Below are positions 1-64,000 of a DNA stretch of 64,000 nucleotides, piece after piece. Source of the stretch: an uncultured Clostridia bacterium (GTDB lineage: Bacteria; Bacillota; Clostridia; Oscillospirales; Ruminococcaceae); the NCBI GenBank assembly GCA_944382885.1, contig CALWNT010000012.1, positions 10,784 to 74,783 of the forward strand. The letters run 5' to 3'. Within the stretch, counting starts at the first letter, position 1, and each line of letters opens with the position of its first letter. The notes under the pieces were generated by a model. The model ran no database searches. It was not told the DNA's origin and was given only the letters and a program-made list of their open reading frames with translations. The translations under genes and the position numbers were made by a program.

Positions 1-15
1 TCAGGAGGGAAATCA

Positions 16-861
16 ATGAAATTATCTGTGTTTTACGACCATATGAGAGAGGCGGCCCAGCAAAGCGGCAAAAGCCTTGCAGAAGTCTGCCGCCTGGTGA
101 AATCCTTTGGAATCTGCGGCGTGGAAATTGAGCAGGCCTACTATTTGGAACACGAAGAAGAGGTTGTTCCGCTGTTGCAGCAGGCGGGATTAAAGGTCAA
201 CTGTATGTTCCAGTTTTTTGACTTCGCTCATGAAGCTCCTGAAAGACGTACTCAGCAGATCCGACGCTTTGTGGATACTGCCAAGGCTGCCGGTAGTCAA
301 AATGTATTAGTGGTGCCCGGCTTTCTCAGTGAGGAGGAACGGAAACTGAGCGGCGAGGCATATCAGCAACTCCTGACTAAACTGCGGGACGGAGTTGCCG
401 AACTGTGCGATTATGGCGAGAGCCAGGGAATTACAGTAGGGATGGAGGATTTCGACGGGATACAGGCGCCTTTTGCTACAATCAGCCAGTTATTATACTT
501 TCTGGAAGGCGTACCGAAATTAGTCTGCAATTTTGATACCGGTAATTTTCTCTACAGCGAAGAGGATGCCCTTGAGGCCTATGAGAAGTGCAAACCCTAC
601 ATTCAGTATGTCCACTGTAAGGATCGTACCTTTGAGGTCCATGAGGGAGAAAATCCTGTCATCACCACGGCGGGCAGAAAAATGTATGCCGCTTCTGTGG
701 GGAGCGGCTGCATCCCCATGAGGGAGATTCTGTCGGACCTTTTGCAAAACGGTTACAATGGGGTATTTGCCATTGAACACTTCGGTTCTCTGCGCCAGTT
801 GGAGGATATCGAAGCTTCGGCGAAATGGCTGCTGGCTCTGGGAAAAGAATTTGGCGCATAA
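16..861 (+). CDS. sugar phosphate isomerase/epimerase family protein (xylose-isomerase-like TIM barrel)
   Basis: 281-aa ORF. AGGAGGG RBS at 3-9, 6 nt before the ATG. Family-level resemblance only; no catalytic motif verified. Confidence 0.6.
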   Translation: MKLSVFYDHMREAAQQSGKSLAEVCRLVKSFGICGVEIEQAYYLEHEEEVVPLLQQAGLKVNCMFQFFDFAHEAPERRTQQIRRFVDTAKAAGSQNVLVVPGFLSEEERKLSGEAYQQLLTKLRDGVAELCDYGESQGITVGMEDFDGIQAPFATISQLLYFLEGVPKLVCNFDTGNFLYSEEDALEAYEKCKPYIQYVHCKDRTFEVHEGENPVITTAGRKMYAASVGSGCIPMREILSDLLQNGYNGVFAIEHFGSLRQLEDIEASAKWLLALGKEFGA

Positions 862-904
862 ACTTTCGTTTCCCGGCTTTTCCATCAATAGATTGTGTGA
901 TATG

Positions 905-931
905 AGCTTGGCAGATGGATGCTGCCAAGCT
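905..931 (+). other. perfect 10-bp stem-loop between the isomerase gene and tsaD
   Basis: agcttggcag (905-914) pairs with ctgccaagct (922-931) around a 7-nt loop. No trailing T-tract, so not a canonical terminator. Confidence 0.35.
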
Positions 932-967
932 GATACTAGGATTTACAAGGAAGGAATCGTCATCAAG

Positions 968-1990
968 ATGAAAATATTAGGAATAGAAAGCTCCTGTGAT
1001 GAAACCAGCGTTGCGGTGGTAGAGGATGGAAAAAAGGTTCTGTCTAACGTGGTGGTATCCCAGATTGAGGAGCACCGGCTTTACGGCGGAGTTGTGCCGG
1101 AGATTGCCTCCCGCCGCCACTGTGAGAGCATCGTTAAAGTGACAGATCTGGCTTTGGAAGAAGCCGGCATCACCCTGGATGAGGTAGACGGCATTGCGGT
1201 AACCTATGCTCCGGGGCTGATCGGCGCCCTGCTGGTAGGGGTGAATTTTGCCAAGGGACTTTCTTTGGCAAAGCATAAACCGCTGATCCCAGTGCATCAT
1301 ATTAGGGGGCACATCGCGGCAAACTATATTTCAAACGGTGTAAAGCCGCCGTTTTTATGTATGGTTATGTCCGGCGGACACAGCCATATTGTAGAGGTAA
1401 AGTCCTATACAGAATTTCGGGTCATCGGGAGAACCCGGGACGACGCGGTGGGAGAGGCCTATGATAAAGCAGCCAGAGCCCTTGGATTTCCCTATCCCGG
1501 GGGCGTGGAAATGGACAAGGCCGCGAAGCTCGGCAATCCCAAGGCTTATCAGCTGCCGAAGCCCAGGGTAGACGGTTCTCAGTATGACTTCAGCTTTTCT
1601 GGGCTCAAAACAGCGGTGCTGAATCTGATTAACCGGGCGAATCAGAAAGGGGAGCAGGTAAATCCCAATGATGTAGCGGCCTCTTTTCAGGCGACAGTCT
1701 GTGATATTATCGCCGACCGGCTGATCCGTGCGGCAAAGGAATTCGGTTATGACAAGATTGTTTTGGCCGGCGGAGTGTCTGCAAACAGCGGAATTCGTTC
1801 CAGGATGGAGGCGGAATGCCGGAAAAATCATTTTGGGCTTTGTATGCCTCCGTTAAAGTATTGCGGCGATAATGCAGCAATGATTGCGGCACAGGGATAT
1901 TATGAAATTTTGGATGCAAAAACGGCCGGGATGGATTTGAATGCAACGGCATCTTTGTCAATTACGGAAGAAAACTTTCGCGTAGTTTAG
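968..1990 (+). CDS. tsaD: tRNA N6-adenosine threonylcarbamoyltransferase TsaD (Kae1/Gcp family)
   Basis: ORF 758-1990 trimmed to ATG 968 (MKILGIESSCDETSVAVV), behind AAGGAAGGA at 947-955. Carries the VHHIRGHI metal-binding His pair typical of the family. Confidence 0.9.
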   Translation: MKILGIESSCDETSVAVVEDGKKVLSNVVVSQIEEHRLYGGVVPEIASRRHCESIVKVTDLALEEAGITLDEVDGIAVTYAPGLIGALLVGVNFAKGLSLAKHKPLIPVHHIRGHIAANYISNGVKPPFLCMVMSGGHSHIVEVKSYTEFRVIGRTRDDAVGEAYDKAARALGFPYPGGVEMDKAAKLGNPKAYQLPKPRVDGSQYDFSFSGLKTAVLNLINRANQKGEQVNPNDVAASFQATVCDIIADRLIRAAKEFGYDKIVLAGGVSANSGIRSRMEAECRKNHFGLCMPPLKYCGDNAAMIAAQGYYEILDAKTAGMDLNATASLSITEENFRVV

Positions 1991-2049
1991 TGCTTTTTGC
2001 CAGTTTGATAGAAAAGTAACGAAACTGTAGGGAATTCACGAAAAAGTCA

Positions 2050-2078
2050 TTGATTTTTCAGCGTTTTATCGTTATAAT
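2050..2078 (+). promoter_or_regulatory. sigma-A-type promoter candidate for PEPCK
   Basis: TTGATT (2050-2055), 17-nt spacer, TATAAT (2073-2078), about 70 nt upstream of the start codon. Confidence 0.5.
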
Positions 2079-2148
2079 ATTAGTCGTGAAAAATTATTTT
2101 TGGGAACAAAATTAGTTTTGACTGAAAATAATGGAAGGAGAATTTACT

Positions 2149-3921
2149 ATGTTAACCAACAATCAAAATGTAATTAAATGGGTTGACGAAATGGTTGCTC
2201 TTTGTAAACCGGATCAGATCGTTTGGATCGACGGCAGCGAAGAACAATTAAATGCTCTGAGAGAAGAAGCAATTTCCACTGGTGAAATGGAAAAATTAAA
2301 TGAGGAAAAACTGCCGGGCTGTCTGCTTCACAGAACTCTGCCGAACGACGTTGCCCGTGTAGAAGCTCGTACATTCATCTGCTCCAGAAAAGAAGAAGAT
2401 GCAGGTCCGACCAATAACTGGTGCGACCCAAAAGAAATGTATGCAAAACTGACCCCGATGTACGACGGCGTTATGAAAGGCCGTACGATGTATGTCATTC
2501 CTTACTCCATGGGTCCGATCGGTTCTCCTCTTGCAAAAGTGGGCGTTGAACTGACTGACTCTATCTATGTTGTTCTCAACATGGATATCATGACCAGAAT
2601 GGGCAAACAGGCTTTTGAAAACCTGGGTGAAACCTCTAACGACTTTGTTCGCGGCCTCCATTCTAAAGCGAATATCGATCCGGAAAACAGATACATCGTT
2701 CATTTCCCGGAAGACAACACGATTTGGTCTATCAACTCTGCTTACGGCGGAAACGTACTGCTGGGCAAAAAATGCTTTGCTCTGCGTATTGCCTCCTACC
2801 AGGGTAAAAACGAAGGCTGGATGGCAGAACATATGCTGATTTTGGGTATCGAAAATCCTCAGGGTGAAGTTACCTATATTTCCGCTGCGTTCCCGTCTGC
2901 TTGCGGTAAGACCAACCTGGCGATGCTGATTCCGCCGGAAGTATATCAGAAACAGGGTTACAAAGTATGGACTGTCGGTGACGATATCGCTTGGCTGAAA
3001 CCTGGCAAAGACGGCAGACTGTATGCAATCAACCCGGAAAACGGTTTCTTCGGCGTTGCTCCTGGTACCAATGCAAAATCCAACTTCAACGCTTTGGAAT
3101 CCACCAAGAAAAACACCATCTTCACCAACGTTGCTCACAATTTGGATGACAACACTGTTTGGTGGGAAGGCTTAGATAAGAATCCGCCGGAACATGCTGT
3201 TGACTGGACAGGCAAACCTTGGAACGGCAAGACCTCTGAAGAAAAAGGTGCTCATCCGAACTCCAGATTTACTGCCCCGGCAATCAACTGCCCCTGCATC
3301 AGCCCCGAATTCAACAATCCGGAAGGTGTTCCGATCTCCGCAATGATCTTCGGCGGCCGTCGTGCGAAAACCGCTCCGCTGGTATATCAGTCCTTTGACT
3401 GGAAACACGGCGTATTTGTAGGTTCTACCATGGCTTCTGAAACAACTGCTGCTGCTACTGGTGCAGTCGGTGTTGTTCGTCGTGACCCGATGGCTATGCT
3501 GCCGTTCTGTGGTTACCATATGGGTGACTACTTTGCTCACTGGCTCGAAATGGGCGAAAAACTGGGCGATAAAGCTCCGAAAATCTTCAATGTAAACTGG
3601 TTCAGAACTGATGATGAAGGTCACTTCATCTGGCCTGGATTCGGTGACAATATGCGTGTCCTGATGTGGATTGTTGCTCGCTGCAAAGGTGAAGCAGACG
3701 CTGTTGAAACTCCGATTGGCTATGAACCAAAACCGGAAGACATCAACATCGAAGGTTTGGATATCGATCTCGATACCGTAAAAGGCCTCTTAAATGTTGA
3801 CGTTGACCTGTGGAAAGAAGAAGCAAAAGGCATTCGTGAGTTCTATGCGAAGTTTGGAAACAAACTGCCGAAAGAACTGATGGATCAGCTGGATGCTTTG
3901 GAAGCAAGACTTGCAAAATAA
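2149..3921 (+). CDS. pckG: phosphoenolpyruvate carboxykinase (GTP)
   Basis: ORF 2131-3921 trimmed to ATG 2149, behind GGAAGGAG (2133-2140). Has the FPSACGKTN kinase-1a P-loop, and the length and overall sequence are typical of GTP-dependent PEPCK. Confidence 0.92.
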   Translation: MLTNNQNVIKWVDEMVALCKPDQIVWIDGSEEQLNALREEAISTGEMEKLNEEKLPGCLLHRTLPNDVARVEARTFICSRKEEDAGPTNNWCDPKEMYAKLTPMYDGVMKGRTMYVIPYSMGPIGSPLAKVGVELTDSIYVVLNMDIMTRMGKQAFENLGETSNDFVRGLHSKANIDPENRYIVHFPEDNTIWSINSAYGGNVLLGKKCFALRIASYQGKNEGWMAEHMLILGIENPQGEVTYISAAFPSACGKTNLAMLIPPEVYQKQGYKVWTVGDDIAWLKPGKDGRLYAINPENGFFGVAPGTNAKSNFNALESTKKNTIFTNVAHNLDDNTVWWEGLDKNPPEHAVDWTGKPWNGKTSEEKGAHPNSRFTAPAINCPCISPEFNNPEGVPISAMIFGGRRAKTAPLVYQSFDWKHGVFVGSTMASETTAAATGAVGVVRRDPMAMLPFCGYHMGDYFAHWLEMGEKLGDKAPKIFNVNWFRTDDEGHFIWPGFGDNMRVLMWIVARCKGEADAVETPIGYEPKPEDINIEGLDIDLDTVKGLLNVDVDLWKEEAKGIREFYAKFGNKLPKELMDQLDALEARLAK

Positions 3922-3940
3922 TTTGTTCCCAAAATGGAGA

Positions 3941-3975
3941 ACCCGGAACCGTCCAAAGACGGTTCCGGGTTTTAT
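3941..3975 (+). terminator. intrinsic terminator of pckG
   Basis: acccggaaccgtc / gacggttccgggt stem with a caaa loop, followed by TTT. Confidence 0.7.
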
Positions 3976-4289
3976 AATGCGGAGAAATATCTCTCCGTTT
4001 ACTGTGAAGCATTGCTTTCTTCGGATGTAACGATGAAACAGAAAGTTATTTGGGAAAATTGTCCTACCCAACTTCCGGTTTTTATCAAACTGGCTTGGTT
4101 TTGAAAAAATATCATTCTGTCTCGCAGCAGACCTTTTAGAATCGATTCAGGATCATAGAATTTTTAGTTTCCTTTTTTCTAAAAAAGAGGTATAATAAAT
4201 ACCGCATAGTAAAAATAGACGATACTGCTTTACCAGTTGAGGATAAAGAAAAACTGATTGGATCGGTTTATGAAAGGAGACGGGATACT

Positions 4290-5168
4290 GTGAGTACAGT
4301 AGGTTTGGTTTTAGAAGGCGGCGGGCTGCGAGGAACTTATACTTCGGGTGTGCTGGATGCCTTTATGGAATACGGTATTAAATTTCCCTATATTATTGGG
4401 GTTTCTGCGGGAATCTGCAATGCGGTTTCCTACATATCTCTGCAAAAGGGAAGAAGCGCGCAGATCAATATGAACCACTGTAATGATAAAAATTACTATA
4501 GCTTTCAGAATTTTTTCAAAACAGGCTCGATTTTCAGTGAAAAAATGCTGTTTGATTTGATTCCTCATCCGCTGTATCCCTTTGATTACGATACATATCA
4601 AAAAGAATACCAGCATACGAAGCTGATTGCCGGCACGACGGACTGCGTCAGCGGGAAACCGGTTTACTATGAACTCAATGACCTGCGTAATCAATATGAT
4701 ATTGTAAAAGCTACCAGCTGGCTGCCGTTTTTATCCAAGATGGTGGAATATGATGGAAAAAAGCTGTTGGACGGAGGCGCGTCAGATTCGATTCCGGTCA
4801 AAAAATCCATGGCTGACGGGAATGAAAAAAACGTGATTGTGTTGACTCAACCGGAGGGATACCGCAAAAAGCCCTCCAAACAGGATAAATTGGCTCATAT
4901 CGTATACCGAAAATATCCTAACCTGATAGATGATCTGGTCAATCGTTATCAGGTTTATAATGACACGTTAGACCACATTAAAAAATTGGAAGCGGAGGGA
5001 AAGGCGTTCGTCATTAAGCCATCCCGTGCTTTGGGATTGGGACGGCTGGAAAAAGACCCGGAAAAGATTCGGTTTGCTTATGAGTTAGGATATCAAGACG
5101 CCGTTAAGAAGATGGAAGAGATGAAAGCATTTTTACAGCCGGAAGAGAGTTTCACTTCGGCCAAATAG
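4290..5168 (+). CDS. patatin-like phospholipase family protein
   Basis: GTG start behind AAAGGAGA. GGGLRG oxyanion motif, GVSAG nucleophile elbow and a DGG Asp motif (LLDGGASD). Confidence 0.85.
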   Translation: MSTVGLVLEGGGLRGTYTSGVLDAFMEYGIKFPYIIGVSAGICNAVSYISLQKGRSAQINMNHCNDKNYYSFQNFFKTGSIFSEKMLFDLIPHPLYPFDYDTYQKEYQHTKLIAGTTDCVSGKPVYYELNDLRNQYDIVKATSWLPFLSKMVEYDGKKLLDGGASDSIPVKKSMADGNEKNVIVLTQPEGYRKKPSKQDKLAHIVYRKYPNLIDDLVNRYQVYNDTLDHIKKLEAEGKAFVIKPSRALGLGRLEKDPEKIRFAYELGYQDAVKKMEEMKAFLQPEESFTSAK

Positions 5169-5178
5169 GAGATAGCAT

Positions 5179-6156
5179 ATGATACGCTTTGCAGTGATAG
5201 GGACGAATTTTATTACAGATCGTTTTTTAGCGGCCAGTAAATATTATGAGGATTTTGCTTTATCCGCAATATATTCCCGGACAGAAGAGAGAGGACGGGC
5301 CTTTGGGGAAAAATACGGAGTAGCAAAGGTCTATACCAGTCTGCTGGATCTTGCTTCCGACCCGGAGATTGACGCGGTCTATATTGCGAGTCCGACCTGC
5401 TGTCACATGGAACAGGCGGTGCTTATGATGGAGCATCAAAAACATGTACTCTGCGAAAAGCCGGCGGCGTCAAACTTGGGAGAGCTTCAAAAAATGCTCA
5501 GCGCCGCTCGGAAAAACAATGTTGTATTTTTGGAAGCCATGCGGCCGGTTTTCCATCCGGGTACAGCATTGCTTCAGGAGCTGCTTCCTCAAATAGGTAC
5601 GCTCAGAAGGATGCAGCTGACATTTTGTCAGTATTCTTCCCGTTATGACAAATTCAAAAGCGGAATTGTGGAAAATGCTTTTCGTCCGGAGCTTTCTAAC
5701 GGCGCGTTGATGGATATTGGCAGTTATTGCGTCCATTTGGCGGTTTACCTCTTTGGTATGCCCCGCAAGATTCAGTCTCTGAGCATGATGCTTCCCCAGA
5801 GCATTGACGGAGAAGGGTCCATTTTGATGGACTACGGCTCTTTTCAGGGAAATATCCACTATTCTAAAATTACCAACACCCGTTTAGGCAGTGAGTTTCA
5901 GGGTGAAAAGGGCTGCATTTTAGTGGACAAAATCAGCGAGCCAGGAACGATTCGGCTGATTCCCTACCAAGGGGAAGAAATAGCCTATCATGTAAAAGAA
6001 AAAGATGATATGCGCTTTGAGCTTCGGGCCTTTTTAGATGCGGTTGAGAAAGGGAAAAGTGTACTCACCTATCATCAGGCCAGTGTGGATGCCCTTTCTG
6101 TCATGGATACAGTCCGCAGTCAATGCGGAATTGTTTTTCCGGCGGATGGGGAGTAA
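5179..6156 (+). CDS. Gfo/Idh/MocA family oxidoreductase
   Basis: N-terminal Rossmann segment IRFAVIGTNFI and an EKP motif (LCEKPAAS). Starts 10 nt after the patatin stop, behind TAGGAGA. Confidence 0.8.
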   Translation: MIRFAVIGTNFITDRFLAASKYYEDFALSAIYSRTEERGRAFGEKYGVAKVYTSLLDLASDPEIDAVYIASPTCCHMEQAVLMMEHQKHVLCEKPAASNLGELQKMLSAARKNNVVFLEAMRPVFHPGTALLQELLPQIGTLRRMQLTFCQYSSRYDKFKSGIVENAFRPELSNGALMDIGSYCVHLAVYLFGMPRKIQSLSMMLPQSIDGEGSILMDYGSFQGNIHYSKITNTRLGSEFQGEKGCILVDKISEPGTIRLIPYQGEEIAYHVKEKDDMRFELRAFLDAVEKGKSVLTYHQASVDALSVMDTVRSQCGIVFPADGE

Positions 6157-6315
6157 GGCAATCTCAGAACTCATTGAAACAGCAAGAAGATATTTCTGCT
6201 TTTATAGTGGGAATCTTTCGGTCGAGCTTTCAAACAGGCTCGGCCGATTTTTATTTTTGTGGATAACCCTTTCCGAAAGGCCGAAACTAGTTAGGGAACA
6301 GGAGAAAGATTTCTC

Positions 6316-6345
6316 TTGACAAGAACATACGTTCTTTAGTATAAT
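6316..6345 (+). promoter_or_regulatory. near-consensus sigma-A promoter of the radical-SAM repair operon
   Basis: TTGACA (6316-6321), 18-nt spacer, TATAAT (6340-6345). Confidence 0.6.
6322..6335. promoter_or_regulatory. LexA (Cheo/SOS) box
   Basis: AGAACATACGTTCT matches the Firmicute GAAC-N4-GTTC palindrome. It lies between the -35 and -10 elements. Confidence 0.6.
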
Positions 6346-6404
6346 AAAAACAGCAGGATAGGAAGAAAATAGTTGTAATATTGGGGCAAAAGAGGGGATT
6401 TTAG

Positions 6405-7730
6405 ATGACTGTTTTTGATAAACTGAAAATTTTGACGGATTCTGCAAAATATGATGTAGCCTGCACTTCCAGCGGCTCAGACCGCACGATGGGGAAAAAT
6501 CTTCCGGGGATGGGATCGGCCGTTTCCTGCGGGATCTGTCATTCCTTTTCTGCTGACGGACGGTGTATTTCTCTCCTGAAGGTTTTGATGACTAATTACT
6601 GCGAATATGACTGCCAGTACTGTGTCAACCGTCACTCCAATGATACGCCCAGGGCGGCATTTACCCCCAGGGAACTGGCTGATCTTACCATCAATTTTTA
6701 TAAGAGAAACTATATTGAAGGGCTGTTTTTAAGCTCCGGAGTGATAAAAAACCCGGATTACACTTGTGAGCGGATGATACGCTGCGTGGAGATTCTGCGC
6801 AACGAGTATCATTTTTACGGATATATCCATGCCAAAGCAATTCCAGGAGCGGACGAGGCTCTGCTTCAGCGGCTGGGATTTTTGGTAGACAGAATGAGCG
6901 TGAATATCGAGCTCCCTTCTCAAAAAAGTTTGACAAAGCTCTGTCCCAATAAAAGTAAGCAGGCCATTTTAAAGCCGATGGGTCTTTTGACCAACCGCAT
7001 TCGGGAAAATAAGGCGGAAATCGTACAGTACCGCCATGCGCCTAAGTTTGTGCCAGCCGGACAGAGCACCCAGATGATTATCGGGGCTACACCGGAAACA
7101 GATTACCAGATCTTAAATCTGACGGAGGGGCTTTATAAGAAATATTCGTTAAAAAGGGTGTTTTTTTCCGCTTATATCCCAGTAGCGGACAATCCGTTGC
7201 TACCTTCTATTCATACAAAGCCGCCCCTGCTTCGAGAGCATCGGCTGTATCAGGCCGATTGGCTGCTGCGGTTTTACGGTTTTGAAGCAAAAGAATTGCT
7301 GGATGAGGAACATCAAAGCTTCCATCCCCTGATCGATCCCAAATGCAACTGGGCGATAAACCATATGGAGCTGTTCCCGGTGGAGGTGAACAAAGCGTCT
7401 TATGAGATGCTGTTGAGGGTCCCCGGAATCGGAGTGACCAGCGCCAAGCGAATTCTGCAAGCCAGAAAGGCAGGCAGTCTGGATTATGAGGGACTGAAGA
7501 AAATCGGGGTGGTATTAAAGCGGGCTCAATATTTTATCACCTGTAAGGGAAAATTGGCGGAAGGGCTGAAAATCCGGGAGGATAATCTGTTGATGAGCTT
7601 GGTTTCGGAAAAGGGGATCAGTCTGCTGACTCGACAAATGCTGGATCAGTCTTATGAACAGCTTTCTCTTTTTCCCAGTGGAAAACTCAGCGAGGAGGAT
7701 GTGCGGCAATGCCTCAAAGAACCAATATAA
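6405..7730 (+). CDS. putative DNA modification/repair radical SAM protein (TIGR03916-like)
   Basis: CEYDCQYC (CxxxCxxC) cluster motif. C-terminal helix-hairpin-helix LLRVPGIGVTSAKRIL. Paired with a TIGR03915-like partner. Confidence 0.8.
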   Translation: MTVFDKLKILTDSAKYDVACTSSGSDRTMGKNLPGMGSAVSCGICHSFSADGRCISLLKVLMTNYCEYDCQYCVNRHSNDTPRAAFTPRELADLTINFYKRNYIEGLFLSSGVIKNPDYTCERMIRCVEILRNEYHFYGYIHAKAIPGADEALLQRLGFLVDRMSVNIELPSQKSLTKLCPNKSKQAILKPMGLLTNRIRENKAEIVQYRHAPKFVPAGQSTQMIIGATPETDYQILNLTEGLYKKYSLKRVFFSAYIPVADNPLLPSIHTKPPLLREHRLYQADWLLRFYGFEAKELLDEEHQSFHPLIDPKCNWAINHMELFPVEVNKASYEMLLRVPGIGVTSAKRILQARKAGSLDYEGLKKIGVVLKRAQYFITCKGKLAEGLKIREDNLLMSLVSEKGISLLTRQMLDQSYEQLSLFPSGKLSEEDVRQCLKEPI

Positions 7731-8554
7731 TATATGAATATGACGGAAGCTTTGAAGGCTTTTTGTGCTGCGTCTTTGAAAGCTTTGAAAAAAAGGAACT
7801 ACCCTGCGATATCATTCCCCAGACACAGGAACAGATGACCTTAGCGCCGGTCAGAGAAATTACAACCGACCGAAAAAAGGCGGCGCGGGTCTATCGGTCG
7901 ATCGAGCGAAAAATGTCCGTTTCGGCCAGAGAGCTGATTGAATTGAGTTTTTTAACCTGTCTTCCTCAAAAGGAACGGGACATGTTAGACTTTTTTTACC
8001 TTGGTTATCACTATGGCAGACAGGTGATGAACCGGTTGACCGACCCTACAGTAGACCGTTTGCTCAAGGGAGTGAAACACCTGACCAATGAGGCCCATCT
8101 CACCAAAGAATTCCTCCGGTTTTCGACAAGAAACGGAATGCTGGTGGCGAAAATCGGCCCCAAAAATAATGTGCTGTCTCTGATCAAAGACCATTTTGCC
8201 ACTCGCTTTCCCAACGAAACCTTTCTGATTTACGATTGCAAGCACCATTTGGCTTTTCTTCACACGCCTCGTCAGAGCGGTATTATTCCGGTGGAGGATA
8301 TCGAACTGGAGCAGATTGATGAGGAAGAACGGCATTACCAAAGGCTGTGGAAACTGTTTTACCGCACTATCGCTATTCGGGAACGATATAATCCTCGGTG
8401 CAGGATGTCCCATATGCCTAAGCGTTATTGGGAGTATATGACCGAATTTCAGGAAGAGGAGCCAGCGTCACCACAGATGGAAACCATTGCTTCCCCAATC
8501 ACGCCCCCTCCTTTAGAGATGCAAAACTCAGCACCAAAGCCGAAAATAGAATAA
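7709..8554 (+). CDS. TIGR03915/DUF4130-family putative DNA metabolism protein
   Basis: The N-terminus YEYDGSFEGFLCCVFE is typical of this family. It overlaps the radical SAM gene by 22 nt. No fused uracil-DNA-glycosylase-like domain. Confidence 0.65.
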   Translation: MPQRTNIIYEYDGSFEGFLCCVFESFEKKELPCDIIPQTQEQMTLAPVREITTDRKKAARVYRSIERKMSVSARELIELSFLTCLPQKERDMLDFFYLGYHYGRQVMNRLTDPTVDRLLKGVKHLTNEAHLTKEFLRFSTRNGMLVAKIGPKNNVLSLIKDHFATRFPNETFLIYDCKHHLAFLHTPRQSGIIPVEDIELEQIDEEERHYQRLWKLFYRTIAIRERYNPRCRMSHMPKRYWEYMTEFQEEEPASPQMETIASPITPPPLEMQNSAPKPKIE

Positions 8555-8565
8555 AAGACAGAAGA

Positions 8566-8590
8566 GCCATTCTCTTTATGAGAGAATGGC
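8566..8590 (+). terminator. stem-loop after the repair operon
   Basis: gccattctct / agagaatggc, a 10-bp perfect stem with a 5-nt loop. Weak T-tract (tta). Confidence 0.45.
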
Positions 8591-8613
8591 TTATCGCTTG
8601 GACGAGAGTTTTT

Positions 8614-8661
8614 CCAGTCGACCAATCAAAGAAGGCAGATCCTCTTTGATTGGTCGACTGG
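8614..8661. terminator. 18-bp perfect inverted repeat (strong hairpin)
   Basis: ccagtcgaccaatcaaag (8614-8631) pairs with ctttgattggtcgactgg (8644-8661) around a 12-nt loop, followed by aactttt. Confidence 0.45.
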
Positions 8662-8759
8662 AACTTTTCATTTGATGGCAATGCTTCTCCTTCTCACTGG
8701 TCCTTTTAGGTTGTCAGGAATTTTCCCCTTAATATTTTCTTACAATTTCGTCTGTTTCC

Positions 8760-8788
8760 TTTACAAAAGCATAAAATGTTAGTATGAT
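8760..8788 (+). promoter_or_regulatory. promoter candidate for the LiaF-like gene
   Basis: TTTACA (8760-8765), 17-nt spacer, TATGAT (8783-8788). Confidence 0.45.
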
Positions 8789-8820
8789 AAAAGAAAATAA
8801 AGTAGAAAGTGAGGGAGTGT

Positions 8821-9501
8821 ATGAGAAATCGTGTATTGAATTTTTTATGGGCTTTTTTGGTGATTGCCGCCGGTATTGGCTTTATCGGAGCGGAATTGGG
8901 CTGGTGGAGCTTCCACCTGATTTCCGGAGGCTGGTGGGCGTTTTTTCTCATCATCCCAAGTTTTGTCTGCATCATTCAGCGGGGCCCGGGAGTCTGGTCG
9001 GTGCTCTGTCTGCTGGGCGGGCTGTGGATCTTTTTAAACAGACAGGACTTTGTTCCTCAGGATACGGCGAGGCATTTATTTTTACCGGCAATACTGTTAT
9101 GTATCGGCGGCGTGATTCTTTTTAAGGTATTGCGTGCGCCGGTAAGCGAGGTCGGTCATCATAAGCCGATGTTTCTGGATCTTCCCAACTATTTCAGCCT
9201 GTTTTCCGGGAAAGAGGCTGAGTTCTGTAACCAGCCTTTTTATGGAGCGAATGCGACAGCGATCTTCGGCGGGGTGGATTTGGACGTCAGAGGGGCGCTG
9301 ATTACCGGCGATACAACCATCAATTGCAGCTCCGTCTTCGGGGGAATTACCATCAAGACAGATCCAGGAGTGAATGTGAAAGTAAATTGTCTGGCGATTT
9401 TTGGAGGCACATCTGACAAAAGGAAGCAGCCTTATCAAGCGGAACTGCCGACTATCTATGTGAAAGGACTGTGTCTGTTCGGAGGAGTGGACGTAAAATG
9501 A
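8821..9501 (+). CDS. LiaF-like membrane protein (cell wall-active antibiotic response domain)
   Basis: ORF 8809-9501 trimmed to ATG 8821, behind GAGGGAG. Multi-TM N-terminus. The C-terminal repeats FGGVDLDV / VFGGITIK / IFGGTSD / LFGGVDVK resemble the LiaF C-terminal domain. Confidence 0.55.
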   Translation: MRNRVLNFLWAFLVIAAGIGFIGAELGWWSFHLISGGWWAFFLIIPSFVCIIQRGPGVWSVLCLLGGLWIFLNRQDFVPQDTARHLFLPAILLCIGGVILFKVLRAPVSEVGHHKPMFLDLPNYFSLFSGKEAEFCNQPFYGANATAIFGGVDLDVRGALITGDTTINCSSVFGGITIKTDPGVNVKVNCLAIFGGTSDKRKQPYQAELPTIYVKGLCLFGGVDVK

Positions 9502-10339
9502 TCGTGGCATGGAAACTCTTTTTAGGTATATTGGTGCTGCTTGTCGTGCTGGCGGCTGCGGCCTTTTTGGTGATTTTGGGTATGCTGCTCAGCGGTAAAT
9601 GGAGTCTGGAAAACAGAAAGCTTTCTCTGCATCCTCAACAGCTGCTGTCTTTCCAGAAGGATTTTACGGATCAGGAGATTACCGGATTAGAACTGTCTAA
9701 TCAGACTGCTGATATCGTGCTGTCTGCGGGAGAGCATTTCACGGTAAAGGGAGAAAATCTGCCAGAGACCTTTTCCAGTGAGGTGGCAGACCAGACGCTT
9801 AGAATCAACAACCCCTCCAAATGCTCTAACTGGTTTTTCAAGATCAGGCGGAATTCTGGTTTCTCTCCTAAAATTGAAATCAGGGTTCCAAAAGGGTTGG
9901 ATCTGGAGTGGGTGAAGCTGGAAAACGGGGTAGGAAATTTAAAAGTTTCGGATTTAACCGCCAAGATTTTTCGGTTGCAAGTGGGGTAGGAGATTTTCAG
10001 GGAGAAAGATTGACTGCCTCTCACGCTGATATCAGCGGAGGTACAGGGCATATTACCCTTTGCGACGTAGATTTTTCTGGTTTGGAACTTATTGCAAGGG
10101 TTGGAGATGTGGATTATCAGGGCACTTTGACAGGAGTTTCCAGCCTTGACTGCAGCGTAGGGAATGTACGCATGGAGCTTGTGGGAAGCAAAGAAGATTA
10201 TTCTTTCTGGGTAGATTCCAACATAGGTAAGGTATCGATTAACGGAGAACCGACCAAAGGAACCCGTCTAGGCGGAACCAATGAACTTCGGATTCAATCG
10301 GGGGTTGGAGACGTAACGGTGTCTTTCGTTGCTCCCTGA
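9498..10339 (+). pseudogene. DUF4097 (LiaG-like beta-repeat) protein split by a frameshift
   Basis: ATG 9498 overlaps the upstream stop (ATGA). Frame A ends at 9989 and frame B (9908-10339) continues the same GVGxhxh strand repeats. The frames can be joined by a 1-nt change in the T5 run at 9967-9971. Confidence 0.5.
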
Positions 10340-10379
10340 ATTTTGGCCTGAATCATTCTTCAGACAGGAGGGAAAAGAG

Positions 10380-11210
10380 ATGAAGGAACAGATCGGGACA
10401 GTCAAGCAATATTATGATGAAAACGCACAGAAAGAATGGGAGCGTTTAGAAAAGCATCCTTTTGAGTTTGTCTTTACCACTTATATGATGGATCAGTATA
10501 TCAAACCAGGCGATCGCATCTTAGATATCGGAGGAGGTCCGGGAAGGTATTCCCTTTATTATGCGCAAAAGGGCTGTGACGTAACCCTTGTAGACTTATC
10601 CCAGGGGAATATTGCTCTGGCGAAAGAGAAAGCAACGGAATATCAGGTATCCCTCACTGCTTATGAGAAAAACTGTTTGGAATTGGAAGAGCTTTCTTTG
10701 GCAGAGGAAAGCTTTGACCACGTGTTTTTGATGGGGCCGCTTTATCATCTGAAGGAAAGGAAGGAACGGGAAGAGGCAGTGTCTTTGGCGCTTAAAAAGC
10801 TGAAACCAGGCGGGATTTTTTATTGCTCCTTTATCCTGGATTTTTCAGGCCTGATTTATGCGATGAAAAATGGACCGGGTATTATTGCGCAAGAATTGGA
10901 AAATCCAGACGCCCGTCTGTTATTGGACTCTATCGCTGAGGGAACAGAATATGTGGGGCCGGCTTTTACTTCCGCCTACTTTACGAATCAAAGACAGATC
11001 GAGCCTTTTTTAAGCGCTTTCCCCTTGGAGAAACTTCATATTTTCGGTCAGGAGGGAATTTTGACTTTGAACGAAAAACAGGTGCTGTCCTTCCCAAAAG
11101 AGGAACAGGATTTATGGGTAGAGATTGCAAAACGTTTTCTGGAGCTTCCGGAATTTTTAGCTTTTTCGGAACACGCGATGTATATCGGAAAGAAAAGGCC
11201 TGCGGATTAA
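10380..11210 (+). CDS. class I SAM-dependent methyltransferase
   Basis: ORF trimmed to ATG 10380, behind GGAGGGAAAAG. Motif I ILDIGGGPGRY and an acidic residue after beta-2 (VTLVDLS). Confidence 0.8.
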   Translation: MKEQIGTVKQYYDENAQKEWERLEKHPFEFVFTTYMMDQYIKPGDRILDIGGGPGRYSLYYAQKGCDVTLVDLSQGNIALAKEKATEYQVSLTAYEKNCLELEELSLAEESFDHVFLMGPLYHLKERKEREEAVSLALKKLKPGGIFYCSFILDFSGLIYAMKNGPGIIAQELENPDARLLLDSIAEGTEYVGPAFTSAYFTNQRQIEPFLSAFPLEKLHIFGQEGILTLNEKQVLSFPKEEQDLWVEIAKRFLELPEFLAFSEHAMYIGKKRPAD

Positions 11211-11235
11211 AGCGGGAAAAATATAACGGTATCAA

Positions 11236-11280
11236 GAACCCCGGCGCTTCCTATTTGGAAGCGCCGGGGTTCTGTCTTTT
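11236..11280 (+). terminator. intrinsic terminator of the methyltransferase gene
   Basis: gaaccccggcgcttcc / ggaagcgccggggttc stem, followed by tgtctttt. Confidence 0.7.
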
Positions 11281-11290
11281 CACAATAAAA

Positions 11291-11336
11291 TAAAAAAGCC
11301 AAATCGCTCCAGCGCATTTCTGACGCTGGAGCGATT
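11291..11336 (-). terminator. intrinsic terminator of ppiB
   Basis: aatcgctccagcg / cgctggagcgatt stem. On the - strand it is followed by ggctttttta. Confidence 0.65.
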
Positions 11337-11342
11337 GTGTTT

Positions 11343-11861
11343 TTACAGGGTTTCCGGCTCATCATAATCGACGCCGAAGGTTTCTACGGTCACCTTTTCC
11401 ATGACCTGGTCTTCCAGAGGTTTATCCCGATAGTCCCGCTGAACCGAAACAATCCGGTCTACTTCTTCCATCCCCTCAATGACCTTGCCGAACGCGGCAT
11501 ACTGACCGTCCAAATGGGGCGCATCCTCTACCATAATAAAAAACTGGGAACCTGCGCTGTCCGGATGAGAGGCGCGAGCCATAGAAATTACCCCTCTGGT
11601 ATGACGGAGATTGTTTTCAAAACCGTTGGCGGAAAATTCCCCCTTGATGCGGTAGCCTGGACCGCCCATCCCGATTCCTTCCGGATCTCCGCCCTGGATC
11701 ATAAAGCCGGGGATGACCCGATGAAAAATAACATCGTCGTAAAATTCATTCTGCACCAGAGAAATAAAGTTGTTGACGGTATTCGGCGCAATGTCTGGAT
11801 ATAATTCCACTTTGATTTTCGTATCATGACCGGTGTCAATGGTAACGATAGGATTATTCAT
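11343..11861 (-). CDS. ppiB: peptidyl-prolyl cis-trans isomerase, cyclophilin type
   Basis: FHRVIPGFMIQGGDP and SMARASHPDSAGSQFFI cyclophilin signatures. 172 aa. Confidence 0.92.
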   Translation of the reverse strand: MNNPIVTIDTGHDTKIKVELYPDIAPNTVNNFISLVQNEFYDDVIFHRVIPGFMIQGGDPEGIGMGGPGYRIKGEFSANGFENNLRHTRGVISMARASHPDSAGSQFFIMVEDAPHLDGQYAAFGKVIEGMEEVDRIVSVQRDYRDKPLEDQVMEKVTVETFGVDYDEPETL

Positions 11862-12539
11862 ACTTTATACCTCTTTTACAATTTATTCTGATTCGCCGCA
11901 GCTGTACCGGAAAAGAAAAATCACGGTCAAAAATCGCTGAGACAAGGACAATCCCTCGCTTTTTTCAGTATCTAGTCTGAAACCGGAAGGAAAGATTCAA
12001 AAACTGCCCTACTTATTTTACTATAAAGCAGAGGGGAAGACAAGATGTTTTCCATCTGTTTGGCAATAGGAGCAAGTCGCTTTTTTCTAATAGGACAGAC
12101 AGATCCATCTTTCAGCGACTTTCCCTTTTTGTCTGTTGGACGAAAACTCCTCTGCGGTTTGTGGCGATGGAAGTGGAGACACTTTCTGTTAATAAGCCGC
12201 AAACGGTGAAAATAAGTATCGCGTGCAAAGATAAGGAGAAAACCTTTCACAAAGCGCTGAAACTGCTGCATTTTGCCGATGAAAAAGACAGCAAATGAGA
12301 TATGGGATTGACTTTCTAAATGATATGGTGCATGATATTTTTAAACTAGAAAATAAATACATCCTTACTAGCCCATGCATACCAGATTTTAGGAGGCATA
12401 ACATCAGGGAGACATTGCAAAGCCCTTATCAGAAAGGAGGGAAAAGTATCCTTTTTGGAAAAACTAACAAATCGCCAAAATGTTCCATCAATTAGATCGT
12501 GGAGAAATATTATTTCATCCTAATAAAGGAGGCAATTGT

Positions 12540-15017
12540 ATGAACAAAATTTTTTCCAAGGAAGCGCTTTATGATTACTCTTCCCAAAGAACCTTTCCAA
12601 ATGACGCAAGGGAAGCGGCGTTTTTATTAGGAGGGATCGGCACTGGAAATATTTCCCTGGGTGCAAGAGGGGAACTCAGGGACTGGGAAATTTTTAACCG
12701 TCCGGCAAAAGGGCAGGTATTTCCCTATACCTTTTTTGCGATTTCTGCAAAAGAAGAAGGACAAGAACGCAACGCCAAGATATTAGAGGGCAAAATGGCG
12801 CCGCCTTTCTCCAAATCCCATGGATTTTTCGCTCACGAAATGGCAGGGGTACCAAGGTTTGAACATTCTGAATTTACCGGAGAATATCCCAAGGCATTTT
12901 TGACTCTTTCCGACCGGACGATGCCAGTCGATGTAAAATTGGAAGCTTTCAATCCGTTGATTCCTCTGGACAGTTTGAATTCGGGGATTCCCTGCGCCAT
13001 TTTAAATTATACTGTAATCAATAAATCAGAACATGCGACAGAGGTAAGTATTGTTGGAACGCTCCCCAATGTGGCTTGTTATCCGGAAACCTCCGAGAAT
13101 ATCTGGGGCAACTATAACAACGAAATCGCCAAGACCAGCCAAAATACCCTGTTGGAAGAGGGGGAACTTGTCACACTGTTTTTTACCAATACAGGGACTG
13201 AAGAAAATGAACTTAGCTACAGCGACCTTTCTTTAAGCGTTCTGTCTTCCGAGGAAGTCCTCTCTCTGCCAATGTGGCCGGAATGCGGCTGGTGGGATGC
13301 GGCACAGATGGTATGGGACAGCATGCGAACCCATGGAGATTTTTCGTCAGTGGGAAAGGGCAGCACGGAAATGGGGCCGTCTCTCAAGCCGGGCAGTTTA
13401 GGAGCCAAATTCCAGTTGGAGCCAAAGGGGCAGAAGACGGTGACCTTTATCATTGCCTGGAACGCACCGAACCGGATTAATGGTTGGTACCCCGACCAGA
13501 TTAATTCTTGCTGCGGAGAAGGCTGTAATTGTCAGAAAGTGGAAACAACCACGAAAAATTATTATGCGACTGTTTTTGAAAATTCTTTGGCGACTGCAAG
13601 ATATGTAGCGAAAAACTTTTCGTCCCTTTCTGAAAAAACAACTGCGTTTCACCAAGCGCTGTTTGGCAGCACTCTGCCGTGCTATGTTCTGGACGCGGTA
13701 TCCGCGAATATCACCGTTCTTCGCAGCACCACCTGTTTTCGGACGGCCAACGGAAAATTTTACGGTTGGGAAGGCTGCTTTGCAACGGAGGGATGCTGCG
13801 AAGGGAACTGCACCCACGTTTGGAATTATCAGCAGACGCTGGCCTTTTTATTCCCGGATCTGGAAAAGGATATGAGGCTTACCGAATTTAATATAGAAAC
13901 AGATTCCACCGGGCGGATGGAATTTCGGGCGAAGCAGGCGTTTGGTGGGAAAAATAACTTTCATCCCGCTGCAGACGGACAACTGGGCTGTATCATCAGG
14001 CTGTATCGGGACTGGAAACTGTGCGGCGACCGGGAGTTTCTCGCAAGCGTTTGGGAAAACGCCAAACGGGCGCTGAATTTCGCCTTTGATTACTGGGATG
14101 CAGATCATGACTGCGTATTGGATAGCCAGCAGCACAATACTTATGACATTGAGTTTTACGGTCCCAACAGCTTGGTCAACAGTATGTTTTTCGGCGCATT
14201 AAAAGCCGGAGCGGAAATGGCGAAAGAAATGGGAGAAGCGGAACTTTCCCAGAAATATCTGGATGCCCTTGAAAAGGGATCGGAAAAACGGGATCGCCTG
14301 TTATGGAACGGAGAATATTATGCTCAGAAAATCGAGGACGTGAACGAATATCCTTATCAGTATGGGCAAGGCTGCCTTTCCGACCAGCTTTTAGGGCAGG
14401 AGTTGTCCATGGTGGCGGGACTGGGATATATCCTACCCCCAGATCATGTCAACAGCGCTGTGAAATCCATTTTCAAATATAATTTTCTGGAAGATTTTTC
14501 ACAGCATCACAATGTCCAGAGAACCTATGTACTGAACGATGAAAAAGGCTTGCTTTTGTGTACTTGGCCGGAAGGAGGCCGTCCCATCCTACCTTTTACC
14601 TATTCCGATGAAGTGTGGACAGGGATTGAATACCAGGTTGCAACCCACCTGATTTATGAAAATTATATTGAGGAAGGTTTAACCATTGTAAAGGCGTTGC
14701 GGGATCGGCATGACGGCTATAAGAGGAATCCTTGGAATGAGGTTGAATGCGGAAACCATTACGCCAGGTCTATGGCCAGCTGGGGACTGCTATTGGCCTT
14801 GAGCGGATATCGTTATGATCTGGTTGATCAGAAATTGGAATTTAGCCCCAAACTAAACCAAGAGCATTTCTCCTGCTTCTTCAGTTGCGCAAAAGCTTGG
14901 GGGACGATTGCGGTAGATAACGGCACACCAGTGGCTACAATTTTATACGGCGATTTGGACGATGTAGAAATTTTTGTTGATGGGAAAAAGGCCCAAAAGC
15001 GTTTGGCGGAGAAATGA
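12540..15017 (+). CDS. GH116-family glycoside hydrolase (GBA2-type beta-glucosidase-like)
   Basis: ORF 12480-15017 trimmed to ATG 12540, behind AAAGGAGG. About 825 aa. The N-terminus (LGGIGTGNISLGARGELRDWEIFNRP) and the C-terminal catalytic region resemble GBA2/GH116 proteins. Confidence 0.75.
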   Translation: MNKIFSKEALYDYSSQRTFPNDAREAAFLLGGIGTGNISLGARGELRDWEIFNRPAKGQVFPYTFFAISAKEEGQERNAKILEGKMAPPFSKSHGFFAHEMAGVPRFEHSEFTGEYPKAFLTLSDRTMPVDVKLEAFNPLIPLDSLNSGIPCAILNYTVINKSEHATEVSIVGTLPNVACYPETSENIWGNYNNEIAKTSQNTLLEEGELVTLFFTNTGTEENELSYSDLSLSVLSSEEVLSLPMWPECGWWDAAQMVWDSMRTHGDFSSVGKGSTEMGPSLKPGSLGAKFQLEPKGQKTVTFIIAWNAPNRINGWYPDQINSCCGEGCNCQKVETTTKNYYATVFENSLATARYVAKNFSSLSEKTTAFHQALFGSTLPCYVLDAVSANITVLRSTTCFRTANGKFYGWEGCFATEGCCEGNCTHVWNYQQTLAFLFPDLEKDMRLTEFNIETDSTGRMEFRAKQAFGGKNNFHPAADGQLGCIIRLYRDWKLCGDREFLASVWENAKRALNFAFDYWDADHDCVLDSQQHNTYDIEFYGPNSLVNSMFFGALKAGAEMAKEMGEAELSQKYLDALEKGSEKRDRLLWNGEYYAQKIEDVNEYPYQYGQGCLSDQLLGQELSMVAGLGYILPPDHVNSAVKSIFKYNFLEDFSQHHNVQRTYVLNDEKGLLLCTWPEGGRPILPFTYSDEVWTGIEYQVATHLIYENYIEEGLTIVKALRDRHDGYKRNPWNEVECGNHYARSMASWGLLLALSGYRYDLVDQKLEFSPKLNQEHFSCFFSCAKAWGTIAVDNGTPVATILYGDLDDVEIFVDGKKAQKRLAEK

Positions 15018-15766
15018 TGAGTACACATGAATATATTTATCTCAAACCCCAGGAGTTTCAAAAAGAGCTGCAGAGATGTCCAGTGGCTTATCTGCCTTTG
15101 GGCACCTTGGAATGGCATGGGAAGCACCTGCCCTTAGGAGCAGATGGAATACAATCTCATTATCTGTTTGAACAGATCGCGCAAAGAGTGGGAGGGATTA
15201 TATGTCCCATGCTCTTTCTGGGGCCGGATCAGAGAAGCATTGTAGACGGACGGGAATATTATGGGATGGATAACGGAAATTACGACCCGGATCCCATGCA
15301 GTGGTATCCTCCTCAAAAATTTGCGGGAAGCGCCTATTGGATTGAAGAATCCGGCTTTCAAATTCTTCTTGACGCAGTAGTGAAACAACTGGCGAGAGCA
15401 GGCTTTCGGATGATCGTCGCTCATGGACACGGGCCGTCTACCCACTTTTTTCAAGACCGGGCGGAGTTTTATCGACTGCATCATGGGGTCAAATGCATCA
15501 GTTGCTGGCAGCTGGAAGGGGATCTATCTTTTCAGTCAGATCATGGGGCGATGAATGAAACCTCTATTCTGATGGCGATTCATCGGGAACTGGTCAGCAT
15601 GGACAGACTGGAACAAAATCTGGATATTTGGCCTGACGGCATCGGCGGCAAGGATCCCCGGCTCTTTGCAAATGTTCAGGTAGGAAATGAGATGATTGCG
15701 AAAACCATCGAAAAAATGGTCGAAATCATCAACAGAGAGTTGGGACAAAAGGAGGTGTCGTCATGA
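15014..15766 (+). CDS. creatininase-family amidohydrolase
   Basis: LPLGTLEWHGKHLPLGADG metal-binding motif. The start overlaps the GH116 stop (ATGA). Confidence 0.65.
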   Translation: MMSTHEYIYLKPQEFQKELQRCPVAYLPLGTLEWHGKHLPLGADGIQSHYLFEQIAQRVGGIICPMLFLGPDQRSIVDGREYYGMDNGNYDPDPMQWYPPQKFAGSAYWIEESGFQILLDAVVKQLARAGFRMIVAHGHGPSTHFFQDRAEFYRLHHGVKCISCWQLEGDLSFQSDHGAMNETSILMAIHRELVSMDRLEQNLDIWPDGIGGKDPRLFANVQVGNEMIAKTIEKMVEIINRELGQKEVSS

Positions 15767-16605
15767 CAGTTGAAAACTTACATGATTTTTTGTTAGGTCT
15801 TCATCCGGTCAGAAAAAATACGGTAGATGAGATCGTGTTTGGAAAAAAAGAAATGGTGGTTCGCAAAATAGGAACCTGTTGGCAGCCGTATTTGCATACC
15901 TTAGAGCAGGCATATCGCGATGGTGTGAATGTGATGGTGGTGCATGAGCCGACCTTTTACAGTGATGAAATAGAAAACAGCCCACTGATGTATGATAGAA
16001 GGGAAAAAGACGGAACCATACGGCTGGGTTCTTCTGCCTTTTATCGTCAAGCGGAAGAAAAGCGTCGATGGCTTCGAGAGCATGACATGGCGGTAATCAG
16101 ATGCCACGATGTGCTGGATATTGTCCCAGAATACGGAATCCCCTATGCCTTGGGAATAGCGCTTGGATTTACTGAGGAAGATCTTGTCGGGAGCCAGGAC
16201 TATTTTAACAAGTATCGAATTCCTCCTCAAACAGCGATAGAAGCAGCCCAATATATTGCGGGGCGGCTGGAAGAGTTTGGTCAGAAGACCGTTTCTTTTT
16301 ATGGAGACGGCAATCGCAAGGTAGAGACAATTTGCGTAGGGACGGGATGTATTAGCAGCCCCATCGAAATGATGGATTTGGAAGCGGATCTGTATCTTTC
16401 CATCAACGATGCAGTCAGCACCTGGGTGGAAACAACCTATGCGATTGATACCGGCAGGCCTTTGATTTTAATTGACCACGGTGCTTCGGAAGAAATGGGC
16501 GTCAGGCTGCTTCACAATTTGTTCGAACGATCCTTTGAGCTTCCCTGCATCCATTATCCCCAAGGATGCACTTTCCAGTTTGTCAATCGCAACGGAATCG
16601 TATAG
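15763..16605 (+). CDS. NIF3-like (DUF34) dinuclear-metal protein, tentative
   Basis: NVMVVHEPTFY resembles the NIF3 HHP-type motif. The start overlaps the upstream stop (ATGA). Weak family call. Confidence 0.4.
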   Translation: MTVENLHDFLLGLHPVRKNTVDEIVFGKKEMVVRKIGTCWQPYLHTLEQAYRDGVNVMVVHEPTFYSDEIENSPLMYDRREKDGTIRLGSSAFYRQAEEKRRWLREHDMAVIRCHDVLDIVPEYGIPYALGIALGFTEEDLVGSQDYFNKYRIPPQTAIEAAQYIAGRLEEFGQKTVSFYGDGNRKVETICVGTGCISSPIEMMDLEADLYLSINDAVSTWVETTYAIDTGRPLILIDHGASEEMGVRLLHNLFERSFELPCIHYPQGCTFQFVNRNGIV

Positions 16606-16654
16606 GCCAGCTGGGATATGCTTTCCTTGCGCCTAGGAGCTTTATTTGTTCTGA

Positions 16655-16690
16655 AAAAAGCCGGCGTTTTTCTAGCGTCGGCTTTTTCTT
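16655..16690 (+). terminator. terminator of the GH116 operon
   Basis: aaaagccggcg / cgtcggctttt stem with one mismatch, followed by a T-rich tail. Confidence 0.55.
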
Positions 16691-16806
16691 TCCGATAGAC
16701 TTCTTTAGATTATCCGACTTTATTTGGCAACGACTATATATGCAATCTATTTGAGAGACTCTTGTTACTCTAATTTTACGAGAAAGAGGAAAAAATGACG
16801 AGATGC

Positions 16807-16836
16807 TTGCAGCTTATTTACAAATTTAGTTATAAT
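16807..16836 (+). promoter_or_regulatory. promoter candidate upstream of the polysaccharide deacetylase gene
   Basis: TTGCAG (16807-16812), 18-nt spacer, TATAAT (16831-16836). This leaves a leader of about 250 nt. Confidence 0.45.
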
Positions 16837-17090
16837 TATTACAGTTTGCTGTTTTGTGATGCTTTCTGTAGAAAAACATGATAAGATAGGGGCAGCTTAA
16901 GTGATGCCGTCATACTTTCCTGAAAAGTACAAGGAGGAGATCATTCTATCACTTCTCTGCTTTTGGAATTAACAGAGGTATAAAACTTCGAAATAAGACA
17001 TACAAAATAAAGGTGATGGGAGTCAATAGTCAGGAAAGGACCTTTTGAAGGTGTTTCTCAGAAAAAGCAAAAAGGAGTCGGAAAGGAAAG

Positions 17091-18047
17091 ATGAGAACAA
17101 AACAGAAGTCTTTGAAATTTTACAGAAAAATTTATATGTTTGTCTCTTTGATTACGGTGATAGTCTTGCTGATGGTTTGTGTAGCGCAGTTTGTATTAGG
17201 ACGCATTATGGAAACAAATTATAAAAATTTAGAGAACCAGCATAATTCCCTGTTGGTTCAATTATCCCAAGCTCAGAAAGAAGCTCAAAAAGGAGTGGAA
17301 TATGAGGAGCTGTTTCGCAGACAAGGGGAAGAAGAATTTCCCTATTCCAAACAATATGATCATCTTTATGTAAAGGAAGAACCACGACAGGTCAATACGT
17401 CCAAAGGGCAAAAAATTGCGTACCTTACTTTTGATGACGGCCCTTCTGACAACACGCTTAAAATTTTGGATCTGTTGAAAAAAGAAAAAATAAAAGCAAC
17501 ATTTTTCGTGGTAGGTCATATGGGAAAAGAAGCAAAACCGATTTTAAAGAGGATTGTAGAGGACGGGCATACCATCGGCATTCACAGCTATTCTCATGAT
17601 TACGATAAAATTTACGGCTCGGTAGAAGCCTATTTGGAAGATTTCAATCAAATGTTTGAGATGGTGTATGAAGCAACCGGAGTAAAATCCACAGTGTTCC
17701 GTTTTCCAGGAGGAAGCATCAACGCTCACAATCGAATGATCTATCAGCAGATCATCTCAGAAATGCTTCGAAGAGGGTTTTCTTATTATGACTGGACAGT
17801 GGACTCACAGGACGCTACCAGAAATCCCAGCGTGGAGAAAATGATGGGAAATATCAATGCTTCTATCGGGCGTCAGAGCCGCCCAGTTGTGCTGATGCAC
17901 GATGCCGCGAGCAAGAAAATGACGGTAGAGGCCCTTCCGAAAATCATCAGGGCCTATCGGGATGCTGGATATTCCTTCGATACCTTAGATCATCGGGAAA
18001 TCTGCTTTTTCCCTTATCAGGCTGAACCGGGTATTCCAGGAAAATGA
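17091..18047 (+). CDS. polysaccharide deacetylase (NodB homology) family protein, membrane anchored
   Basis: N-terminal TM helix. NodB motifs YLTFDDGP and IGIHSYSHD. Confidence 0.85.
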   Translation: MRTKQKSLKFYRKIYMFVSLITVIVLLMVCVAQFVLGRIMETNYKNLENQHNSLLVQLSQAQKEAQKGVEYEELFRRQGEEEFPYSKQYDHLYVKEEPRQVNTSKGQKIAYLTFDDGPSDNTLKILDLLKKEKIKATFFVVGHMGKEAKPILKRIVEDGHTIGIHSYSHDYDKIYGSVEAYLEDFNQMFEMVYEATGVKSTVFRFPGGSINAHNRMIYQQIISEMLRRGFSYYDWTVDSQDATRNPSVEKMMGNINASIGRQSRPVVLMHDAASKKMTVEALPKIIRAYRDAGYSFDTLDHREICFFPYQAEPGIPGK

Positions 18048-18104
18048 GATCTCCCGCCGCTGGGAGGTCTGTTGATCTGACGGAGGTTTTATAAGGAGAG
18101 ATAA

Positions 18105-18145
18105 AGAGAAGACAGAGAAAAGGTTACTTTTTCTCTGTCTTCTCT
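18105..18145. terminator. 17-bp perfect hairpin between convergent genes (bidirectional terminator candidate)
   Basis: agagaagacagagaaaa (18105-18121) pairs with ttttctctgtcttctct (18129-18145) around a 7-nt loop. Confidence 0.6.
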
Positions 18146-18164
18146 AACGGGAGGAGTGGAAGCC

Positions 18165-18983
18165 TTATCCCAGTGCCACGTCCATCACCATCATGACAAG
18201 AAATCCCACGGTGATACCAAAAGTGGCGAGATTTTTGTTGGACTTGGAGGATTCCGGAATCAGCTCGGAGGCACATACGGCGATCATAGCCCCTGCGGAA
18301 AAGGCAAGCAGGAAGGGAAGAATGCTTTCCATGGTAAAGGCCGCCAGTGCCCCAATCACTCCGGCGACAGGTTCTACCATGCCGGAAAGCTGACCGTAGA
18401 AAAAACTTTTCCTCCGGCTGTAGCCTTCCCGGCGTAAGGGGAGGGAAACAGAAGCGCCTTCCGGGAAATTCTGTAATCCAATCCCTACCGCCAACAGTAC
18501 AGCGCCTAACGAATCTGATCCGGTCAGCATGGAGGCTGCCCCTCCAAAGGCTACGCCGACTGCCATCCCTTCCGGAATGTTATGTAATGTGATTGCGGTA
18601 ACCAGCAGAATGCATCGTTTCAGGCTGCCGGGCTCATGGTGCGCTTTGTGTTCCTGGTAGTCCGCCAAATCGTCAAAGGAACATTTATTTAAAAGCCGGT
18701 CTCCGGCGATAATAAAAATCCCCCCTACGAAAAATCCCGCGGCAGGGATAAACCATCCGGTTTGATACAGTTTTTCGCTCATACTGATAGCGGGACTTAA
18801 AAGAGACCAGAAGGATGCCGCGATCATGACTCCGGCTCCAAATCCCAGCATGATGTCGAGTATCTTTCTATTAACACGCTTAAAGAGAAAGACGATCGCC
18901 GCTCCTAAAGCGGTGACGCCATAGGTAAACCCTGTTGCCAGCAATGCCTGTAATACAGGATTTAACCCATTCAAAAAGGACAT
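18165..18983 (-). CDS. ZIP family metal (zinc) transporter
   Basis: Multi-TM protein with the HNIPEGMAVG and QNFPEGASV ZIP signatures. Confidence 0.85.
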   Translation of the reverse strand: MSFLNGLNPVLQALLATGFTYGVTALGAAIVFLFKRVNRKILDIMLGFGAGVMIAASFWSLLSPAISMSEKLYQTGWFIPAAGFFVGGIFIIAGDRLLNKCSFDDLADYQEHKAHHEPGSLKRCILLVTAITLHNIPEGMAVGVAFGGAASMLTGSDSLGAVLLAVGIGLQNFPEGASVSLPLRREGYSRRKSFFYGQLSGMVEPVAGVIGALAAFTMESILPFLLAFSAGAMIAVCASELIPESSKSNKNLATFGITVGFLVMMVMDVALG

Positions 18984-19252
18984 AATGTTCCATCCTCCTA
19001 ACTCTGTTTTTCTGCATACTATTCAAAAAGAATGGTAAATGTGACTAAATTATCTTTTTTATTTCAGACGAAACGAATAGGAAACATTACGAATTGCTTA
19101 CAAGTTTTCCTGGACTATTGCAAGAAAATTCTCTTAGTGTTATGATGAGGGCGTGATAAAATGGGAAAGGATAGCACAAGGTGCAGTGGAAAACAAAACA
19201 GCAAATACTTGAAGAATCTGCTGAGTTTGTTTGAAAGAGGTGTATAGAATCT

Positions 19253-19687
19253 ATGTTAGAATTGTTTATTTGGGGGGCGTTGTTTGTCATCCTGATTTTG
19301 GTGGAATCAGCGACGGCACAGTTGGTATCTATTTGGTTTGCCGTCGGCAGTCTTGCGGCGATGATTACTTCTGTTTTTACTGATTTTTTATGGATACAAA
19401 TGCTGGTATTTATTATTGTTTCTTTGATTTTGCTATTAGCTACTAGGCCGTTTATCAAAAAGCTTCGTCTGCGCCATGAGGCCACCAATGCGGACTCGGC
19501 TGTAGGGCAGGAGGGAATTACCATTGTTGAGATCAATAATCTGATGGAAGAGGGCCGCATCAAGCTTCAGGGGCTTAGTTGGAATGCGAGAAGTGAAACC
19601 AATCAAGTAATTCCGATTGGCACAAAGGTACGGGTCATCCGTATTGAGGGCGTTACCGCCTATGTCGCGCCCGCAGAAAGTAATTAA
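19253..19687 (+). CDS. NfeD family membrane protein
   Basis: Three N-terminal TM helices plus a C-terminal OB-like domain. Lies immediately upstream of an SPFH gene, the classic NfeD-stomatin pairing. Confidence 0.7.
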   Translation: MLELFIWGALFVILILVESATAQLVSIWFAVGSLAAMITSVFTDFLWIQMLVFIIVSLILLLATRPFIKKLRLRHEATNADSAVGQEGITIVEINNLMEEGRIKLQGLSWNARSETNQVIPIGTKVRVIRIEGVTAYVAPAESN

Positions 19688-19738
19688 AATCGTTTTCTGC
19701 CGGCAGCGTCCGGAACAGATAGATAAGGAGGAATTTTT

Positions 19739-20707
19739 ATGCCGTATATTATTTTGGGGATTGTCATTATTGTGTTAATCTTTTTGGCCGCCCACATCAA
19801 GATCGTGCCTCAGGCCACGGTTTATGTGGTAGAACGCTTGGGAACTTACCGCACGACATGGAATACTGGACCGCATCTTTTGGTTCCTTTTGTAGACCGC
19901 ATTGCTAAAAAAGTATCCATGAAAGAAATTGTAGTGGATTTTAAGCCGCAGCCGGTGATTACGAAAGACAATGTCACCATGCAGATCGACACGGTTGTGT
20001 TCTATCAGGTAACGGATGCGAAACTCTACACCTACGGTGTGGATCGTCCTCTGTCCGCCATTGAAAATCTGACAGCTACCACTTTGAGAAATATTATCGG
20101 TGAATTGGAGCTGGACCATACCCTGACTTCCCGTGACTTGATTAACAGCAAAATCACCGCTGTACTGGACGAGGCGACCGACCGCTGGGGAATCAAGATC
20201 AACCGGGTAGAATTGAAAAATATCATCCCTCCGTCTGAGATTCAGGACGCTATGGAAAAACAGATGAAAGCAGAGCGGGAACGTCGTGAAACGATGCTTC
20301 GCGCGGAAGGAGAGAAGAAATCCTCGATTTTGGTGGCGGAAGGGCAGAAACAGGCCCGCATTTTAGAGGCCCAAGCGCAGAAGGAATCCCAGATTCTTAG
20401 AGCGGAAGCGGAAAAACAGGCGACGATCCTTCACGCGGAGGCAGTGAAAGAGCAGAAAATCAGAGAAGCCCAGGGTGAGGCGGAAGCCATCGAAATGGTG
20501 CAGAAGGCACTGGCGGACAGCATTAAGCTTTTGAATTCCGCCAATCCCAACGATAAGGTGCTGGCTTTAAAGAGTTTGGAAGCCTTTGCCAAAGCGGCTG
20601 ACGGAAAAGCGACCAAAATTATTATCCCCAGCGAAATTCAGAGCTTTGCTGGGCTTGCCACATCTGCTAAGGAATTGTTCCAGGCGGATGTTCCAAAAGA
20701 AAACTGA
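19739..20707 (+). CDS. SPFH/Band 7 (stomatin-like) protein
   Basis: N-terminal TM helix, an SPFH core (VVERLGTY...TKDNVTMQIDTVVFYQV) and a C-terminal charged coiled coil. Confidence 0.85.
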   Translation: MPYIILGIVIIVLIFLAAHIKIVPQATVYVVERLGTYRTTWNTGPHLLVPFVDRIAKKVSMKEIVVDFKPQPVITKDNVTMQIDTVVFYQVTDAKLYTYGVDRPLSAIENLTATTLRNIIGELELDHTLTSRDLINSKITAVLDEATDRWGIKINRVELKNIIPPSEIQDAMEKQMKAERERRETMLRAEGEKKSSILVAEGQKQARILEAQAQKESQILRAEAEKQATILHAEAVKEQKIREAQGEAEAIEMVQKALADSIKLLNSANPNDKVLALKSLEAFAKAADGKATKIIIPSEIQSFAGLATSAKELFQADVPKEN

Positions 20708-20727
20708 GGGAATCCTTAGACAGATTG

Positions 20728-20771
20728 AAAGAAGGGCAGCCGGCTATTTTGACGCCGGCAGCCCTTCTTTT
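20728..20771 (+). terminator. intrinsic terminator of the nfeD-SPFH operon
   Basis: gaagggcagccggc / gccggcagcccttc stem with one central mismatch, followed by a T-run. Confidence 0.65.
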
Positions 20772-20931
20772 GCGGCAAAAAAGATAGAGAGACAGACTGC
20801 AACCCTTTTTGGATTCGAATGGGCGGATCGGTGCGATTGCGAAGGAAGAAAAGGAAATTCATCAAAACAGCTTTTCTTTTTTTCCATAATCGGCTATACT
20901 GAAAAAAGAAGAATTGCACAGGAGGAACGCC

Positions 20932-21585
20932 ATGGCTATCAGCACCATTTTATTTGATTTGGACGGTACCCTTACCGACTCCTTTGAAGGAATTGCCAAA
21001 TGCGCGCAATACGCTTTAAAGGAAGTGGCCGGGATTCAGGTGGAGGATCTGGGAGAGCTGCGCTGTTTTATCGGTCCGCCGATTAAAGATTCCTTTATCC
21101 GTTTTTATGGCCTGGATGAGCAAACGGCGATAGAAGCGGTAAAAAAATACCGGGAGAGATATACTCCCATTGGGATTTATGAAAACCGTGTCTTTGACGG
21201 TGTGCCGCAGATGCTTACACAATTAAAACAGGCCGGTTTTTCCCTGAATATCGCTTCCTCCAAACCGGAAAAGATGATTTGGATCGTGTTAGAGCATTTT
21301 GGTTTAGCAGAATATTTTGATCATGTTGTAGGAAGCACGATGGACGGGAGTTTCGGCACAAAATCGGAAGTGATTGCAAAGGCCATCTCCCTTTCCGGTG
21401 TGGAAAAAGCCCACTGTGTGATGGTGGGAGACAGGATGTACGACGCCTTGGGAGCCGAAGAGAATGGGATTCCCTTTATCGGCGTCACCTACAGTGGTTC
21501 CAGAGAAGAACTGCTGCAATATCCTCACCTGATGCTGGCGGATACTCCGGAAGAGGTCAGCCGCTATCTTAAGGGTCAGAGATGA
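20932..21585 (+). CDS. HAD-superfamily hydrolase (phosphoglycolate phosphatase-like)
   Basis: ORF trimmed to ATG 20932, behind CAGGAGGA. Motif I FDLDGTLTDS and motif IV GDRMYD. Confidence 0.8.
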   Translation: MAISTILFDLDGTLTDSFEGIAKCAQYALKEVAGIQVEDLGELRCFIGPPIKDSFIRFYGLDEQTAIEAVKKYRERYTPIGIYENRVFDGVPQMLTQLKQAGFSLNIASSKPEKMIWIVLEHFGLAEYFDHVVGSTMDGSFGTKSEVIAKAISLSGVEKAHCVMVGDRMYDALGAEENGIPFIGVTYSGSREELLQYPHLMLADTPEEVSRYLKGQR

Positions 21586-22337
21586 ACCGGGAACGTTTTG
21601 AAAGAGCCTGTGAGAGTGCCTTGCAGCAGGAGCGGGACAGGGACAGCATCGGCGTGCTTAGGGAAAAGACCCTTCATTCCGTTTTAAAGTATTATTATGA
21701 GCCGGCGGAGGAAAATCACGAAATTAAAATCGGGGGATTTGTTGCGGATATTGTGGGGGAACATGGAATTATCGAAATTCAAACCCGGAATCTGGAGAAG
21801 CTGGTTCCAAAATTGGAACAATTTTTAAAAGTCTGTCCGGTAACAGTGGTGTATCCGGTCCTGGCAGAGAAATATCTGATCTGGCTGGATGAGGAAACAG
21901 GCGAAACCACGAAAAGGCGGAAATCCCCGAAGCGGGGAACGGTAGCAGAGGCGGTTTCTCAATTGTACCCTCTGCGGCAGTTTTTATCTCACCCGAATTT
22001 TACCTTTTGTGCTGTGTTGCTGTCTGGGAATGAGATCCGTTCTCTCAACGGATGGAGCAGAGACCGAAAAAAAGGTTCCAGCCGATACGATTTTATCCCC
22101 ACCGGCATTTTGGAGGAATACTGTTTTGCTGCCCCGGAGGATTATCGCGGCCTGCTTTCTGGTGCGATGCCCGAACGCTTTACGGCAAAAGAATTTGGAG
22201 AGGCGCTTTCTTTAGGCGGAAGGAAGCTTTACAGCCTGATTCACGTGTTGGAGAGTCTGTCGATTTTAGAAAAGCTGCCCAAAGAGGGGCGGGCTTATCC
22301 TTATCGCATCTGCTCAGCAGAGGAAACCAAAGAATAG
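21582..22337 (+). CDS. hypothetical protein, possible PD-(D/E)xK nuclease-like N-terminus plus winged-helix C-terminus
   Basis: 251-aa ORF whose start overlaps the HAD stop (ATGA). The FVADIV...IIEIQT segment resembles a D...ExK-type nuclease core. The function is inference only. Confidence 0.45.
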   Translation: MNRERFERACESALQQERDRDSIGVLREKTLHSVLKYYYEPAEENHEIKIGGFVADIVGEHGIIEIQTRNLEKLVPKLEQFLKVCPVTVVYPVLAEKYLIWLDEETGETTKRRKSPKRGTVAEAVSQLYPLRQFLSHPNFTFCAVLLSGNEIRSLNGWSRDRKKGSSRYDFIPTGILEEYCFAAPEDYRGLLSGAMPERFTAKEFGEALSLGGRKLYSLIHVLESLSILEKLPKEGRAYPYRICSAEETKE

Positions 22338-22347
22338 ATTGGAGATT

Positions 22348-23031
22348 ATGATGTATCAGAAAAAATTAGATCCTGAAATGGACTTGAATCTTTATTTTGA
22401 ATCCAGAGAATACCATACTCTGCCGTTAGGAGAGGTCTTTTTCCCGACAGGAAAGGTGATTGTATCTGACCCGTTATACAGTCTTCCCTATGGGGGAACA
22501 GCGCCCTTTACGGCAAAAATAAAACGAGGCAGTTATCCGGTGCTGCTGTCGGTGAAGTCTACCGAAAATTACGGAGACCGGTATATGGCGGCGAAACTCT
22601 GCCTGAATGAAAAGCGGGCGGTGCGGTTTCAGCTTGCCCTGAAGCCGGGAGAAAACTATCAGAAGCTGAAAGAAGACGAGATTTATGGCTTTCCGGTGGA
22701 AACAGGTCTAGCCTCTTTCTGTGACGAACAAACTCAGAAGGAGTTTGCCTCTTTTTGTGAGAAGTTTTTGAAAGACCACCCTGACGGGAATCTCTATGAC
22801 GACTATTTTGCAAAGGTCTTTGACGACAGCTATCAGCTTCATCCCAAATTCCAGCGTCCCGGCGGAGATTGGATCAACTGGACGGTTCCGGGAACACGGG
22901 GGAATATTATCATGTTCAACAGTGGATTTGGGGATGGGATCTACCCTGCCTATTGGGGGTATGACCAGAACGGCTATCTGTGCAGTTTGATTATTCAGTT
23001 TATCTCTCCGGCGGAATTTGAAGAAGGATAA
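22348..23031 (+). CDS. DUF4241-like protein
   Basis: ATG at 22348 or 22351, behind GGAG. The C-terminal SGFGDGIYPAYWGYDQNG resembles the DUF4241 signature. Confidence 0.45.
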   Translation: MMYQKKLDPEMDLNLYFESREYHTLPLGEVFFPTGKVIVSDPLYSLPYGGTAPFTAKIKRGSYPVLLSVKSTENYGDRYMAAKLCLNEKRAVRFQLALKPGENYQKLKEDEIYGFPVETGLASFCDEQTQKEFASFCEKFLKDHPDGNLYDDYFAKVFDDSYQLHPKFQRPGGDWINWTVPGTRGNIIMFNSGFGDGIYPAYWGYDQNGYLCSLIIQFISPAEFEEG

Positions 23032-23076
23032 TTCACAGAGAAAAATGTGTTTTTCGGCGGAAAAGGAGGAGTCCAA

Positions 23077-24228
23077 ATGTATCAGCGGTTACATGATTAT
23101 CTTAAAAATTTATCCAAAGAACTAGTGGAAGGATGCCGCACCAAGGCATATGACGGAACCTGGCTTTATACTCCGGACGGGATTTCCAGCTATAATGCCC
23201 TTTGGCTGAGGGATTTTTCCTATATGGTGGAATATGCCGGCTTTGCGATCCCCTGTGAAGAAATCGAGGGCTGTATCCGCTATGCGATTCAGCACCGCCG
23301 TGAGGACGGATGGATGCCTGACCGGGCCTGCGGGGACGGCACAGGGATATACGCCGCAGGGGAGGCTGGACATCCGATTGGAGAAGCCAATCTGGATAAC
23401 ACCCCTTTTCTGGTCTATACCGTTTATGACCTGTCTCAAAGAATGGATGGAGCGGAATTCGCCCCCAAATGGCGGGAGTGGGAGCCTTATCTTACCGCTG
23501 GGCTGAAATTGATTCCGTTGAGTGAAAACGGTTTGGTGTATAATGACCCGGAACGGCTTCATTCTCCCTACGGCTTTACCGATACCGTTGCCAAAAGCGG
23601 AGAGCTTTATATGGAATCGCTGCTGTTTTGGAGAGCGTGCAGATTGATGGCCCAGATGAGCCGGACCTATGGCGGCGGGGATCTGTTCTGGTATGAAGGC
23701 TGTGCTTCGGCGGTGGAACAAAAGATCAATCGTTTGAAAGATGACAGAACAGGTACTTATTTCGCAGCCACCGGTGATTGCAAACAACTGGATATCTGGG
23801 GAATCGCCTACATGCTTTATATCGGCTTTCCGGTCTCGGAAGAGGGAAAGCGAAGCATACTGTCTTTTTTGAAAGACCATTATGATGAATATATGTACTG
23901 CGGGCAGGTAAGGCATCTGCTCAAAGGGGAGTATTGGCAGGCGCTTCTCATAGATGTAGCGCCTGAAACCTATCAAAACGGGGCCTATTGGGCTACTGCG
24001 ACGGGATGGGTAATTTGGTGCCTGGCCCAATGGGCGCCTGAACTGGCAGTCCGCGCTTTAACGGAGGTAACGGCATATTTTCAGAAGGAAGGTTCCTTTG
24101 AATGTGTCAATGAAGGATATCAGAAGCTGCCGAGTTTTGTGGTAAGCGCGACAAATGTGTACGGCGGCTTGGAAAAATCTTCCGCCATTTCAGCCTTTCG
24201 AGCTTTGTTAGACCAAAAAGGCGAATAA
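23077..24228 (+). CDS. (alpha/alpha)6-barrel glycoside-hydrolase-like protein, family unknown
   Basis: ORF trimmed to ATG 23077, behind AAAGGAGGAG. The ALWLRDFSYMV W-x-RD-type motif is common in six-hairpin glycosidases. Weak call. Confidence 0.4.
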   Translation: MYQRLHDYLKNLSKELVEGCRTKAYDGTWLYTPDGISSYNALWLRDFSYMVEYAGFAIPCEEIEGCIRYAIQHRREDGWMPDRACGDGTGIYAAGEAGHPIGEANLDNTPFLVYTVYDLSQRMDGAEFAPKWREWEPYLTAGLKLIPLSENGLVYNDPERLHSPYGFTDTVAKSGELYMESLLFWRACRLMAQMSRTYGGGDLFWYEGCASAVEQKINRLKDDRTGTYFAATGDCKQLDIWGIAYMLYIGFPVSEEGKRSILSFLKDHYDEYMYCGQVRHLLKGEYWQALLIDVAPETYQNGAYWATATGWVIWCLAQWAPELAVRALTEVTAYFQKEGSFECVNEGYQKLPSFVVSATNVYGGLEKSSAISAFRALLDQKGE

Positions 24229-24244
24229 AAAACCGCAGTTTTAG

Positions 24245-24288
24245 AAAGACCTGCATGGAAAGACTCTCTTTCCGTGCAGGTCTTTTTG
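24245..24288. terminator. long hairpin terminator between convergent genes
   Basis: aaagacctgca.ggaaag / ctttcc.tgcaggtcttt, about 17 bp plus one G-U, followed by TTTTT. Confidence 0.7.
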
Positions 24289-24306
24289 AAGCTGTGTGCA
24301 AACCCG

Positions 24307-24987
24307 TTAAAAGTGGGACCAAATTAGCTGGGGCCCCTCTTTCAGGCTTTCTAGCAGTTCTTTTTGCGTTGTAACAATTTTAGGCAGCACAATTCCTCCT
24401 CTGGCGTGAGCGCCGTATTCATGAAAATCAGAACCGCTTACCATTTTTAAGGAGAATTTATTCGCCCACTGAAGGGCGATGTCGTTTCTCGAATCGTGAT
24501 TGGGATTGGCGTTATGCACCTCAATACCGTCCAGCAGGTCAGGAGAAACGACGGTCATTTTATTCCGGAAAGGATGCGCCTGATAAAGGAGCAGTCCGTT
24601 TTCCCGGGCAAGTTTGGAGAAGGCGTTGATTCCCAGATGGAGCAGGTCATGATTTTGATAGAGGAACTCCTCGGTGAGACCGTATACCAGATAGTCGTTT
24701 TCGTTTTCATAAAAACAGATCTCCATTCCCAAAAGCACTTGGAGTTTTCCGGCGCTTTCCTTGGCCTTTCGGTATCCTCGGAGGAAGAAGTCCACCTTTT
24801 CTTTCCAGGGGGCGGATTCATCCGGCGCGCCTGTTTGCCGGAATACCCGTTTGCTCATGTGATCGGTCAGAACAAGGCCGGTATAGCCCGCCTGCTCATA
24901 GATTGCGACCACGTCCTGGGCCGGTACGCTGGCGCAGGGACTGACGTCGCTGGTATGGGCATGCATTTCATACAGATATCGTTCCAA
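24307..24987 (-). CDS. PHP domain-containing phosphoesterase
   Basis: N-terminal MHAHTSDVSPCA His motif typical of PHP/histidinol-phosphatase-like proteins. TTG start; ATG 24966 is an alternative. Confidence 0.7.
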   Translation of the reverse strand: MERYLYEMHAHTSDVSPCASVPAQDVVAIYEQAGYTGLVLTDHMSKRVFRQTGAPDESAPWKEKVDFFLRGYRKAKESAGKLQVLLGMEICFYENENDYLVYGLTEEFLYQNHDLLHLGINAFSKLARENGLLLYQAHPFRNKMTVVSPDLLDGIEVHNANPNHDSRNDIALQWANKFSLKMVSGSDFHEYGAHARGGIVLPKIVTTQKELLESLKEGPQLIWSHF

Positions 24988-25310
24988 TCTTTAAAACCTC
25001 ATTTCTGTTTGATGCTTCCGTTTATAGGACCCCGCCGGGAAGATTATAGAATGGATGGCAACAGCATGGCTTTTCATCAGCTTGGAATCTTCTCATTGCG
25101 GGAGCATTTTTTGTGATTCAGGCAACAGTGATTCTATCCTTGTGTTGCCCTATTTCACTATAATATACTGTCTGAATCTTGTCAAACAGCGGAGAAATTT
25201 GAAAACAGAAGAGAACTGTAAAATGAAGAAATTCTTCTGAAGTTAGTGCGGATATTTGGAGAGATAACTTATTTTTAGCATGAATAATACATTTTTTATT
25301 CATAAATTAG

Positions 25311-25339
25311 TTGTAATTTATTCGAAAATGTTATATAAT
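25311..25339 (+). promoter_or_regulatory. promoter candidate of the small-membrane/zinc-ribbon gene cluster
   Basis: TTGTAA (25311-25316), 17-nt spacer, TATAAT (25334-25339). Confidence 0.5.
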
Positions 25340-25360
25340 TGAATAAAAATAAACGTGAAA

Positions 25361-25389
25361 TATATTTGGCTTTTGGAAAGCCAAATATA
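25361..25389 (+). other. 13-bp perfect 5'-UTR hairpin
   Basis: tatatttggcttt / aaagccaaatata with a 3-nt loop. No T-tract. Ends about 15 nt before the RBS of the 25417 gene. Confidence 0.5.
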
Positions 25390-25416
25390 AGAAGCAGATG
25401 AAGTGGAGGAATTGTC

Positions 25417-25830
25417 ATGCAAAAAACAAAATTAGGTCTTTCTGTTGGATTAGTGGGAGCGGCAATTTGCTTTTTAGGCGCGTACTATTTTTTGGGTGCG
25501 GTTTTGCTGGCAGGCTATGTGCTTTTGTGTGAATCTAATGAATGGCTGAGAAAATTGGCAGTGAAGGTAATCGCAATCGTTGTGGCTTTCGGGTTGATCT
25601 CCGTTTTGATTGGCGCCTTAGACGATATTTTTGCCATTATCAATGTCTGCATCGGTTGGTTCGGCTTTTACAGCATTTCTTTCCCCCTCAATCTTGACAG
25701 CCTGTTAAGTCATATTTGTTCGCTGGTGGAAACTGTTTTGCTGGTTTTGATGGGAATTCGTGCTTTGACTCAGGGTGCTGTCCGGGTGAAATTTTTTGAT
25801 AATTTGGTGCAGAAACATACGGAAGAATAA
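25417..25830 (+). CDS. small multi-pass membrane protein (hypothetical)
   Basis: 137-aa ORF behind GGAGGA with four hydrophobic segments. Confidence 0.5.
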   Translation: MQKTKLGLSVGLVGAAICFLGAYYFLGAVLLAGYVLLCESNEWLRKLAVKVIAIVVAFGLISVLIGALDDIFAIINVCIGWFGFYSISFPLNLDSLLSHICSLVETVLLVLMGIRALTQGAVRVKFFDNLVQKHTEE

Positions 25831-25855
25831 GGAAAAAGCGAGGTAGAAGGAAAAG

Positions 25856-26320
25856 ATGGCGTTTTTTGATAAATTGGGAGAAACCTTGTCCAACAAAAGC
25901 AAGGAGGTAGCCCAAAAAGCGAAAGATTTTACAGAAATCAACAGTCTTAACGGCCAGATCAGCAGTCAGGAAGAACTGATTAAAAATACCTATCTTCAAA
26001 TTGGGAAAGCTTATTTTGACAGTCATAAAGGGGATGCGTCCGATCCGTTTCATCAGCAGATCAATGTAATTTTAGGGGCGGAACAGAAAATTTCTGAATT
26101 AAGAGAGAGCATCCGCTTGATTAAAGGAATTGCTATATGCGAAAAATGCGGAGCAGAGGTGCCGGCTGGCAGTGCGTTTTGTGCTTCTTGTGGAGCTAAA
26201 ATCGAATCTGCCGTTTCGCAGCCGTCTCAGCAAACTGCTAATATTTGCTCTAACTGTGGCGCGGTACTGGCAGAGGGAGCACAGTTTTGCGTTTCCTGCG
26301 GGCATAAGGTGGGAGAATAA
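25856..26320 (+). CDS. double zinc-ribbon domain protein
   Basis: Two CxxC...CxxC ribbons: CEKCGAEVPAGSAFCASCG and CSNCGAVLAEGAQFCVSCG. Confidence 0.6.
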   Translation: MAFFDKLGETLSNKSKEVAQKAKDFTEINSLNGQISSQEELIKNTYLQIGKAYFDSHKGDASDPFHQQINVILGAEQKISELRESIRLIKGIAICEKCGAEVPAGSAFCASCGAKIESAVSQPSQQTANICSNCGAVLAEGAQFCVSCGHKVGE

Positions 26321-26323
26321 TCG

Positions 26324-26353
26324 AAAAAGGATGTGTCGACGCACATCCTTTTT
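26324..26353 (+). terminator. intrinsic terminator
   Basis: aaaaaggatgtg / cacatccttttt stem with T-run. Confidence 0.65.
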
Positions 26354-26394
26354 CCAACCAAACTTGATGGTTTTATTAGTTAGGAGGACAATTT

Positions 26395-27018
26395 ATGACG
26401 CTTTATAGCAAGTGGTCGGCGGGAAAAAATATTACTTTTATCGGTCTTTTCGTAATGCTGATTGCTTTATTTATTCCTTGGTTGTCTATCGGAAAAATGG
26501 AAGAAGAACTGAAAATTATGACGGTAGACCAGTTGATTAGTCTGTTTGAAAATTTAGATGGCTTGGTAAAGGCGATGGGAGGCGAATACGTCAAAACCAT
26601 CAATTCTTTTAAATTTGTCTATTATGTGAATCGGTTCCGTTGGCTATTTTTGCTTCCGATGATCTATCCGGCGGTGTTTTTGTTTTGGGCTAGGGCGAGA
26701 AAGACTGTGGCTTGTCTGAGCAGCCTGGTTGCTTTTTTGGTGCCGCTGGTGATGTTTTTCTTCGCCATCGGGATTTTTAACGCGGGTATCTGGGTTTATA
26801 TCATTGGCGCGCTGGTCTGCTTTTTGGGATGTACGATGGATGTTCCTGTAAAAGCGACTGCGCAGACGGCAAAGGTTCCTGCCTCTATGTCAGTTCCTTC
26901 AGCAGGGGAGCCCTCGGTGCAGGCTGTCTCTGGTAAAAAATTCTGCCCCTCCTGCGGCGCACAAAATTTACAGGATGCCAAGTTTTGTGAAAGCTGTGGG
27001 AAGGAGTTCCCGCAGTAA
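26395..27018 (+). CDS. membrane protein with C-terminal zinc ribbon
   Basis: Several TM segments, then CPSCGAQNLQDAKFCESCG. Confidence 0.6.
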   Translation: MTLYSKWSAGKNITFIGLFVMLIALFIPWLSIGKMEEELKIMTVDQLISLFENLDGLVKAMGGEYVKTINSFKFVYYVNRFRWLFLLPMIYPAVFLFWARARKTVACLSSLVAFLVPLVMFFFAIGIFNAGIWVYIIGALVCFLGCTMDVPVKATAQTAKVPASMSVPSAGEPSVQAVSGKKFCPSCGAQNLQDAKFCESCGKEFPQ

Positions 27019-27037
27019 ACTATCGTTAATGTGCAGA

Positions 27038-27084
27038 AAAAATCGGGAATTCGGTATACAAGCTATGCTGAATTCCCGATTTAC
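27038..27084 (+). terminator. hairpin terminator candidate
   Basis: aaatcgggaattc / gaattcccgattt 13-bp stem with a 17-nt loop. Short T-run. Confidence 0.5.
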
Positions 27085-27237
27085 AGTTGTCTGAAATACA
27101 GAGACTTGGCAATGCTTTGTCATATTAAATGCAGAGACAGGATAAAAGAAATTATGAATTGAAGGGTTGGGCTTCGGCTAGTTAAGAAGAGTTGTTTTTC
27201 CAATCTTATGTAATTTTAGAATAAATGTAGAAGTGCC

Positions 27238-27266
27238 TTGCATTTGTGCAAAAAAAGACATATAAT
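27238..27266 (+). promoter_or_regulatory. promoter of the XRE-ImmA module with an overlapping palindrome
   Basis: TTGCAT (27238-27243), 17-nt spacer, TATAAT (27261-27266). The inverted repeat TTGCA-tttg-TGCAA (27238-27251) overlaps the -35 element. Confidence 0.5.
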
Positions 27267-27354
27267 AAAGATAAAGTCCTCAAAAGTTCATTAGAATATA
27301 GCAAAAAATTGCAATAATAAAGAAAGCAGGAACAAATTAATTGAGGTGTAAATT

Positions 27355-27723
27355 ATGGCTTTAAAAGATCGAATTAAAAATCGTCGTTTGGAATTAGGAC
27401 TGACGCTTCTGGATGTAGCGAAGGTTGCTAACGTCAGTGAGGCTACCGTATCCCGCTGGGAATCCGGCAATATTGAAAATATGCGGCTGGACAAAATCAA
27501 TATGCTTGCTAAAGCACTGCAGATCACACCCTCTAAACTGATGGAGTGGGGAGAAGAGGTAGGACCGATGCCGGATCCGATTTCTCCTTCCGAGCGGCGC
27601 ATTAAGGTTTTGGCAAGACATTTGGACAAAATCCCAGAGGCTACCCGGGAGAAAATTATTCGGAATTTCGAGAATACTTTAGATGTATATCTGGAAGCCG
27701 TCGGAATTGACCCGGAGGATTGA
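27355..27723 (+). CDS. XRE-family helix-turn-helix transcriptional regulator
   Basis: N-terminal HTH LGLTLLDVAKVANVSEATVSRWESG. 122 aa. Confidence 0.85.
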   Translation: MALKDRIKNRRLELGLTLLDVAKVANVSEATVSRWESGNIENMRLDKINMLAKALQITPSKLMEWGEEVGPMPDPISPSERRIKVLARHLDKIPEATREKIIRNFENTLDVYLEAVGIDPED

Positions 27724-27726
27724 GTA

Positions 27727-28398
27727 TTGAAACCCAATTTTTCTCGATGTGAACAGGCGGCGACAAAACTGCTGCTCTGCCAGCCAAAGCCGTCTCTGTC
27801 GGTGGACGTAAGACGGATGAAATTCAGCAAAATGATTTTATTTGATACCTTTGCCCGTTATGGAGCGATTACAGGTCTTTCGAAAGAGGAACTTACAGGT
27901 GGGCAGATGAGAGACGGATATCTTGTCAGTAACGGAAACGTTTCCCTGATTCTTTATGAGGATCAGGGAAAAAGCCGTCGCCGCCTTAATTGGACGCTGG
28001 CCCATGAGGTGGGGCATGTCTATTTGGGCCACCAGCAGGACGGGGAACTGGAAGAGGTGGAAGCCCATTATTTTGCTTCTCAGCTGCTGATGCCGGATAT
28101 AGTGTTGGCTTATTTGGAGCGGAATCTGGATTTGCTGACCCCTCAGGTCATTGCAGAAACTTTTGACGTTTCTGTTTTAGCGGCGCGCAAAAAGCTGGAA
28201 ACCATGAAACGCAATGGAATGGGCGATTCCAGAACGGGAAGAAAGAAATTTCCCCAATCCTTTTCTTTGGAAAGCCAGCATCTTTTGGAATGGTATCTCC
28301 CTCAGCTCACTGCCTTAACAGGACGTTCCGGCAACAGCAGAGGAAGCCAGGAAGAATTTTCCCAGGCGGAGGAACAGTGGCTGTATGGGTTTTTATAG
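27727..28398 (+). CDS. ImmA/IrrE-family (COG2856) zinc metallopeptidase
   Basis: HEVGHVYLGH HExxH motif. TTG start 8 nt after GGAGGA and 3 nt after the XRE stop. Confidence 0.8.
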   Translation: MKPNFSRCEQAATKLLLCQPKPSLSVDVRRMKFSKMILFDTFARYGAITGLSKEELTGGQMRDGYLVSNGNVSLILYEDQGKSRRRLNWTLAHEVGHVYLGHQQDGELEEVEAHYFASQLLMPDIVLAYLERNLDLLTPQVIAETFDVSVLAARKKLETMKRNGMGDSRTGRKKFPQSFSLESQHLLEWYLPQLTALTGRSGNSRGSQEEFSQAEEQWLYGFL

Positions 28399-28434
28399 CC
28401 TTTTGAGCTAATGTGCAGGAGAAAGGAGCAGAGG

Positions 28435-29037
28435 ATGATGTTGATCAGTCAGTTTGCCCAGGATGTCTGCGACTATTTATGCACCCTGCCAGAAGTCAGA
28501 CAATGCGGGCTGTATGGGAGTTTGAAGCGAAATTGTTTCGATCAGTATTCCGATATTGATATTGAGCTGGAGGCAGCACCAGGCGTGGACAACGGGCAAT
28601 TTCTTTTAAGCCTTCCCCAACTTATAGCAAAGAAGTATCCGATTATTTTCTGTGATTATGCACCCAGTCTGGCGCCGGAACAATATCTGGTAACGGTGGC
28701 GATTCACGAGAAAAATCCTTTCTTGCTTGTAGATATTACCTGTACTTCTGAAAAGCCCTGCAAAAGCGTCTCTAAGGAAGAACTGCGCGGACGAAACAAT
28801 CTTTACGACCATACCTTAAAGCTGTTTGCTGCCAACTTGAAGCATTATCTGAGAGGGACGGACTGCGAGAGGGATATCCAGAAAATGTATCAGCGGATTT
28901 TTCCTCAAAATACCGGTCATCTTGAAGAAAGAGAAATGCTCAGTGATGTCTATCATTGGCTCGAAGCGCACAGAGAAAAGCGGCATGAGTCTTATTTAAA
29001 GGCCTTTCAGGATTATCTGCCTTTTTCAGGAGAATAG
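28435..29037 (+). CDS. nucleotidyltransferase-domain protein (pol-beta superfamily)
   Basis: ORF trimmed to ATG 28435, behind GGAGAAAGGAG. GLYGSLKRNCFDQYSDIDIEL matches the G[SG]...D-x-D NTase core. Helical C-terminal half. Confidence 0.6.
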   Translation: MMLISQFAQDVCDYLCTLPEVRQCGLYGSLKRNCFDQYSDIDIELEAAPGVDNGQFLLSLPQLIAKKYPIIFCDYAPSLAPEQYLVTVAIHEKNPFLLVDITCTSEKPCKSVSKEELRGRNNLYDHTLKLFAANLKHYLRGTDCERDIQKMYQRIFPQNTGHLEEREMLSDVYHWLEAHREKRHESYLKAFQDYLPFSGE

Positions 29038-29080
29038 TGGATACGAGACGCACTGCTGCTTTCATTGATTTTAGAAGTAT

Positions 29081-29119
29081 AAAAGTCCCTGCCATCCATA
29101 GATGGTAGGGACTTTTGCT
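29081..29119 (+). terminator. intrinsic terminator between convergent genes
   Basis: aaaagtccctgccatc / gatggtagggactttt stem with one G-U on the + strand, followed by ttttg. Confidence 0.65.
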
Positions 29120-29131
29120 GTGTGTTAGGAT

Positions 29132-29740
29132 TTATTCTCCTTCTATTTTCAGGGAACGCATTTCCTCTTCGCTGGTATGAAATTGTTTGCCGTAATTTTT
29201 CCAATATTGTGCAGAAGCCTTGAGAAATAGCTGTTTACTTAGAGGCATAGCGGTAGTAAGAGTTTCGCTTTTTCCAGCAAGGATTCCCTTGACAAATTTT
29301 TTCATCTTCCGTCTGACAAGAAATGCAAAAGGCGTTGCTAGGATAGCCTCGCCTGTAGCAATCCCCAGAGCCATACCGAAGACAAGATGATTTTTTTTGC
29401 AGAAATAACGGAGGATAGACAAGGCAACTTCATTTTGTTTCGGCTCTAAAAATCCGCAGTTTATTATAACATGAATTTTAACCGATTTGGCTAGAGGAAC
29501 TGTTTCCAATTCTTTTAAAAACGACAAAAGAACCGCCGGGACGGCATCTGTATATAAGGGAAATACAAACAAGAGATGTTCATACTGTTGAATATGAGAA
29601 AAAAGTGCGTGAGATTTTTGGGATACAGCGGAGTAGGTATCGGCTTTTTCCGGCCAGAAGGACTGAAAGATTTCAGCATATTTTTTAGAATTGGATTTTT
29701 CGGCCCGGGGGCTGCCATTGACAATCAGCAATTTTCCCAT
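29132..29740 (-). CDS. NAD(P)H-dependent oxidoreductase, flavodoxin-like fold
   Basis: ORF trimmed to ATG 29740, behind GGAGGTGG. The N-terminus KLLIVNGSPRAEKSNS is typical of FMN-reductase-like proteins. Confidence 0.6.
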   Translation of the reverse strand: MGKLLIVNGSPRAEKSNSKKYAEIFQSFWPEKADTYSAVSQKSHALFSHIQQYEHLLFVFPLYTDAVPAVLLSFLKELETVPLAKSVKIHVIINCGFLEPKQNEVALSILRYFCKKNHLVFGMALGIATGEAILATPFAFLVRRKMKKFVKGILAGKSETLTTAMPLSKQLFLKASAQYWKNYGKQFHTSEEEMRSLKIEGE

Positions 29741-30246
29741 GCGTCCACCTCCGCCCGTATGGTTTGTTCTAAGTGTTCCTCTGAAACAAAAGATATGCTC
29801 CAATCTGAGAATAGCATGTTATGGGAATTGCGTTCCACCAGCTTTTTGAAAATTTCCCGCTCTTGTTTCGGAATTTCCCCATAAGCGATGATAACAGCCT
29901 TTTTTTCCACTACGTTTCTCTGAACGTGATGAGTTTCCCCATGATGCAGCCGGATAAAGGCCTGTTGCATCGGGATCGCTCGTTCCATCATGCGTTTCAT
30001 AGGTTCGTCATAACAACCGCAGTACAGCCTGCTGACATAAATGAGATTTTTGCTGCGGGCGATAAGCGGGTAAACCTTAACGGCATCATCCCGCAGTACA
30101 CATTTGCCTGGAGTTTTAACCCAACACCCAAAGCAGCCTAAACAATTTTTGATCTGCAACTGTGTAAGGTCGATATAGTGGTTCTCTTCTTTCTGGGGCA
30201 GGTCTTTTGGAAAAGAGTGATCGGATAATAATAGGTTCAAGATCAT
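29725..30246 (-). CDS. flavodoxin-family protein (iron-sulfur flavoprotein-like)
   Basis: CLGCFGCWVKTPGKC Cys motif in a flavodoxin-like context. The start overlaps the trxB stop. Confidence 0.55.
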   Translation of the reverse strand: MILNLLLSDHSFPKDLPQKEENHYIDLTQLQIKNCLGCFGCWVKTPGKCVLRDDAVKVYPLIARSKNLIYVSRLYCGCYDEPMKRMMERAIPMQQAFIRLHHGETHHVQRNVVEKKAVIIAYGEIPKQEREIFKKLVERNSHNMLFSDWSISFVSEEHLEQTIRAEVDAWENC

Positions 30247-31169
30247 TTCTCCTTTTCGTTTCTGCTGTCGAGATATTCCCTGGCCATTTCAGCGCTGACG
30301 GCTCCGTCCGCCGCTGCGGTAATGAGTTGGCGCAAGGGCTTTCTTCTGGCGTCTCCAGCGACAAAAACGCCTGGGAGGTTGGTTTTGCAGTCCTCTTCAG
30401 CATCAAAATAGCCGTTTTCATCAACTGCGATACTGTCCCGGAACAACTCGGTCTGAGGATTCAGCCCTACGGCTACAAATACACCATTGACTGGTAAAAT
30501 GGATTCTGTGCCGTTTTTCACGTTTTTGATCTTTAGGGAAGATACTGTTTGTTCTCCCTGAATTTCTTCCACTACGCTGTCGTAGACCGGCATAATATTA
30601 TCCCGGGAAAGGGCGTCTTCCACTTCGATTTGAGCTGCGCGGAACTGATCTCTCCGGTGAATGAGGTAGACACGGCTGCAATATCGGGAGAGATATTTGG
30701 CATCCTGCAAAGCGGTATTTCCGCCGCCGACTACTGCGACCTCTTTTCCTTTGAAGAAAGCGCCGTCGCAGGTGGCACAGTAGGAGACCCCTTTTCCCTG
30801 AAAGGTTTCCTCCCCTGCGCATCCGATTTTTTTATGCTTGGCGCCGGAAGCGATGATAACGGTTTTGGACTCGTAGGTCTGATCTCCGATTGTAATTTTT
30901 TTCACATCGCCCTGAAAATCAAAAGAGGTCAGGGTGCCAAACACAAATTCAGTCTGAAAGGCTTCTACAGCCTGCTGATAGAGATTTTGGACAAAATCAA
31001 ATCCAGATACGCCTGGAAGGGCCGGATAGTTTTCGATTTCCGGCGTATTGATAATCTGGCCGCCATAAAGCTCCTGTTCCACGATCAGCGTGCTGAGCCC
31101 TGCCCGGTTGGTGTAAAGGGCAGCGGTCATGCCGGCAGTACCAGCACCTAAAATAATAACGTCATACAT
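30243..31169 (-). CDS. trxB: thioredoxin-disulfide reductase
   Basis: Redox-active CATCDG, FAD motif IILGAGTAGMTAA and NADPH motif VVGGGNTA. Confidence 0.92.
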   Translation of the reverse strand: MYDVIILGAGTAGMTAALYTNRAGLSTLIVEQELYGGQIINTPEIENYPALPGVSGFDFVQNLYQQAVEAFQTEFVFGTLTSFDFQGDVKKITIGDQTYESKTVIIASGAKHKKIGCAGEETFQGKGVSYCATCDGAFFKGKEVAVVGGGNTALQDAKYLSRYCSRVYLIHRRDQFRAAQIEVEDALSRDNIMPVYDSVVEEIQGEQTVSSLKIKNVKNGTESILPVNGVFVAVGLNPQTELFRDSIAVDENGYFDAEEDCKTNLPGVFVAGDARRKPLRQLITAAADGAVSAEMAREYLDSRNEKEK

Positions 31170-31425
31170 AAGTATTCCTCACTTTCAATTTTGGGGTATA
31201 GAAAGGGATCGTTTTGTTTTCCTTACAGTAGATGCGAAAATTAAGTCTCCCGCCGGGATATCGTAAGACCATTTTGGAAAACTGCCTCTGTTGTTTGAAA
31301 GACAGAAGCTTATGAAGTTTGATGTTATTATTTTACCATAAATTACGGAGAAAATCAGTGACTAAGTACCATTTCTTTGAACTGAAAATGATGGGAAAAA
31401 GAAAGCAGATTAAGAAAATATTCAT

Positions 31426-31454
31426 TTTACATTTAGAAACCGATTTGTTATAAT
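31426..31454 (+). promoter_or_regulatory. extended -10 promoter candidate
   Basis: TTTACA (31426-31431), 17-nt spacer, TGtTATAAT (31446-31454). Confidence 0.5.
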
Positions 31455-31516
31455 AGAATCGATTCAGACAGTGTAGAGAAGACATTTTGAAGGATACTCG
31501 AAGGGGGTCGAAAGAA

Positions 31517-32521
31517 ATGTTATGTGAAAAATGTGGTCAGGAATATGACGGAAATGAATGTCCTAACTGCGCCTTTGAGAAACAGTCTCAGCAAGGAACT
31601 TTAAATAACCGGACTGATAGCGGTGTATCGCCGATGTCGGCTCAGGAACAGATGGACAATAACAGCACTCCGGTGACAAGCGGAGTGCACAGTGATACAA
31701 TTTATCAGCCTATTGGAGGTCACACTCCTACACCGGGCGGATATCTTCCGTCTTCTGAGCCTAAACAGAATCATTGCCGGTTTTGCGGCGCCGTTTTACG
31801 GGAGGGCGCTCAATTTTGCGGACAGTGCGGCGAAAAGGTGGTGCTCAATATTCAGTCAGAAGTCTCTTCCGATGGTTGGCATCAAAACGGGCCGAGCGGA
31901 GAAAGACGAGCTCAGGTTTGCCCTTCCTGTGGTGCGGTGATTGTAGACGGCGGACAGTTTTGCGCTCAGTGCGGAACGCCGGTGAACCCGGTGGGAGTTC
32001 CTCCCATGCAGAATCCGGTGATGGGCAGCGGAAACAGCTTTACCGACAATTATCTCTATGCGCTGCGCAACGATACTACGGGTGAATATCATAAGAAGGC
32101 AAAACCATGGATCGTGGTAGTGGTCATTATAGGTTTTCTGCTGCTGCAGATTCTGCCGCTGGTAATTGGTTTGATTTCTTTCGATCAGATGATAGAAGAA
32201 TCTTCCTATCGAAATTACTATTACTATCAGTATGATGGGAACGCTTCCCCGGAAGAGGATTCCGATTATGGGTACAGTGATACCAGAACTTCCGTTCTGC
32301 CAAACGGCGTGTCCGCAGAGGAATATGAGCAATTGGAACTTGGGATGAGCTATGGAGAAATCAGTTATCTGATTGGCGGAGACGCCATGCAGCAGAGCCA
32401 AATGGAAGACGGCTCGGTAATGGCTGTTTGGCCGGGAGAGTATGACGTAACTGCAACGGTATCTATTCTGTTTGAGGATGGAGTTGCTGTGGAAATTTCG
32501 GAGGATGGATTGTTGTCCTAG
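31517..32521 (+). CDS. zinc-ribbon membrane protein with extracytoplasmic C-terminal domain
   Basis: ORF trimmed to ATG 31517, behind AAGGGGG. Three CxxC...CxxC ribbons, one TM helix and a small C-terminal domain. Confidence 0.55.
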   Translation: MLCEKCGQEYDGNECPNCAFEKQSQQGTLNNRTDSGVSPMSAQEQMDNNSTPVTSGVHSDTIYQPIGGHTPTPGGYLPSSEPKQNHCRFCGAVLREGAQFCGQCGEKVVLNIQSEVSSDGWHQNGPSGERRAQVCPSCGAVIVDGGQFCAQCGTPVNPVGVPPMQNPVMGSGNSFTDNYLYALRNDTTGEYHKKAKPWIVVVVIIGFLLLQILPLVIGLISFDQMIEESSYRNYYYYQYDGNASPEEDSDYGYSDTRTSVLPNGVSAEEYEQLELGMSYGEISYLIGGDAMQQSQMEDGSVMAVWPGEYDVTATVSILFEDGVAVEISEDGLLS

Positions 32522-32541
32522 TCCAGAAGGAGACCGATAAA

Positions 32542-33816
32542 ATGAAAAAGGGGCATTTTTTGCCGGCGGATATCCTGCTTCCTCAGTCTCAGGTGGATTT
32601 GACCCGGTTTGCCGTAGTGGCCTGCGATCAGTACACCGCTCAGCCGGATTACTGGAAACGGGTGGAGGAACGGACCAAAGGGGCGATATCCGCTTATCAT
32701 ATGATTTTTCCGGAGCTTTATTTGGCAGATCTGCAAAAAGATGCCAAAAAGTTTGAACAGAAGGTTGCTTCCATCAATGATACGATGGAGGAGTATTTGG
32801 AACACAATATCTTTTGCCGACTGGCAGACAGTATGGTTTATACAGAACGGACGCTGGCAAATGGAAGGGTTCGAAAAGGCTTGATCGGCCGGATTGATTT
32901 GGAGGAATATGATTATCTTCCGGAGAAGAAGAATTATATCCGGGCAACAGAGGGGACCATTTTAGAGCGTATCCCTGTACGGGTACAGATCAGGCAGAAA
33001 GCGCCGATGGAACTGCCCCATATTATGCTTTTGGCTGATGATCGCAAAAGACCTTTGCTGGCTCATTTTTCACAGCAGAAGGATGCGTTTCAGCCTCTGT
33101 ATGATTTTGAGTTGATGGAAAACGGCGGACATCTGAGGGGATGGAGTGTGACAAAAGAAGCGGCAGACATCTTCTTAGAATCTTTAGCTGATTTGGAGCG
33201 CATGCAAAGGGAACAGTCGGGGGAAGAACGCCCGATGCTCTTTGCGGTGGGAGACGGAAACCACTCGTTAGCGGCGGCAAAAACCTGTTACGAAGCGTTA
33301 AAAAGCCAAATTGGAGCGGAAAGAGCAAAGACTCATCCGGCCCGGTATGCTCTGACGGAGCTTGTCAGCCTTTATGACGATTCTTTGGAGTTTGAAGGGA
33401 TTCATCGGATTGTTTATACCGGCGGGGAAGAATTGTGGAAAGAACTGGAGCGGGAATTGAATCCAGTTCCTGTAGATACCGCAGAGGATTCGCAGATTTT
33501 TTATTTTGTAGTCAAGGGTAAAAAGCGAGCTTACCGTATCACAACGCCGACTCATCGCCTGGCGGTAGGATCTATTCAGAATTTTTTAGACGGGTATTTG
33601 CAACGGCATCCCTGTGAACTGGATTATGTCCACGGAGAAGATGTCGTGGAGGAGTTGACCCGAAGAGAAAATGTGGTAGGCTTTTTACTTCCTGCTTTGG
33701 AGAAGGAGGAACTGTTTCCGGCAGTTATGGCGGAAGGCGCTCTTCCGAGAAAGACCTTTTCGATGGGGGAGGCGCAGGATAAACGGTTCTATCTGGAAGG
33801 CAGAATCATTAAATAA
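32542..33816 (+). CDS. DUF1015 domain-containing protein
   Basis: 424 aa. The overall layout and the FAVGDGNHSLAAAK segment resemble the DUF1015 signature. Confidence 0.6.
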   Translation: MKKGHFLPADILLPQSQVDLTRFAVVACDQYTAQPDYWKRVEERTKGAISAYHMIFPELYLADLQKDAKKFEQKVASINDTMEEYLEHNIFCRLADSMVYTERTLANGRVRKGLIGRIDLEEYDYLPEKKNYIRATEGTILERIPVRVQIRQKAPMELPHIMLLADDRKRPLLAHFSQQKDAFQPLYDFELMENGGHLRGWSVTKEAADIFLESLADLERMQREQSGEERPMLFAVGDGNHSLAAAKTCYEALKSQIGAERAKTHPARYALTELVSLYDDSLEFEGIHRIVYTGGEELWKELERELNPVPVDTAEDSQIFYFVVKGKKRAYRITTPTHRLAVGSIQNFLDGYLQRHPCELDYVHGEDVVEELTRRENVVGFLLPALEKEELFPAVMAEGALPRKTFSMGEAQDKRFYLEGRIIK

Positions 33817-33962
33817 AAGGTGAAAAAACAGGCGGAGTTTTTTCTGAGGCGCGGCAACGAAGTATAGGTGAATCAGTCAGAGCATTGTACATCGTGTGAT
33901 AATTGCTTTGAGATAATTGGCATCATCGCAATCATAACATGCAATATAATTGAGGTGTGTCT

Positions 33963-34991
33963 ATGAGAATAATAGTTTTGGCAGGTGGGTTAAGTCCTGA
34001 AAGAGATGTTTCTCTTGCATCAGGTTCATTGATAGCGAATGCTTTGATAGAAAACGGCCATGATGTTATGTTGCTGGATTTATTCCTTGGCAAGGACAAC
34101 AAAGAGATTTTACCAATATACAGAAATAAGAACTCAAAAGATAGATTTCACTATATCGTTCCGGAGAGAGAGCCAGATTTAGCGGCGATCCAATCTTCAG
34201 TAATTTCTGATAGTGATTTTATTGGAAATGGAGTTATTGATTTGTGCAAAGATGCTGATATCGTTTTCATGGGGTTGCACGGTTCCGTTGGTGAAAATGG
34301 ACAGTTACAGGCAATCTTTGATTTGTATGGAATCAAATACACCGGAACGAAATATATTGGAAGTCTTTTAGCAATGGATAAAGATATTTCCAAAAAACTG
34401 ATGCGAGAAAACGGTATTTTAACTGCTGATTGGCGGTATATCAACTTAAATGATCATAATGATTTCAGCACCATAAAGTATCCTTGTGTTGTAAAACCCT
34501 GTAGTTGTGGATCAAGTGTAGGCGTTACCATAGTAGAAAATAGAGAACAGCTTCATACTGCAATTGATTATGCCAAACAATATGAAGAAGCTGTTATTAT
34601 TGAAAATAAAATAGAAGGAAGAGAATTTTCGGTGGGAATATTAAATGGTAAAGCTCTTCCAGTGATAGAAATTAAGCCATTATGCGGATTTTATGACTAT
34701 AAGAATAAGTATCAAAAAGGTCTAACGGAAGAAATTTGTCCAGCAGATATTTCTGACGAGATGAGCCAATTGCTCCAAAAGAATGCTTTGGCAGTTCACA
34801 ACACACTGCGATTGGGATTTTATTCAAGAATTGACTTTATTTTAGATGATAATAACGATGCTTATTGTTTAGAAGCAAATACTTTGCCTGGAATGATACC
34901 TACAAGTTTGCTGCCTCAAGAAGCTTTGGCAGCGGGAATTTCCTACAATGAACTTTGTGATATTATTGTAAGAGGCAACATTGCCGAATGA
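33963..34991 (+). CDS. ddl: D-alanine--D-alanine ligase
   Basis: ATG 33963, behind TGAGGTG. The sequence IIVLAGGLSPERDVSLASG...HGSVGENGQLQ...FYDYKNKYQ is typical of Ddl (ATP-grasp). Confidence 0.88.
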   Translation: MRIIVLAGGLSPERDVSLASGSLIANALIENGHDVMLLDLFLGKDNKEILPIYRNKNSKDRFHYIVPEREPDLAAIQSSVISDSDFIGNGVIDLCKDADIVFMGLHGSVGENGQLQAIFDLYGIKYTGTKYIGSLLAMDKDISKKLMRENGILTADWRYINLNDHNDFSTIKYPCVVKPCSCGSSVGVTIVENREQLHTAIDYAKQYEEAVIIENKIEGREFSVGILNGKALPVIEIKPLCGFYDYKNKYQKGLTEEICPADISDEMSQLLQKNALAVHNTLRLGFYSRIDFILDDNNDAYCLEANTLPGMIPTSLLPQEALAAGISYNELCDIIVRGNIAE

Positions 34992-35068
34992 GTCTAACTT
35001 GGCCCACGGGATACCTTTACGAACCGTACGAAAGTGTTATAGTGGAGAGGGTAGATGTTAGCAAGAAT

Positions 35069-35104
35069 AAAGGTACAGCCTGTTGACTGTACCTTTATTT
35101 TTTA
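35069..35104. terminator. bidirectional terminator after ddl
   Basis: aaaggtacag / ctgtaccttt stem flanked by an A-run and a T-run. Confidence 0.65.
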
Positions 35105-35466
35105 TCTTCGTTATGGAGCCTCGTCATGAAAATCGACTGATGAGAAACTGGTGGAGCTCTCATCGAGATAAGAGCCAGTTTAGGTCTATCGCTAAGGCAA
35201 TCGATTTCTTTTTTCCTTCGCAGTTTCACTGAAAACTTTAACAATTCTATTTTTTCTCCAGTGAGGACGGCTCTTTTTGTAACATGGAAACAGCAGGGAA
35301 TACTGAATAAAGTAACACAGCGCAGCAGTTGCGCAAAAAAGCTGAAGCAGTTTACCAAAACTCCAGTCCCGCAGCAGCAGATGTAAGATCCCAGCACAGA
35401 GTGGGAGAAGGGAAGAAAAGCGCAGGATATTTCTGTTTGGCTTTTCTGCGGAGGGGATATGCACAC
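35095..35466 (-). CDS. hypothetical Cys-rich small membrane protein (doubtful)
   Basis: GTG 35466 lies 6 nt after AAAGGAG. The hydrophobic Cys-rich N-half and basic C-half have no recognisable family. Composition is atypical. Confidence 0.25.
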   Translation of the reverse strand: MCISPPQKSQTEISCAFLPFSHSVLGSYICCCGTGVLVNCFSFFAQLLRCVTLFSIPCCFHVTKRAVLTGEKIELLKFSVKLRRKKEIDCLSDRPKLALISMRAPPVSHQSIFMTRLHNEDKK

Positions 35467-35676
35467 GATAGACTCCTTTCGTTTTGGGATAATATATCCG
35501 TTTGGGAATATCAAAAGTTAGTAAAAAACGAGAATTGTCACGGAAAAGGAAATTTCCGTTTCAACTGATTTCTCCTAACCTTATCATATCAGAAATTTTT
35601 GGCTTGTCAACTATTAGAATATTTAATCAACCAAATCAACATAATAATTGAGTACAATTAAAATAGGGGTATTGAA

Positions 35677-35961
35677 ATGGTTGATTTTGGTATGAAACTG
35701 AAAACATTGAGATTGCAGAATCGTTTTACCCAAGCGGATATTGCACAGAAACTTGGAGTGACAAAATCGGTTATTTCCGCTTATGAAACAGGTCTGCGTC
35801 TGCCTTCCTACGATATTTTGATTCAGATTGCCAAATTATTCAAGGTGACGACTGATTACCTGTTGGGCGTAGAAGTCAAACAGGAGATGGACTTGTCCGG
35901 GCTGACGGAGGAAGAGATCCGAGCGTTAAAGGCTCTGATCGCCGCAATGAAAAAGAAGTAG
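35677..35961 (+). CDS. XRE-family helix-turn-helix transcriptional regulator
   Basis: HTH FTQADIAQKLGVTKSVISAYETG. 94 aa. Confidence 0.8.
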   Translation: MVDFGMKLKTLRLQNRFTQADIAQKLGVTKSVISAYETGLRLPSYDILIQIAKLFKVTTDYLLGVEVKQEMDLSGLTEEEIRALKALIAAMKKK

Positions 35962-35994
35962 AGGAGTTTCAGCATTCGCTGGAACTCCTCTTTT
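35961..35994 (+). terminator. intrinsic terminator
   Basis: gaggagtttcag / ctggaactcctc 12-bp stem (one G-U), followed by TTTT. Confidence 0.7.
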
Positions 35995-36173
35995 CAACAA
36001 GATATACCGGACAAAATCGGAAAATCGGAGAGAAAAGGATGAAAATCCCTTTTCGGCTTGTAATTTTTTCCTCGATTTGATATGATTAAAAAAACACTTT
36101 GTCAAAAGCGGAGAAGGTATGAGACCTGTCCCCGATTTTGGCGTTTAGAATTTGATGAAAAAGGCGGAAAAAG

Positions 36174-36680
36174 ATGAAACAGCTGAATCTTGTTCTGGTA
36201 GAACCTCAGATTCCTCAGAATACGGGGAATATCGCCCGTACCTGCGCGGCGACAGGCGCTCGGCTTCACATTGTAAAGCCGATGGGGTTTACTATAGATG
36301 ATAAAAAATTAAAACGGGCAGGGCTGGATTACTGGCATCTGCTGGACATTACCTACTACGACAATTTAGAGGACTTTTTCAGCAAAAATGAAGGCCCTTT
36401 TTATTATTTTACCACGAAAGGTCAGCATATCTATTCTGACGTGGAATATCCGGATAAAATCTATCTGGTTTTTGGAAGGGAAGACGCAGGCTTGAATGAA
36501 AAACTTTTGTTTGAACATCCTCAAAGCTGTGTCCGCGTGCCGATGATTGGAGAGGCACGAAGTCTGAACCTTTCCAACACGGTGGCTTTGGCGGCATATG
36601 AGGTGCTCCGTCAGTGGAATTTTCCTGAGTTGTTGACAAAGGGAGAACTGACAAAATTCCATTGGGAAGACGCGCTTTGA
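36174..36680 (+). CDS. trmL: tRNA (cytidine/uridine(34)-2'-O)-methyltransferase TrmL (SpoU/TrmH family)
   Basis: LVEPQIPQNTGNIARTCAATG, LVFGREDAGL and ARSLNLSNTVA are collinear with E. coli TrmL (YibK). Confidence 0.85.
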   Translation: MKQLNLVLVEPQIPQNTGNIARTCAATGARLHIVKPMGFTIDDKKLKRAGLDYWHLLDITYYDNLEDFFSKNEGPFYYFTTKGQHIYSDVEYPDKIYLVFGREDAGLNEKLLFEHPQSCVRVPMIGEARSLNLSNTVALAAYEVLRQWNFPELLTKGELTKFHWEDAL

Positions 36681-36702
36681 TTTTTTAGCGACAGAAGAAA
36701 GG

Positions 36703-37587
36703 ATGATTATGATGTTATCTACCAAATTGCTTACGGATTCAGGTTCTGACATTTCACAAAGTGCAGTTGAGGAATACGGAATTGACGTGTTTAAATTCCC
36801 GGTTATTATTGGGGGCAAAGAATATGAGAGCGGAGTGGATTTTACCAATCAGGAATTTTATGAAATCCTGATGAAAGAACCGAAAATTCCGACCCACGCT
36901 CAAATTACCATGATTCAGTTTTCGGAAAAATTTGAGGAAGTATGGCAGGCGGGATATGAAAACTTGATTTATGTGTCAATCAATAAAAACGGCTCCGCGA
37001 CCTATAGCAACGCAGTACAGGCTCGTGAGGAATTTTACGAAAATCATCCGGAAGCGAGGGATTCTTTCGGCATTTATGTAGTAGATTCCAAAACTTACTC
37101 CATCGCTTACGGTTATGCCGTAACGGAAGCCGCGAAAAAATTGCGGCGTGGGGCCGGCGTCACGGAGGTCGTGGCCTATTTGGAGGACTGGTTTGACAGC
37201 AATGAGATTTATTTCGCTCCCTATACCCTGGAGTTTGTGAAAAAGTCCGGCCGGGTAAGCTGTGCGGCAGCCTTTGTGGGAGAACTTTTGGGGCTTAGAC
37301 CGATCATCAGTTTTATCGACGGAGAGGTTTCCATTCAAAGTAAGGTGCGGGGAGACAAAGCGATCATCCCAGCGCTTCTGAAATACGCCAAGGAGCGGAT
37401 GATCCCGAAAACGCCGTATATCATTATTCGGGGCTCGCTGGAGGAGGAAGCCCAGAAGCTTGCCAAAGAAGCGGAAAAACTTTTTGGCTATCCCCCGGAA
37501 GAAATCTGTGAAGCAGGTCCGGTCATCGCCATTAACGCGGGTCCGAAACTGACAGCGATTGTCATTAAGGGGCAAAAGAAGCATTAA
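36703..37587 (+). CDS. DegV family fatty-acid-binding protein
   Basis: The LLTDSGSDIS N-terminus and a length of about 290 aa are typical of DegV. Alternative ATGs at 36709 and 36712. Confidence 0.8.
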   Translation: MIMMLSTKLLTDSGSDISQSAVEEYGIDVFKFPVIIGGKEYESGVDFTNQEFYEILMKEPKIPTHAQITMIQFSEKFEEVWQAGYENLIYVSINKNGSATYSNAVQAREEFYENHPEARDSFGIYVVDSKTYSIAYGYAVTEAAKKLRRGAGVTEVVAYLEDWFDSNEIYFAPYTLEFVKKSGRVSCAAAFVGELLGLRPIISFIDGEVSIQSKVRGDKAIIPALLKYAKERMIPKTPYIIIRGSLEEEAQKLAKEAEKLFGYPPEEICEAGPVIAINAGPKLTAIVIKGQKKH

Positions 37588-37631
37588 AGGGAAAAAACTA
37601 TGTAAAACGGATTATTTTTGCACGGAACCAC

Positions 37632-37660
37632 TTGCAAAATCATCCGTTTTAGTATAGAAT
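37632..37660 (+). promoter_or_regulatory. promoter candidate of pgk-tpiA-gpmI
   Basis: TTGCAA (37632-37637), 17-nt spacer, TAGAAT (37655-37660). Confidence 0.45.
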
Positions 37661-37787
37661 AAATATGTAAAATTGTTTTTCGTTTCACAAAGTTTTGGAA
37701 CAGAAAGGCAATGCAGGGCAGGCGGCTAAGTCAGCGTCTGTCTGAGAATTTTTAAAATTCTTGAGAATCTCTGAAAGGATGAACAAA

Positions 37788-38978
37788 ATGGCTGCATTAA
37801 ACAAAAAATCTATTGAGGATATTGATGTTTCCGGCAAAACCGTGCTGGCTCGCTGTGACTTTAACGTTCCGCTCAAAGATGGCGTAATCACCAACGATAA
37901 GAGAATCGTTGCCGCTCTTCCGACCATCAAATATCTGATCGATCACAACGCGAAAGTGATTCTTTGCTCTCACTTGGGCCGCCCGAAAGGGGAATTCAAA
38001 CCGGAATTCTCTCTGGCGCCTGTTGCAAAGAGACTGTCTGAGCTGCTTGGCAAGGAAGTGGTAATGGCAAAAGACGTTATCGGTGAAGATGCGAAAGCAA
38101 AAGCCAAAGCGTTAAAAGACGGCGATGTAATGCTTCTGGAAAATGTTCGTTATCATAAAGAAGAAACTGCAAATGATCCTGAATTTGCAAAAGAATTGGC
38201 TTCTATGGCTGACATTTATGTCAACGACGCATTCGGCGCCTGCCACAGAGCTCATGCTTCTACCGCTGGTGTTGCGGCTTATCTGCCGGCAGTCTGCGGT
38301 TACCTGATGCAGAAAGAGATCGCTTTCATCGGCGGTACTCTGGAAGATCCCAAGAGACCTTTCGTTGCTATTTTAGGCGGTGCGAAGGTTTCCGATAAGA
38401 TCGGCGTTATCACCAATCTGCTGGACAAAGTTGACACTCTGATTGTCGGCGGTGGTATGGCATATACCTTCATGAAAGCAAAAGGCTACAATATCGGTAC
38501 TTCTATCTGCGAAGACGACAAAGTAGAGCTTGCTGATTCCATCATGAAAAAAGCTGCAGAAAAAGGCGTAAAATTCCTGATCCCTGTGGACAACAGAATT
38601 GCTGACAAATTTGCAGAAGATGCAAACTATCAGGACATTAACTCCGATTCTATTCCGGACGGCTGGATGGGTATGGATATCGGTCCGAAAACCATCGAAA
38701 TGTTCTGCAATGCAGTAAAAGACGCAAAAACAGTAATCTGGAACGGTCCTATGGGCGTATTTGAATTTGATAACTTTGCAAACGGTACTCTGGCAGTAGC
38801 GAAAGCGGTTGCTGATTCCGATGCGATTTCCGTGATCGGCGGCGGTGACTCTGTTGCAGCTGTTACGAAATTGGGCTTTGCAGACAAGATGAGCCATATT
38901 TCCACAGGCGGCGGCGCTTCTCTGGAATATATGGAAGGTAAAGTGTTGCCGGGTATTGCTTGCTTAAATGAAAAATAA
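37788..38978 (+). CDS. pgk: phosphoglycerate kinase
   Basis: ORF trimmed to ATG 37788 ([28 protein letters not shown]). The sequence is a canonical Pgk throughout. Confidence 0.95.
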
Positions 38979-39025
38979 GTTCACGGTATTGTGAAGTATC
39001 CCGGAAAACGCAATGATTTGAACTG

Positions 39026-39060
39026 ATCGGGGCGGGTAATAGGCCCGCCCCGATTTTCTT
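39026..39060 (+). terminator. GC-rich hairpin plus T-tract between pgk and tpiA (internal terminator/attenuator)
   Basis: atcggggcggg / cccgccccgat 11-bp stem, followed by tttcttt. Confidence 0.6.
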
Positions 39061-39092
39061 TAAAAATAAAAACAGAGAAAGAGGTCTATCCC

Positions 39093-39863
39093 ATGAATAA
39101 GGCATTAAGACATGCAGTAATTGCAGGTAACTGGAAAATGAACAAAAACAGAGCGGAAGCCAAAGCTCTGATTGAAGAGATGAAACCACTGGTAAAAGAT
39201 GCAGGCTGCGACGTTGTGATCTGCGTTCCGTTCACCAATCTGGAAACTGCTCTGGCTGCTACCGAAGGCACCAATATTAAAGTTGGCGCAGAAAACTGCC
39301 ATTTTGCAAAATCCGGCGCTTATACCGGTGAAATCTCTGCGGACATGCTCACTGAAATGGGCGTTGAATATGTAGTGCTGGGTCACAGCGAAAGAAGACA
39401 GTATTTCGGTGAAACGGATGTTACCGTAAATCAGAGAGTGAAAGCTGCTTTGGAAGCTGGCTTAAAAGTAATCCTCTGCGTAGGCGAAATGCTGGAAGAT
39501 AGAGAAAACAATATCACCGCTGAATTGGTTGCCATGCAGACCAAAATCGCATTAAAAGATGTAACCAAAGAACAGCTGAAAAACGTGATCATTGCATACG
39601 AACCAGTTTGGGCGATCGGTACTGGTAAAACCGCGACTGCTGAGCAGGCAAATGAAGTTTGCGCCCTGATCAGAGACGTAATTGCCAAGGTGTACGATAA
39701 AGACAGCGCCGACGCAATGACCATCCAGTACGGCGGCTCTATGAACGCAGGCAATGCGGAAGAATTGCTGGCTCAGCCGGATGTTGACGGCGGCTTGATC
39801 GGCGGAGCTTCCTTAAAGGCCAAAGATTTTGCGGTTATCGTAGAAGCGGCTACCAAAGGCTAA
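39093..39863 (+). CDS. tpiA: triose-phosphate isomerase
   Basis: AGNWKMN, VLGHSERR and AYEPVWAIGTG signatures. Confidence 0.95.
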   Translation: MNKALRHAVIAGNWKMNKNRAEAKALIEEMKPLVKDAGCDVVICVPFTNLETALAATEGTNIKVGAENCHFAKSGAYTGEISADMLTEMGVEYVVLGHSERRQYFGETDVTVNQRVKAALEAGLKVILCVGEMLEDRENNITAELVAMQTKIALKDVTKEQLKNVIIAYEPVWAIGTGKTATAEQANEVCALIRDVIAKVYDKDSADAMTIQYGGSMNAGNAEELLAQPDVDGGLIGGASLKAKDFAVIVEAATKG

Positions 39864-39879
39864 TGATTGACGAGGGCGG

Positions 39880-39915
39880 ATGGCTGACGATTTTGTCAGC
39901 CATTTGTGTTTTGAG
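39880..39915 (+). terminator. hairpin plus T-rich tail between tpiA and gpmI
   Basis: atggctgac / gtcagccat stem, followed by ttgtgttttgagtttt. Confidence 0.5.
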
Positions 39916-39939
39916 TTTTGTAAAACGGAGGAACGATAG

Positions 39940-41457
39940 ATGAAAAAACCATTGATTTTGATTATCATGGACGGATATGGAAAAAACGAATCCGATTATG
40001 GCAATGCCATTGCTGCGGCGAATAAGCCGAATCTTGACCGGATTATCGCCAATGGCCAGATGACCTATATCGGCGCATCCGGGCTGAATGTGGGACTGCC
40101 GGACGGACAGATGGGAAACTCTGAAGTAGGTCATACCAATATCGGCGCGGGCCGAGTCGTTTATCAGGAGCTGACCAGAATCACCAAGGCGAAAAACGAC
40201 GGGGATTTTGCCAAAAATGAAGCGTTTGTAAAAGCAATCGAAAACTGCAAAGCCAATGATTCCGCTCTGCATCTGATGGGACTGCTTTCTGACGGAGGCG
40301 TTCACAGCCACATCGAACACCTTTTTGGATTATTGGAAATGGCAAAACAGGCAGGACTTACGAAAGTATATGTTCACTGCTTTATGGACGGCCGTGACGT
40401 GCCGCCTTCTTCCGGTAAGGACTACGTTGCTCAGCTGGAAGAAAAGATGAAAGAAATCGGCGTCGGCAAAGTAGCTACCGTAATGGGCAGATACTACGCG
40501 ATGGACCGTGACAACAGATGGGATCGTGTGGAGAAAGCTTACAGCGCAATGGTTTACGGAAAAGGCAATACCGCTGCTTCCGGTGTAGAAGCGATGGAAA
40601 ACTCCTACAAAGAAGAAGTGACCGATGAGTTTGTAGTTCCCACTGTCTGCGACGGCGGCGCACAGATTCAGGAAAATGACAGCGTGATCTTCTTTAACTT
40701 CCGTCCTGACCGTGCCAGAGAGATTACCCGTACCTTGGTAGACGATAATTTTGACGGATTTGTCCGGGAAAAAGGCAGATTCCCAGTTTATTTTGTCTGC
40801 ATGACCCAGTATGACGCTACGATGCCCAATGTAGACGTGGCCTTTAAACCTCAGTCTCTCCACAATACTTTTGGCGAATATATCAGCAAGAAGGGCCTGA
40901 CCCAGCTGCGTATTGCGGAAACAGAAAAATATGCCCATGTGACCTTCTTCTTTAACGGCGGCGTGGAAGCGACCTTTGAGGGAGAAGACCGGGCGCTGAT
41001 CAATTCTCCGAAAGTCGCTACTTACGACCTCAAACCGGAAATGAGCGCTTATGAGGTCTGCGATGAAGTGGTGAAGAGAATCGAATCTGACAAATATGAC
41101 GTGATTATCCTCAACTACGCAAACTGTGATATGGTTGGACATACCGGCGTATTTGACGCGGCGAAAGCGGCTGTAGAAGCGGTCGATACCTGCGTCGGCA
41201 AGACAGTAGACGCGGTTCTCAATAAAGGCGGCGTTGCCTTTATTACCGCTGACCACGGAAACGCGGATCAGATGTATGAGCCAGATGGTTCTCCGTTTAC
41301 CGCTCATACCACCAATCCGGTTCCGTTCATCGTTGCAGGATATGACTGCAAGCTCAGAGAAGGTGGCAAATTGGCAGATATCGCACCTACCATGCTGGAT
41401 GTATTGGGCTTAGAGAAACCAGCCGAAATGGATGGAGAAAGCCTGTTTGTGAAATAA
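39940..41457 (+). CDS. gpmI: 2,3-bisphosphoglycerate-independent phosphoglycerate mutase
   Basis: LIIMDGYG...[15 protein letters not shown]-terminus and ITADHGNA near the C-terminus. 505 aa. Confidence 0.95.
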
Positions 41458-41479
41458 AATAGAATCGCTCTGAATAGAT

Positions 41480-41525
41480 ATTCGGGCAGATGTGAAAAAT
41501 TCACATCTGCCCGAATGTTGTTTTG
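41480..41525 (+). terminator. intrinsic terminator of gpmI
   Basis: attcgggcagatgtga / tcacatctgcccgaat 16-bp stem, followed by gttgtttt. Confidence 0.75.
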
Positions 41526-41543
41526 TGGATGGATCGTGAAGAA

Positions 41544-41990
41544 TTATTTATAGACTTCAATTTCAAAAGTCTTGGAGTAGATGTATTCTTTGGAATTTTC
41601 CGAACCATCGGAAAATTGTTCCGGTGTTACCTCAATAGGACATTTGATTTCTACTTTATGATATCCAACAGTTAAAGGGCTGATTTCAATCTGCCTCGTG
41701 ATTTGATCGTTACTGGAGAATGGAGTCGAAATAGCAATCAGCTCCCTTGCTTCTTCACTGCCGTCTGCAGAATAAGTGATTGCTTGGGAGCCGTTATGAA
41801 TGAAATAATCTTTTCCACTTTTATTTGTAAAAGAACACTGAAAGAGGATGGCTTCATCCGAACGATAAGGAGGCTGGCTGATTGTCGCTTCTAAGACAAA
41901 ATCATTTTTGTCCGGATAGCAGAATCCCGACGAACACCCTGGAATAATCAATAGAAAGAACAGGATGCCGCTAAAAAGTATCTTTTTCAT
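41544..41990 (-). CDS. hypothetical lipoprotein
   Basis: ORF trimmed to ATG 41990, behind AAAGGAG. Signal peptide MKKILFSGILFFLLIIPGCSS has a lipobox-like PGC. Lies in an AT-rich region. Confidence 0.55.
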   Translation of the reverse strand: MKKILFSGILFFLLIIPGCSSGFCYPDKNDFVLEATISQPPYRSDEAILFQCSFTNKSGKDYFIHNGSQAITYSADGSEEARELIAISTPFSSNDQITRQIEISPLTVGYHKVEIKCPIEVTPEQFSDGSENSKEYIYSKTFEIEVYK

Positions 41991-42178
41991 CAGATTACTC
42001 CTTTGAATCTTCTTCATTGACAATCATATCATTTTATTATAAGTATATCTACTAGATCGAGAGGTTACAATGCACTTTATGATCGATTGATATGTACTAT
42101 CTTTACTTTCGTCAAAAAATCCTTTTTATCTTAAATTAAGAAAAGATACTATATACAAAATATATTTTTTAAGAAACT

Positions 42179-42196
42179 GTTCGACACAGTTCGACA
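42179..42196. promoter_or_regulatory. two tandem perfect Spo0A (0A) boxes
   Basis: GTTCGACAcaGTTCGACA. Each copy contains TTCGACA, the reverse complement of TGTCGAA. The copies start 10 bp apart. Confidence 0.5.
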
Positions 42197-42270
42197 TTTG
42201 TATCATTTTTAAATATATATTTCTTGATTAATTATATATTGCACAACAAACTAAGAAAGAATGGTTAATA

Positions 42271-42300
42271 TTGACAATTGAGATAACGTGACCATATATT
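42271..42300 (+). promoter_or_regulatory. promoter candidate for the island + strand genes
   Basis: TTGACA (42271-42276), 18-nt spacer, TATATT (42295-42300). Confidence 0.45.
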
Positions 42301-42339
42301 ATATAATCAAATCAAGAATAGATTAGGAGGTGAATATGA

Positions 42340-43134
42340 TTGAAACATTTTCAGAAAGAAAAGAAGAAAAAAAGTATAAAAGTCTGTTTGGTGATGATTG
42401 GATTTGTTATATTAACAATATGGTGCAATATAACTCCTAATCAAAGGCATATGTATTCTTTTGAAAAGAATGGACATTTCTATTATATTTCTGATATACG
42501 TCTCCGCTTTATGTCTACTTCTGCGGTTCTGGAAGCTACCCTTAACCGAAATGCTACTTTTTTTCATTTCACTACTGATTATTCTACACTAATAAAAGCT
42601 TGGGAACAAAATTCAAATGAATTTCGGGAATTGGTAAAACGAGAAGATGCTGCTGAAATTTTATTTAATTGTTATTTACAGGAAAAGCCTTATCAGCGTC
42701 CGGAATCGGGATATCTTTTTTCTGTCGAAGAGGAAGCCGAATTCAATAAACATCAAAGCCGTTTAGAAGAATTAGAATTTTTACTTTCTTTGGATTGTTT
42801 CCAAAATCAATTAAGTGAAGTTCAACGTAATATGTTACCACAACTGGTGAAAGAAAAGCTCATTTTAAAACGAAATCATCTGGCCCAATCCCATGTAAGT
42901 TGGTATCGGATAAAAGAAGATGGAAGTATCGAAATTCCAGATATGTCCTATCTCTATTTATCTGCGAAAAATGTAAAGAATCAAAACAATCAAAAGAGAC
43001 AAATTTCTCATGAAAATGGATGGAGGAAATTTTATGACAAAATTTATAAAAAAAGCAGCAAGTTCTCTACTGGCAGCTTTGACAATCGGCTCCATTGCTA
43101 CGATTCCTTTATTTGCAGGGGAAAGAGTAATTGA
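42340..43134 (+). CDS. hypothetical membrane-anchored protein, paralog of the N-half of the next gene
   Basis: TTG start 9 nt after AGGAGG. N-terminal anchor IKVCLVMIGFVILTIWC. The central region aligns by eye with the downstream protein. Confidence 0.5.
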   Translation: MKHFQKEKKKKSIKVCLVMIGFVILTIWCNITPNQRHMYSFEKNGHFYYISDIRLRFMSTSAVLEATLNRNATFFHFTTDYSTLIKAWEQNSNEFRELVKREDAAEILFNCYLQEKPYQRPESGYLFSVEEEAEFNKHQSRLEELEFLLSLDCFQNQLSEVQRNMLPQLVKEKLILKRNHLAQSHVSWYRIKEDGSIEIPDMSYLYLSAKNVKNQNNQKRQISHENGWRKFYDKIYKKSSKFSTGSFDNRLHCYDSFICRGKSN

Positions 43135-44179
43135 CACTCCTTATGAATATCCCATTGTGCCGGGAACTTCTGAATGGGCGGAATTAGAAGATTTTCCCTC
43201 CAAAATAGAGGCTTGTCAAATTCCAGAAAATATATTAAACAATATCAGTACGGAAGCTTTAGTAGAAACTGTTCTAAACTACCCCTTGTTTAAAATATAT
43301 TTCTCTTATGATAAAGCAACACTATATGATTGGTATAAAAATATTTTTAATGGGATTCAAGAATTGGAAACCAGGGAAGATGCTGGAAACTATTTGTTGA
43401 ATTTTTATCAGCAGGAAAACTATAGAAAAAATCGAAAAAGCACACAAAAGCAAGAAGATAAGAGTACTTATTGTGAGATACTACTTTCAGAAGAAAAATA
43501 TCTGGAAAATTTATCTGAAAATCAATTGAATGACATGGAACAGATATTAACTGAAAAACTAGAAACGGAAACAGATCCTCCTCTTTATTTTCAAATTTTA
43601 GGAGAGAAGCAACAACCTTTAGCATCAGAACCGGTTCCAGATTGGCCAGATAATTATACAACTACGGTCGTATATACTCCTCTGGGAAGCAAACCTGTTA
43701 CCGTACGTCGATATCTTGGAGAAATCTCTGACAATCTCATTAATCAATATAAAGATTACTACGCACAGATTTTCCCTGCTGCTGTCCATTTGTCAACGGG
43801 GACAACGCTCTATAATTGTCATTCTTATGCTTGGTATTCACAGTCTACGACTAATAAATTTTGGATGCCAGATCCATCCCCGTATATGAAGCCTGGTTGT
43901 GGATATGTACAGTATTACCCTCAAAATTATTCTGTACCGGAAACGGGCTTAAAAGTATTTTATGATAATAAGAGCGTTGAAAATAATCACAGCGCAGTAA
44001 TAACTGGTAGGTATTCTGGATCAGTTAATTCCGGCTATAATTATAATTTAGTCAAATGCGTTTCTAAGTGGGGACAAGGAGCTTTATATGAGCACAGACT
44101 TGTAGATAATCCTTGGACCACTTCGAAGTATTCCCCTCCTAATTCCGATATTCGATTTTATAAAAGAGTGTATTCTTAA
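43034..44179 (+). CDS. hypothetical secreted protein with C-terminal Cys/His (papain-like?) domain
   Basis: ORF trimmed to ATG 43034, behind GGAGGA. Signal peptide MTKFIKKAASSLLAALTIGSIATIPLFA. C-terminal motifs YNCHSYAW ... NHSAVITG ... GALYEH. Confidence 0.6.
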   Translation: MTKFIKKAASSLLAALTIGSIATIPLFAGERVIDTPYEYPIVPGTSEWAELEDFPSKIEACQIPENILNNISTEALVETVLNYPLFKIYFSYDKATLYDWYKNIFNGIQELETREDAGNYLLNFYQQENYRKNRKSTQKQEDKSTYCEILLSEEKYLENLSENQLNDMEQILTEKLETETDPPLYFQILGEKQQPLASEPVPDWPDNYTTTVVYTPLGSKPVTVRRYLGEISDNLINQYKDYYAQIFPAAVHLSTGTTLYNCHSYAWYSQSTTNKFWMPDPSPYMKPGCGYVQYYPQNYSVPETGLKVFYDNKSVENNHSAVITGRYSGSVNSGYNYNLVKCVSKWGQGALYEHRLVDNPWTTSKYSPPNSDIRFYKRVYS

Positions 44180-44220
44180 ATTTCGTATTTATTATTTTGG
44201 ATAACAAGGAACAAGATCTC

Positions 44221-44255
44221 AAAAGCGATGCCTTATAATTGGCATCGCTTTTGAG
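44221..44255 (+). terminator. intrinsic terminator closing the AT-rich island
   Basis: aaaagcgatgcc / ggcatcgctttt 12-bp stem with an 8-nt loop. Confidence 0.7.
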
Positions 44256-44322
44256 ATTTAGTCAAAAATTTCAAAACGCATAAGAGCTTTGAACACAATG
44301 TCCGAAAAAGGCAGAGACACTC

Positions 44323-44351
44323 TTTACAAAAAGGTCTAACTGTTATATACT
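44323..44351 (+). promoter_or_regulatory. promoter candidate
   Basis: TTTACA (44323-44328), 17-nt spacer, TATACT (44346-44351). Confidence 0.45.
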
Positions 44352-44472
44352 AAACAAAGTTATCGGAATTCTTTATGATGGCAACAACGGTGTTTTTCTC
44401 ACGGAGTAACAGGTATTATCATAACGATTTCTAAGAAAAAATCAAGTCATACTGAGAATAGGAAGTGTTTTT

Positions 44473-45597
44473 ATGACGTTTCGTGAAAATGTAATGGCGA
44501 TCCTTCACTATGAAAAATACGATCATTTTCCGGTGGTGTCCTTCGGTTATTGGAATGAGACTCTGGAAAAATGGGCGGCAGAGGGCCATATTACCCAAGA
44601 AGAAGCAGACGGTTATGCCAAACAGGGAGACAACTCTCCGGCGGACAATTCCGTTATGAAAAGACTGGGCTTTGACTTTAACTGGAATTCCTGCCTTGGA
44701 ACGGCAAACCAGCTTTTTCCGGCCTTTGAAAAACAGATTTTGGAAGAAAAATCGGACGGAAGCCGAATCGTTCGGGATGAACAGGGATTGATCGTGCTGG
44801 AAAAACCTGGCGTTGTCTCTATCCCGGCGGAGATCGGCACCTCCTTGATGGACAGAAAGTCCTGGGAAGAATTATATCTGCCCAAATTACAGTGGGATGA
44901 AAAACGAGTAGATACTGATTACTTTAAAACCCTTTCTTCCTTGGAAGGACGGGAAATTCCCATTGGACTTCACTGTGGTTCCCTTATCGGTTATATGAGA
45001 AATCTTCTTGGAGTAGAGCAGCTGAGCTATCTCTATGCGGATGACGAAGAGCTTTATGTGGAGATTATTGACACGATAGCCGGTTTGGCATATCGCTGTG
45101 TGGAAAAGGTACTGGAGACCGGCGCAAAATTTGATTATGCTCATTTCTGGGAGGATATCTGCTTTAAAAACGGCCCGCTGGTTTCTCCTTATGTGTTTGA
45201 GGATTATGTGGCGCCCCACTACAAAAAGATTACGGACCTGCTCAAGAAAAATGGGATCGACATTGTGTCGGTAGACTGCGACGGATGGATCGACAGGCTG
45301 GTGCCGATCTGGCTGAACAACGGTGTCAATACCATGTTCCCGATTGAAGTTGGCACCTGGAATGCCAGCATCGCTCCTTGGAGAGAACAGTACGGCAAAG
45401 AGCTCAGAGGCGTGGGCGGCATGAACAAAACTGTTTTTGCCCGGGATTATCAGGCCATTGACGAAGAAATTGAACGTTTGAAGCCGCTGATCGAGTTAGG
45501 TGGGTATATCCCTTGTCCGGACCACCGTATTGCTCCTGACGCAAAATTTGAAAATGTGCAGTATTACTGCGATAAGATGCAGAACTTGAAGATGTAA
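44473..45597 (+). CDS. uroporphyrinogen decarboxylase (URO-D)-family protein
   Basis: 374 aa. Resembles the URO-D-like/MtaA-like proteins common in Clostridia. Family-level call only. Confidence 0.55.
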   Translation: MTFRENVMAILHYEKYDHFPVVSFGYWNETLEKWAAEGHITQEEADGYAKQGDNSPADNSVMKRLGFDFNWNSCLGTANQLFPAFEKQILEEKSDGSRIVRDEQGLIVLEKPGVVSIPAEIGTSLMDRKSWEELYLPKLQWDEKRVDTDYFKTLSSLEGREIPIGLHCGSLIGYMRNLLGVEQLSYLYADDEELYVEIIDTIAGLAYRCVEKVLETGAKFDYAHFWEDICFKNGPLVSPYVFEDYVAPHYKKITDLLKKNGIDIVSVDCDGWIDRLVPIWLNNGVNTMFPIEVGTWNASIAPWREQYGKELRGVGGMNKTVFARDYQAIDEEIERLKPLIELGGYIPCPDHRIAPDAKFENVQYYCDKMQNLKM

Positions 45598-45629
45598 AAA
45601 AAGAGGCGGGCCTAGCCCGCCTCTTTTTT
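45596..45629. terminator. bidirectional intrinsic terminator
   Basis: An A-run, then an agaggcggg / cccgcctct stem, then a T6 run. Confidence 0.75.
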
Positions 45630-45642
45630 ATGAGGGTATTAG

Positions 45643-46076
45643 AGTAAATAGAAATTTATCTTTCTGTTTCAAAGCGATTTTACCCGATCACTTTCTTTCA
45701 GAGAAAGAAGAAAGCACCTGGGAGCACCGGCTCCCAGACCCCGGCACCTTTTGCTTGTCCAAAAGGTGGAAAGGACCCTGCTCAAGCGCCGCGGAGGCTT
45801 TGGTACGGGTCTTTGAAGTGTTCTCCTAACCATATCAACAAGGAAAAATTCAGTCTATCGCTCGGGCTGGAGGATGTTTTGGCAGAAGCTGATATTTTCC
45901 GTTGTACTCTGTTAGAAGGCAACTTTTAAGACCTATCTCAAGCCTTTCCGGCGTTTGAGGAATGCCCTTTTGGTTTCTTTTGGGCAAGCAACAGAAGCTC
46001 GGGGTATGGGGGCCGACTGCCCCCATAAGCTAAGTTCAGAACCGGCTAGGTTCTATACGATAAATTTCTGTTTGTT
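45643..46076 (+). ncRNA. candidate large structured RNA (about 430 nt), or alternatively a MITE-like element
   Basis: ORF-free region. Closing helix 45650-45660/46059-46069 (11 perfect bp, 18 bp with G-U pairs), a stacked second helix, and at least 8 local hairpins. All wobble positions favour the + strand. No match by eye to RNase P, tmRNA or SRP motifs. Confidence 0.35.
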
Positions 46077-46189
46077 GTATTTAGCACTTCCTTTTTAAAT
46101 TAAGAAAATCTTTCGTTTTTTCTCCGGAAAATCTCTTGCTGAAAGGACTATACTGAAATCAGTTATTTATCAGGAAGGGATTTTCGAAC

Positions 46190-47056
46190 ATGAAACACAA
46201 AAAGAAAAAAAGAATCGTTTGGGGGATCAGCCTGTTCCTTTTAGTCTGTGTGATAGGAGGATGTGCAGGAATCCTGCGCTTTTTTCCTGACGCAGTATAT
46301 GGTTTTTCTCAGATGATGGAAAAACGGCAGCAGGCAGAACTGCAAGAGATATCCGTTGAGACGGACGCCATTCCAACAGCACAGTTGAGCAGCCAATCTA
46401 CAGAAGACGTACCGATTCTCACTCTGATTGATCCGGAGCATCCGGTTCCTTCCGACAGTGCGCCATGCGTCCCCTTTCGGGATACTGAGCTTTTGCTTCG
46501 GGAAGAAGTGATCCCCTCTTTAGAACGATTGCTTTCTGACGCAAAGGAGCAAACCGGGGAAAAACTTTTGATTATGAGTTCTTATCGTACGAGTGAGGAA
46601 CAGCAAGAACTGTACGAAGAAGACCCTTCTACTGCCAGTCGGCCGGGAAGCAGTGAACATGAAAGCGGGCTGGCTTTGGATCTTTATGTTTATCAATATG
46701 CTGGAAAGAATTTTATTAAAACGGACGCCGGAAGATGGGTGAATGAGCATTGTCAGGATTACGGTTTTGTGATTCGCTATCCCTTCGGGAAAAAATCAGT
46801 GACCGGATTTTCTTATGAGCGCTGGCATATTCGATATGTTGGAACTCCCCATGCGGAAATTATGTATCAAAATCATTGGACGCTGGAGGAGTATCTAAAA
46901 CAGCTGACGCCCGGAGTATTTTATCAGTATGAAGATTACCTCATCAGCCGACAGCAAGAAGCAGACGGATGTCTGCAAATCCCCAAAGATTCTACCAATG
47001 TCTGTGTTGGTTCGGATAATACCGGATTTTATGTGGTTACCGCGCAAATGATCTAA
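46190..47056 (+). CDS. D-alanyl-D-alanine carboxypeptidase, VanY/peptidase M15B family
   Basis: N-terminal TM anchor. SEHESGLALD and ERWHIRYVG zinc-ligand motifs. Confidence 0.8.
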   Translation: MKHKKKKRIVWGISLFLLVCVIGGCAGILRFFPDAVYGFSQMMEKRQQAELQEISVETDAIPTAQLSSQSTEDVPILTLIDPEHPVPSDSAPCVPFRDTELLLREEVIPSLERLLSDAKEQTGEKLLIMSSYRTSEEQQELYEEDPSTASRPGSSEHESGLALDLYVYQYAGKNFIKTDAGRWVNEHCQDYGFVIRYPFGKKSVTGFSYERWHIRYVGTPHAEIMYQNHWTLEEYLKQLTPGVFYQYEDYLISRQQEADGCLQIPKDSTNVCVGSDNTGFYVVTAQMI

Positions 47057-47104
47057 AAAGTCCCCATCTGTTCAGGATTTTCGGAACAGATGGGGACTTT
47101 TTTG
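47056..47104 (+). terminator. intrinsic terminator
   Basis: aaaagtccccatctgttc / gaacagatggggactttt 18-bp stem, followed by a T-run. Confidence 0.8.
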
Positions 47105-47407
47105 CCCTTTCGCTTTACAGAGCGTGATGGTTCATGACCCTTGTTCGTGGAATCGTACCGAGGAAGAATGAAATTTTCAGCAGACAATATTTCAGGTGGG
47201 GAAAATTCCCTAAATCCCAATGAAGGGAAAAGGGAAATGGAGGGGAGCAAAAATCCCCCGCTTTTTGTACGGCCTTTGCAATTTGCAAATAATTGGAGGA
47301 AAGTTCCTATACTGGGAAATTTTATCGGTTTGCGCGCAAAAATCTGCAAATATTTTCGCTTAAATGAAAAAAGTTTTGAAAATTTCTTGATTTTTTCTAT
47401 TCTGGAC

Positions 47408-47436
47408 TTGCATTCTATCTTTATTGTGTTTATAAT
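47408..47436 (+). promoter_or_regulatory. Pmra-like promoter of the dcw cluster
   Basis: TTGCAT (47408-47413), 17-nt spacer, TATAAT (47431-47436). Confidence 0.55.
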
Positions 47437-47447
47437 AAAAGTTAACA

Positions 47448-47475
47448 GTGGGGAGAATAGGTGAGCTTAGGTGAA
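47448..47475 (+). promoter_or_regulatory. GTGrr direct repeats (candidate MraZ operator)
   Basis: GTGGGGA (47448), GTGAG (47461) and GTGAA (47471). TAGGTGA recurs exactly 10 bp apart. GTGGGGA recurs at 47498. Confidence 0.4.
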
Positions 47476-47497
47476 AAAAACCTAAAATTTTTACTCC

Positions 47498-47941
47498 GTG
47501 GGGAAGGCGGTGGAAGGTTTGCTGATTGGTGAATATCAATATAATCTGGACCCAAAAGGCAGAATTAACTTTCCAGCCAAACTCAGAGAGGAGTTGGGCG
47601 AACAGTTTGTCGTTTGCAAAGCGCTCAACGACCGTTGTTTAAATGTCTACTCGCTGGATGAGTGGCAGAAGCTGGAGGAAAAGATCTACAGCCTGCCGAT
47701 TTCGAAATCCAAAAATATCAAACGGCATATTTATGCTAATGCAGATAAGGTCATACCGGACAAGCAGGGGCGTATTTCCATCATTCCAAGATTGCGGGAG
47801 TATGCCATGTTGGACAGGGAGGTTACCATTGTCGGTGTTTCGGATCATTGCGAGATCTGGAGCAAGGATGAGTGGGATAAGGTCTGCGCCGGTCTGGACG
47901 AGGAAGATATGAGCGCGATTTTGGAAGAGCTGGATTTTTAA
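47498..47941 (+). CDS. mraZ: transcriptional regulator MraZ
   Basis: GEYQYNLDPKGRINFPAKLRE and a second DKQGRISIIPRLRE repeat (two SpoVT/AbrB-like halves). The start is uncertain: GTG 47498 or TTG 47519. Confidence 0.9.
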   Translation: MGKAVEGLLIGEYQYNLDPKGRINFPAKLREELGEQFVVCKALNDRCLNVYSLDEWQKLEEKIYSLPISKSKNIKRHIYANADKVIPDKQGRISIIPRLREYAMLDREVTIVGVSDHCEIWSKDEWDKVCAGLDEEDMSAILEELDF

Positions 47942-47986
47942 CGAAAGGCATTTGCCGCCGTTCTGGAGAAAAGGGAGGGACAAGCC

Positions 47987-48910
47987 GTGGATTTTCATCA
48001 TGTATCAGTCATGCTGTGGGAATGTATTGACGGGCTTGCAATCCGTCCTGACGGAATTTATGTGGATGGCACGGCAGGCGGTGCTGGGCATTCTTCTGAA
48101 ATTGCCAAAAGGCTGGTTTCGGGAAAGCTGTTTTCTTTTGACCAAGATCCAGACGCTGTGGAAACTGCCAGAGAACGGCTCAAAGCATATTCCTGTGCGG
48201 AAGTAATAGAAAGCAATTTCAGCAGAATGGATTCGGTGTTGAGAGAAAAAGGCGTGGAAGAAATCGACGGCGTTCTTTTGGACTTAGGAGTTTCTTCTCA
48301 CCAGCTGGATCAGCGGGAGCGAGGATTCAGCTATCAGGGAGACGCCCCCTTGGATATGAGGATGAGCCAAAAAGGACTCAGCGCCAGAGACGTGGTAAAT
48401 ACCTATTCTGTTGAGGAGCTGACCCGGATTCTCAGAGATTTTGGGGAAGAACGGTTTGCTTATCAGATTGCCCGAAATATTGACAAACACCGCCAGTCCA
48501 AGCCGATTGAGACTACGCTGGAGTTGGCGGATATTATAAAAGGTTCTATGCCGGCAGCGGCACGGCGGGAGAAAAATCCCTGCAAGCGTTCCTTTCAGGC
48601 AATCCGTATTGCGGTAAACGAGGAACTGGATGTACTGGAAATCGGATTGGACGCTGCGTTTTCCATGCTTCGTTCGGGGGGAAGGCTGGTGGTTTTGACC
48701 TTCCATTCCTTGGAGGACAGGATCGTGAAACAGAAGTTCGCGGGTTGGTGCAAAGGGTGTACCTGTCCGCCGGATTTTCCAACCTGTGTTTGCGGAAATC
48801 GGCCTAAAGCGAAGCTCATAAACAGGAAACCAATTTTGGCTTCTCAGGAAGAACTTGCGGTAAATCCCCGCAGCAAGAGCGCAAAGCTCAGAATTTTAGA
48901 GAAATTATAA
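47987..48910 (+). CDS. rsmH: 16S rRNA (cytosine(1402)-N4)-methyltransferase
   Basis: HVSVMLWECIDGL...YVDGTAGGAGHS...DLGVSSHQLD signatures. GTG start behind GGGAGGGA. Confidence 0.92.
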   Translation: MDFHHVSVMLWECIDGLAIRPDGIYVDGTAGGAGHSSEIAKRLVSGKLFSFDQDPDAVETARERLKAYSCAEVIESNFSRMDSVLREKGVEEIDGVLLDLGVSSHQLDQRERGFSYQGDAPLDMRMSQKGLSARDVVNTYSVEELTRILRDFGEERFAYQIARNIDKHRQSKPIETTLELADIIKGSMPAAARREKNPCKRSFQAIRIAVNEELDVLEIGLDAAFSMLRSGGRLVVLTFHSLEDRIVKQKFAGWCKGCTCPPDFPTCVCGNRPKAKLINRKPILASQEELAVNPRSKSAKLRILEKL

Positions 48911-49038
48911 CAGCCCTTTTGGCAAAGGAATGTTATTGTTTTTGAAATAACAGAGAAAAAGCGGTAAAGAAAATAGACAAAAGTAAAAATAAAGGAGGGA
49001 AGGCCTTCGCAGTAGATGCTGCAGAGTGCTGAAAAACA

Positions 49039-49506
49039 ATGGCGAAAAATACAAATTTGGCGTATGCAATCAGAAATTTTGAACAGAGTGAATCTCAAAG
49101 ACAGCCTCATATTCAGAAACTGGAAAAAACAGCTTCTGTCCGAAAACCAAAATGGATCGGAAGAAGCGCGGTTTGTCTGATTTATGTTCTTGCACTGTGC
49201 GCGGCGTTAATCTACGGAAGGGTCAGCCTAAGTGAAGTAAACGCAGAACTTCAGGAAAAACAGGCGGAATATAAAGTGCTTGACAGTGAATATACTCGAT
49301 TGAGCACTGCGGTCAACAGCGTGGTTTCTCTCAGCAATATAGAGGAAAAGGCAGCTGAACTCGGCATGACAGAGGTCAAACCGAGTCAGATTGAATATAT
49401 CCGTCTGGAACGCGAGGATAAGGTAGAACTGTCAGAAGAGAAAGAGACCGTTTGGTCTAAACTCAGTGGTTTGTTCGACAAAGTCAAGGAATATATTTTG
49501 GGATAA
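49039..49506 (+). CDS. ftsL: cell division protein FtsL-like
   Basis: Position after rsmH. Single TM helix followed by a coiled coil and an AAELGM segment. Confidence 0.65.
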   Translation: MAKNTNLAYAIRNFEQSESQRQPHIQKLEKTASVRKPKWIGRSAVCLIYVLALCAALIYGRVSLSEVNAELQEKQAEYKVLDSEYTRLSTAVNSVVSLSNIEEKAAELGMTEVKPSQIEYIRLEREDKVELSEEKETVWSKLSGLFDKVKEYILG

Positions 49507-49608
49507 CGGAATAAGAATAGAATAGACTGCAAGGGTTCAAGAATATGAATGGATATCTGGAACCCTTTTTTTCTTTTCTAAGGAAAAGCAAGGAGTAAGG
49601 AGAGCGCC

Positions 49609-51972
49609 ATGGCGAAAAATATCATAGACCGTCCAATGTCAAATAGAATGAAAAGGCGAGTCATCATTGCCGGCGGGCTGATGATCGTGTTTTTAGGATA
49701 TATTCTGTTCAACTTGATTTCCATTTGCATAGTGAACGCGAAGAAGTATAAAGATTTTGCGTCTGAACAACAGGTTTCCACAGTAACAATCAACGCCAAC
49801 CGGGGGACGATTTATGACCGAAATCAGAAGGTGCTGGCCTCCAGCGCAACAGTATGGACGGTAGTAATCGCTCCGGCCAATATGGAAGAAGCCTTCGATG
49901 CTTTGGTAGAACAGGAAAAAGCGAGAATTGCCAACAGCGAATCAGGAGAAGCCAGTGAGGAAGAGGGAAATCCGGAAATTCTCACCATGGATTTAGACGG
50001 CTTTAAAGAGCAGGTAGCAAAAGAACTGTCAGATCTTTTGGGGGCCGATTATGAGACGGTGCTAGCCCAGACCCATAAGGACAATAAATATGAGATTGTG
50101 AAAAAGCAGGTAGAAAAACCAGTGGCGGATCAGATCCGTACCATGATCAGTGAAAAGGGTTACACTTTTATCAGTCTCTTGGAGGATACCAAACGTTTTT
50201 ATGAAGACAGCACTTTGGCTCCTCAAGTGCTTGGGTTTACCAATGCGGATAATGAAGGAACATATGGAGTAGAGGAATACTATAATGATGTTCTTCAAGG
50301 GGTGTCCGGCAAGGTGATTACCGCTACTGACGCCAAGGGCAATACCATCCCCACTAACTATGAGAAACGGTATGCTCCGGTAGATGGAAACAGCCTTGTA
50401 CTCACTTTAGATTCCACGATCCAGCATTATGCTCAGAAAGCGCTGGAAGAGGTGGTGGCACAGCATAAGCCCAATGGGGGCGCCTGCGCCATTGTGATGA
50501 ATGTCAATACCGGTGAGATTTTGGCGATGGCAAACGATCCTGTTTTTGACCTGTCTAATCCTCGGGAATTATATAGCCAGAGCCTCATCGACGCCTATGA
50601 AAACCCTACCACCACCAACTCCGAGGGGGAAACAGTGGCGGCGACCCTGAGCGAAGAAGAAAAATCTGAGCTGAAGCAGAATCTTCTGTATCAGCAGTGG
50701 TCGAATAAATGTATTTCCTGGTCTTATGAGCCGGGCTCTGTTTTTAAAGTCGTGACGGCTTCCGCTGCTTTAGAGACCGGAGCGGCAACCCTGAGTACCG
50801 GATACGACTGCCCGGGTTATACCATCGTTTCCGGCGTCAGAATGAATTGTGACAGGAAAACCGGTCATGGACATCTGGATTTTACAGGTGCGATCGTCAA
50901 TTCCTGTAACCCGGCCTTTGTGGCAATGGGGCTTGCTTTGGGAAAAGACCGCTTTTACGACTATCTGAAGATGTTTGGATTGACCGAACAGACTGGAGTC
51001 GATCTTCCAGGGGAAACCTATACCAATTACTATACTGCTGACGAGATGGGACCGGTAGAACTTGCTTCCTCTGCTTTCGGCCAGACCACAGTAGTCACTC
51101 CCCTGCATATGCTTACGGCAGTTTGTGCCGCGGTCAACGGTGGATACCTGGTGCAGCCTCATATTATGAAAGAGGTGCTGGATCAGGAAGGAAATGTAGT
51201 AGACAGCTACCAGGAAGTGACCAAACGTCAGGTGATTTCAGAAGAAACCTCTGAACAGATCTGCTTGGCGCTGGAACAGGTGGTTTCCAAAAACGGCGGT
51301 TCCGCGGCTTACGTTAAGGGATACCGTATCGGCGGTAAATCTGGTACGGCGCAGAAGGGAAATCAGGATGGTATTTATATCGCTTCTTACGCTGCCTTCG
51401 CTCCGGTAGATGATCCGGAAGTGGCGGTGATCGTAGTAGTTGACGAGCCGACTCAGGGCACCTATTACGGTTCTTTGATTGCGGCGCCGGCGGTAGGTTC
51501 CATCATGGCGGATATCCTGCCTTATTTGGGATACTCTCCGGAATACAGCGAAGATGATCTGGAAAGTATGGGCAATACCGTCCCCAACGTGACGGGAAAT
51601 GCGGTGCTGAAAGCCAGAAGCGAGCTGAATAAACAGGGGATTGAATATGAAGTGATCGGGAACGGGGAAACGATCGTAGACCAGATGCCTCGGGGTGGAA
51701 CCAGTATTTCCACCGACAGCAGAGTCATTTTATATACAGAAGAGAATGCTGAAAAGCAGACTGTTTCGGTGCCGAATGTGATCGGGAAAAATCTTACCGA
51801 AGCGGTAGAGGACTTAATTAACTCCGGACTTACCGTCCATTTGAACGGAAGCAACGTCACTGGAGAGACCGGCAACATCATCGTTACCGGCCAAGATGCA
51901 AAGGAAGGAGAGGAAGTCGAGAGGGGCACAACCGTCAGTATCACCTATTCCAGAAATGATGAAGTCAACTGA
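49609..51972 (+). CDS. class B penicillin-binding protein with two PASTA domains (SpoVD/PBP2B-type)
   Basis: SVFK (SxxK), SCN (SxN) and KSGT motifs. Two C-terminal PASTA repeats (VPNVTG..., VPNVIG...). Confidence 0.9.
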   Translation: MAKNIIDRPMSNRMKRRVIIAGGLMIVFLGYILFNLISICIVNAKKYKDFASEQQVSTVTINANRGTIYDRNQKVLASSATVWTVVIAPANMEEAFDALVEQEKARIANSESGEASEEEGNPEILTMDLDGFKEQVAKELSDLLGADYETVLAQTHKDNKYEIVKKQVEKPVADQIRTMISEKGYTFISLLEDTKRFYEDSTLAPQVLGFTNADNEGTYGVEEYYNDVLQGVSGKVITATDAKGNTIPTNYEKRYAPVDGNSLVLTLDSTIQHYAQKALEEVVAQHKPNGGACAIVMNVNTGEILAMANDPVFDLSNPRELYSQSLIDAYENPTTTNSEGETVAATLSEEEKSELKQNLLYQQWSNKCISWSYEPGSVFKVVTASAALETGAATLSTGYDCPGYTIVSGVRMNCDRKTGHGHLDFTGAIVNSCNPAFVAMGLALGKDRFYDYLKMFGLTEQTGVDLPGETYTNYYTADEMGPVELASSAFGQTTVVTPLHMLTAVCAAVNGGYLVQPHIMKEVLDQEGNVVDSYQEVTKRQVISEETSEQICLALEQVVSKNGGSAAYVKGYRIGGKSGTAQKGNQDGIYIASYAAFAPVDDPEVAVIVVVDEPTQGTYYGSLIAAPAVGSIMADILPYLGYSPEYSEDDLESMGNTVPNVTGNAVLKARSELNKQGIEYEVIGNGETIVDQMPRGGTSISTDSRVILYTEENAEKQTVSVPNVIGKNLTEAVEDLINSGLTVHLNGSNVTGETGNIIVTGQDAKEGEEVERGTTVSITYSRNDEVN

Positions 51973-52011
51973 TGTCAGGGGATGCTAATTTAAGGAAAGG
52001 GTTCTGATAAA

Positions 52012-53475
52012 TTGAATTTGGCAGACATTCTCGAAGGATTATCTGCTGAAACCGCTTTGCCGGGAGATCTTCCTGTCAGGAAGATTCGAAACCGTGCACA
52101 ACAGGTGGAAGCAGGGGATGTGTATGCTGCAATTCGCGGAACAAAAACAGACGGTCATGAACTGATTTCCATGGCTTTGGAAAGAGGAGCGGCGGCAATT
52201 GTCAGCGACCATGACCTTGGAAGAGCAGAACAAATCGTTGTCCCGGATACCCGTAAAGCCTGGGCGTTGATGAGCGCCAACTTTTTCGGCCATCCTTCGG
52301 CCAGACTAAAATTGGTAGGGGTGACCGGTACCAACGGAAAAACCTCGGTGACTACGATGCTCAAGCGTATTTTGGACGACGTGGGCATCAAAACCGGTCT
52401 GATTGGGACGATTCAGGCAGAGTACGGCGATCAAGTTGTAAAGACCCAGACCACCACTCCAGACGCTTTTGAGCTTCAGCAGCTCTTGGCCCAAATGGTC
52501 CGGGAAGGCTGTGAAGTGGTGGTAATGGAAGTTTCCTCTCATGGGCTGAGGCAGGAACGGCTGTATGGATGCCGGTTTGACATCGGCGTGTTCACCAATC
52601 TTTCCCAGGATCATCTGGACTATCACAAGGACATGGAAGATTACTATCAGGCGAAGCGAAAGCTGTTTGATATGTGCGACCTTGCGGTGGTAAATCTCAG
52701 GGACGGATATGGAAGGCGGCTGCTTTCTGAAATTTCGATTCCGAAAGTGACCTTTTCGGCCATTCAGCCAGAGGCGGATTTTTCCGCTTCTGAAATCACC
52801 TGTAAGCGGGAAGGCGTAAGCTTTCGTCTGCGGCACCAGGAGGTTCTGGGAAAGGTCGCCTTTGCCATTCCGGGATTCTACTCGGTAGAAAATGCGTTGG
52901 CGGCGATGGCGGCGGGGGCTCAGCCCGGGGTGGGGATGAAGACCATGATTACCGCTTTGGGGAAGATCTCCGGGATTCGGGGACGGAGCGAAGTGGTCTA
53001 TCACAGCAAAAACTTTACGGTGATCTGTGACTACGCCCATACGCCGGACGGTATTTTAAACGTGTTGTCCACGCTGCGGGAATGCGCTCAACACAGGCTT
53101 GTGGTGCTCTTCGGCTGCGGCGGAGACCGGGATCATGACAAACGCCCGCAGATGGCGAAAGCCTGTGAACAGTACGCTGATTTTATCATCGTGACGTCTG
53201 ATAATCCCAGATCAGAGAATCCGGAAAAGATCATTTCAGAGATCCTGCCGGGATTTTCGGAAGGGGCGGAGTTTACAGTGGTTCCAGACCGGAGAGAGGC
53301 CATCTCCTATGGCATCAGTCATGCGAAGCCGGGAGATACCCTTGTACTGCTGGGAAAGGGCCATGAGACTTATCAGATCATCAAGGAAAAGACAATTCCC
53401 TTTGATGAGAGAAAGATCGTCAAAGAGATTATGGAGCAAAAGGGCTGCCCGTTTGAAACAGAAGAAGGGGCATAG
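52012..53475 (+). CDS. murE: UDP-N-acetylmuramoyl-L-alanyl-D-glutamate--2,6-diaminopimelate ligase
   Basis: GVTGTNGKTS P-loop. The DNPR motif (TSDNPRSE) indicates meso-DAP specificity. TTG start. Confidence 0.92.
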   Translation: MNLADILEGLSAETALPGDLPVRKIRNRAQQVEAGDVYAAIRGTKTDGHELISMALERGAAAIVSDHDLGRAEQIVVPDTRKAWALMSANFFGHPSARLKLVGVTGTNGKTSVTTMLKRILDDVGIKTGLIGTIQAEYGDQVVKTQTTTPDAFELQQLLAQMVREGCEVVVMEVSSHGLRQERLYGCRFDIGVFTNLSQDHLDYHKDMEDYYQAKRKLFDMCDLAVVNLRDGYGRRLLSEISIPKVTFSAIQPEADFSASEITCKREGVSFRLRHQEVLGKVAFAIPGFYSVENALAAMAAGAQPGVGMKTMITALGKISGIRGRSEVVYHSKNFTVICDYAHTPDGILNVLSTLRECAQHRLVVLFGCGGDRDHDKRPQMAKACEQYADFIIVTSDNPRSENPEKIISEILPGFSEGAEFTVVPDRREAISYGISHAKPGDTLVLLGKGHETYQIIKEKTIPFDERKIVKEIMEQKGCPFETEEGA

Positions 53476-53515
53476 AGATAGACGGAGAATGACAAAAGAT
53501 AGGGGTTAGGAAAAG

Positions 53516-54889
53516 GTGCAGAAATTAACTTTAAAAGAAATTGCCGATGCGGTAAACGGAACGCTGGACGAGAAATGGAATGAACTCGAAATTGAGGCAA
53601 TCAGCTCTGACACTCGCCAGATTGAGCCGGGATGTTTATTCGTTGCCTTTCAAGGGGAAAACTTTGATGGGCATCACTTTATCAAACAGGCGTTTTCGTT
53701 AGGCGCAAAAGCCGCACTGAGTAACCGGACGGTAGAAAAAGACGACGATATGCCTCAAAAGCCGGTAGTGTATGTAGAGGATACCCTGCTGGCTTTTGGC
53801 GCGCTGGCAGCCTATTATAAACAAAAATTTTCGGTTTATACGGTAGGTGTGACAGGCAGTGTTGGAAAAACTTCTACCAAAGAAATGATTTATGCGGTTA
53901 TGAGCCAGAAATACAAAGTGCTGAAAACCGAAGGGAATTTTAATAATCAGATCGGTATGCCGAGAACGCTGTTTTCCCTGGACAACTCTTATTCTGGCGC
54001 GGTGCTGGAAATGGGAATGTGTGAACTGGGAGAGATCAGCTATCTTTCCAATATTGCCCGGCCGGATTTAGGGGTCATCACCAATATCGGCGTTTCCCAT
54101 TTAGAGAATCTGGGTACTCGGGAAAATATTCTAAAGGCAAAGCTTGAAATCCTGGATGGAATGCCCCCGGAGGGAAAACTGATTTTAAACGGCGACAACG
54201 ATATGCTCCTGACCCAGAAGGAACGCCTGGGTAAAAGGGCTTTATGGTACGGAATTGAGGAGCCGGGGGACGTCACGGCGGAAGAGATCCGTCAGGAAGG
54301 GGACGATACCCTTTTTACGGTCTGTTATCAGGGAAACCGGTATCCCGCCCAGATTCCAGCAATTGGGGTACACAATGTTTACAACGCCCTTGCGGCCTTT
54401 CTGGTGGGAATTGAGATTGGTCTGACTCCGGAAGAGATTGTAGCCGGCTATCAATCCTATCAGAATGCGGGTATGCGTCAGCGGGTCACGGTAAAAAGAG
54501 GAGTTAAAGTAATCGAGGACTGTTATAATGCCAGCCCGGATTCCATGGAATCCGCCATCAATGTCATCAGTACGATTCCCTGCGAGGGAAGGCGTATCGC
54601 CGTGTTCGGAGATATGCTGGAATTGGGAGAACAGTCGCGGCGGATGCATTTTCAGGTAGGCGAGCGTGCGGCCGGTTCCAAAATCGATGAGCTGGTCTGC
54701 TTTGGACCGGAAGCGGAAGAAATCGTAAAGGGTGCGGCAAACTTAGGGCTTCCAGCAAAGCATTTTCCGGAGAAAGAGGCCTTGTCGAATTATCTCCAAG
54801 CGGCACTCAAACCAGGAGACGCCGTCATTTTTAAAGCCAGCAGAGGAATGAGGTTGGAAGAAGTGATTGAACGGGTATTCTCAGAGTAA
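53516..54889 (+). CDS. murF: UDP-N-acetylmuramoyl-tripeptide--D-alanyl-D-alanine ligase
   Basis: GVTGSVGKTSTKE P-loop, Mur ligase layout, and position after murE. GTG start. Confidence 0.9.
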   Translation: MQKLTLKEIADAVNGTLDEKWNELEIEAISSDTRQIEPGCLFVAFQGENFDGHHFIKQAFSLGAKAALSNRTVEKDDDMPQKPVVYVEDTLLAFGALAAYYKQKFSVYTVGVTGSVGKTSTKEMIYAVMSQKYKVLKTEGNFNNQIGMPRTLFSLDNSYSGAVLEMGMCELGEISYLSNIARPDLGVITNIGVSHLENLGTRENILKAKLEILDGMPPEGKLILNGDNDMLLTQKERLGKRALWYGIEEPGDVTAEEIRQEGDDTLFTVCYQGNRYPAQIPAIGVHNVYNALAAFLVGIEIGLTPEEIVAGYQSYQNAGMRQRVTVKRGVKVIEDCYNASPDSMESAINVISTIPCEGRRIAVFGDMLELGEQSRRMHFQVGERAAGSKIDELVCFGPEAEEIVKGAANLGLPAKHFPEKEALSNYLQAALKPGDAVIFKASRGMRLEEVIERVFSE

Positions 54890-54991
54890 ATAGCTTCCGC
54901 GATGGACAAATCAGACAGTTCGAGGGAAAGAGGTTTTGGCTGTTCTGAACGCGAGAGCATATCACAACAGGAGTGAAGGAAGGGCAAAGGT

Positions 54992-55996
54992 ATGACATTA
55001 GGGATTGTAATGCTGATTACGGCGTTGATTGCATTTTTTGTAACATCGCTGTTGGGTATCTTTTTGGTACCTTATCTGAAAAAGTTAAAGTACGGACAAA
55101 CCATTAAGGATATCGGCCCTACTTGGCACCAACAGAAGCAAGGAACACCTACGATGGGCGGAATGATGTTTATTGTGGGATGTTTGGCTGCGGTAATTGT
55201 AGGGCTTCTGACCCTGCTGATTCTGGAGGATTTCAATGTGGTCACGGTTCAGATGATCCGGGTAGTGGCAGGCTGCGCCATGGCTTTGGCCTATGGGATG
55301 ATGGGATTTGTGGACGACTATATTAAGGTGGTCAAGAAGCGGAATCTGGGATTGCGGGCCAGGGAAAAGCTGCTCATCCAGTTTTTGATCGCGATTGGGT
55401 ATCTTTACTTATTAGAGGTATCCGGAGGAGTTTCGACACTGGTGGATATTCCTTTTCTGGGGCAGTTTGATCTTGGGTGGTTTTACTATCCCCTGATGCT
55501 GTTTATTATTATCGGGACGACCAATGCGGTAAATCTCACCGACGGCGTAGACGGACTGGCCGGTTCAGTGACCTTTATCGTTGCGATCGGTTTTCTGGCG
55601 ATTGCCGCAAGGCTGCAGTTTTCTTATGTGAGTATTCTGGCGGTGGCTTTGGCGGCCTCCTGTCTTGGCTTTCTGGTCTGGAATCTTCACCCGGCAAAGG
55701 TCTTTATGGGAGACACTGGCTCAATGTTTTTAGGCGGAGCGGTTGTGGCCTTGGCCTTTGGCATTGATATGCCGGTTCTGTTGGTCATCATCGGTTTTAT
55801 TTACTTTGTGGAGGCGCTTTCCGTTATTTTGCAGGTGATCAGTTTTAAGACTACCGGAAAACGAATTTTTAAGATGAGTCCGATTCATCACCATTTTGAA
55901 CTGTGCGGATGGAGCGAAATGAAGATTGTGATTGTTTTTTCTCTTGTCAGCGCGGTCTGCGGAGTGCTGGCCTATTTTGCCGCTCCGCTGGTATAG
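54992..55996 (+). CDS. mraY: phospho-N-acetylmuramoyl-pentapeptide-transferase
   Basis: TPTMGG, NAVNLTDGVDGLA and MGDTGS motifs. Ten-TM profile. Confidence 0.95.
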   Translation: MTLGIVMLITALIAFFVTSLLGIFLVPYLKKLKYGQTIKDIGPTWHQQKQGTPTMGGMMFIVGCLAAVIVGLLTLLILEDFNVVTVQMIRVVAGCAMALAYGMMGFVDDYIKVVKKRNLGLRAREKLLIQFLIAIGYLYLLEVSGGVSTLVDIPFLGQFDLGWFYYPLMLFIIIGTTNAVNLTDGVDGLAGSVTFIVAIGFLAIAARLQFSYVSILAVALAASCLGFLVWNLHPAKVFMGDTGSMFLGGAVVALAFGIDMPVLLVIIGFIYFVEALSVILQVISFKTTGKRIFKMSPIHHHFELCGWSEMKIVIVFSLVSAVCGVLAYFAAPLV

Positions 55997-56080
55997 GAAG
56001 AAAAAAATCACATAGAATAAATTAAGTCTATAAGAGTGAGAAAAGTTTTGAAAGAGATTGTGAGAAGAAGGTGAAGGCAT

Positions 56081-57274
56081 TTGCAAACGATACGATCTGT
56101 CCGCAGTAAAAAACAGGGAACCAGCAAAAAGGCGGAGCCGATTCGACCTGGCATCCAACTAATCAAAAAAAGGGAACGGTCGATTGACTGGGTGTTTTTG
56201 CTGATTGTCTTGGTACTGTTGGCGTTTGGGATGATTATGGTATTTTCTGCCAGTTATGCAAATGCACTTGCGTATCAGGGAGATAGCTTTTATTATATTA
56301 AAAGGCATGCTATTTTTGTGGCGATGGGACTTGTGGTAATGGTCATCTTGTCAAAATTCCCGCCTTATACGACTTATCAAAAATTATCTACCTGGATTTA
56401 TATAGCAGGTCTGTTGTTGATGGCGCTGGTAGTGGTTTTAAACGGCGGCCAGCCTGGACGGTGGATCAATGTTCCCCTTTTGGGTTCTTTCCAGCCGTCA
56501 GAGCTGATGAAGATTGCTATTATTATTATCTTTGCGGCATTGATTTCGAAAAATTATCAGAAAATTACCACTTTCCGCTATGGGATTCTTCCCTTTATTT
56601 TTGTGCTTCTTCCGGTAATCGGCATCCTTGTGGTGTTTCAGCACCATCTTTCCGCCACGATTATTATCTGTGCGATCGGCCTTGGCATGGTATTTATCGC
56701 AGGGGCGAAACTAAGGTATTTCCTGTCGTTGATTCCGGCTGGAGCTCTGGCTTTAGTAGCCTTGGTTCTCTTTAAAGGCGCCGATTACATGAAAGAGCGT
56801 GTGCAGATCTGGCTGGACCCCTTCGCGGATATTCAGGACTCCACCTGGCAGACGGTTCAGTCGCTGGTGGCGATTGGCTCCGGCGGCGTGATGGGCTTGG
56901 GACTGGGTGGCTCCCGGCAGAAGTATCTCTACCTGCCGGAACCTCAAAACGACTTTATTTTTGCCATTATCTGTGAAGAACTGGGACTGGTTGGCGCAAT
57001 CCTGGTGATTTTGCTTTTTGTACTGTTGATTTACCGGGGATTTGTCATTGCCAGCAAGGCGCCGAATAAATTTTCTGCGATGCTGGTAATCGGCATTGTG
57101 CTTCAGATTGCTATTCAGGCGTTTCTCAATATTGCTGTTGTGACCAACAGTATTCCAAATACTGGGATCAGCCTGCCCTTCTTCAGTGCGGGAGGTACGG
57201 CGCTGGTTACCCAGATGATGGAAGTGGGGATCGTTCTAAACATCTCCAGGTATGCCACGATGGAGAAGGTCTAA
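56081..57274 (+). CDS. ftsW: FtsW/RodA/SpoVE (SEDS) family peptidoglycan glycosyltransferase
   Basis: Polytopic protein with LQPSELMK, PEPQNDFIFA and LPFFSAGGT SEDS signatures. TTG start behind AAGGTGAAGG. Confidence 0.88.
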   Translation: MQTIRSVRSKKQGTSKKAEPIRPGIQLIKKRERSIDWVFLLIVLVLLAFGMIMVFSASYANALAYQGDSFYYIKRHAIFVAMGLVVMVILSKFPPYTTYQKLSTWIYIAGLLLMALVVVLNGGQPGRWINVPLLGSFQPSELMKIAIIIIFAALISKNYQKITTFRYGILPFIFVLLPVIGILVVFQHHLSATIIICAIGLGMVFIAGAKLRYFLSLIPAGALALVALVLFKGADYMKERVQIWLDPFADIQDSTWQTVQSLVAIGSGGVMGLGLGGSRQKYLYLPEPQNDFIFAIICEELGLVGAILVILLFVLLIYRGFVIASKAPNKFSAMLVIGIVLQIAIQAFLNIAVVTNSIPNTGISLPFFSAGGTALVTQMMEVGIVLNISRYATMEKV

Positions 57275-57277
57275 TTA

Positions 57278-57325
57278 TTGGGACGGCAAGTGTTACAAGC
57301 CGTCCCAATAGGGAAGTTTTCTTGC
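57278..57325 (+). repeat. 48-nt hairpin repeat, copy 1
   Basis: ttgggacggc / gccgtcccaa 10-bp stem plus the tail tagggaagttttcttgc. 46/48 identical to copy 2. Confidence 0.8.
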
Positions 57326-57409
57326 CGGCAACAAATCAGGCCGGCAGTTTGCTTCAGGGAAGCAAACACCGAAAACGTTCCAGACCTCCAGAAGCGAAGC
57401 AAAAGACTG

Positions 57410-57457
57410 GTGGGGCGGCAAGTGTTACAAGCCGTCCCAATAGGGAAGTTTTCTTGC
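57410..57457 (+). repeat. 48-nt hairpin repeat, copy 2
   Basis: Same sequence as copy 1, 132 nt downstream. The A-to-G change in the 5' arm creates a G-U pair on the + strand. Confidence 0.8.
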
Positions 57458-57547
57458 GTGACTATGTTATTCGATCAATTACAGTCTATAGAAAAGGCTT
57501 ATCTTTCGCCGCATAGCGGCAGATCACAGACAGAAGGGGAATCAAGA

Positions 57548-58672
57548 ATGAGAGTATTATTAGCCGGCGGAGGAACAGCGGGACATATCAACCCTGCCAT
57601 CGCCATTGCCCAGTACATTAAAAGCGAAGAACCGGATGCGGAGATTCTGTTTGCCGGAACTCCAAACGGGATGGAAGCGGGGCTTGTAAAAAAAGCGGGA
57701 TTTGCTTTTACCCCCATTCAAATCAGCGGTTTTAAAAGAAGCTTTTCTCCCGGTGCGATTGTGCATAATCTCAATACTCTCTGCCATTTGGTGACCTCTG
57801 ATTTTACAGCGAGAAGGATTGTCCGGGAGTTTCGTCCGGATATTGTCATTGGTACCGGAGGGTATGTCAGCGGTCCTATTGTGCTGGCGGCTTCCAAACT
57901 GGGAGTGAAAACCGCCATTCATGAACAGAACGCTTTTCCTGGTGTGACCAATAAAATTCTTGCGAAAAAAGTGGATTGCGTATTTTTGGCAGTAGAGGAG
58001 GCAAAGCCTCTTCTGGAGGTGAAGGGAGACTGTGAGGTCGTTGGTAATCCCATTCGCCAGAACATTATCCTGAAAACCAAAAGAGAAGCCAGACAGGAAC
58101 TGGGTCTTGATGATAAAATGTGTATCCTTTCCTTTGGAGGAAGTCTGGGCGCAGATATTATCAACCGGATGGGCGCAGACCTCATCGAGTGGAACGGTAC
58201 CCAGCGGAAAGTGAACCATATCCACGGTTACGGAAGACTGGGAAAGGAACTGTTCCCAAGACTTTTGCGGGAGCGCGGGATTACCCTCACCTCTGATTTC
58301 AGCGTAGACGCCAGGGAATATATCGACAATATGGCAACCTGCTTGGCGGCCGCGGATTTGGTGATCTGCCGCTCCGGGGCGATTACTCTGAGTGAGCTGG
58401 AAGCCACCGGAAAAGCATCTATTTTGGTTCCGTCTCCTTATGTAGCGGAAAACCATCAGTATCACAATGCGATGGTGCTGGTGAATCATGAAGCCGCATT
58501 CCTGATTGAAGAAAAGAATTATGAAAAAACCAAGTTTCTCGACATGGTGGAGGAACTTTGGAAAAATCCCCAAAAGCTTCAGAAATTTGGGCAAAATGCA
58601 TCAAAACTTGGGGTGCTTGACACAACGAAGCGAATTTATGATAAAATAAAGATACTGCTGAACGAGCAGTAA
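57548..58672 (+). CDS. murG: undecaprenyldiphospho-muramoylpentapeptide beta-N-acetylglucosaminyltransferase
   Basis: ORF 57278-58672 trimmed to ATG 57548 (MRVLLAGGGTAGHINPAIAIA), behind AAGGGGA. Confidence 0.92.
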   Translation: MRVLLAGGGTAGHINPAIAIAQYIKSEEPDAEILFAGTPNGMEAGLVKKAGFAFTPIQISGFKRSFSPGAIVHNLNTLCHLVTSDFTARRIVREFRPDIVIGTGGYVSGPIVLAASKLGVKTAIHEQNAFPGVTNKILAKKVDCVFLAVEEAKPLLEVKGDCEVVGNPIRQNIILKTKREARQELGLDDKMCILSFGGSLGADIINRMGADLIEWNGTQRKVNHIHGYGRLGKELFPRLLRERGITLTSDFSVDAREYIDNMATCLAAADLVICRSGAITLSELEATGKASILVPSPYVAENHQYHNAMVLVNHEAAFLIEEKNYEKTKFLDMVEELWKNPQKLQKFGQNASKLGVLDTTKRIYDKIKILLNEQ

Positions 58673-58765
58673 AAATGAAAAAATCTCACCAACTTTTCTT
58701 TCCCTGCATAGTATGGGATATCTAAAAACTAATATCTCAGATAGATTGGGAAAGGGAGTAAACAA

Positions 58766-60028
58766 ATGAGTAAACTGCGTATAGAAGGCGGACGCCGTCT
58801 GTCCGGTGAATTGAAGCTTCAGGGAGCAAAAAACAGCGCTCTTCCCATTCTGGCAGCAACCTTGCTGGGAGAAGGAGTCAGTGTGATACATAACTGCCCC
58901 GACCTTACCGATATAGCCGCTGCCGTAAAGATTCTGGAATATCTGGGCTGTAAGGTGGTTCGGGAGGGGGATACCCTTACTGTAGACGCCAGGCAGATTA
59001 CCCAGTGTACCATTCCGGAAAACCTGATGCGGGAGATGCGTTCCTCGATTGTGTTTTTAGGAGCGATGCTGTCAAGAACCAGAAAAGCGAAAATCTGTAT
59101 GCCGGGAGGGTGCGAGCTGGGGCCGAGACCCATCGATCTCCATCTGGAGGCACTGAAAAAGCTGGGAGCCACGATCACCTCAGACCACGGTTATCTCGAC
59201 TGTAAAGTGGAGAAAGGACTGGAAGGCGGGAAAATTTCTCTGCTGTTTCCCAGCGTGGGAGCAACGGAAAATATTCTTCTCGCAAGCTGTATGGCCAAAG
59301 GAAGAACGGTGATCCACAACGCCGCTCAGGAGCCGGAAATCGTGGACTTAGCCAGTTATCTCAACGGCAGGGGAGCGAAAATTCGGGGAGCAGGCAAAAG
59401 CCGTATTGTTGTAGACGGCGTAGAGCATTTGGATTCCGCCGAGCATACCGTGATGCCGGACCGGATTGTGGCTGCTACCTATCTCTGCGCGGGCGCGATT
59501 ACCGGAGGAGAAATCCTTCTCAGAGAGGTCCGCCCCTGTGATTTGGAAAGCATTTTCCCCATCTTTGAAAAGATGGGAATGCATCTTCGGATGACCGAAA
59601 GCGAAGTGCTTTTAAAGCCGCCGACCGATGGAAAAATCCGGAGCGTCAACGCCATCCGCACCATGCCTCATCCGGGGTTCCCCACCGACGCTCAGGCGCC
59701 GATCATGGCGGTGTTAAGCGTGGCGGAAGGAACCAGCATGTTTGTGGAAAATATTTTTGAAAGCAGATATAAGCATGCGCAGGAATTAAACCGGATGGGC
59801 GCAGATATCAAAGTAGAGGGCCGGGTAGCGGTTTGTACCGGAGTAGATGCGCTTTATGGCACAGAGGTGCAGGCAGAGGATCTCAGAGGAGGGGCGGCTT
59901 TGGTTTTGGCCGGACTTCGAGCGGAGGGCATTACCCAGGTAAATGACATCCACCATATTGACAGAGGCTATGAGTCCATCGAAACGGTGCTGGATTCTCT
60001 GGGAGCCAATATTGTGAGAATAGCATAG
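58766..60028 (+). CDS. murA: UDP-N-acetylglucosamine 1-carboxyvinyltransferase
   Basis: LRIEGGRRLSGELKLQGAKNSALPILAA N-terminus and an active-site Cys in the PGGCELGPRPID loop. Confidence 0.93.
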   Translation: MSKLRIEGGRRLSGELKLQGAKNSALPILAATLLGEGVSVIHNCPDLTDIAAAVKILEYLGCKVVREGDTLTVDARQITQCTIPENLMREMRSSIVFLGAMLSRTRKAKICMPGGCELGPRPIDLHLEALKKLGATITSDHGYLDCKVEKGLEGGKISLLFPSVGATENILLASCMAKGRTVIHNAAQEPEIVDLASYLNGRGAKIRGAGKSRIVVDGVEHLDSAEHTVMPDRIVAATYLCAGAITGGEILLREVRPCDLESIFPIFEKMGMHLRMTESEVLLKPPTDGKIRSVNAIRTMPHPGFPTDAQAPIMAVLSVAEGTSMFVENIFESRYKHAQELNRMGADIKVEGRVAVCTGVDALYGTEVQAEDLRGGAALVLAGLRAEGITQVNDIHHIDRGYESIETVLDSLGANIVRIA

Positions 60029-60075
60029 CGATTATGATAGTGTAAAATAGATTGTCCAAATCAGAGGAATTGTAA

Positions 60076-60996
60076 ATGAGAAAAAAAGTGAGAAGAAAAC
60101 CGTCGGTAAATGACCAGGCAAGGGTAATTAACCAGCAGAAACGGCGCAGGAGAAGAAAGAAAAATTACATTCTTTATTACATACTGGTTCTGTTTTTAAT
60201 TGCGGTGACTGGGGTAATTTTGTCCATTACCGTGTTTTTCAACACGAAAACGATAGAAGTGTCGCAGATAGAGGGTCATACGAGTGAGGAGATCATCGCC
60301 TATTCTGGTGTGGAAATCGGAGATAATCTCCTCCGTATGAATCTGTCCCAGATCGAAGAAAATATCATGTCCCATACCACTGATTTGGACCGCGTTTCAG
60401 TAGAAAGAAAATTTCCGGATACTTTGTCCATTAAGCTGACGGCAGCGGAGCCTGCTGCTGCGGTGGTGTATGAAGACAGCTATTACATTTTAAGCTCCGG
60501 CGGAAGAGTGATGAATATGACCACTTCCCTGGAGGGGTATGAAAACTTATTTTTATTCTCTGACGTGGATTTGTCCGGGATTCAGGTAGGAGATTTTGTA
60601 ACCGGAAACGAGTCCTACCGCACAACGCAGCAGGTACTTGAGGCGGTTACACAGTCCGGGATTTCCTCTATCCGTTCTTTACAGTTGGGAGATGGAGCGG
60701 ATATCCGCTTGAACTGCAACGACAAAGTCACAATCGTCCTGGGAAATGTGCTGGAAATCGACTACAAGCTTCAGATTGCCAAGCAGATTCTGGAGCAGGA
60801 GGTTGATCCGGAGCAGGAGGGGATTTTAGATGTAAGCCGGGCTTCGGAGGCTTATTTCCGTGAGATGAGCATGAGCGAGCAAAAAGAAAAGGGATATGCG
60901 GTAGAGGAGACTGCGGCTTTGCCGGCAGAGGAGGGAAGTCAAGAGCAGTCTCCAGAGGAAGAGACTGTTTCTCAGCCAGAGGAAGAGGGTCAATAA
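60076..60996 (+). CDS. ftsQ: cell division protein FtsQ/DivIB
   Basis: Basic N-terminus, one TM helix, a POTRA-like segment (IEVSQIEGHTSEEI...) and an acidic tail. Position before ftsZ. Confidence 0.7.
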   Translation: MRKKVRRKPSVNDQARVINQQKRRRRRKKNYILYYILVLFLIAVTGVILSITVFFNTKTIEVSQIEGHTSEEIIAYSGVEIGDNLLRMNLSQIEENIMSHTTDLDRVSVERKFPDTLSIKLTAAEPAAAVVYEDSYYILSSGGRVMNMTTSLEGYENLFLFSDVDLSGIQVGDFVTGNESYRTTQQVLEAVTQSGISSIRSLQLGDGADIRLNCNDKVTIVLGNVLEIDYKLQIAKQILEQEVDPEQEGILDVSRASEAYFREMSMSEQKEKGYAVEETAALPAEEGSQEQSPEEETVSQPEEEGQ

Positions 60997-61288
60997 AAAG
61001 ACGTTTTGCCAGAACATGGAGAAAAATGGAACAAAGCGATAGGAGAGAAAAGTCAATAGAAAAATTTCTCAAAATTTGTAGGATAAAGTAGTAGAAAAAC
61101 ACTAGATTTTATGAAAAAAACATAGTATAATATTACTTATAATTCGGCATTCCTGAAAATATATTATTTTGACGGTCTGCCATTGCCGCCAATGGTGGTT
61201 GATACTGTTCCAGAGGCCGGTACAGGAGAAAATTTTTCAAGAGGTCTGACAGACTGGATGTTAAATATATGTTTAGGAGGAAGTAGAC

Positions 61289-62386
61289 GTGGGATTTACA
61301 CTGGGCAACATTGATAATGATGATGTAAACATAAAGGTAATCGGTGTCGGCGGCGCCGGTGGGAATGCGGTGAACCGTATGGTGGCCTGTAATGTGCAGA
61401 ATGTGGAGTTTATCGCAATCAATACCGATCAGCCGGTACTGGACCTGTCTCAGGCGACTTATAAGATCAGAATCGGAGACAAACTGACTAAGGGCAGAGG
61501 CGCCGGAGGAAACCCGGAAATGGGGGCTAAGGCTGCCGAAGAAAGCCGGGAAGAAATTGAGAGTGCGTTAAAAGGCACTCAGATGATTTTTATCGCTGCC
61601 GGAATGGGCGGCGGCACTGGAACCGGAGCAGCTCCTGTGGTTGCGGAAATCGCAAAGGATCTGGGTATTCTGACGGTTGGTATTGTTACCAAGCCCTTTA
61701 CCTTTGAGGGGAAGAAAAGAATGCTCAATGCGGAAAAAGGACTGGAAGAGCTGGGCTCTAAAGTGGATTCTCTGATTGTCATTCCAAATGAGCGTTTGAA
61801 ACTCATTACGGATAAATTCCGTACCATGAAAGATGCTTTTGCGGCCGCTGACGACGTACTCCGTCAGGGTGTGCAGAGTATTTCTGACCTGATTAAAATG
61901 CCGGGGTTTGTAAACCTCGACTTCGCGGATGTCTGTGCCGTCATGAAGGAAGCCGGTTATGCTCACATGGGCGTGGGAACCGGTACTGGAAAGGACAAGG
62001 CTCACGAAGCGGCTACCGCTGCGATTTCCAGCCCGCTTTTGGAAACTACCATCGATGGGGCTAAGGGTATTATCATCAATATTACGGCGCCTTCCGATTT
62101 GGGCTTTGACGAGGCGGAAATTGCATCTTCTATCATTGCAGATGCGGCGCACCCGGACGCCAATATTTTCTGGGGTCTTGCTTTTGACGATACCTTGGAA
62201 GATGAGATGCGGATTACGGTAATCGCCACCAATTTTGCCGATAAAGAAGCAGAAGAAGCGAAAAAGGCAGAAGAAGAGGCTCAGAAAGCGAAGCAAGAAG
62301 CTGAAGCCGCGCAAAAACCCAGCGCAGTCGATTTGGATTTTGACGATATCATGGCCATCTTTAATGGAAATGGTAATCGGAAATAA
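61289..62386 (+). CDS. ftsZ: cell division protein FtsZ
   Basis: [13 protein letters not shown] and [13 protein letters not shown] tubulin signatures. GTG start 7 nt after GGAGGA. Confidence 0.95.
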
Positions 62387-62438
62387 GGCAGCAGTACATA
62401 ACTTTTGCTTTGTATTCTGAAAATGCTCTAAAATAGTT

Positions 62439-62471
62439 CAGCGGCAGGCTTTTTGAGCCTGCCGCTGTTTT
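62439..62471 (+). terminator. intrinsic terminator of ftsZ
   Basis: cagcggcaggct / agcctgccgctg 12-bp stem, followed by TTTT. Confidence 0.75.
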
Positions 62472-62530
62472 GGTCTGCCGGTTTTTCTGATAATTGGAAA
62501 GACGGGAGTCTGATGTGGAAAAATTGAATC

Positions 62531-62562
62531 AAAGAAAAGAGGGCCTGATTTTCAGGCCCTCT
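62531..62562 (-). terminator. intrinsic terminator of the GH4 gene
   Basis: agagggcctg / caggccctct stem. On the - strand it is followed by cttttcttt. Confidence 0.7.
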
Positions 62563-62567
62563 GTGTT

Positions 62568-63890
62568 TTATTTGTAATCTTTCATATAGTCTCCGTGGGC
62601 TTCGATGAGATCGTCGCACATTTTGACAATATCGTCTGTAGACAATTCAGCAGCTGTGTGGGGATCTAACATCGCAGCCTGATAAATGCTTTCCCGCTTT
62701 TTCGTCACGGCGGCTTCGATGGTCATCAGCTGTACATTGATGTTGGTCATATTCAGTCCGGCAAGCTGAACTGGAAGTCTTCCCACGTGGCACGGATTTA
62801 CTCCCATAGCATCCACTAGACAGGGAACCTCTACACAGGCATCCGAAGGCAGGTTGTCGATTAACCCGGTGTTCAGCACGTTTCCGCCAATTTTATAAGG
62901 AGTATTGGTCACCATAGCTTCCATGATGTAAGAAGCGTATTCGTGAGAACGTTCATGTTCGATTTTGCCGTCCTTCAGGATGTTGTTTTTCTCTTCTTCC
63001 CATCCGGCGATCTGGTTGACGCATCTTCTCGGATATTCATCCAAGGGAATATTGAATGCGTCGATCAATTCCGGATAACGGGATTTGATAAACAGCGGAT
63101 TATATTCTGCGTTGTGCTCGCTGGATTCGGTGCAGTAATAGCCAAAACGCTTGATATACTCAAACCGCACCATATCGTTGTGCTTCTCTGACGCATTTTT
63201 TTCCGCGGCGCGTTTTCTGATTTCAGGATAGAGATCATTTCCGTCTTTGTCATAGATTTCCAGCAGCCATCCCATATGGTTGATTCCGGCAATCAATTCT
63301 TTTCTGCCTTCTAGTTTGTCCTCCATTCCAAGACTTTTCAAAAGCCCCTCAGAGCAAACCTGAACACTGTGGCACAGACCGACTGTCTTTACACCGGTAT
63401 ATCTCTGCATATAGCCGCTGAGCATTGCCATCGGGTTGGTATAGTTTAAAAACCATGCGTCCGGGCACACTTCTTCCATATCCTCAGCGAAGTCTTTCAA
63501 TACCGGAATAGTACGCAGCGCCCGCATAATCCCGCCGATGCCCAAGGTGTCGGCAATGGTCTGGCGCAGTCCGTATTTTTTAGGTACTTCAAAGTCGATA
63601 ATCGTACAGGGATCATAGAAACCAACCTGAATCGCGTTTACGACAAAATCAGCCCCTCTCAAGGCATCTTTTCTGTTTTCTACGCCCAGATAGGTTTTGA
63701 TAACTGCCCGATCCTGATTGACATTGTGGTTAATTGCTTTTAAAATGATTTCCGATTCTTTTAAACGCACCTCATCGATATCGTAAAGTGCGATTTCACT
63801 TTCCCGCAGAGCCGGCGTGCACATACAATCTCCCAGTACATTTCTGGCAAATACCGTGCTGCCTGCTCCCATAAAAGTAATTTTTGGCAT
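62568..63890 (-). CDS. melA: GH4-family alpha-galactosidase/alpha-glucosidase
   Basis: NAD-binding N-terminus MPKITFMGAGSTVFARNVLGD, the GLCHSV motif, and 440 aa. Confidence 0.85.
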   Translation of the reverse strand: MPKITFMGAGSTVFARNVLGDCMCTPALRESEIALYDIDEVRLKESEIILKAINHNVNQDRAVIKTYLGVENRKDALRGADFVVNAIQVGFYDPCTIIDFEVPKKYGLRQTIADTLGIGGIMRALRTIPVLKDFAEDMEEVCPDAWFLNYTNPMAMLSGYMQRYTGVKTVGLCHSVQVCSEGLLKSLGMEDKLEGRKELIAGINHMGWLLEIYDKDGNDLYPEIRKRAAEKNASEKHNDMVRFEYIKRFGYYCTESSEHNAEYNPLFIKSRYPELIDAFNIPLDEYPRRCVNQIAGWEEEKNNILKDGKIEHERSHEYASYIMEAMVTNTPYKIGGNVLNTGLIDNLPSDACVEVPCLVDAMGVNPCHVGRLPVQLAGLNMTNINVQLMTIEAAVTKKRESIYQAAMLDPHTAAELSTDDIVKMCDDLIEAHGDYMKDYK

Positions 63891-64000
63891 CGTGTTTCGC
63901 TCCTTCCAGTGTATGACTACACAATTTATAGTTCTATTATAACGTTTTTCCCAAAATTAAAAATGATGTTTTGTTTCTAATTGATTGTCATTATGTTGCA

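Follow-up and report, generated by a model that had tools for sequence, protein, structure and literature searches.

What is the sequence that fills the spacer at positions 45598-46189 of the window (the whole 64-kb stretch of DNA that was analysed), which lies between two + strand genes and separates a URO-D-like gene from a VanY-type carboxypeptidase gene? A sequence-only reading of this spacer had proposed either a large structured RNA on the + strand or a MITE-like insertion, and the sequence and coordinates on which it relied were found to be correct on re-check. The answer that we favour, at a probability of roughly 0.4, is that the spacer harbours a functional non-coding element restricted to one lineage, which is probably a long-hairpin RNA of the + strand and lies within a MITE-like shell (the parts of the element are collected in Table 1).

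The surroundings, with glycolysis genes, ddl and the dcw cluster, are those of a core chromosome, and, as a scan of 45 ORFs spread over the 64 kb detected no recombinase or transposase, the element does not appear to be situated on a mobile island. The flanking proteins have their close homologues in uncultured Lachnospiraceae, and the nearest named relative of the URO-D-like gene comes from a Fusicatenibacter MAG (87% protein identity). The intrinsic terminator of this gene is kept in L012-L016 and L023-L025 (handles of this form denote related loci). On the opposite side, positions 46096-46189 are not regarded as part of the element, since they are also kept upstream of the VanY gene of L011, which is 67% identical and has no element in front of it.

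Table 1. Features of the spacer and its neighbours. Identities are between species W and X (defined in the text); for the core and its two blocks the strand given is the one favoured by the interspecies comparison.
Feature	Positions	Strand	Sequence	Identity W vs X	Basis or remark
URO-D-like gene (upstream neighbour)	44473-45597	+			Pfam URO-D match
Intrinsic terminator of the URO-D-like gene	45597-45634	+			perfect 15-bp stem; A-run 5', T-run 3'; inverted repeat I5
Putative target-site duplication, left copy	45636-45642	.	GTATTAG		read from sequence
Left terminal inverted repeat (5' strand of closing helix)	45643-45660	.	AGTAAATAGAAATTTATC		as GGAGTAAACAGAAATTTA in species X
AT-rich module A (57 nt)	45661-45717	.	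TTTCTGTTTC / GAAAGAAGAAAG		imperfect end repeats
GC-rich hairpin B, left arm	45718-45737	.	CTGGGAGC / GCTCCCAG		position kept in L013, L024
Left-arm hairpin	45745-45768	.	CACCTTTTG / CAAAAGGTG		counterparts in L013 and L024
Conserved core, long arm-to-arm hairpin	45782-45959	+		72% (overall)	window vs L013 identity, pairing, fold
Two core arms				80-82%	
Core lower stem	45782-45800 with 45940-45959				
Core middle stem	45806-45830 with 45911-45934				
Core apical domain	45831-45910			67.5%	
Near-invariant block 1	45803-45833	+	TACGGGTCTTTGAAGTGTTCTCCTA (25 identical bases in a row)	88%	alignment
Near-invariant block 2, then T-rich tract	45940-45972	+	AAGCCYTTCCGGCGTTTGAGGAATGYCCTTTTG	94%	alignment
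Right-arm hairpin	45972-45996	.	TTTCTTTTG / CAACAGAAG		mirror of 45745-45768; alignment
GC-rich hairpin C, right arm	46005-46027	.	TATGGGGGC / GCCCCCATA		mirror of hairpin B; inverted repeat I10
Hairpin D, adjoins right repeat	46038-46054	.	AGAACC / GGTTCT		mirror copies in L024, L023, L013
Right terminal inverted repeat (3' strand of closing helix)	46059-46076	.	GATAAATTTCTGTTTGTT		inverted-repeat and 19-mer searches
Putative target-site duplication, right copy	46077-46084	.	GTATTTAG		read from sequence
Regulatory region of the VanY-like gene, outside the element	46096-46189	+	TATACT at 46150-46155; GAAAATCT repeats		
VanY-type carboxypeptidase gene (downstream neighbour)	46190-47056	+			mraZ, mraW and the remaining dcw genes come next

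The spacer had been described as devoid of ORFs, which holds at a length of at least 60 aa (none in 45598-46189) but not below it, where five ORFs of 38-58 aa are present. These are not kept in L013 (in which stops occur in all six frames), and the substitutions that separate the window from L013 are distributed 17/15/12 over the codon phases, that is, with no codon-position bias. When the element was translated in six frames and compared with 5.8 billion proteins (E up to 10; low power for short ORFs), nothing was returned. With its small ORFs unconserved and lacking codon bias, the element is non-coding.

The segment 45636-46084 folds on the + strand with -190.2 kcal/mol (shuffles average -130.1; z -9.2) and on the - strand with -172.2 kcal/mol (z -9.1), and it is the top folding outlier of all 450-nt windows tiled over the 64 kb. 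Both strands fold equally well, which marks the structure as, in the first place, a palindrome of the DNA: the element is a real, imperfect palindrome of ~440 bp, closed by inverted repeats of 15-18 nt, with arms ~70-78% complementary and repeats nested around a centre near 45871. The same equality of the strands means that the structure could act in DNA, a point against reading it as RNA. When the 19-mer GAGTAAAYAGAAATTTATC was searched with up to 3 mismatches, the 64 kb yielded 2 matches (the two arms; 0.06 expected), and the terminal inverted repeats match at 15/16 positions, or at 16/19 when extended. An unusual non-coding structured element with terminal inverted repeats, as first proposed, was thus borne out (fold z about -9; repeats beyond chance), together with its closing helix, for which we obtained arms at 45646-45660 and 46059-46073 (15 nt, 93% complementary).

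The interior of the fold was drawn differently at first, as a multi-helix assembly of local hairpins. Those at 45718-45737, 45745-45768, 46005-46027 and 46038-46054 are present, but the minimum-energy form is a single long arm-to-arm rod made from the nested inverted repeats I6, I10, I2, I1, I3 and I19, and in the centroid structure the local hairpins compete with this rod in the outer arms only. The helix that was supposed to stack upon the closing one (45661-45668 with 45990-45997) is unused in the minimum-energy fold, while the central hairpins at 45771-45778/45807-45814 and 45937-45959 are lost in L013, which keeps the long-range rod. The asymmetry of wobble pairs, taken earlier as a sign of the + strand, was recovered as a count (21 G-U on the + strand vs 9 on the - strand) but weakened as a statistic, its p value going from 0.04 to 0.2 after base-composition correction (T lies above A and G above C in the element); the G-U excess on the + strand is hence suggestive, a trend and not a proof.

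The contigs on which the URO-D-like gene has a close homologue belong to two species: W, which comprises the window and L024 (URO-D-like gene 98.6% identical), and X, which comprises L013 (= L014), L015 (= L016), L023 and L025 (at least 98% identical among themselves and 84% to W). All contigs of both species have the terminator and the left repeat at an equal distance from the stop codon. The occurrence of the element downstream of one and the same gene in two species indicates vertical inheritance and not recent transposition; the element is old enough to predate the W/X split, is inherited at a single locus and is narrowly distributed. Next to distant URO-D relatives (L017-19, L026-29) and upstream of VanY relatives (L001-L011) the element was not found, and a scan of a genome collection with the VanY protein gave 9 distant loci, 0 of them with the element.

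These absences at distant homologues would suit an ancient foldback or MITE-like non-autonomous transposon that came to lie behind the terminator by insertion and has persisted there. The palindrome would then be a property of the DNA, and its conservation would reflect a DNA-level role (protein binding, cruciform) or homogenisation of the arms, and not an RNA. The terminal inverted repeats (15/16 or 16/19), the AT-rich ends, the equal folding of both strands and the position in an intergenic safe site, 13 nt past the terminator, are all in keeping with such an origin; the flanking GTATTAG and GTATTTAG could be a duplication, and the start of module A (TTTCTGTTTC) copies part of the right repeat, which hints at nested end fragments. 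The putative duplication is, however, imperfect (its copies are a 1-nt indel apart), and no empty site was seen: no relative with URO-D beside VanY and without the element was found, the neighbours in L012 and L011 being different. While the terminal inverted repeats of the MITE alternative stood, the second copy that would accompany it was found neither in the 64-kb window nor in the 29 related loci. Plasmid and phage BLAST searches gave no match to the element, scans of viral contigs with both conserved blocks gave none either, and a JGI metagenome scan with the block 1 19-mer gave three chance matches of 19-23 nt only (the sample of L013 evidently lies outside that collection). The six-frame protein search came back empty, no related insertion sequence or transposase was found, and the best-conserved part of the element is its core and not its termini (72-82% vs the 47% neutral level). 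On this balance we consider an old foldback MITE, or a DNA-level function of the palindrome, unlikely, though it is the strongest of the alternatives.

The palindromic intergenic repeats and MITEs known from bacteria (ERIC/IRU, Correia, BOX and BIME/RIP elements) measure 100-200 bp, and a genome carries tens to hundreds of copies of them. Like them, the element is intergenic and non-coding, lies just after a terminator and forms an imperfect palindrome bounded by terminal inverted repeats; its modular hairpins recall the BOX and ERIC variants (modules inserted or missing between copies), and its conserved centre between inverted hairpins recalls the RIP/BIME units. Unlike ERIC, Correia, BOX and BIME, it extends over ~440 bp, is present as one copy in 64 kb and as none elsewhere in the data searched, has no sequence similarity to them, and possesses a centre that appears to be under interspecies purifying selection.

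The evidence for selection comes from the core, a long and slightly imperfect hairpin of 180-200 nt, which is covered by two sequences, the window and L013; the latter reaches 460 nt into the element, and the right half of the element is covered by no sequence from species X. The two are in the same orientation and 76% identical over 45781-46004. As a neutral yardstick we used the adjacent gene, in which W and X are 46.7% identical at 135 four-fold degenerate sites. The core exceeds this level (Table 1), with runs of identical bases that reach 25 in block 1 and 19 in block 2, and each invariant block faces a variable partner (block 1 with 45911-45934, block 2 with 45782-45800). This combination points to purifying selection and argues against neutral decay; judged by the two species, the core is much slower-evolving than synonymous sites and has probably been under purifying selection since the W/X split.

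Long palindromes are mutational hotspots. An unstable, functionless palindrome, left behind by inverted duplication and template switching and now decaying neutrally by drift, would have hypervariable arms between strains, as seen here, and strand-biased C-to-T mutation could be reflected in the G-T excess of the + strand. It would hardly be expected to maintain a core at 72-82% identity with invariant runs of 19-25 bases vs 46.7% at four-fold sites, to have both of its double changes (2/2) compensatory, or to be retained at one locus in two species, and we regard such a neutral history as highly improbable.

The pairing between the core arms is maintained. In the helices formed by 45782-45830 and 45911-45959, the + strand has 39-40 of the 44 mirrored positions paired, against 34-35 of 44 for the - strand. 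Between W and X, 11 of the 44 changed, with 2 double changes (both compensatory, A-U to G-C and A-U to U-A) and 9 single-sided ones; the pair is preserved by 6/9 of the latter on the + strand (3 being disruptive) and by 1/9 on the - strand. Among transitions, 6/7 preserve pairing on the + strand (p about 0.06). Because only two sequences cover the core, covariation has little power, and with statistics this modest the interspecies comparison favours, and does not establish, pairing on the + strand. The core folded in isolation returns to the same rod in the window (z -4.8) and in L013 (z -9.0), and beyond it the L013 counterpart of the right-arm hairpin 45972-45996 (CTACTTTTG/CAAAAGTAG) displays one compensatory T-A to A-T change.

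Signals for transcription were sought on both strands. On the + strand, no conserved sigma-70-type promoter was found upstream of the core (window and L013), and no promoter of this type was detected inside the element facing VanY; a T-rich tract after 45959, seen in both species, is the only candidate for an end signal. The strong terminator just upstream of the element is an observation that speaks against a + strand RNA. On the - strand, a weak promoter-like motif, TTG(C/G)CT-17-GAAAAT (45922 to 45894), is kept at the homologous position in L013, and a terminator-like site (45739 to 45716) is followed by GCTTTCTTCT. One may imagine from these a minus-strand small RNA that starts at the motif, proceeds leftwards through the left arm and ends at hairpin B. 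Its -10 element (GAAAAT) is weak, its terminator tail is missing in L013 and L024, and a single-arm transcript would leave the arm-to-arm pairing unexplained. Only 1/9 single-sided changes is pair-preserving on that strand, and we deem such an RNA very unlikely.

Under the favoured reading of a + strand long-hairpin RNA, transcription would proceed in the same direction as that of the flanking genes, and the transcript would act as a rod-like RNA, a double-stranded platform for protein binding or cutting, on which the two invariant single-arm blocks (25-33 nt) may offer sequence-specific contacts. With its terminal repeats and its possible duplication of 7-8 bp, the MITE-like shell is probably a trace of the first arrival of the element, and its outer arms may constitute a mutation or recombination hotspot.

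Known structured RNAs were compared through Rfam, with all 4227 models run at the gathering threshold on the whole window and, permissively, on 45400-46400 with E up to 10. The window has no gathering-level match (ROOL, GOLLD, OLE, raiA, 6S, RNase P, tmRNA and SRP included), and the permissive run gave only weak matches (<=27 bits), which trace back to the upstream terminator. For the L013 homologue the outcome was no different, with no family match, and in the literature nothing relevant to the element was found. In its general build, the core resembles 6S RNA, Ms1, OLE, ROOL, GOLLD and raiA, being an irregular long hairpin of ~200 nt with paired ends, internal loops and conserved single-arm blocks, located in an intergenic region and co-oriented with its neighbours. 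Unlike these, the element has no covariance-model match, folds equally on both strands, bears terminal repeats and hypervariable arms, lacks a defined promoter and terminator, and is restricted to two species. Terminal repeats and variable arms are, for their part, atypical of a dedicated RNA gene.

Beyond the core, variability prevails. Short GC-rich hairpins, stacked one after another, make up the outer arms, and strains whose flanking gene is 98-99% identical have unrelated arms from the inner edge of the left repeat (after AAAYAGAAATTTA) onward. The left arm of the window consists of the 57-nt AT-rich module A followed by hairpin B; that of L024 is without module A and has D-like, B-like and E-like hairpins instead (~76% identical to the inner left arm of L013, and 70% to the reverse complement of the window right arm). 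In L013 the left arm comprises ~150 nt with four perfect hairpins of 9-12 bp, and in L023 it starts with 37 unique nt, after which come D and C modules (36 nt, 92% identical to the reverse complement of window positions 46019-46054). In L025 (species X) module A is present but reversed (54 nt, 85% identical), and even L015 and L014, with genes 99.4% identical, differ at ~4 positions within the 14-15 nt that follow the repeat.

Shape and position of the arm hairpins are retained while their sequence differs. Hairpin B keeps its place with a changed sequence in L013 and L024 (3/8 pairs changed on both sides), the hairpin CACCTTTTG/CAAAAGGTG has its counterparts in GGTACCTTTTTG/CAAAAAGGTACC (L013) and GGTTCCTTTGG/CCAAAGGAACC (L024), and mirror copies of hairpin D adjoin the left repeat in L024 and L023 and are internal in L013. 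From these alignments the outer arms appear to turn over very fast, by indels, by the replacement of modules and, in at least one case, by the inversion of a module. An inversion of the whole element in L023 and L024 was considered and rejected, since a symmetric palindrome carries D and C on its left arm anyway and L024 is merely 70% identical to the flipped right arm. The reversal of module A, seen between species, is the only inversion that the comparison makes firm.

Such variability might be generated by a non-coding site-specific recombination hotspot (inverton- or shufflon-like), where a distant recombinase would act at the AAAYAGAAA-TTTATC repeats and invert or exchange hairpin modules, altering read-through or expression towards the VanY-dcw genes. 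The segment is indeed bounded by inverted repeats; five different sequences follow one exact breakpoint, the inner edge of the left repeat, beside a flanking gene that is 98-99% identical; module A is inverted in L025 (85% identity); and a number of short-read contigs stop at the left repeat or slightly inside it. In the left site the outer half and the spacer are constant and the inner half varies, and the window version, AAATAGAAA-TTTATC-TTTCTGTTT, is a 9-6-9 palindrome. The sfx sites of the R64 shufflon are asymmetric, and the constant outer and variable inner halves of the left site resemble them. Palindrome symmetry alone, however, would place modules D and C on the left arms of L023 and L024, with no need for inversion, and L024 represents a different allele (70% to the flipped right arm, with flanks 98.6% identical), not a flipped copy. 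Furthermore, the 64 kb hold no recombinase gene (one encoded elsewhere is possible), the element has no detected promoter inside it, with the VanY regulatory region located outside the repeats, and both orientations in one sample were not seen among the contigs compared. A recombination hotspot by itself is, in our view, improbable.

As in invertons (fimS, C. difficile cwpV/flgB, Bacteroides) and the R64 shufflon, a few hundred bp lie between short inverted repeats upstream of a cell-envelope gene, strain differences begin exactly at the repeat, and one internal module is found in both orientations; unlike in those systems, there is no adjacent recombinase, no internal promoter was found, and the variants are divergent alleles instead of flipped copies. 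A composite of both views can also be formulated, in which a conserved rod-like RNA or single-stranded hairpin of ~200 nt lies inside a recombination-active shell, making the whole a non-coding shufflon that diversifies an RNA. The AAAYAGAAA-TTTATC repeats would then be asymmetric recombinase sites, and strain-specific hairpin cassettes would be placed beside an invariant core, directly upstream of the VanY-mraZ-dcw genes. We judge this composite to be about as doubtful as the recombination hotspot alone.

Other named candidates were tried and set aside. A dif/Xer site was rejected as gene orientation does not switch here, parS on account of a match to a half-site only, and a single-strand origin (ssoA) for lack of the conserved CS-6 loop; a retron would need a reverse transcriptase, which is missing, and a group II intron remnant is opposed by the absence of an Rfam domain match. 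A CsrA sponge was likewise rejected (~6 GGA motifs in ~200 nt vs ~3 expected, most of them paired). The element could be assigned to none of the named families that were considered.

Should the element be merely an old MITE, its interest would be local. The locus combines a core that appears to be selected with arms that differ between 98-99% identical strains from one exact breakpoint, an unusual contrast, which makes it a possible natural strain marker and a test case for the survival and diversification of long palindromes in bacterial chromosomes. Were the core to prove a functional long-hairpin RNA, it would add an uncharacterised RNA, adjoining the cell-division gene cluster and provided with a testable structural model, to the biology of uncultured gut or rumen Lachnospiraceae.

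Across the 64-kb window (positions 1-64000) no Rfam family reached its gathering score, and no match of riboswitch, leader or tRNA type was found at that score. In a GC-corrected scan the next-best folding outliers of the window (about -3.7 to -3.9 sd) were two segments that both sit where convergent genes meet, and they are therefore probably ordinary terminators.

The left arm of the element in L013, a contig of species X (URO-D-like gene 84% identical to that of the window), carries a run of four perfect hairpins with stems of 9-12 bp, none of which has a counterpart in the window; over these hairpins the gene caller placed a 62-aa ORF. In six short-read contigs, assembled independently and each from another sample (L014, L015, L016, L023 and L025 from species X and L024 from the window's species), the 3' end lies at the left terminal inverted repeat or no more than ~100 nt inside it. 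Such ends fit strain heterogeneity or assembly trouble at the locus, and alone they constitute no evidence.

Among the more distant URO-D loci lacking the element, two Fusicatenibacter MAGs (L017 and L018) encode an identical URO-D protein and differ in what lies downstream: one has a HAD-family hydrolase gene 3' of URO-D, and the other has in its place 1085 bp without a called gene, a possible pseudogene or frameshift.

Coordinates of the features described and of the loci compared
Feature	Sequence	Contig	Position
Left-arm hairpin run	GCGC...GCGC; TATGGCGAGGGG/CCCCCCGCCATA; AAATCTCGC/GCGAGATTT; GTTCGATTCG/CGAATCGAAC	L013	within 2362-2520
Downstream of URO-D		L017	2753-3837
Downstream of URO-D		L018	2515-3288
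GC-rich stem		window	45597-45629
VanY-like upstream region		window	46096-46189
VanY upstream region		L011	528-618
Direct copies, 22 nt apart	GAAAATCT	window	46105 and 46127
Motif in conserved VanY-like upstream region	TATACT	window	46150-46155
Inverted copy	GAAAATCT	window	46178-46185
Folding outlier		window	62251-62700
Folding outlier		window	23851-24300

After the URO-D-like gene lies a perfect GC-rich stem of 15 bp, kept in three species, preceded by an A-run and followed by a T-run. This stem may serve as an intrinsic terminator for transcription in both directions. The ~95 nt 5' of the VanY-like gene match the region upstream of the VanY gene (67% identical to the window's) in L011, a locus without the element. 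With TATACT and a repeated motif in direct and inverted copies, this stretch looks like a promoter region to which a regulator binds.
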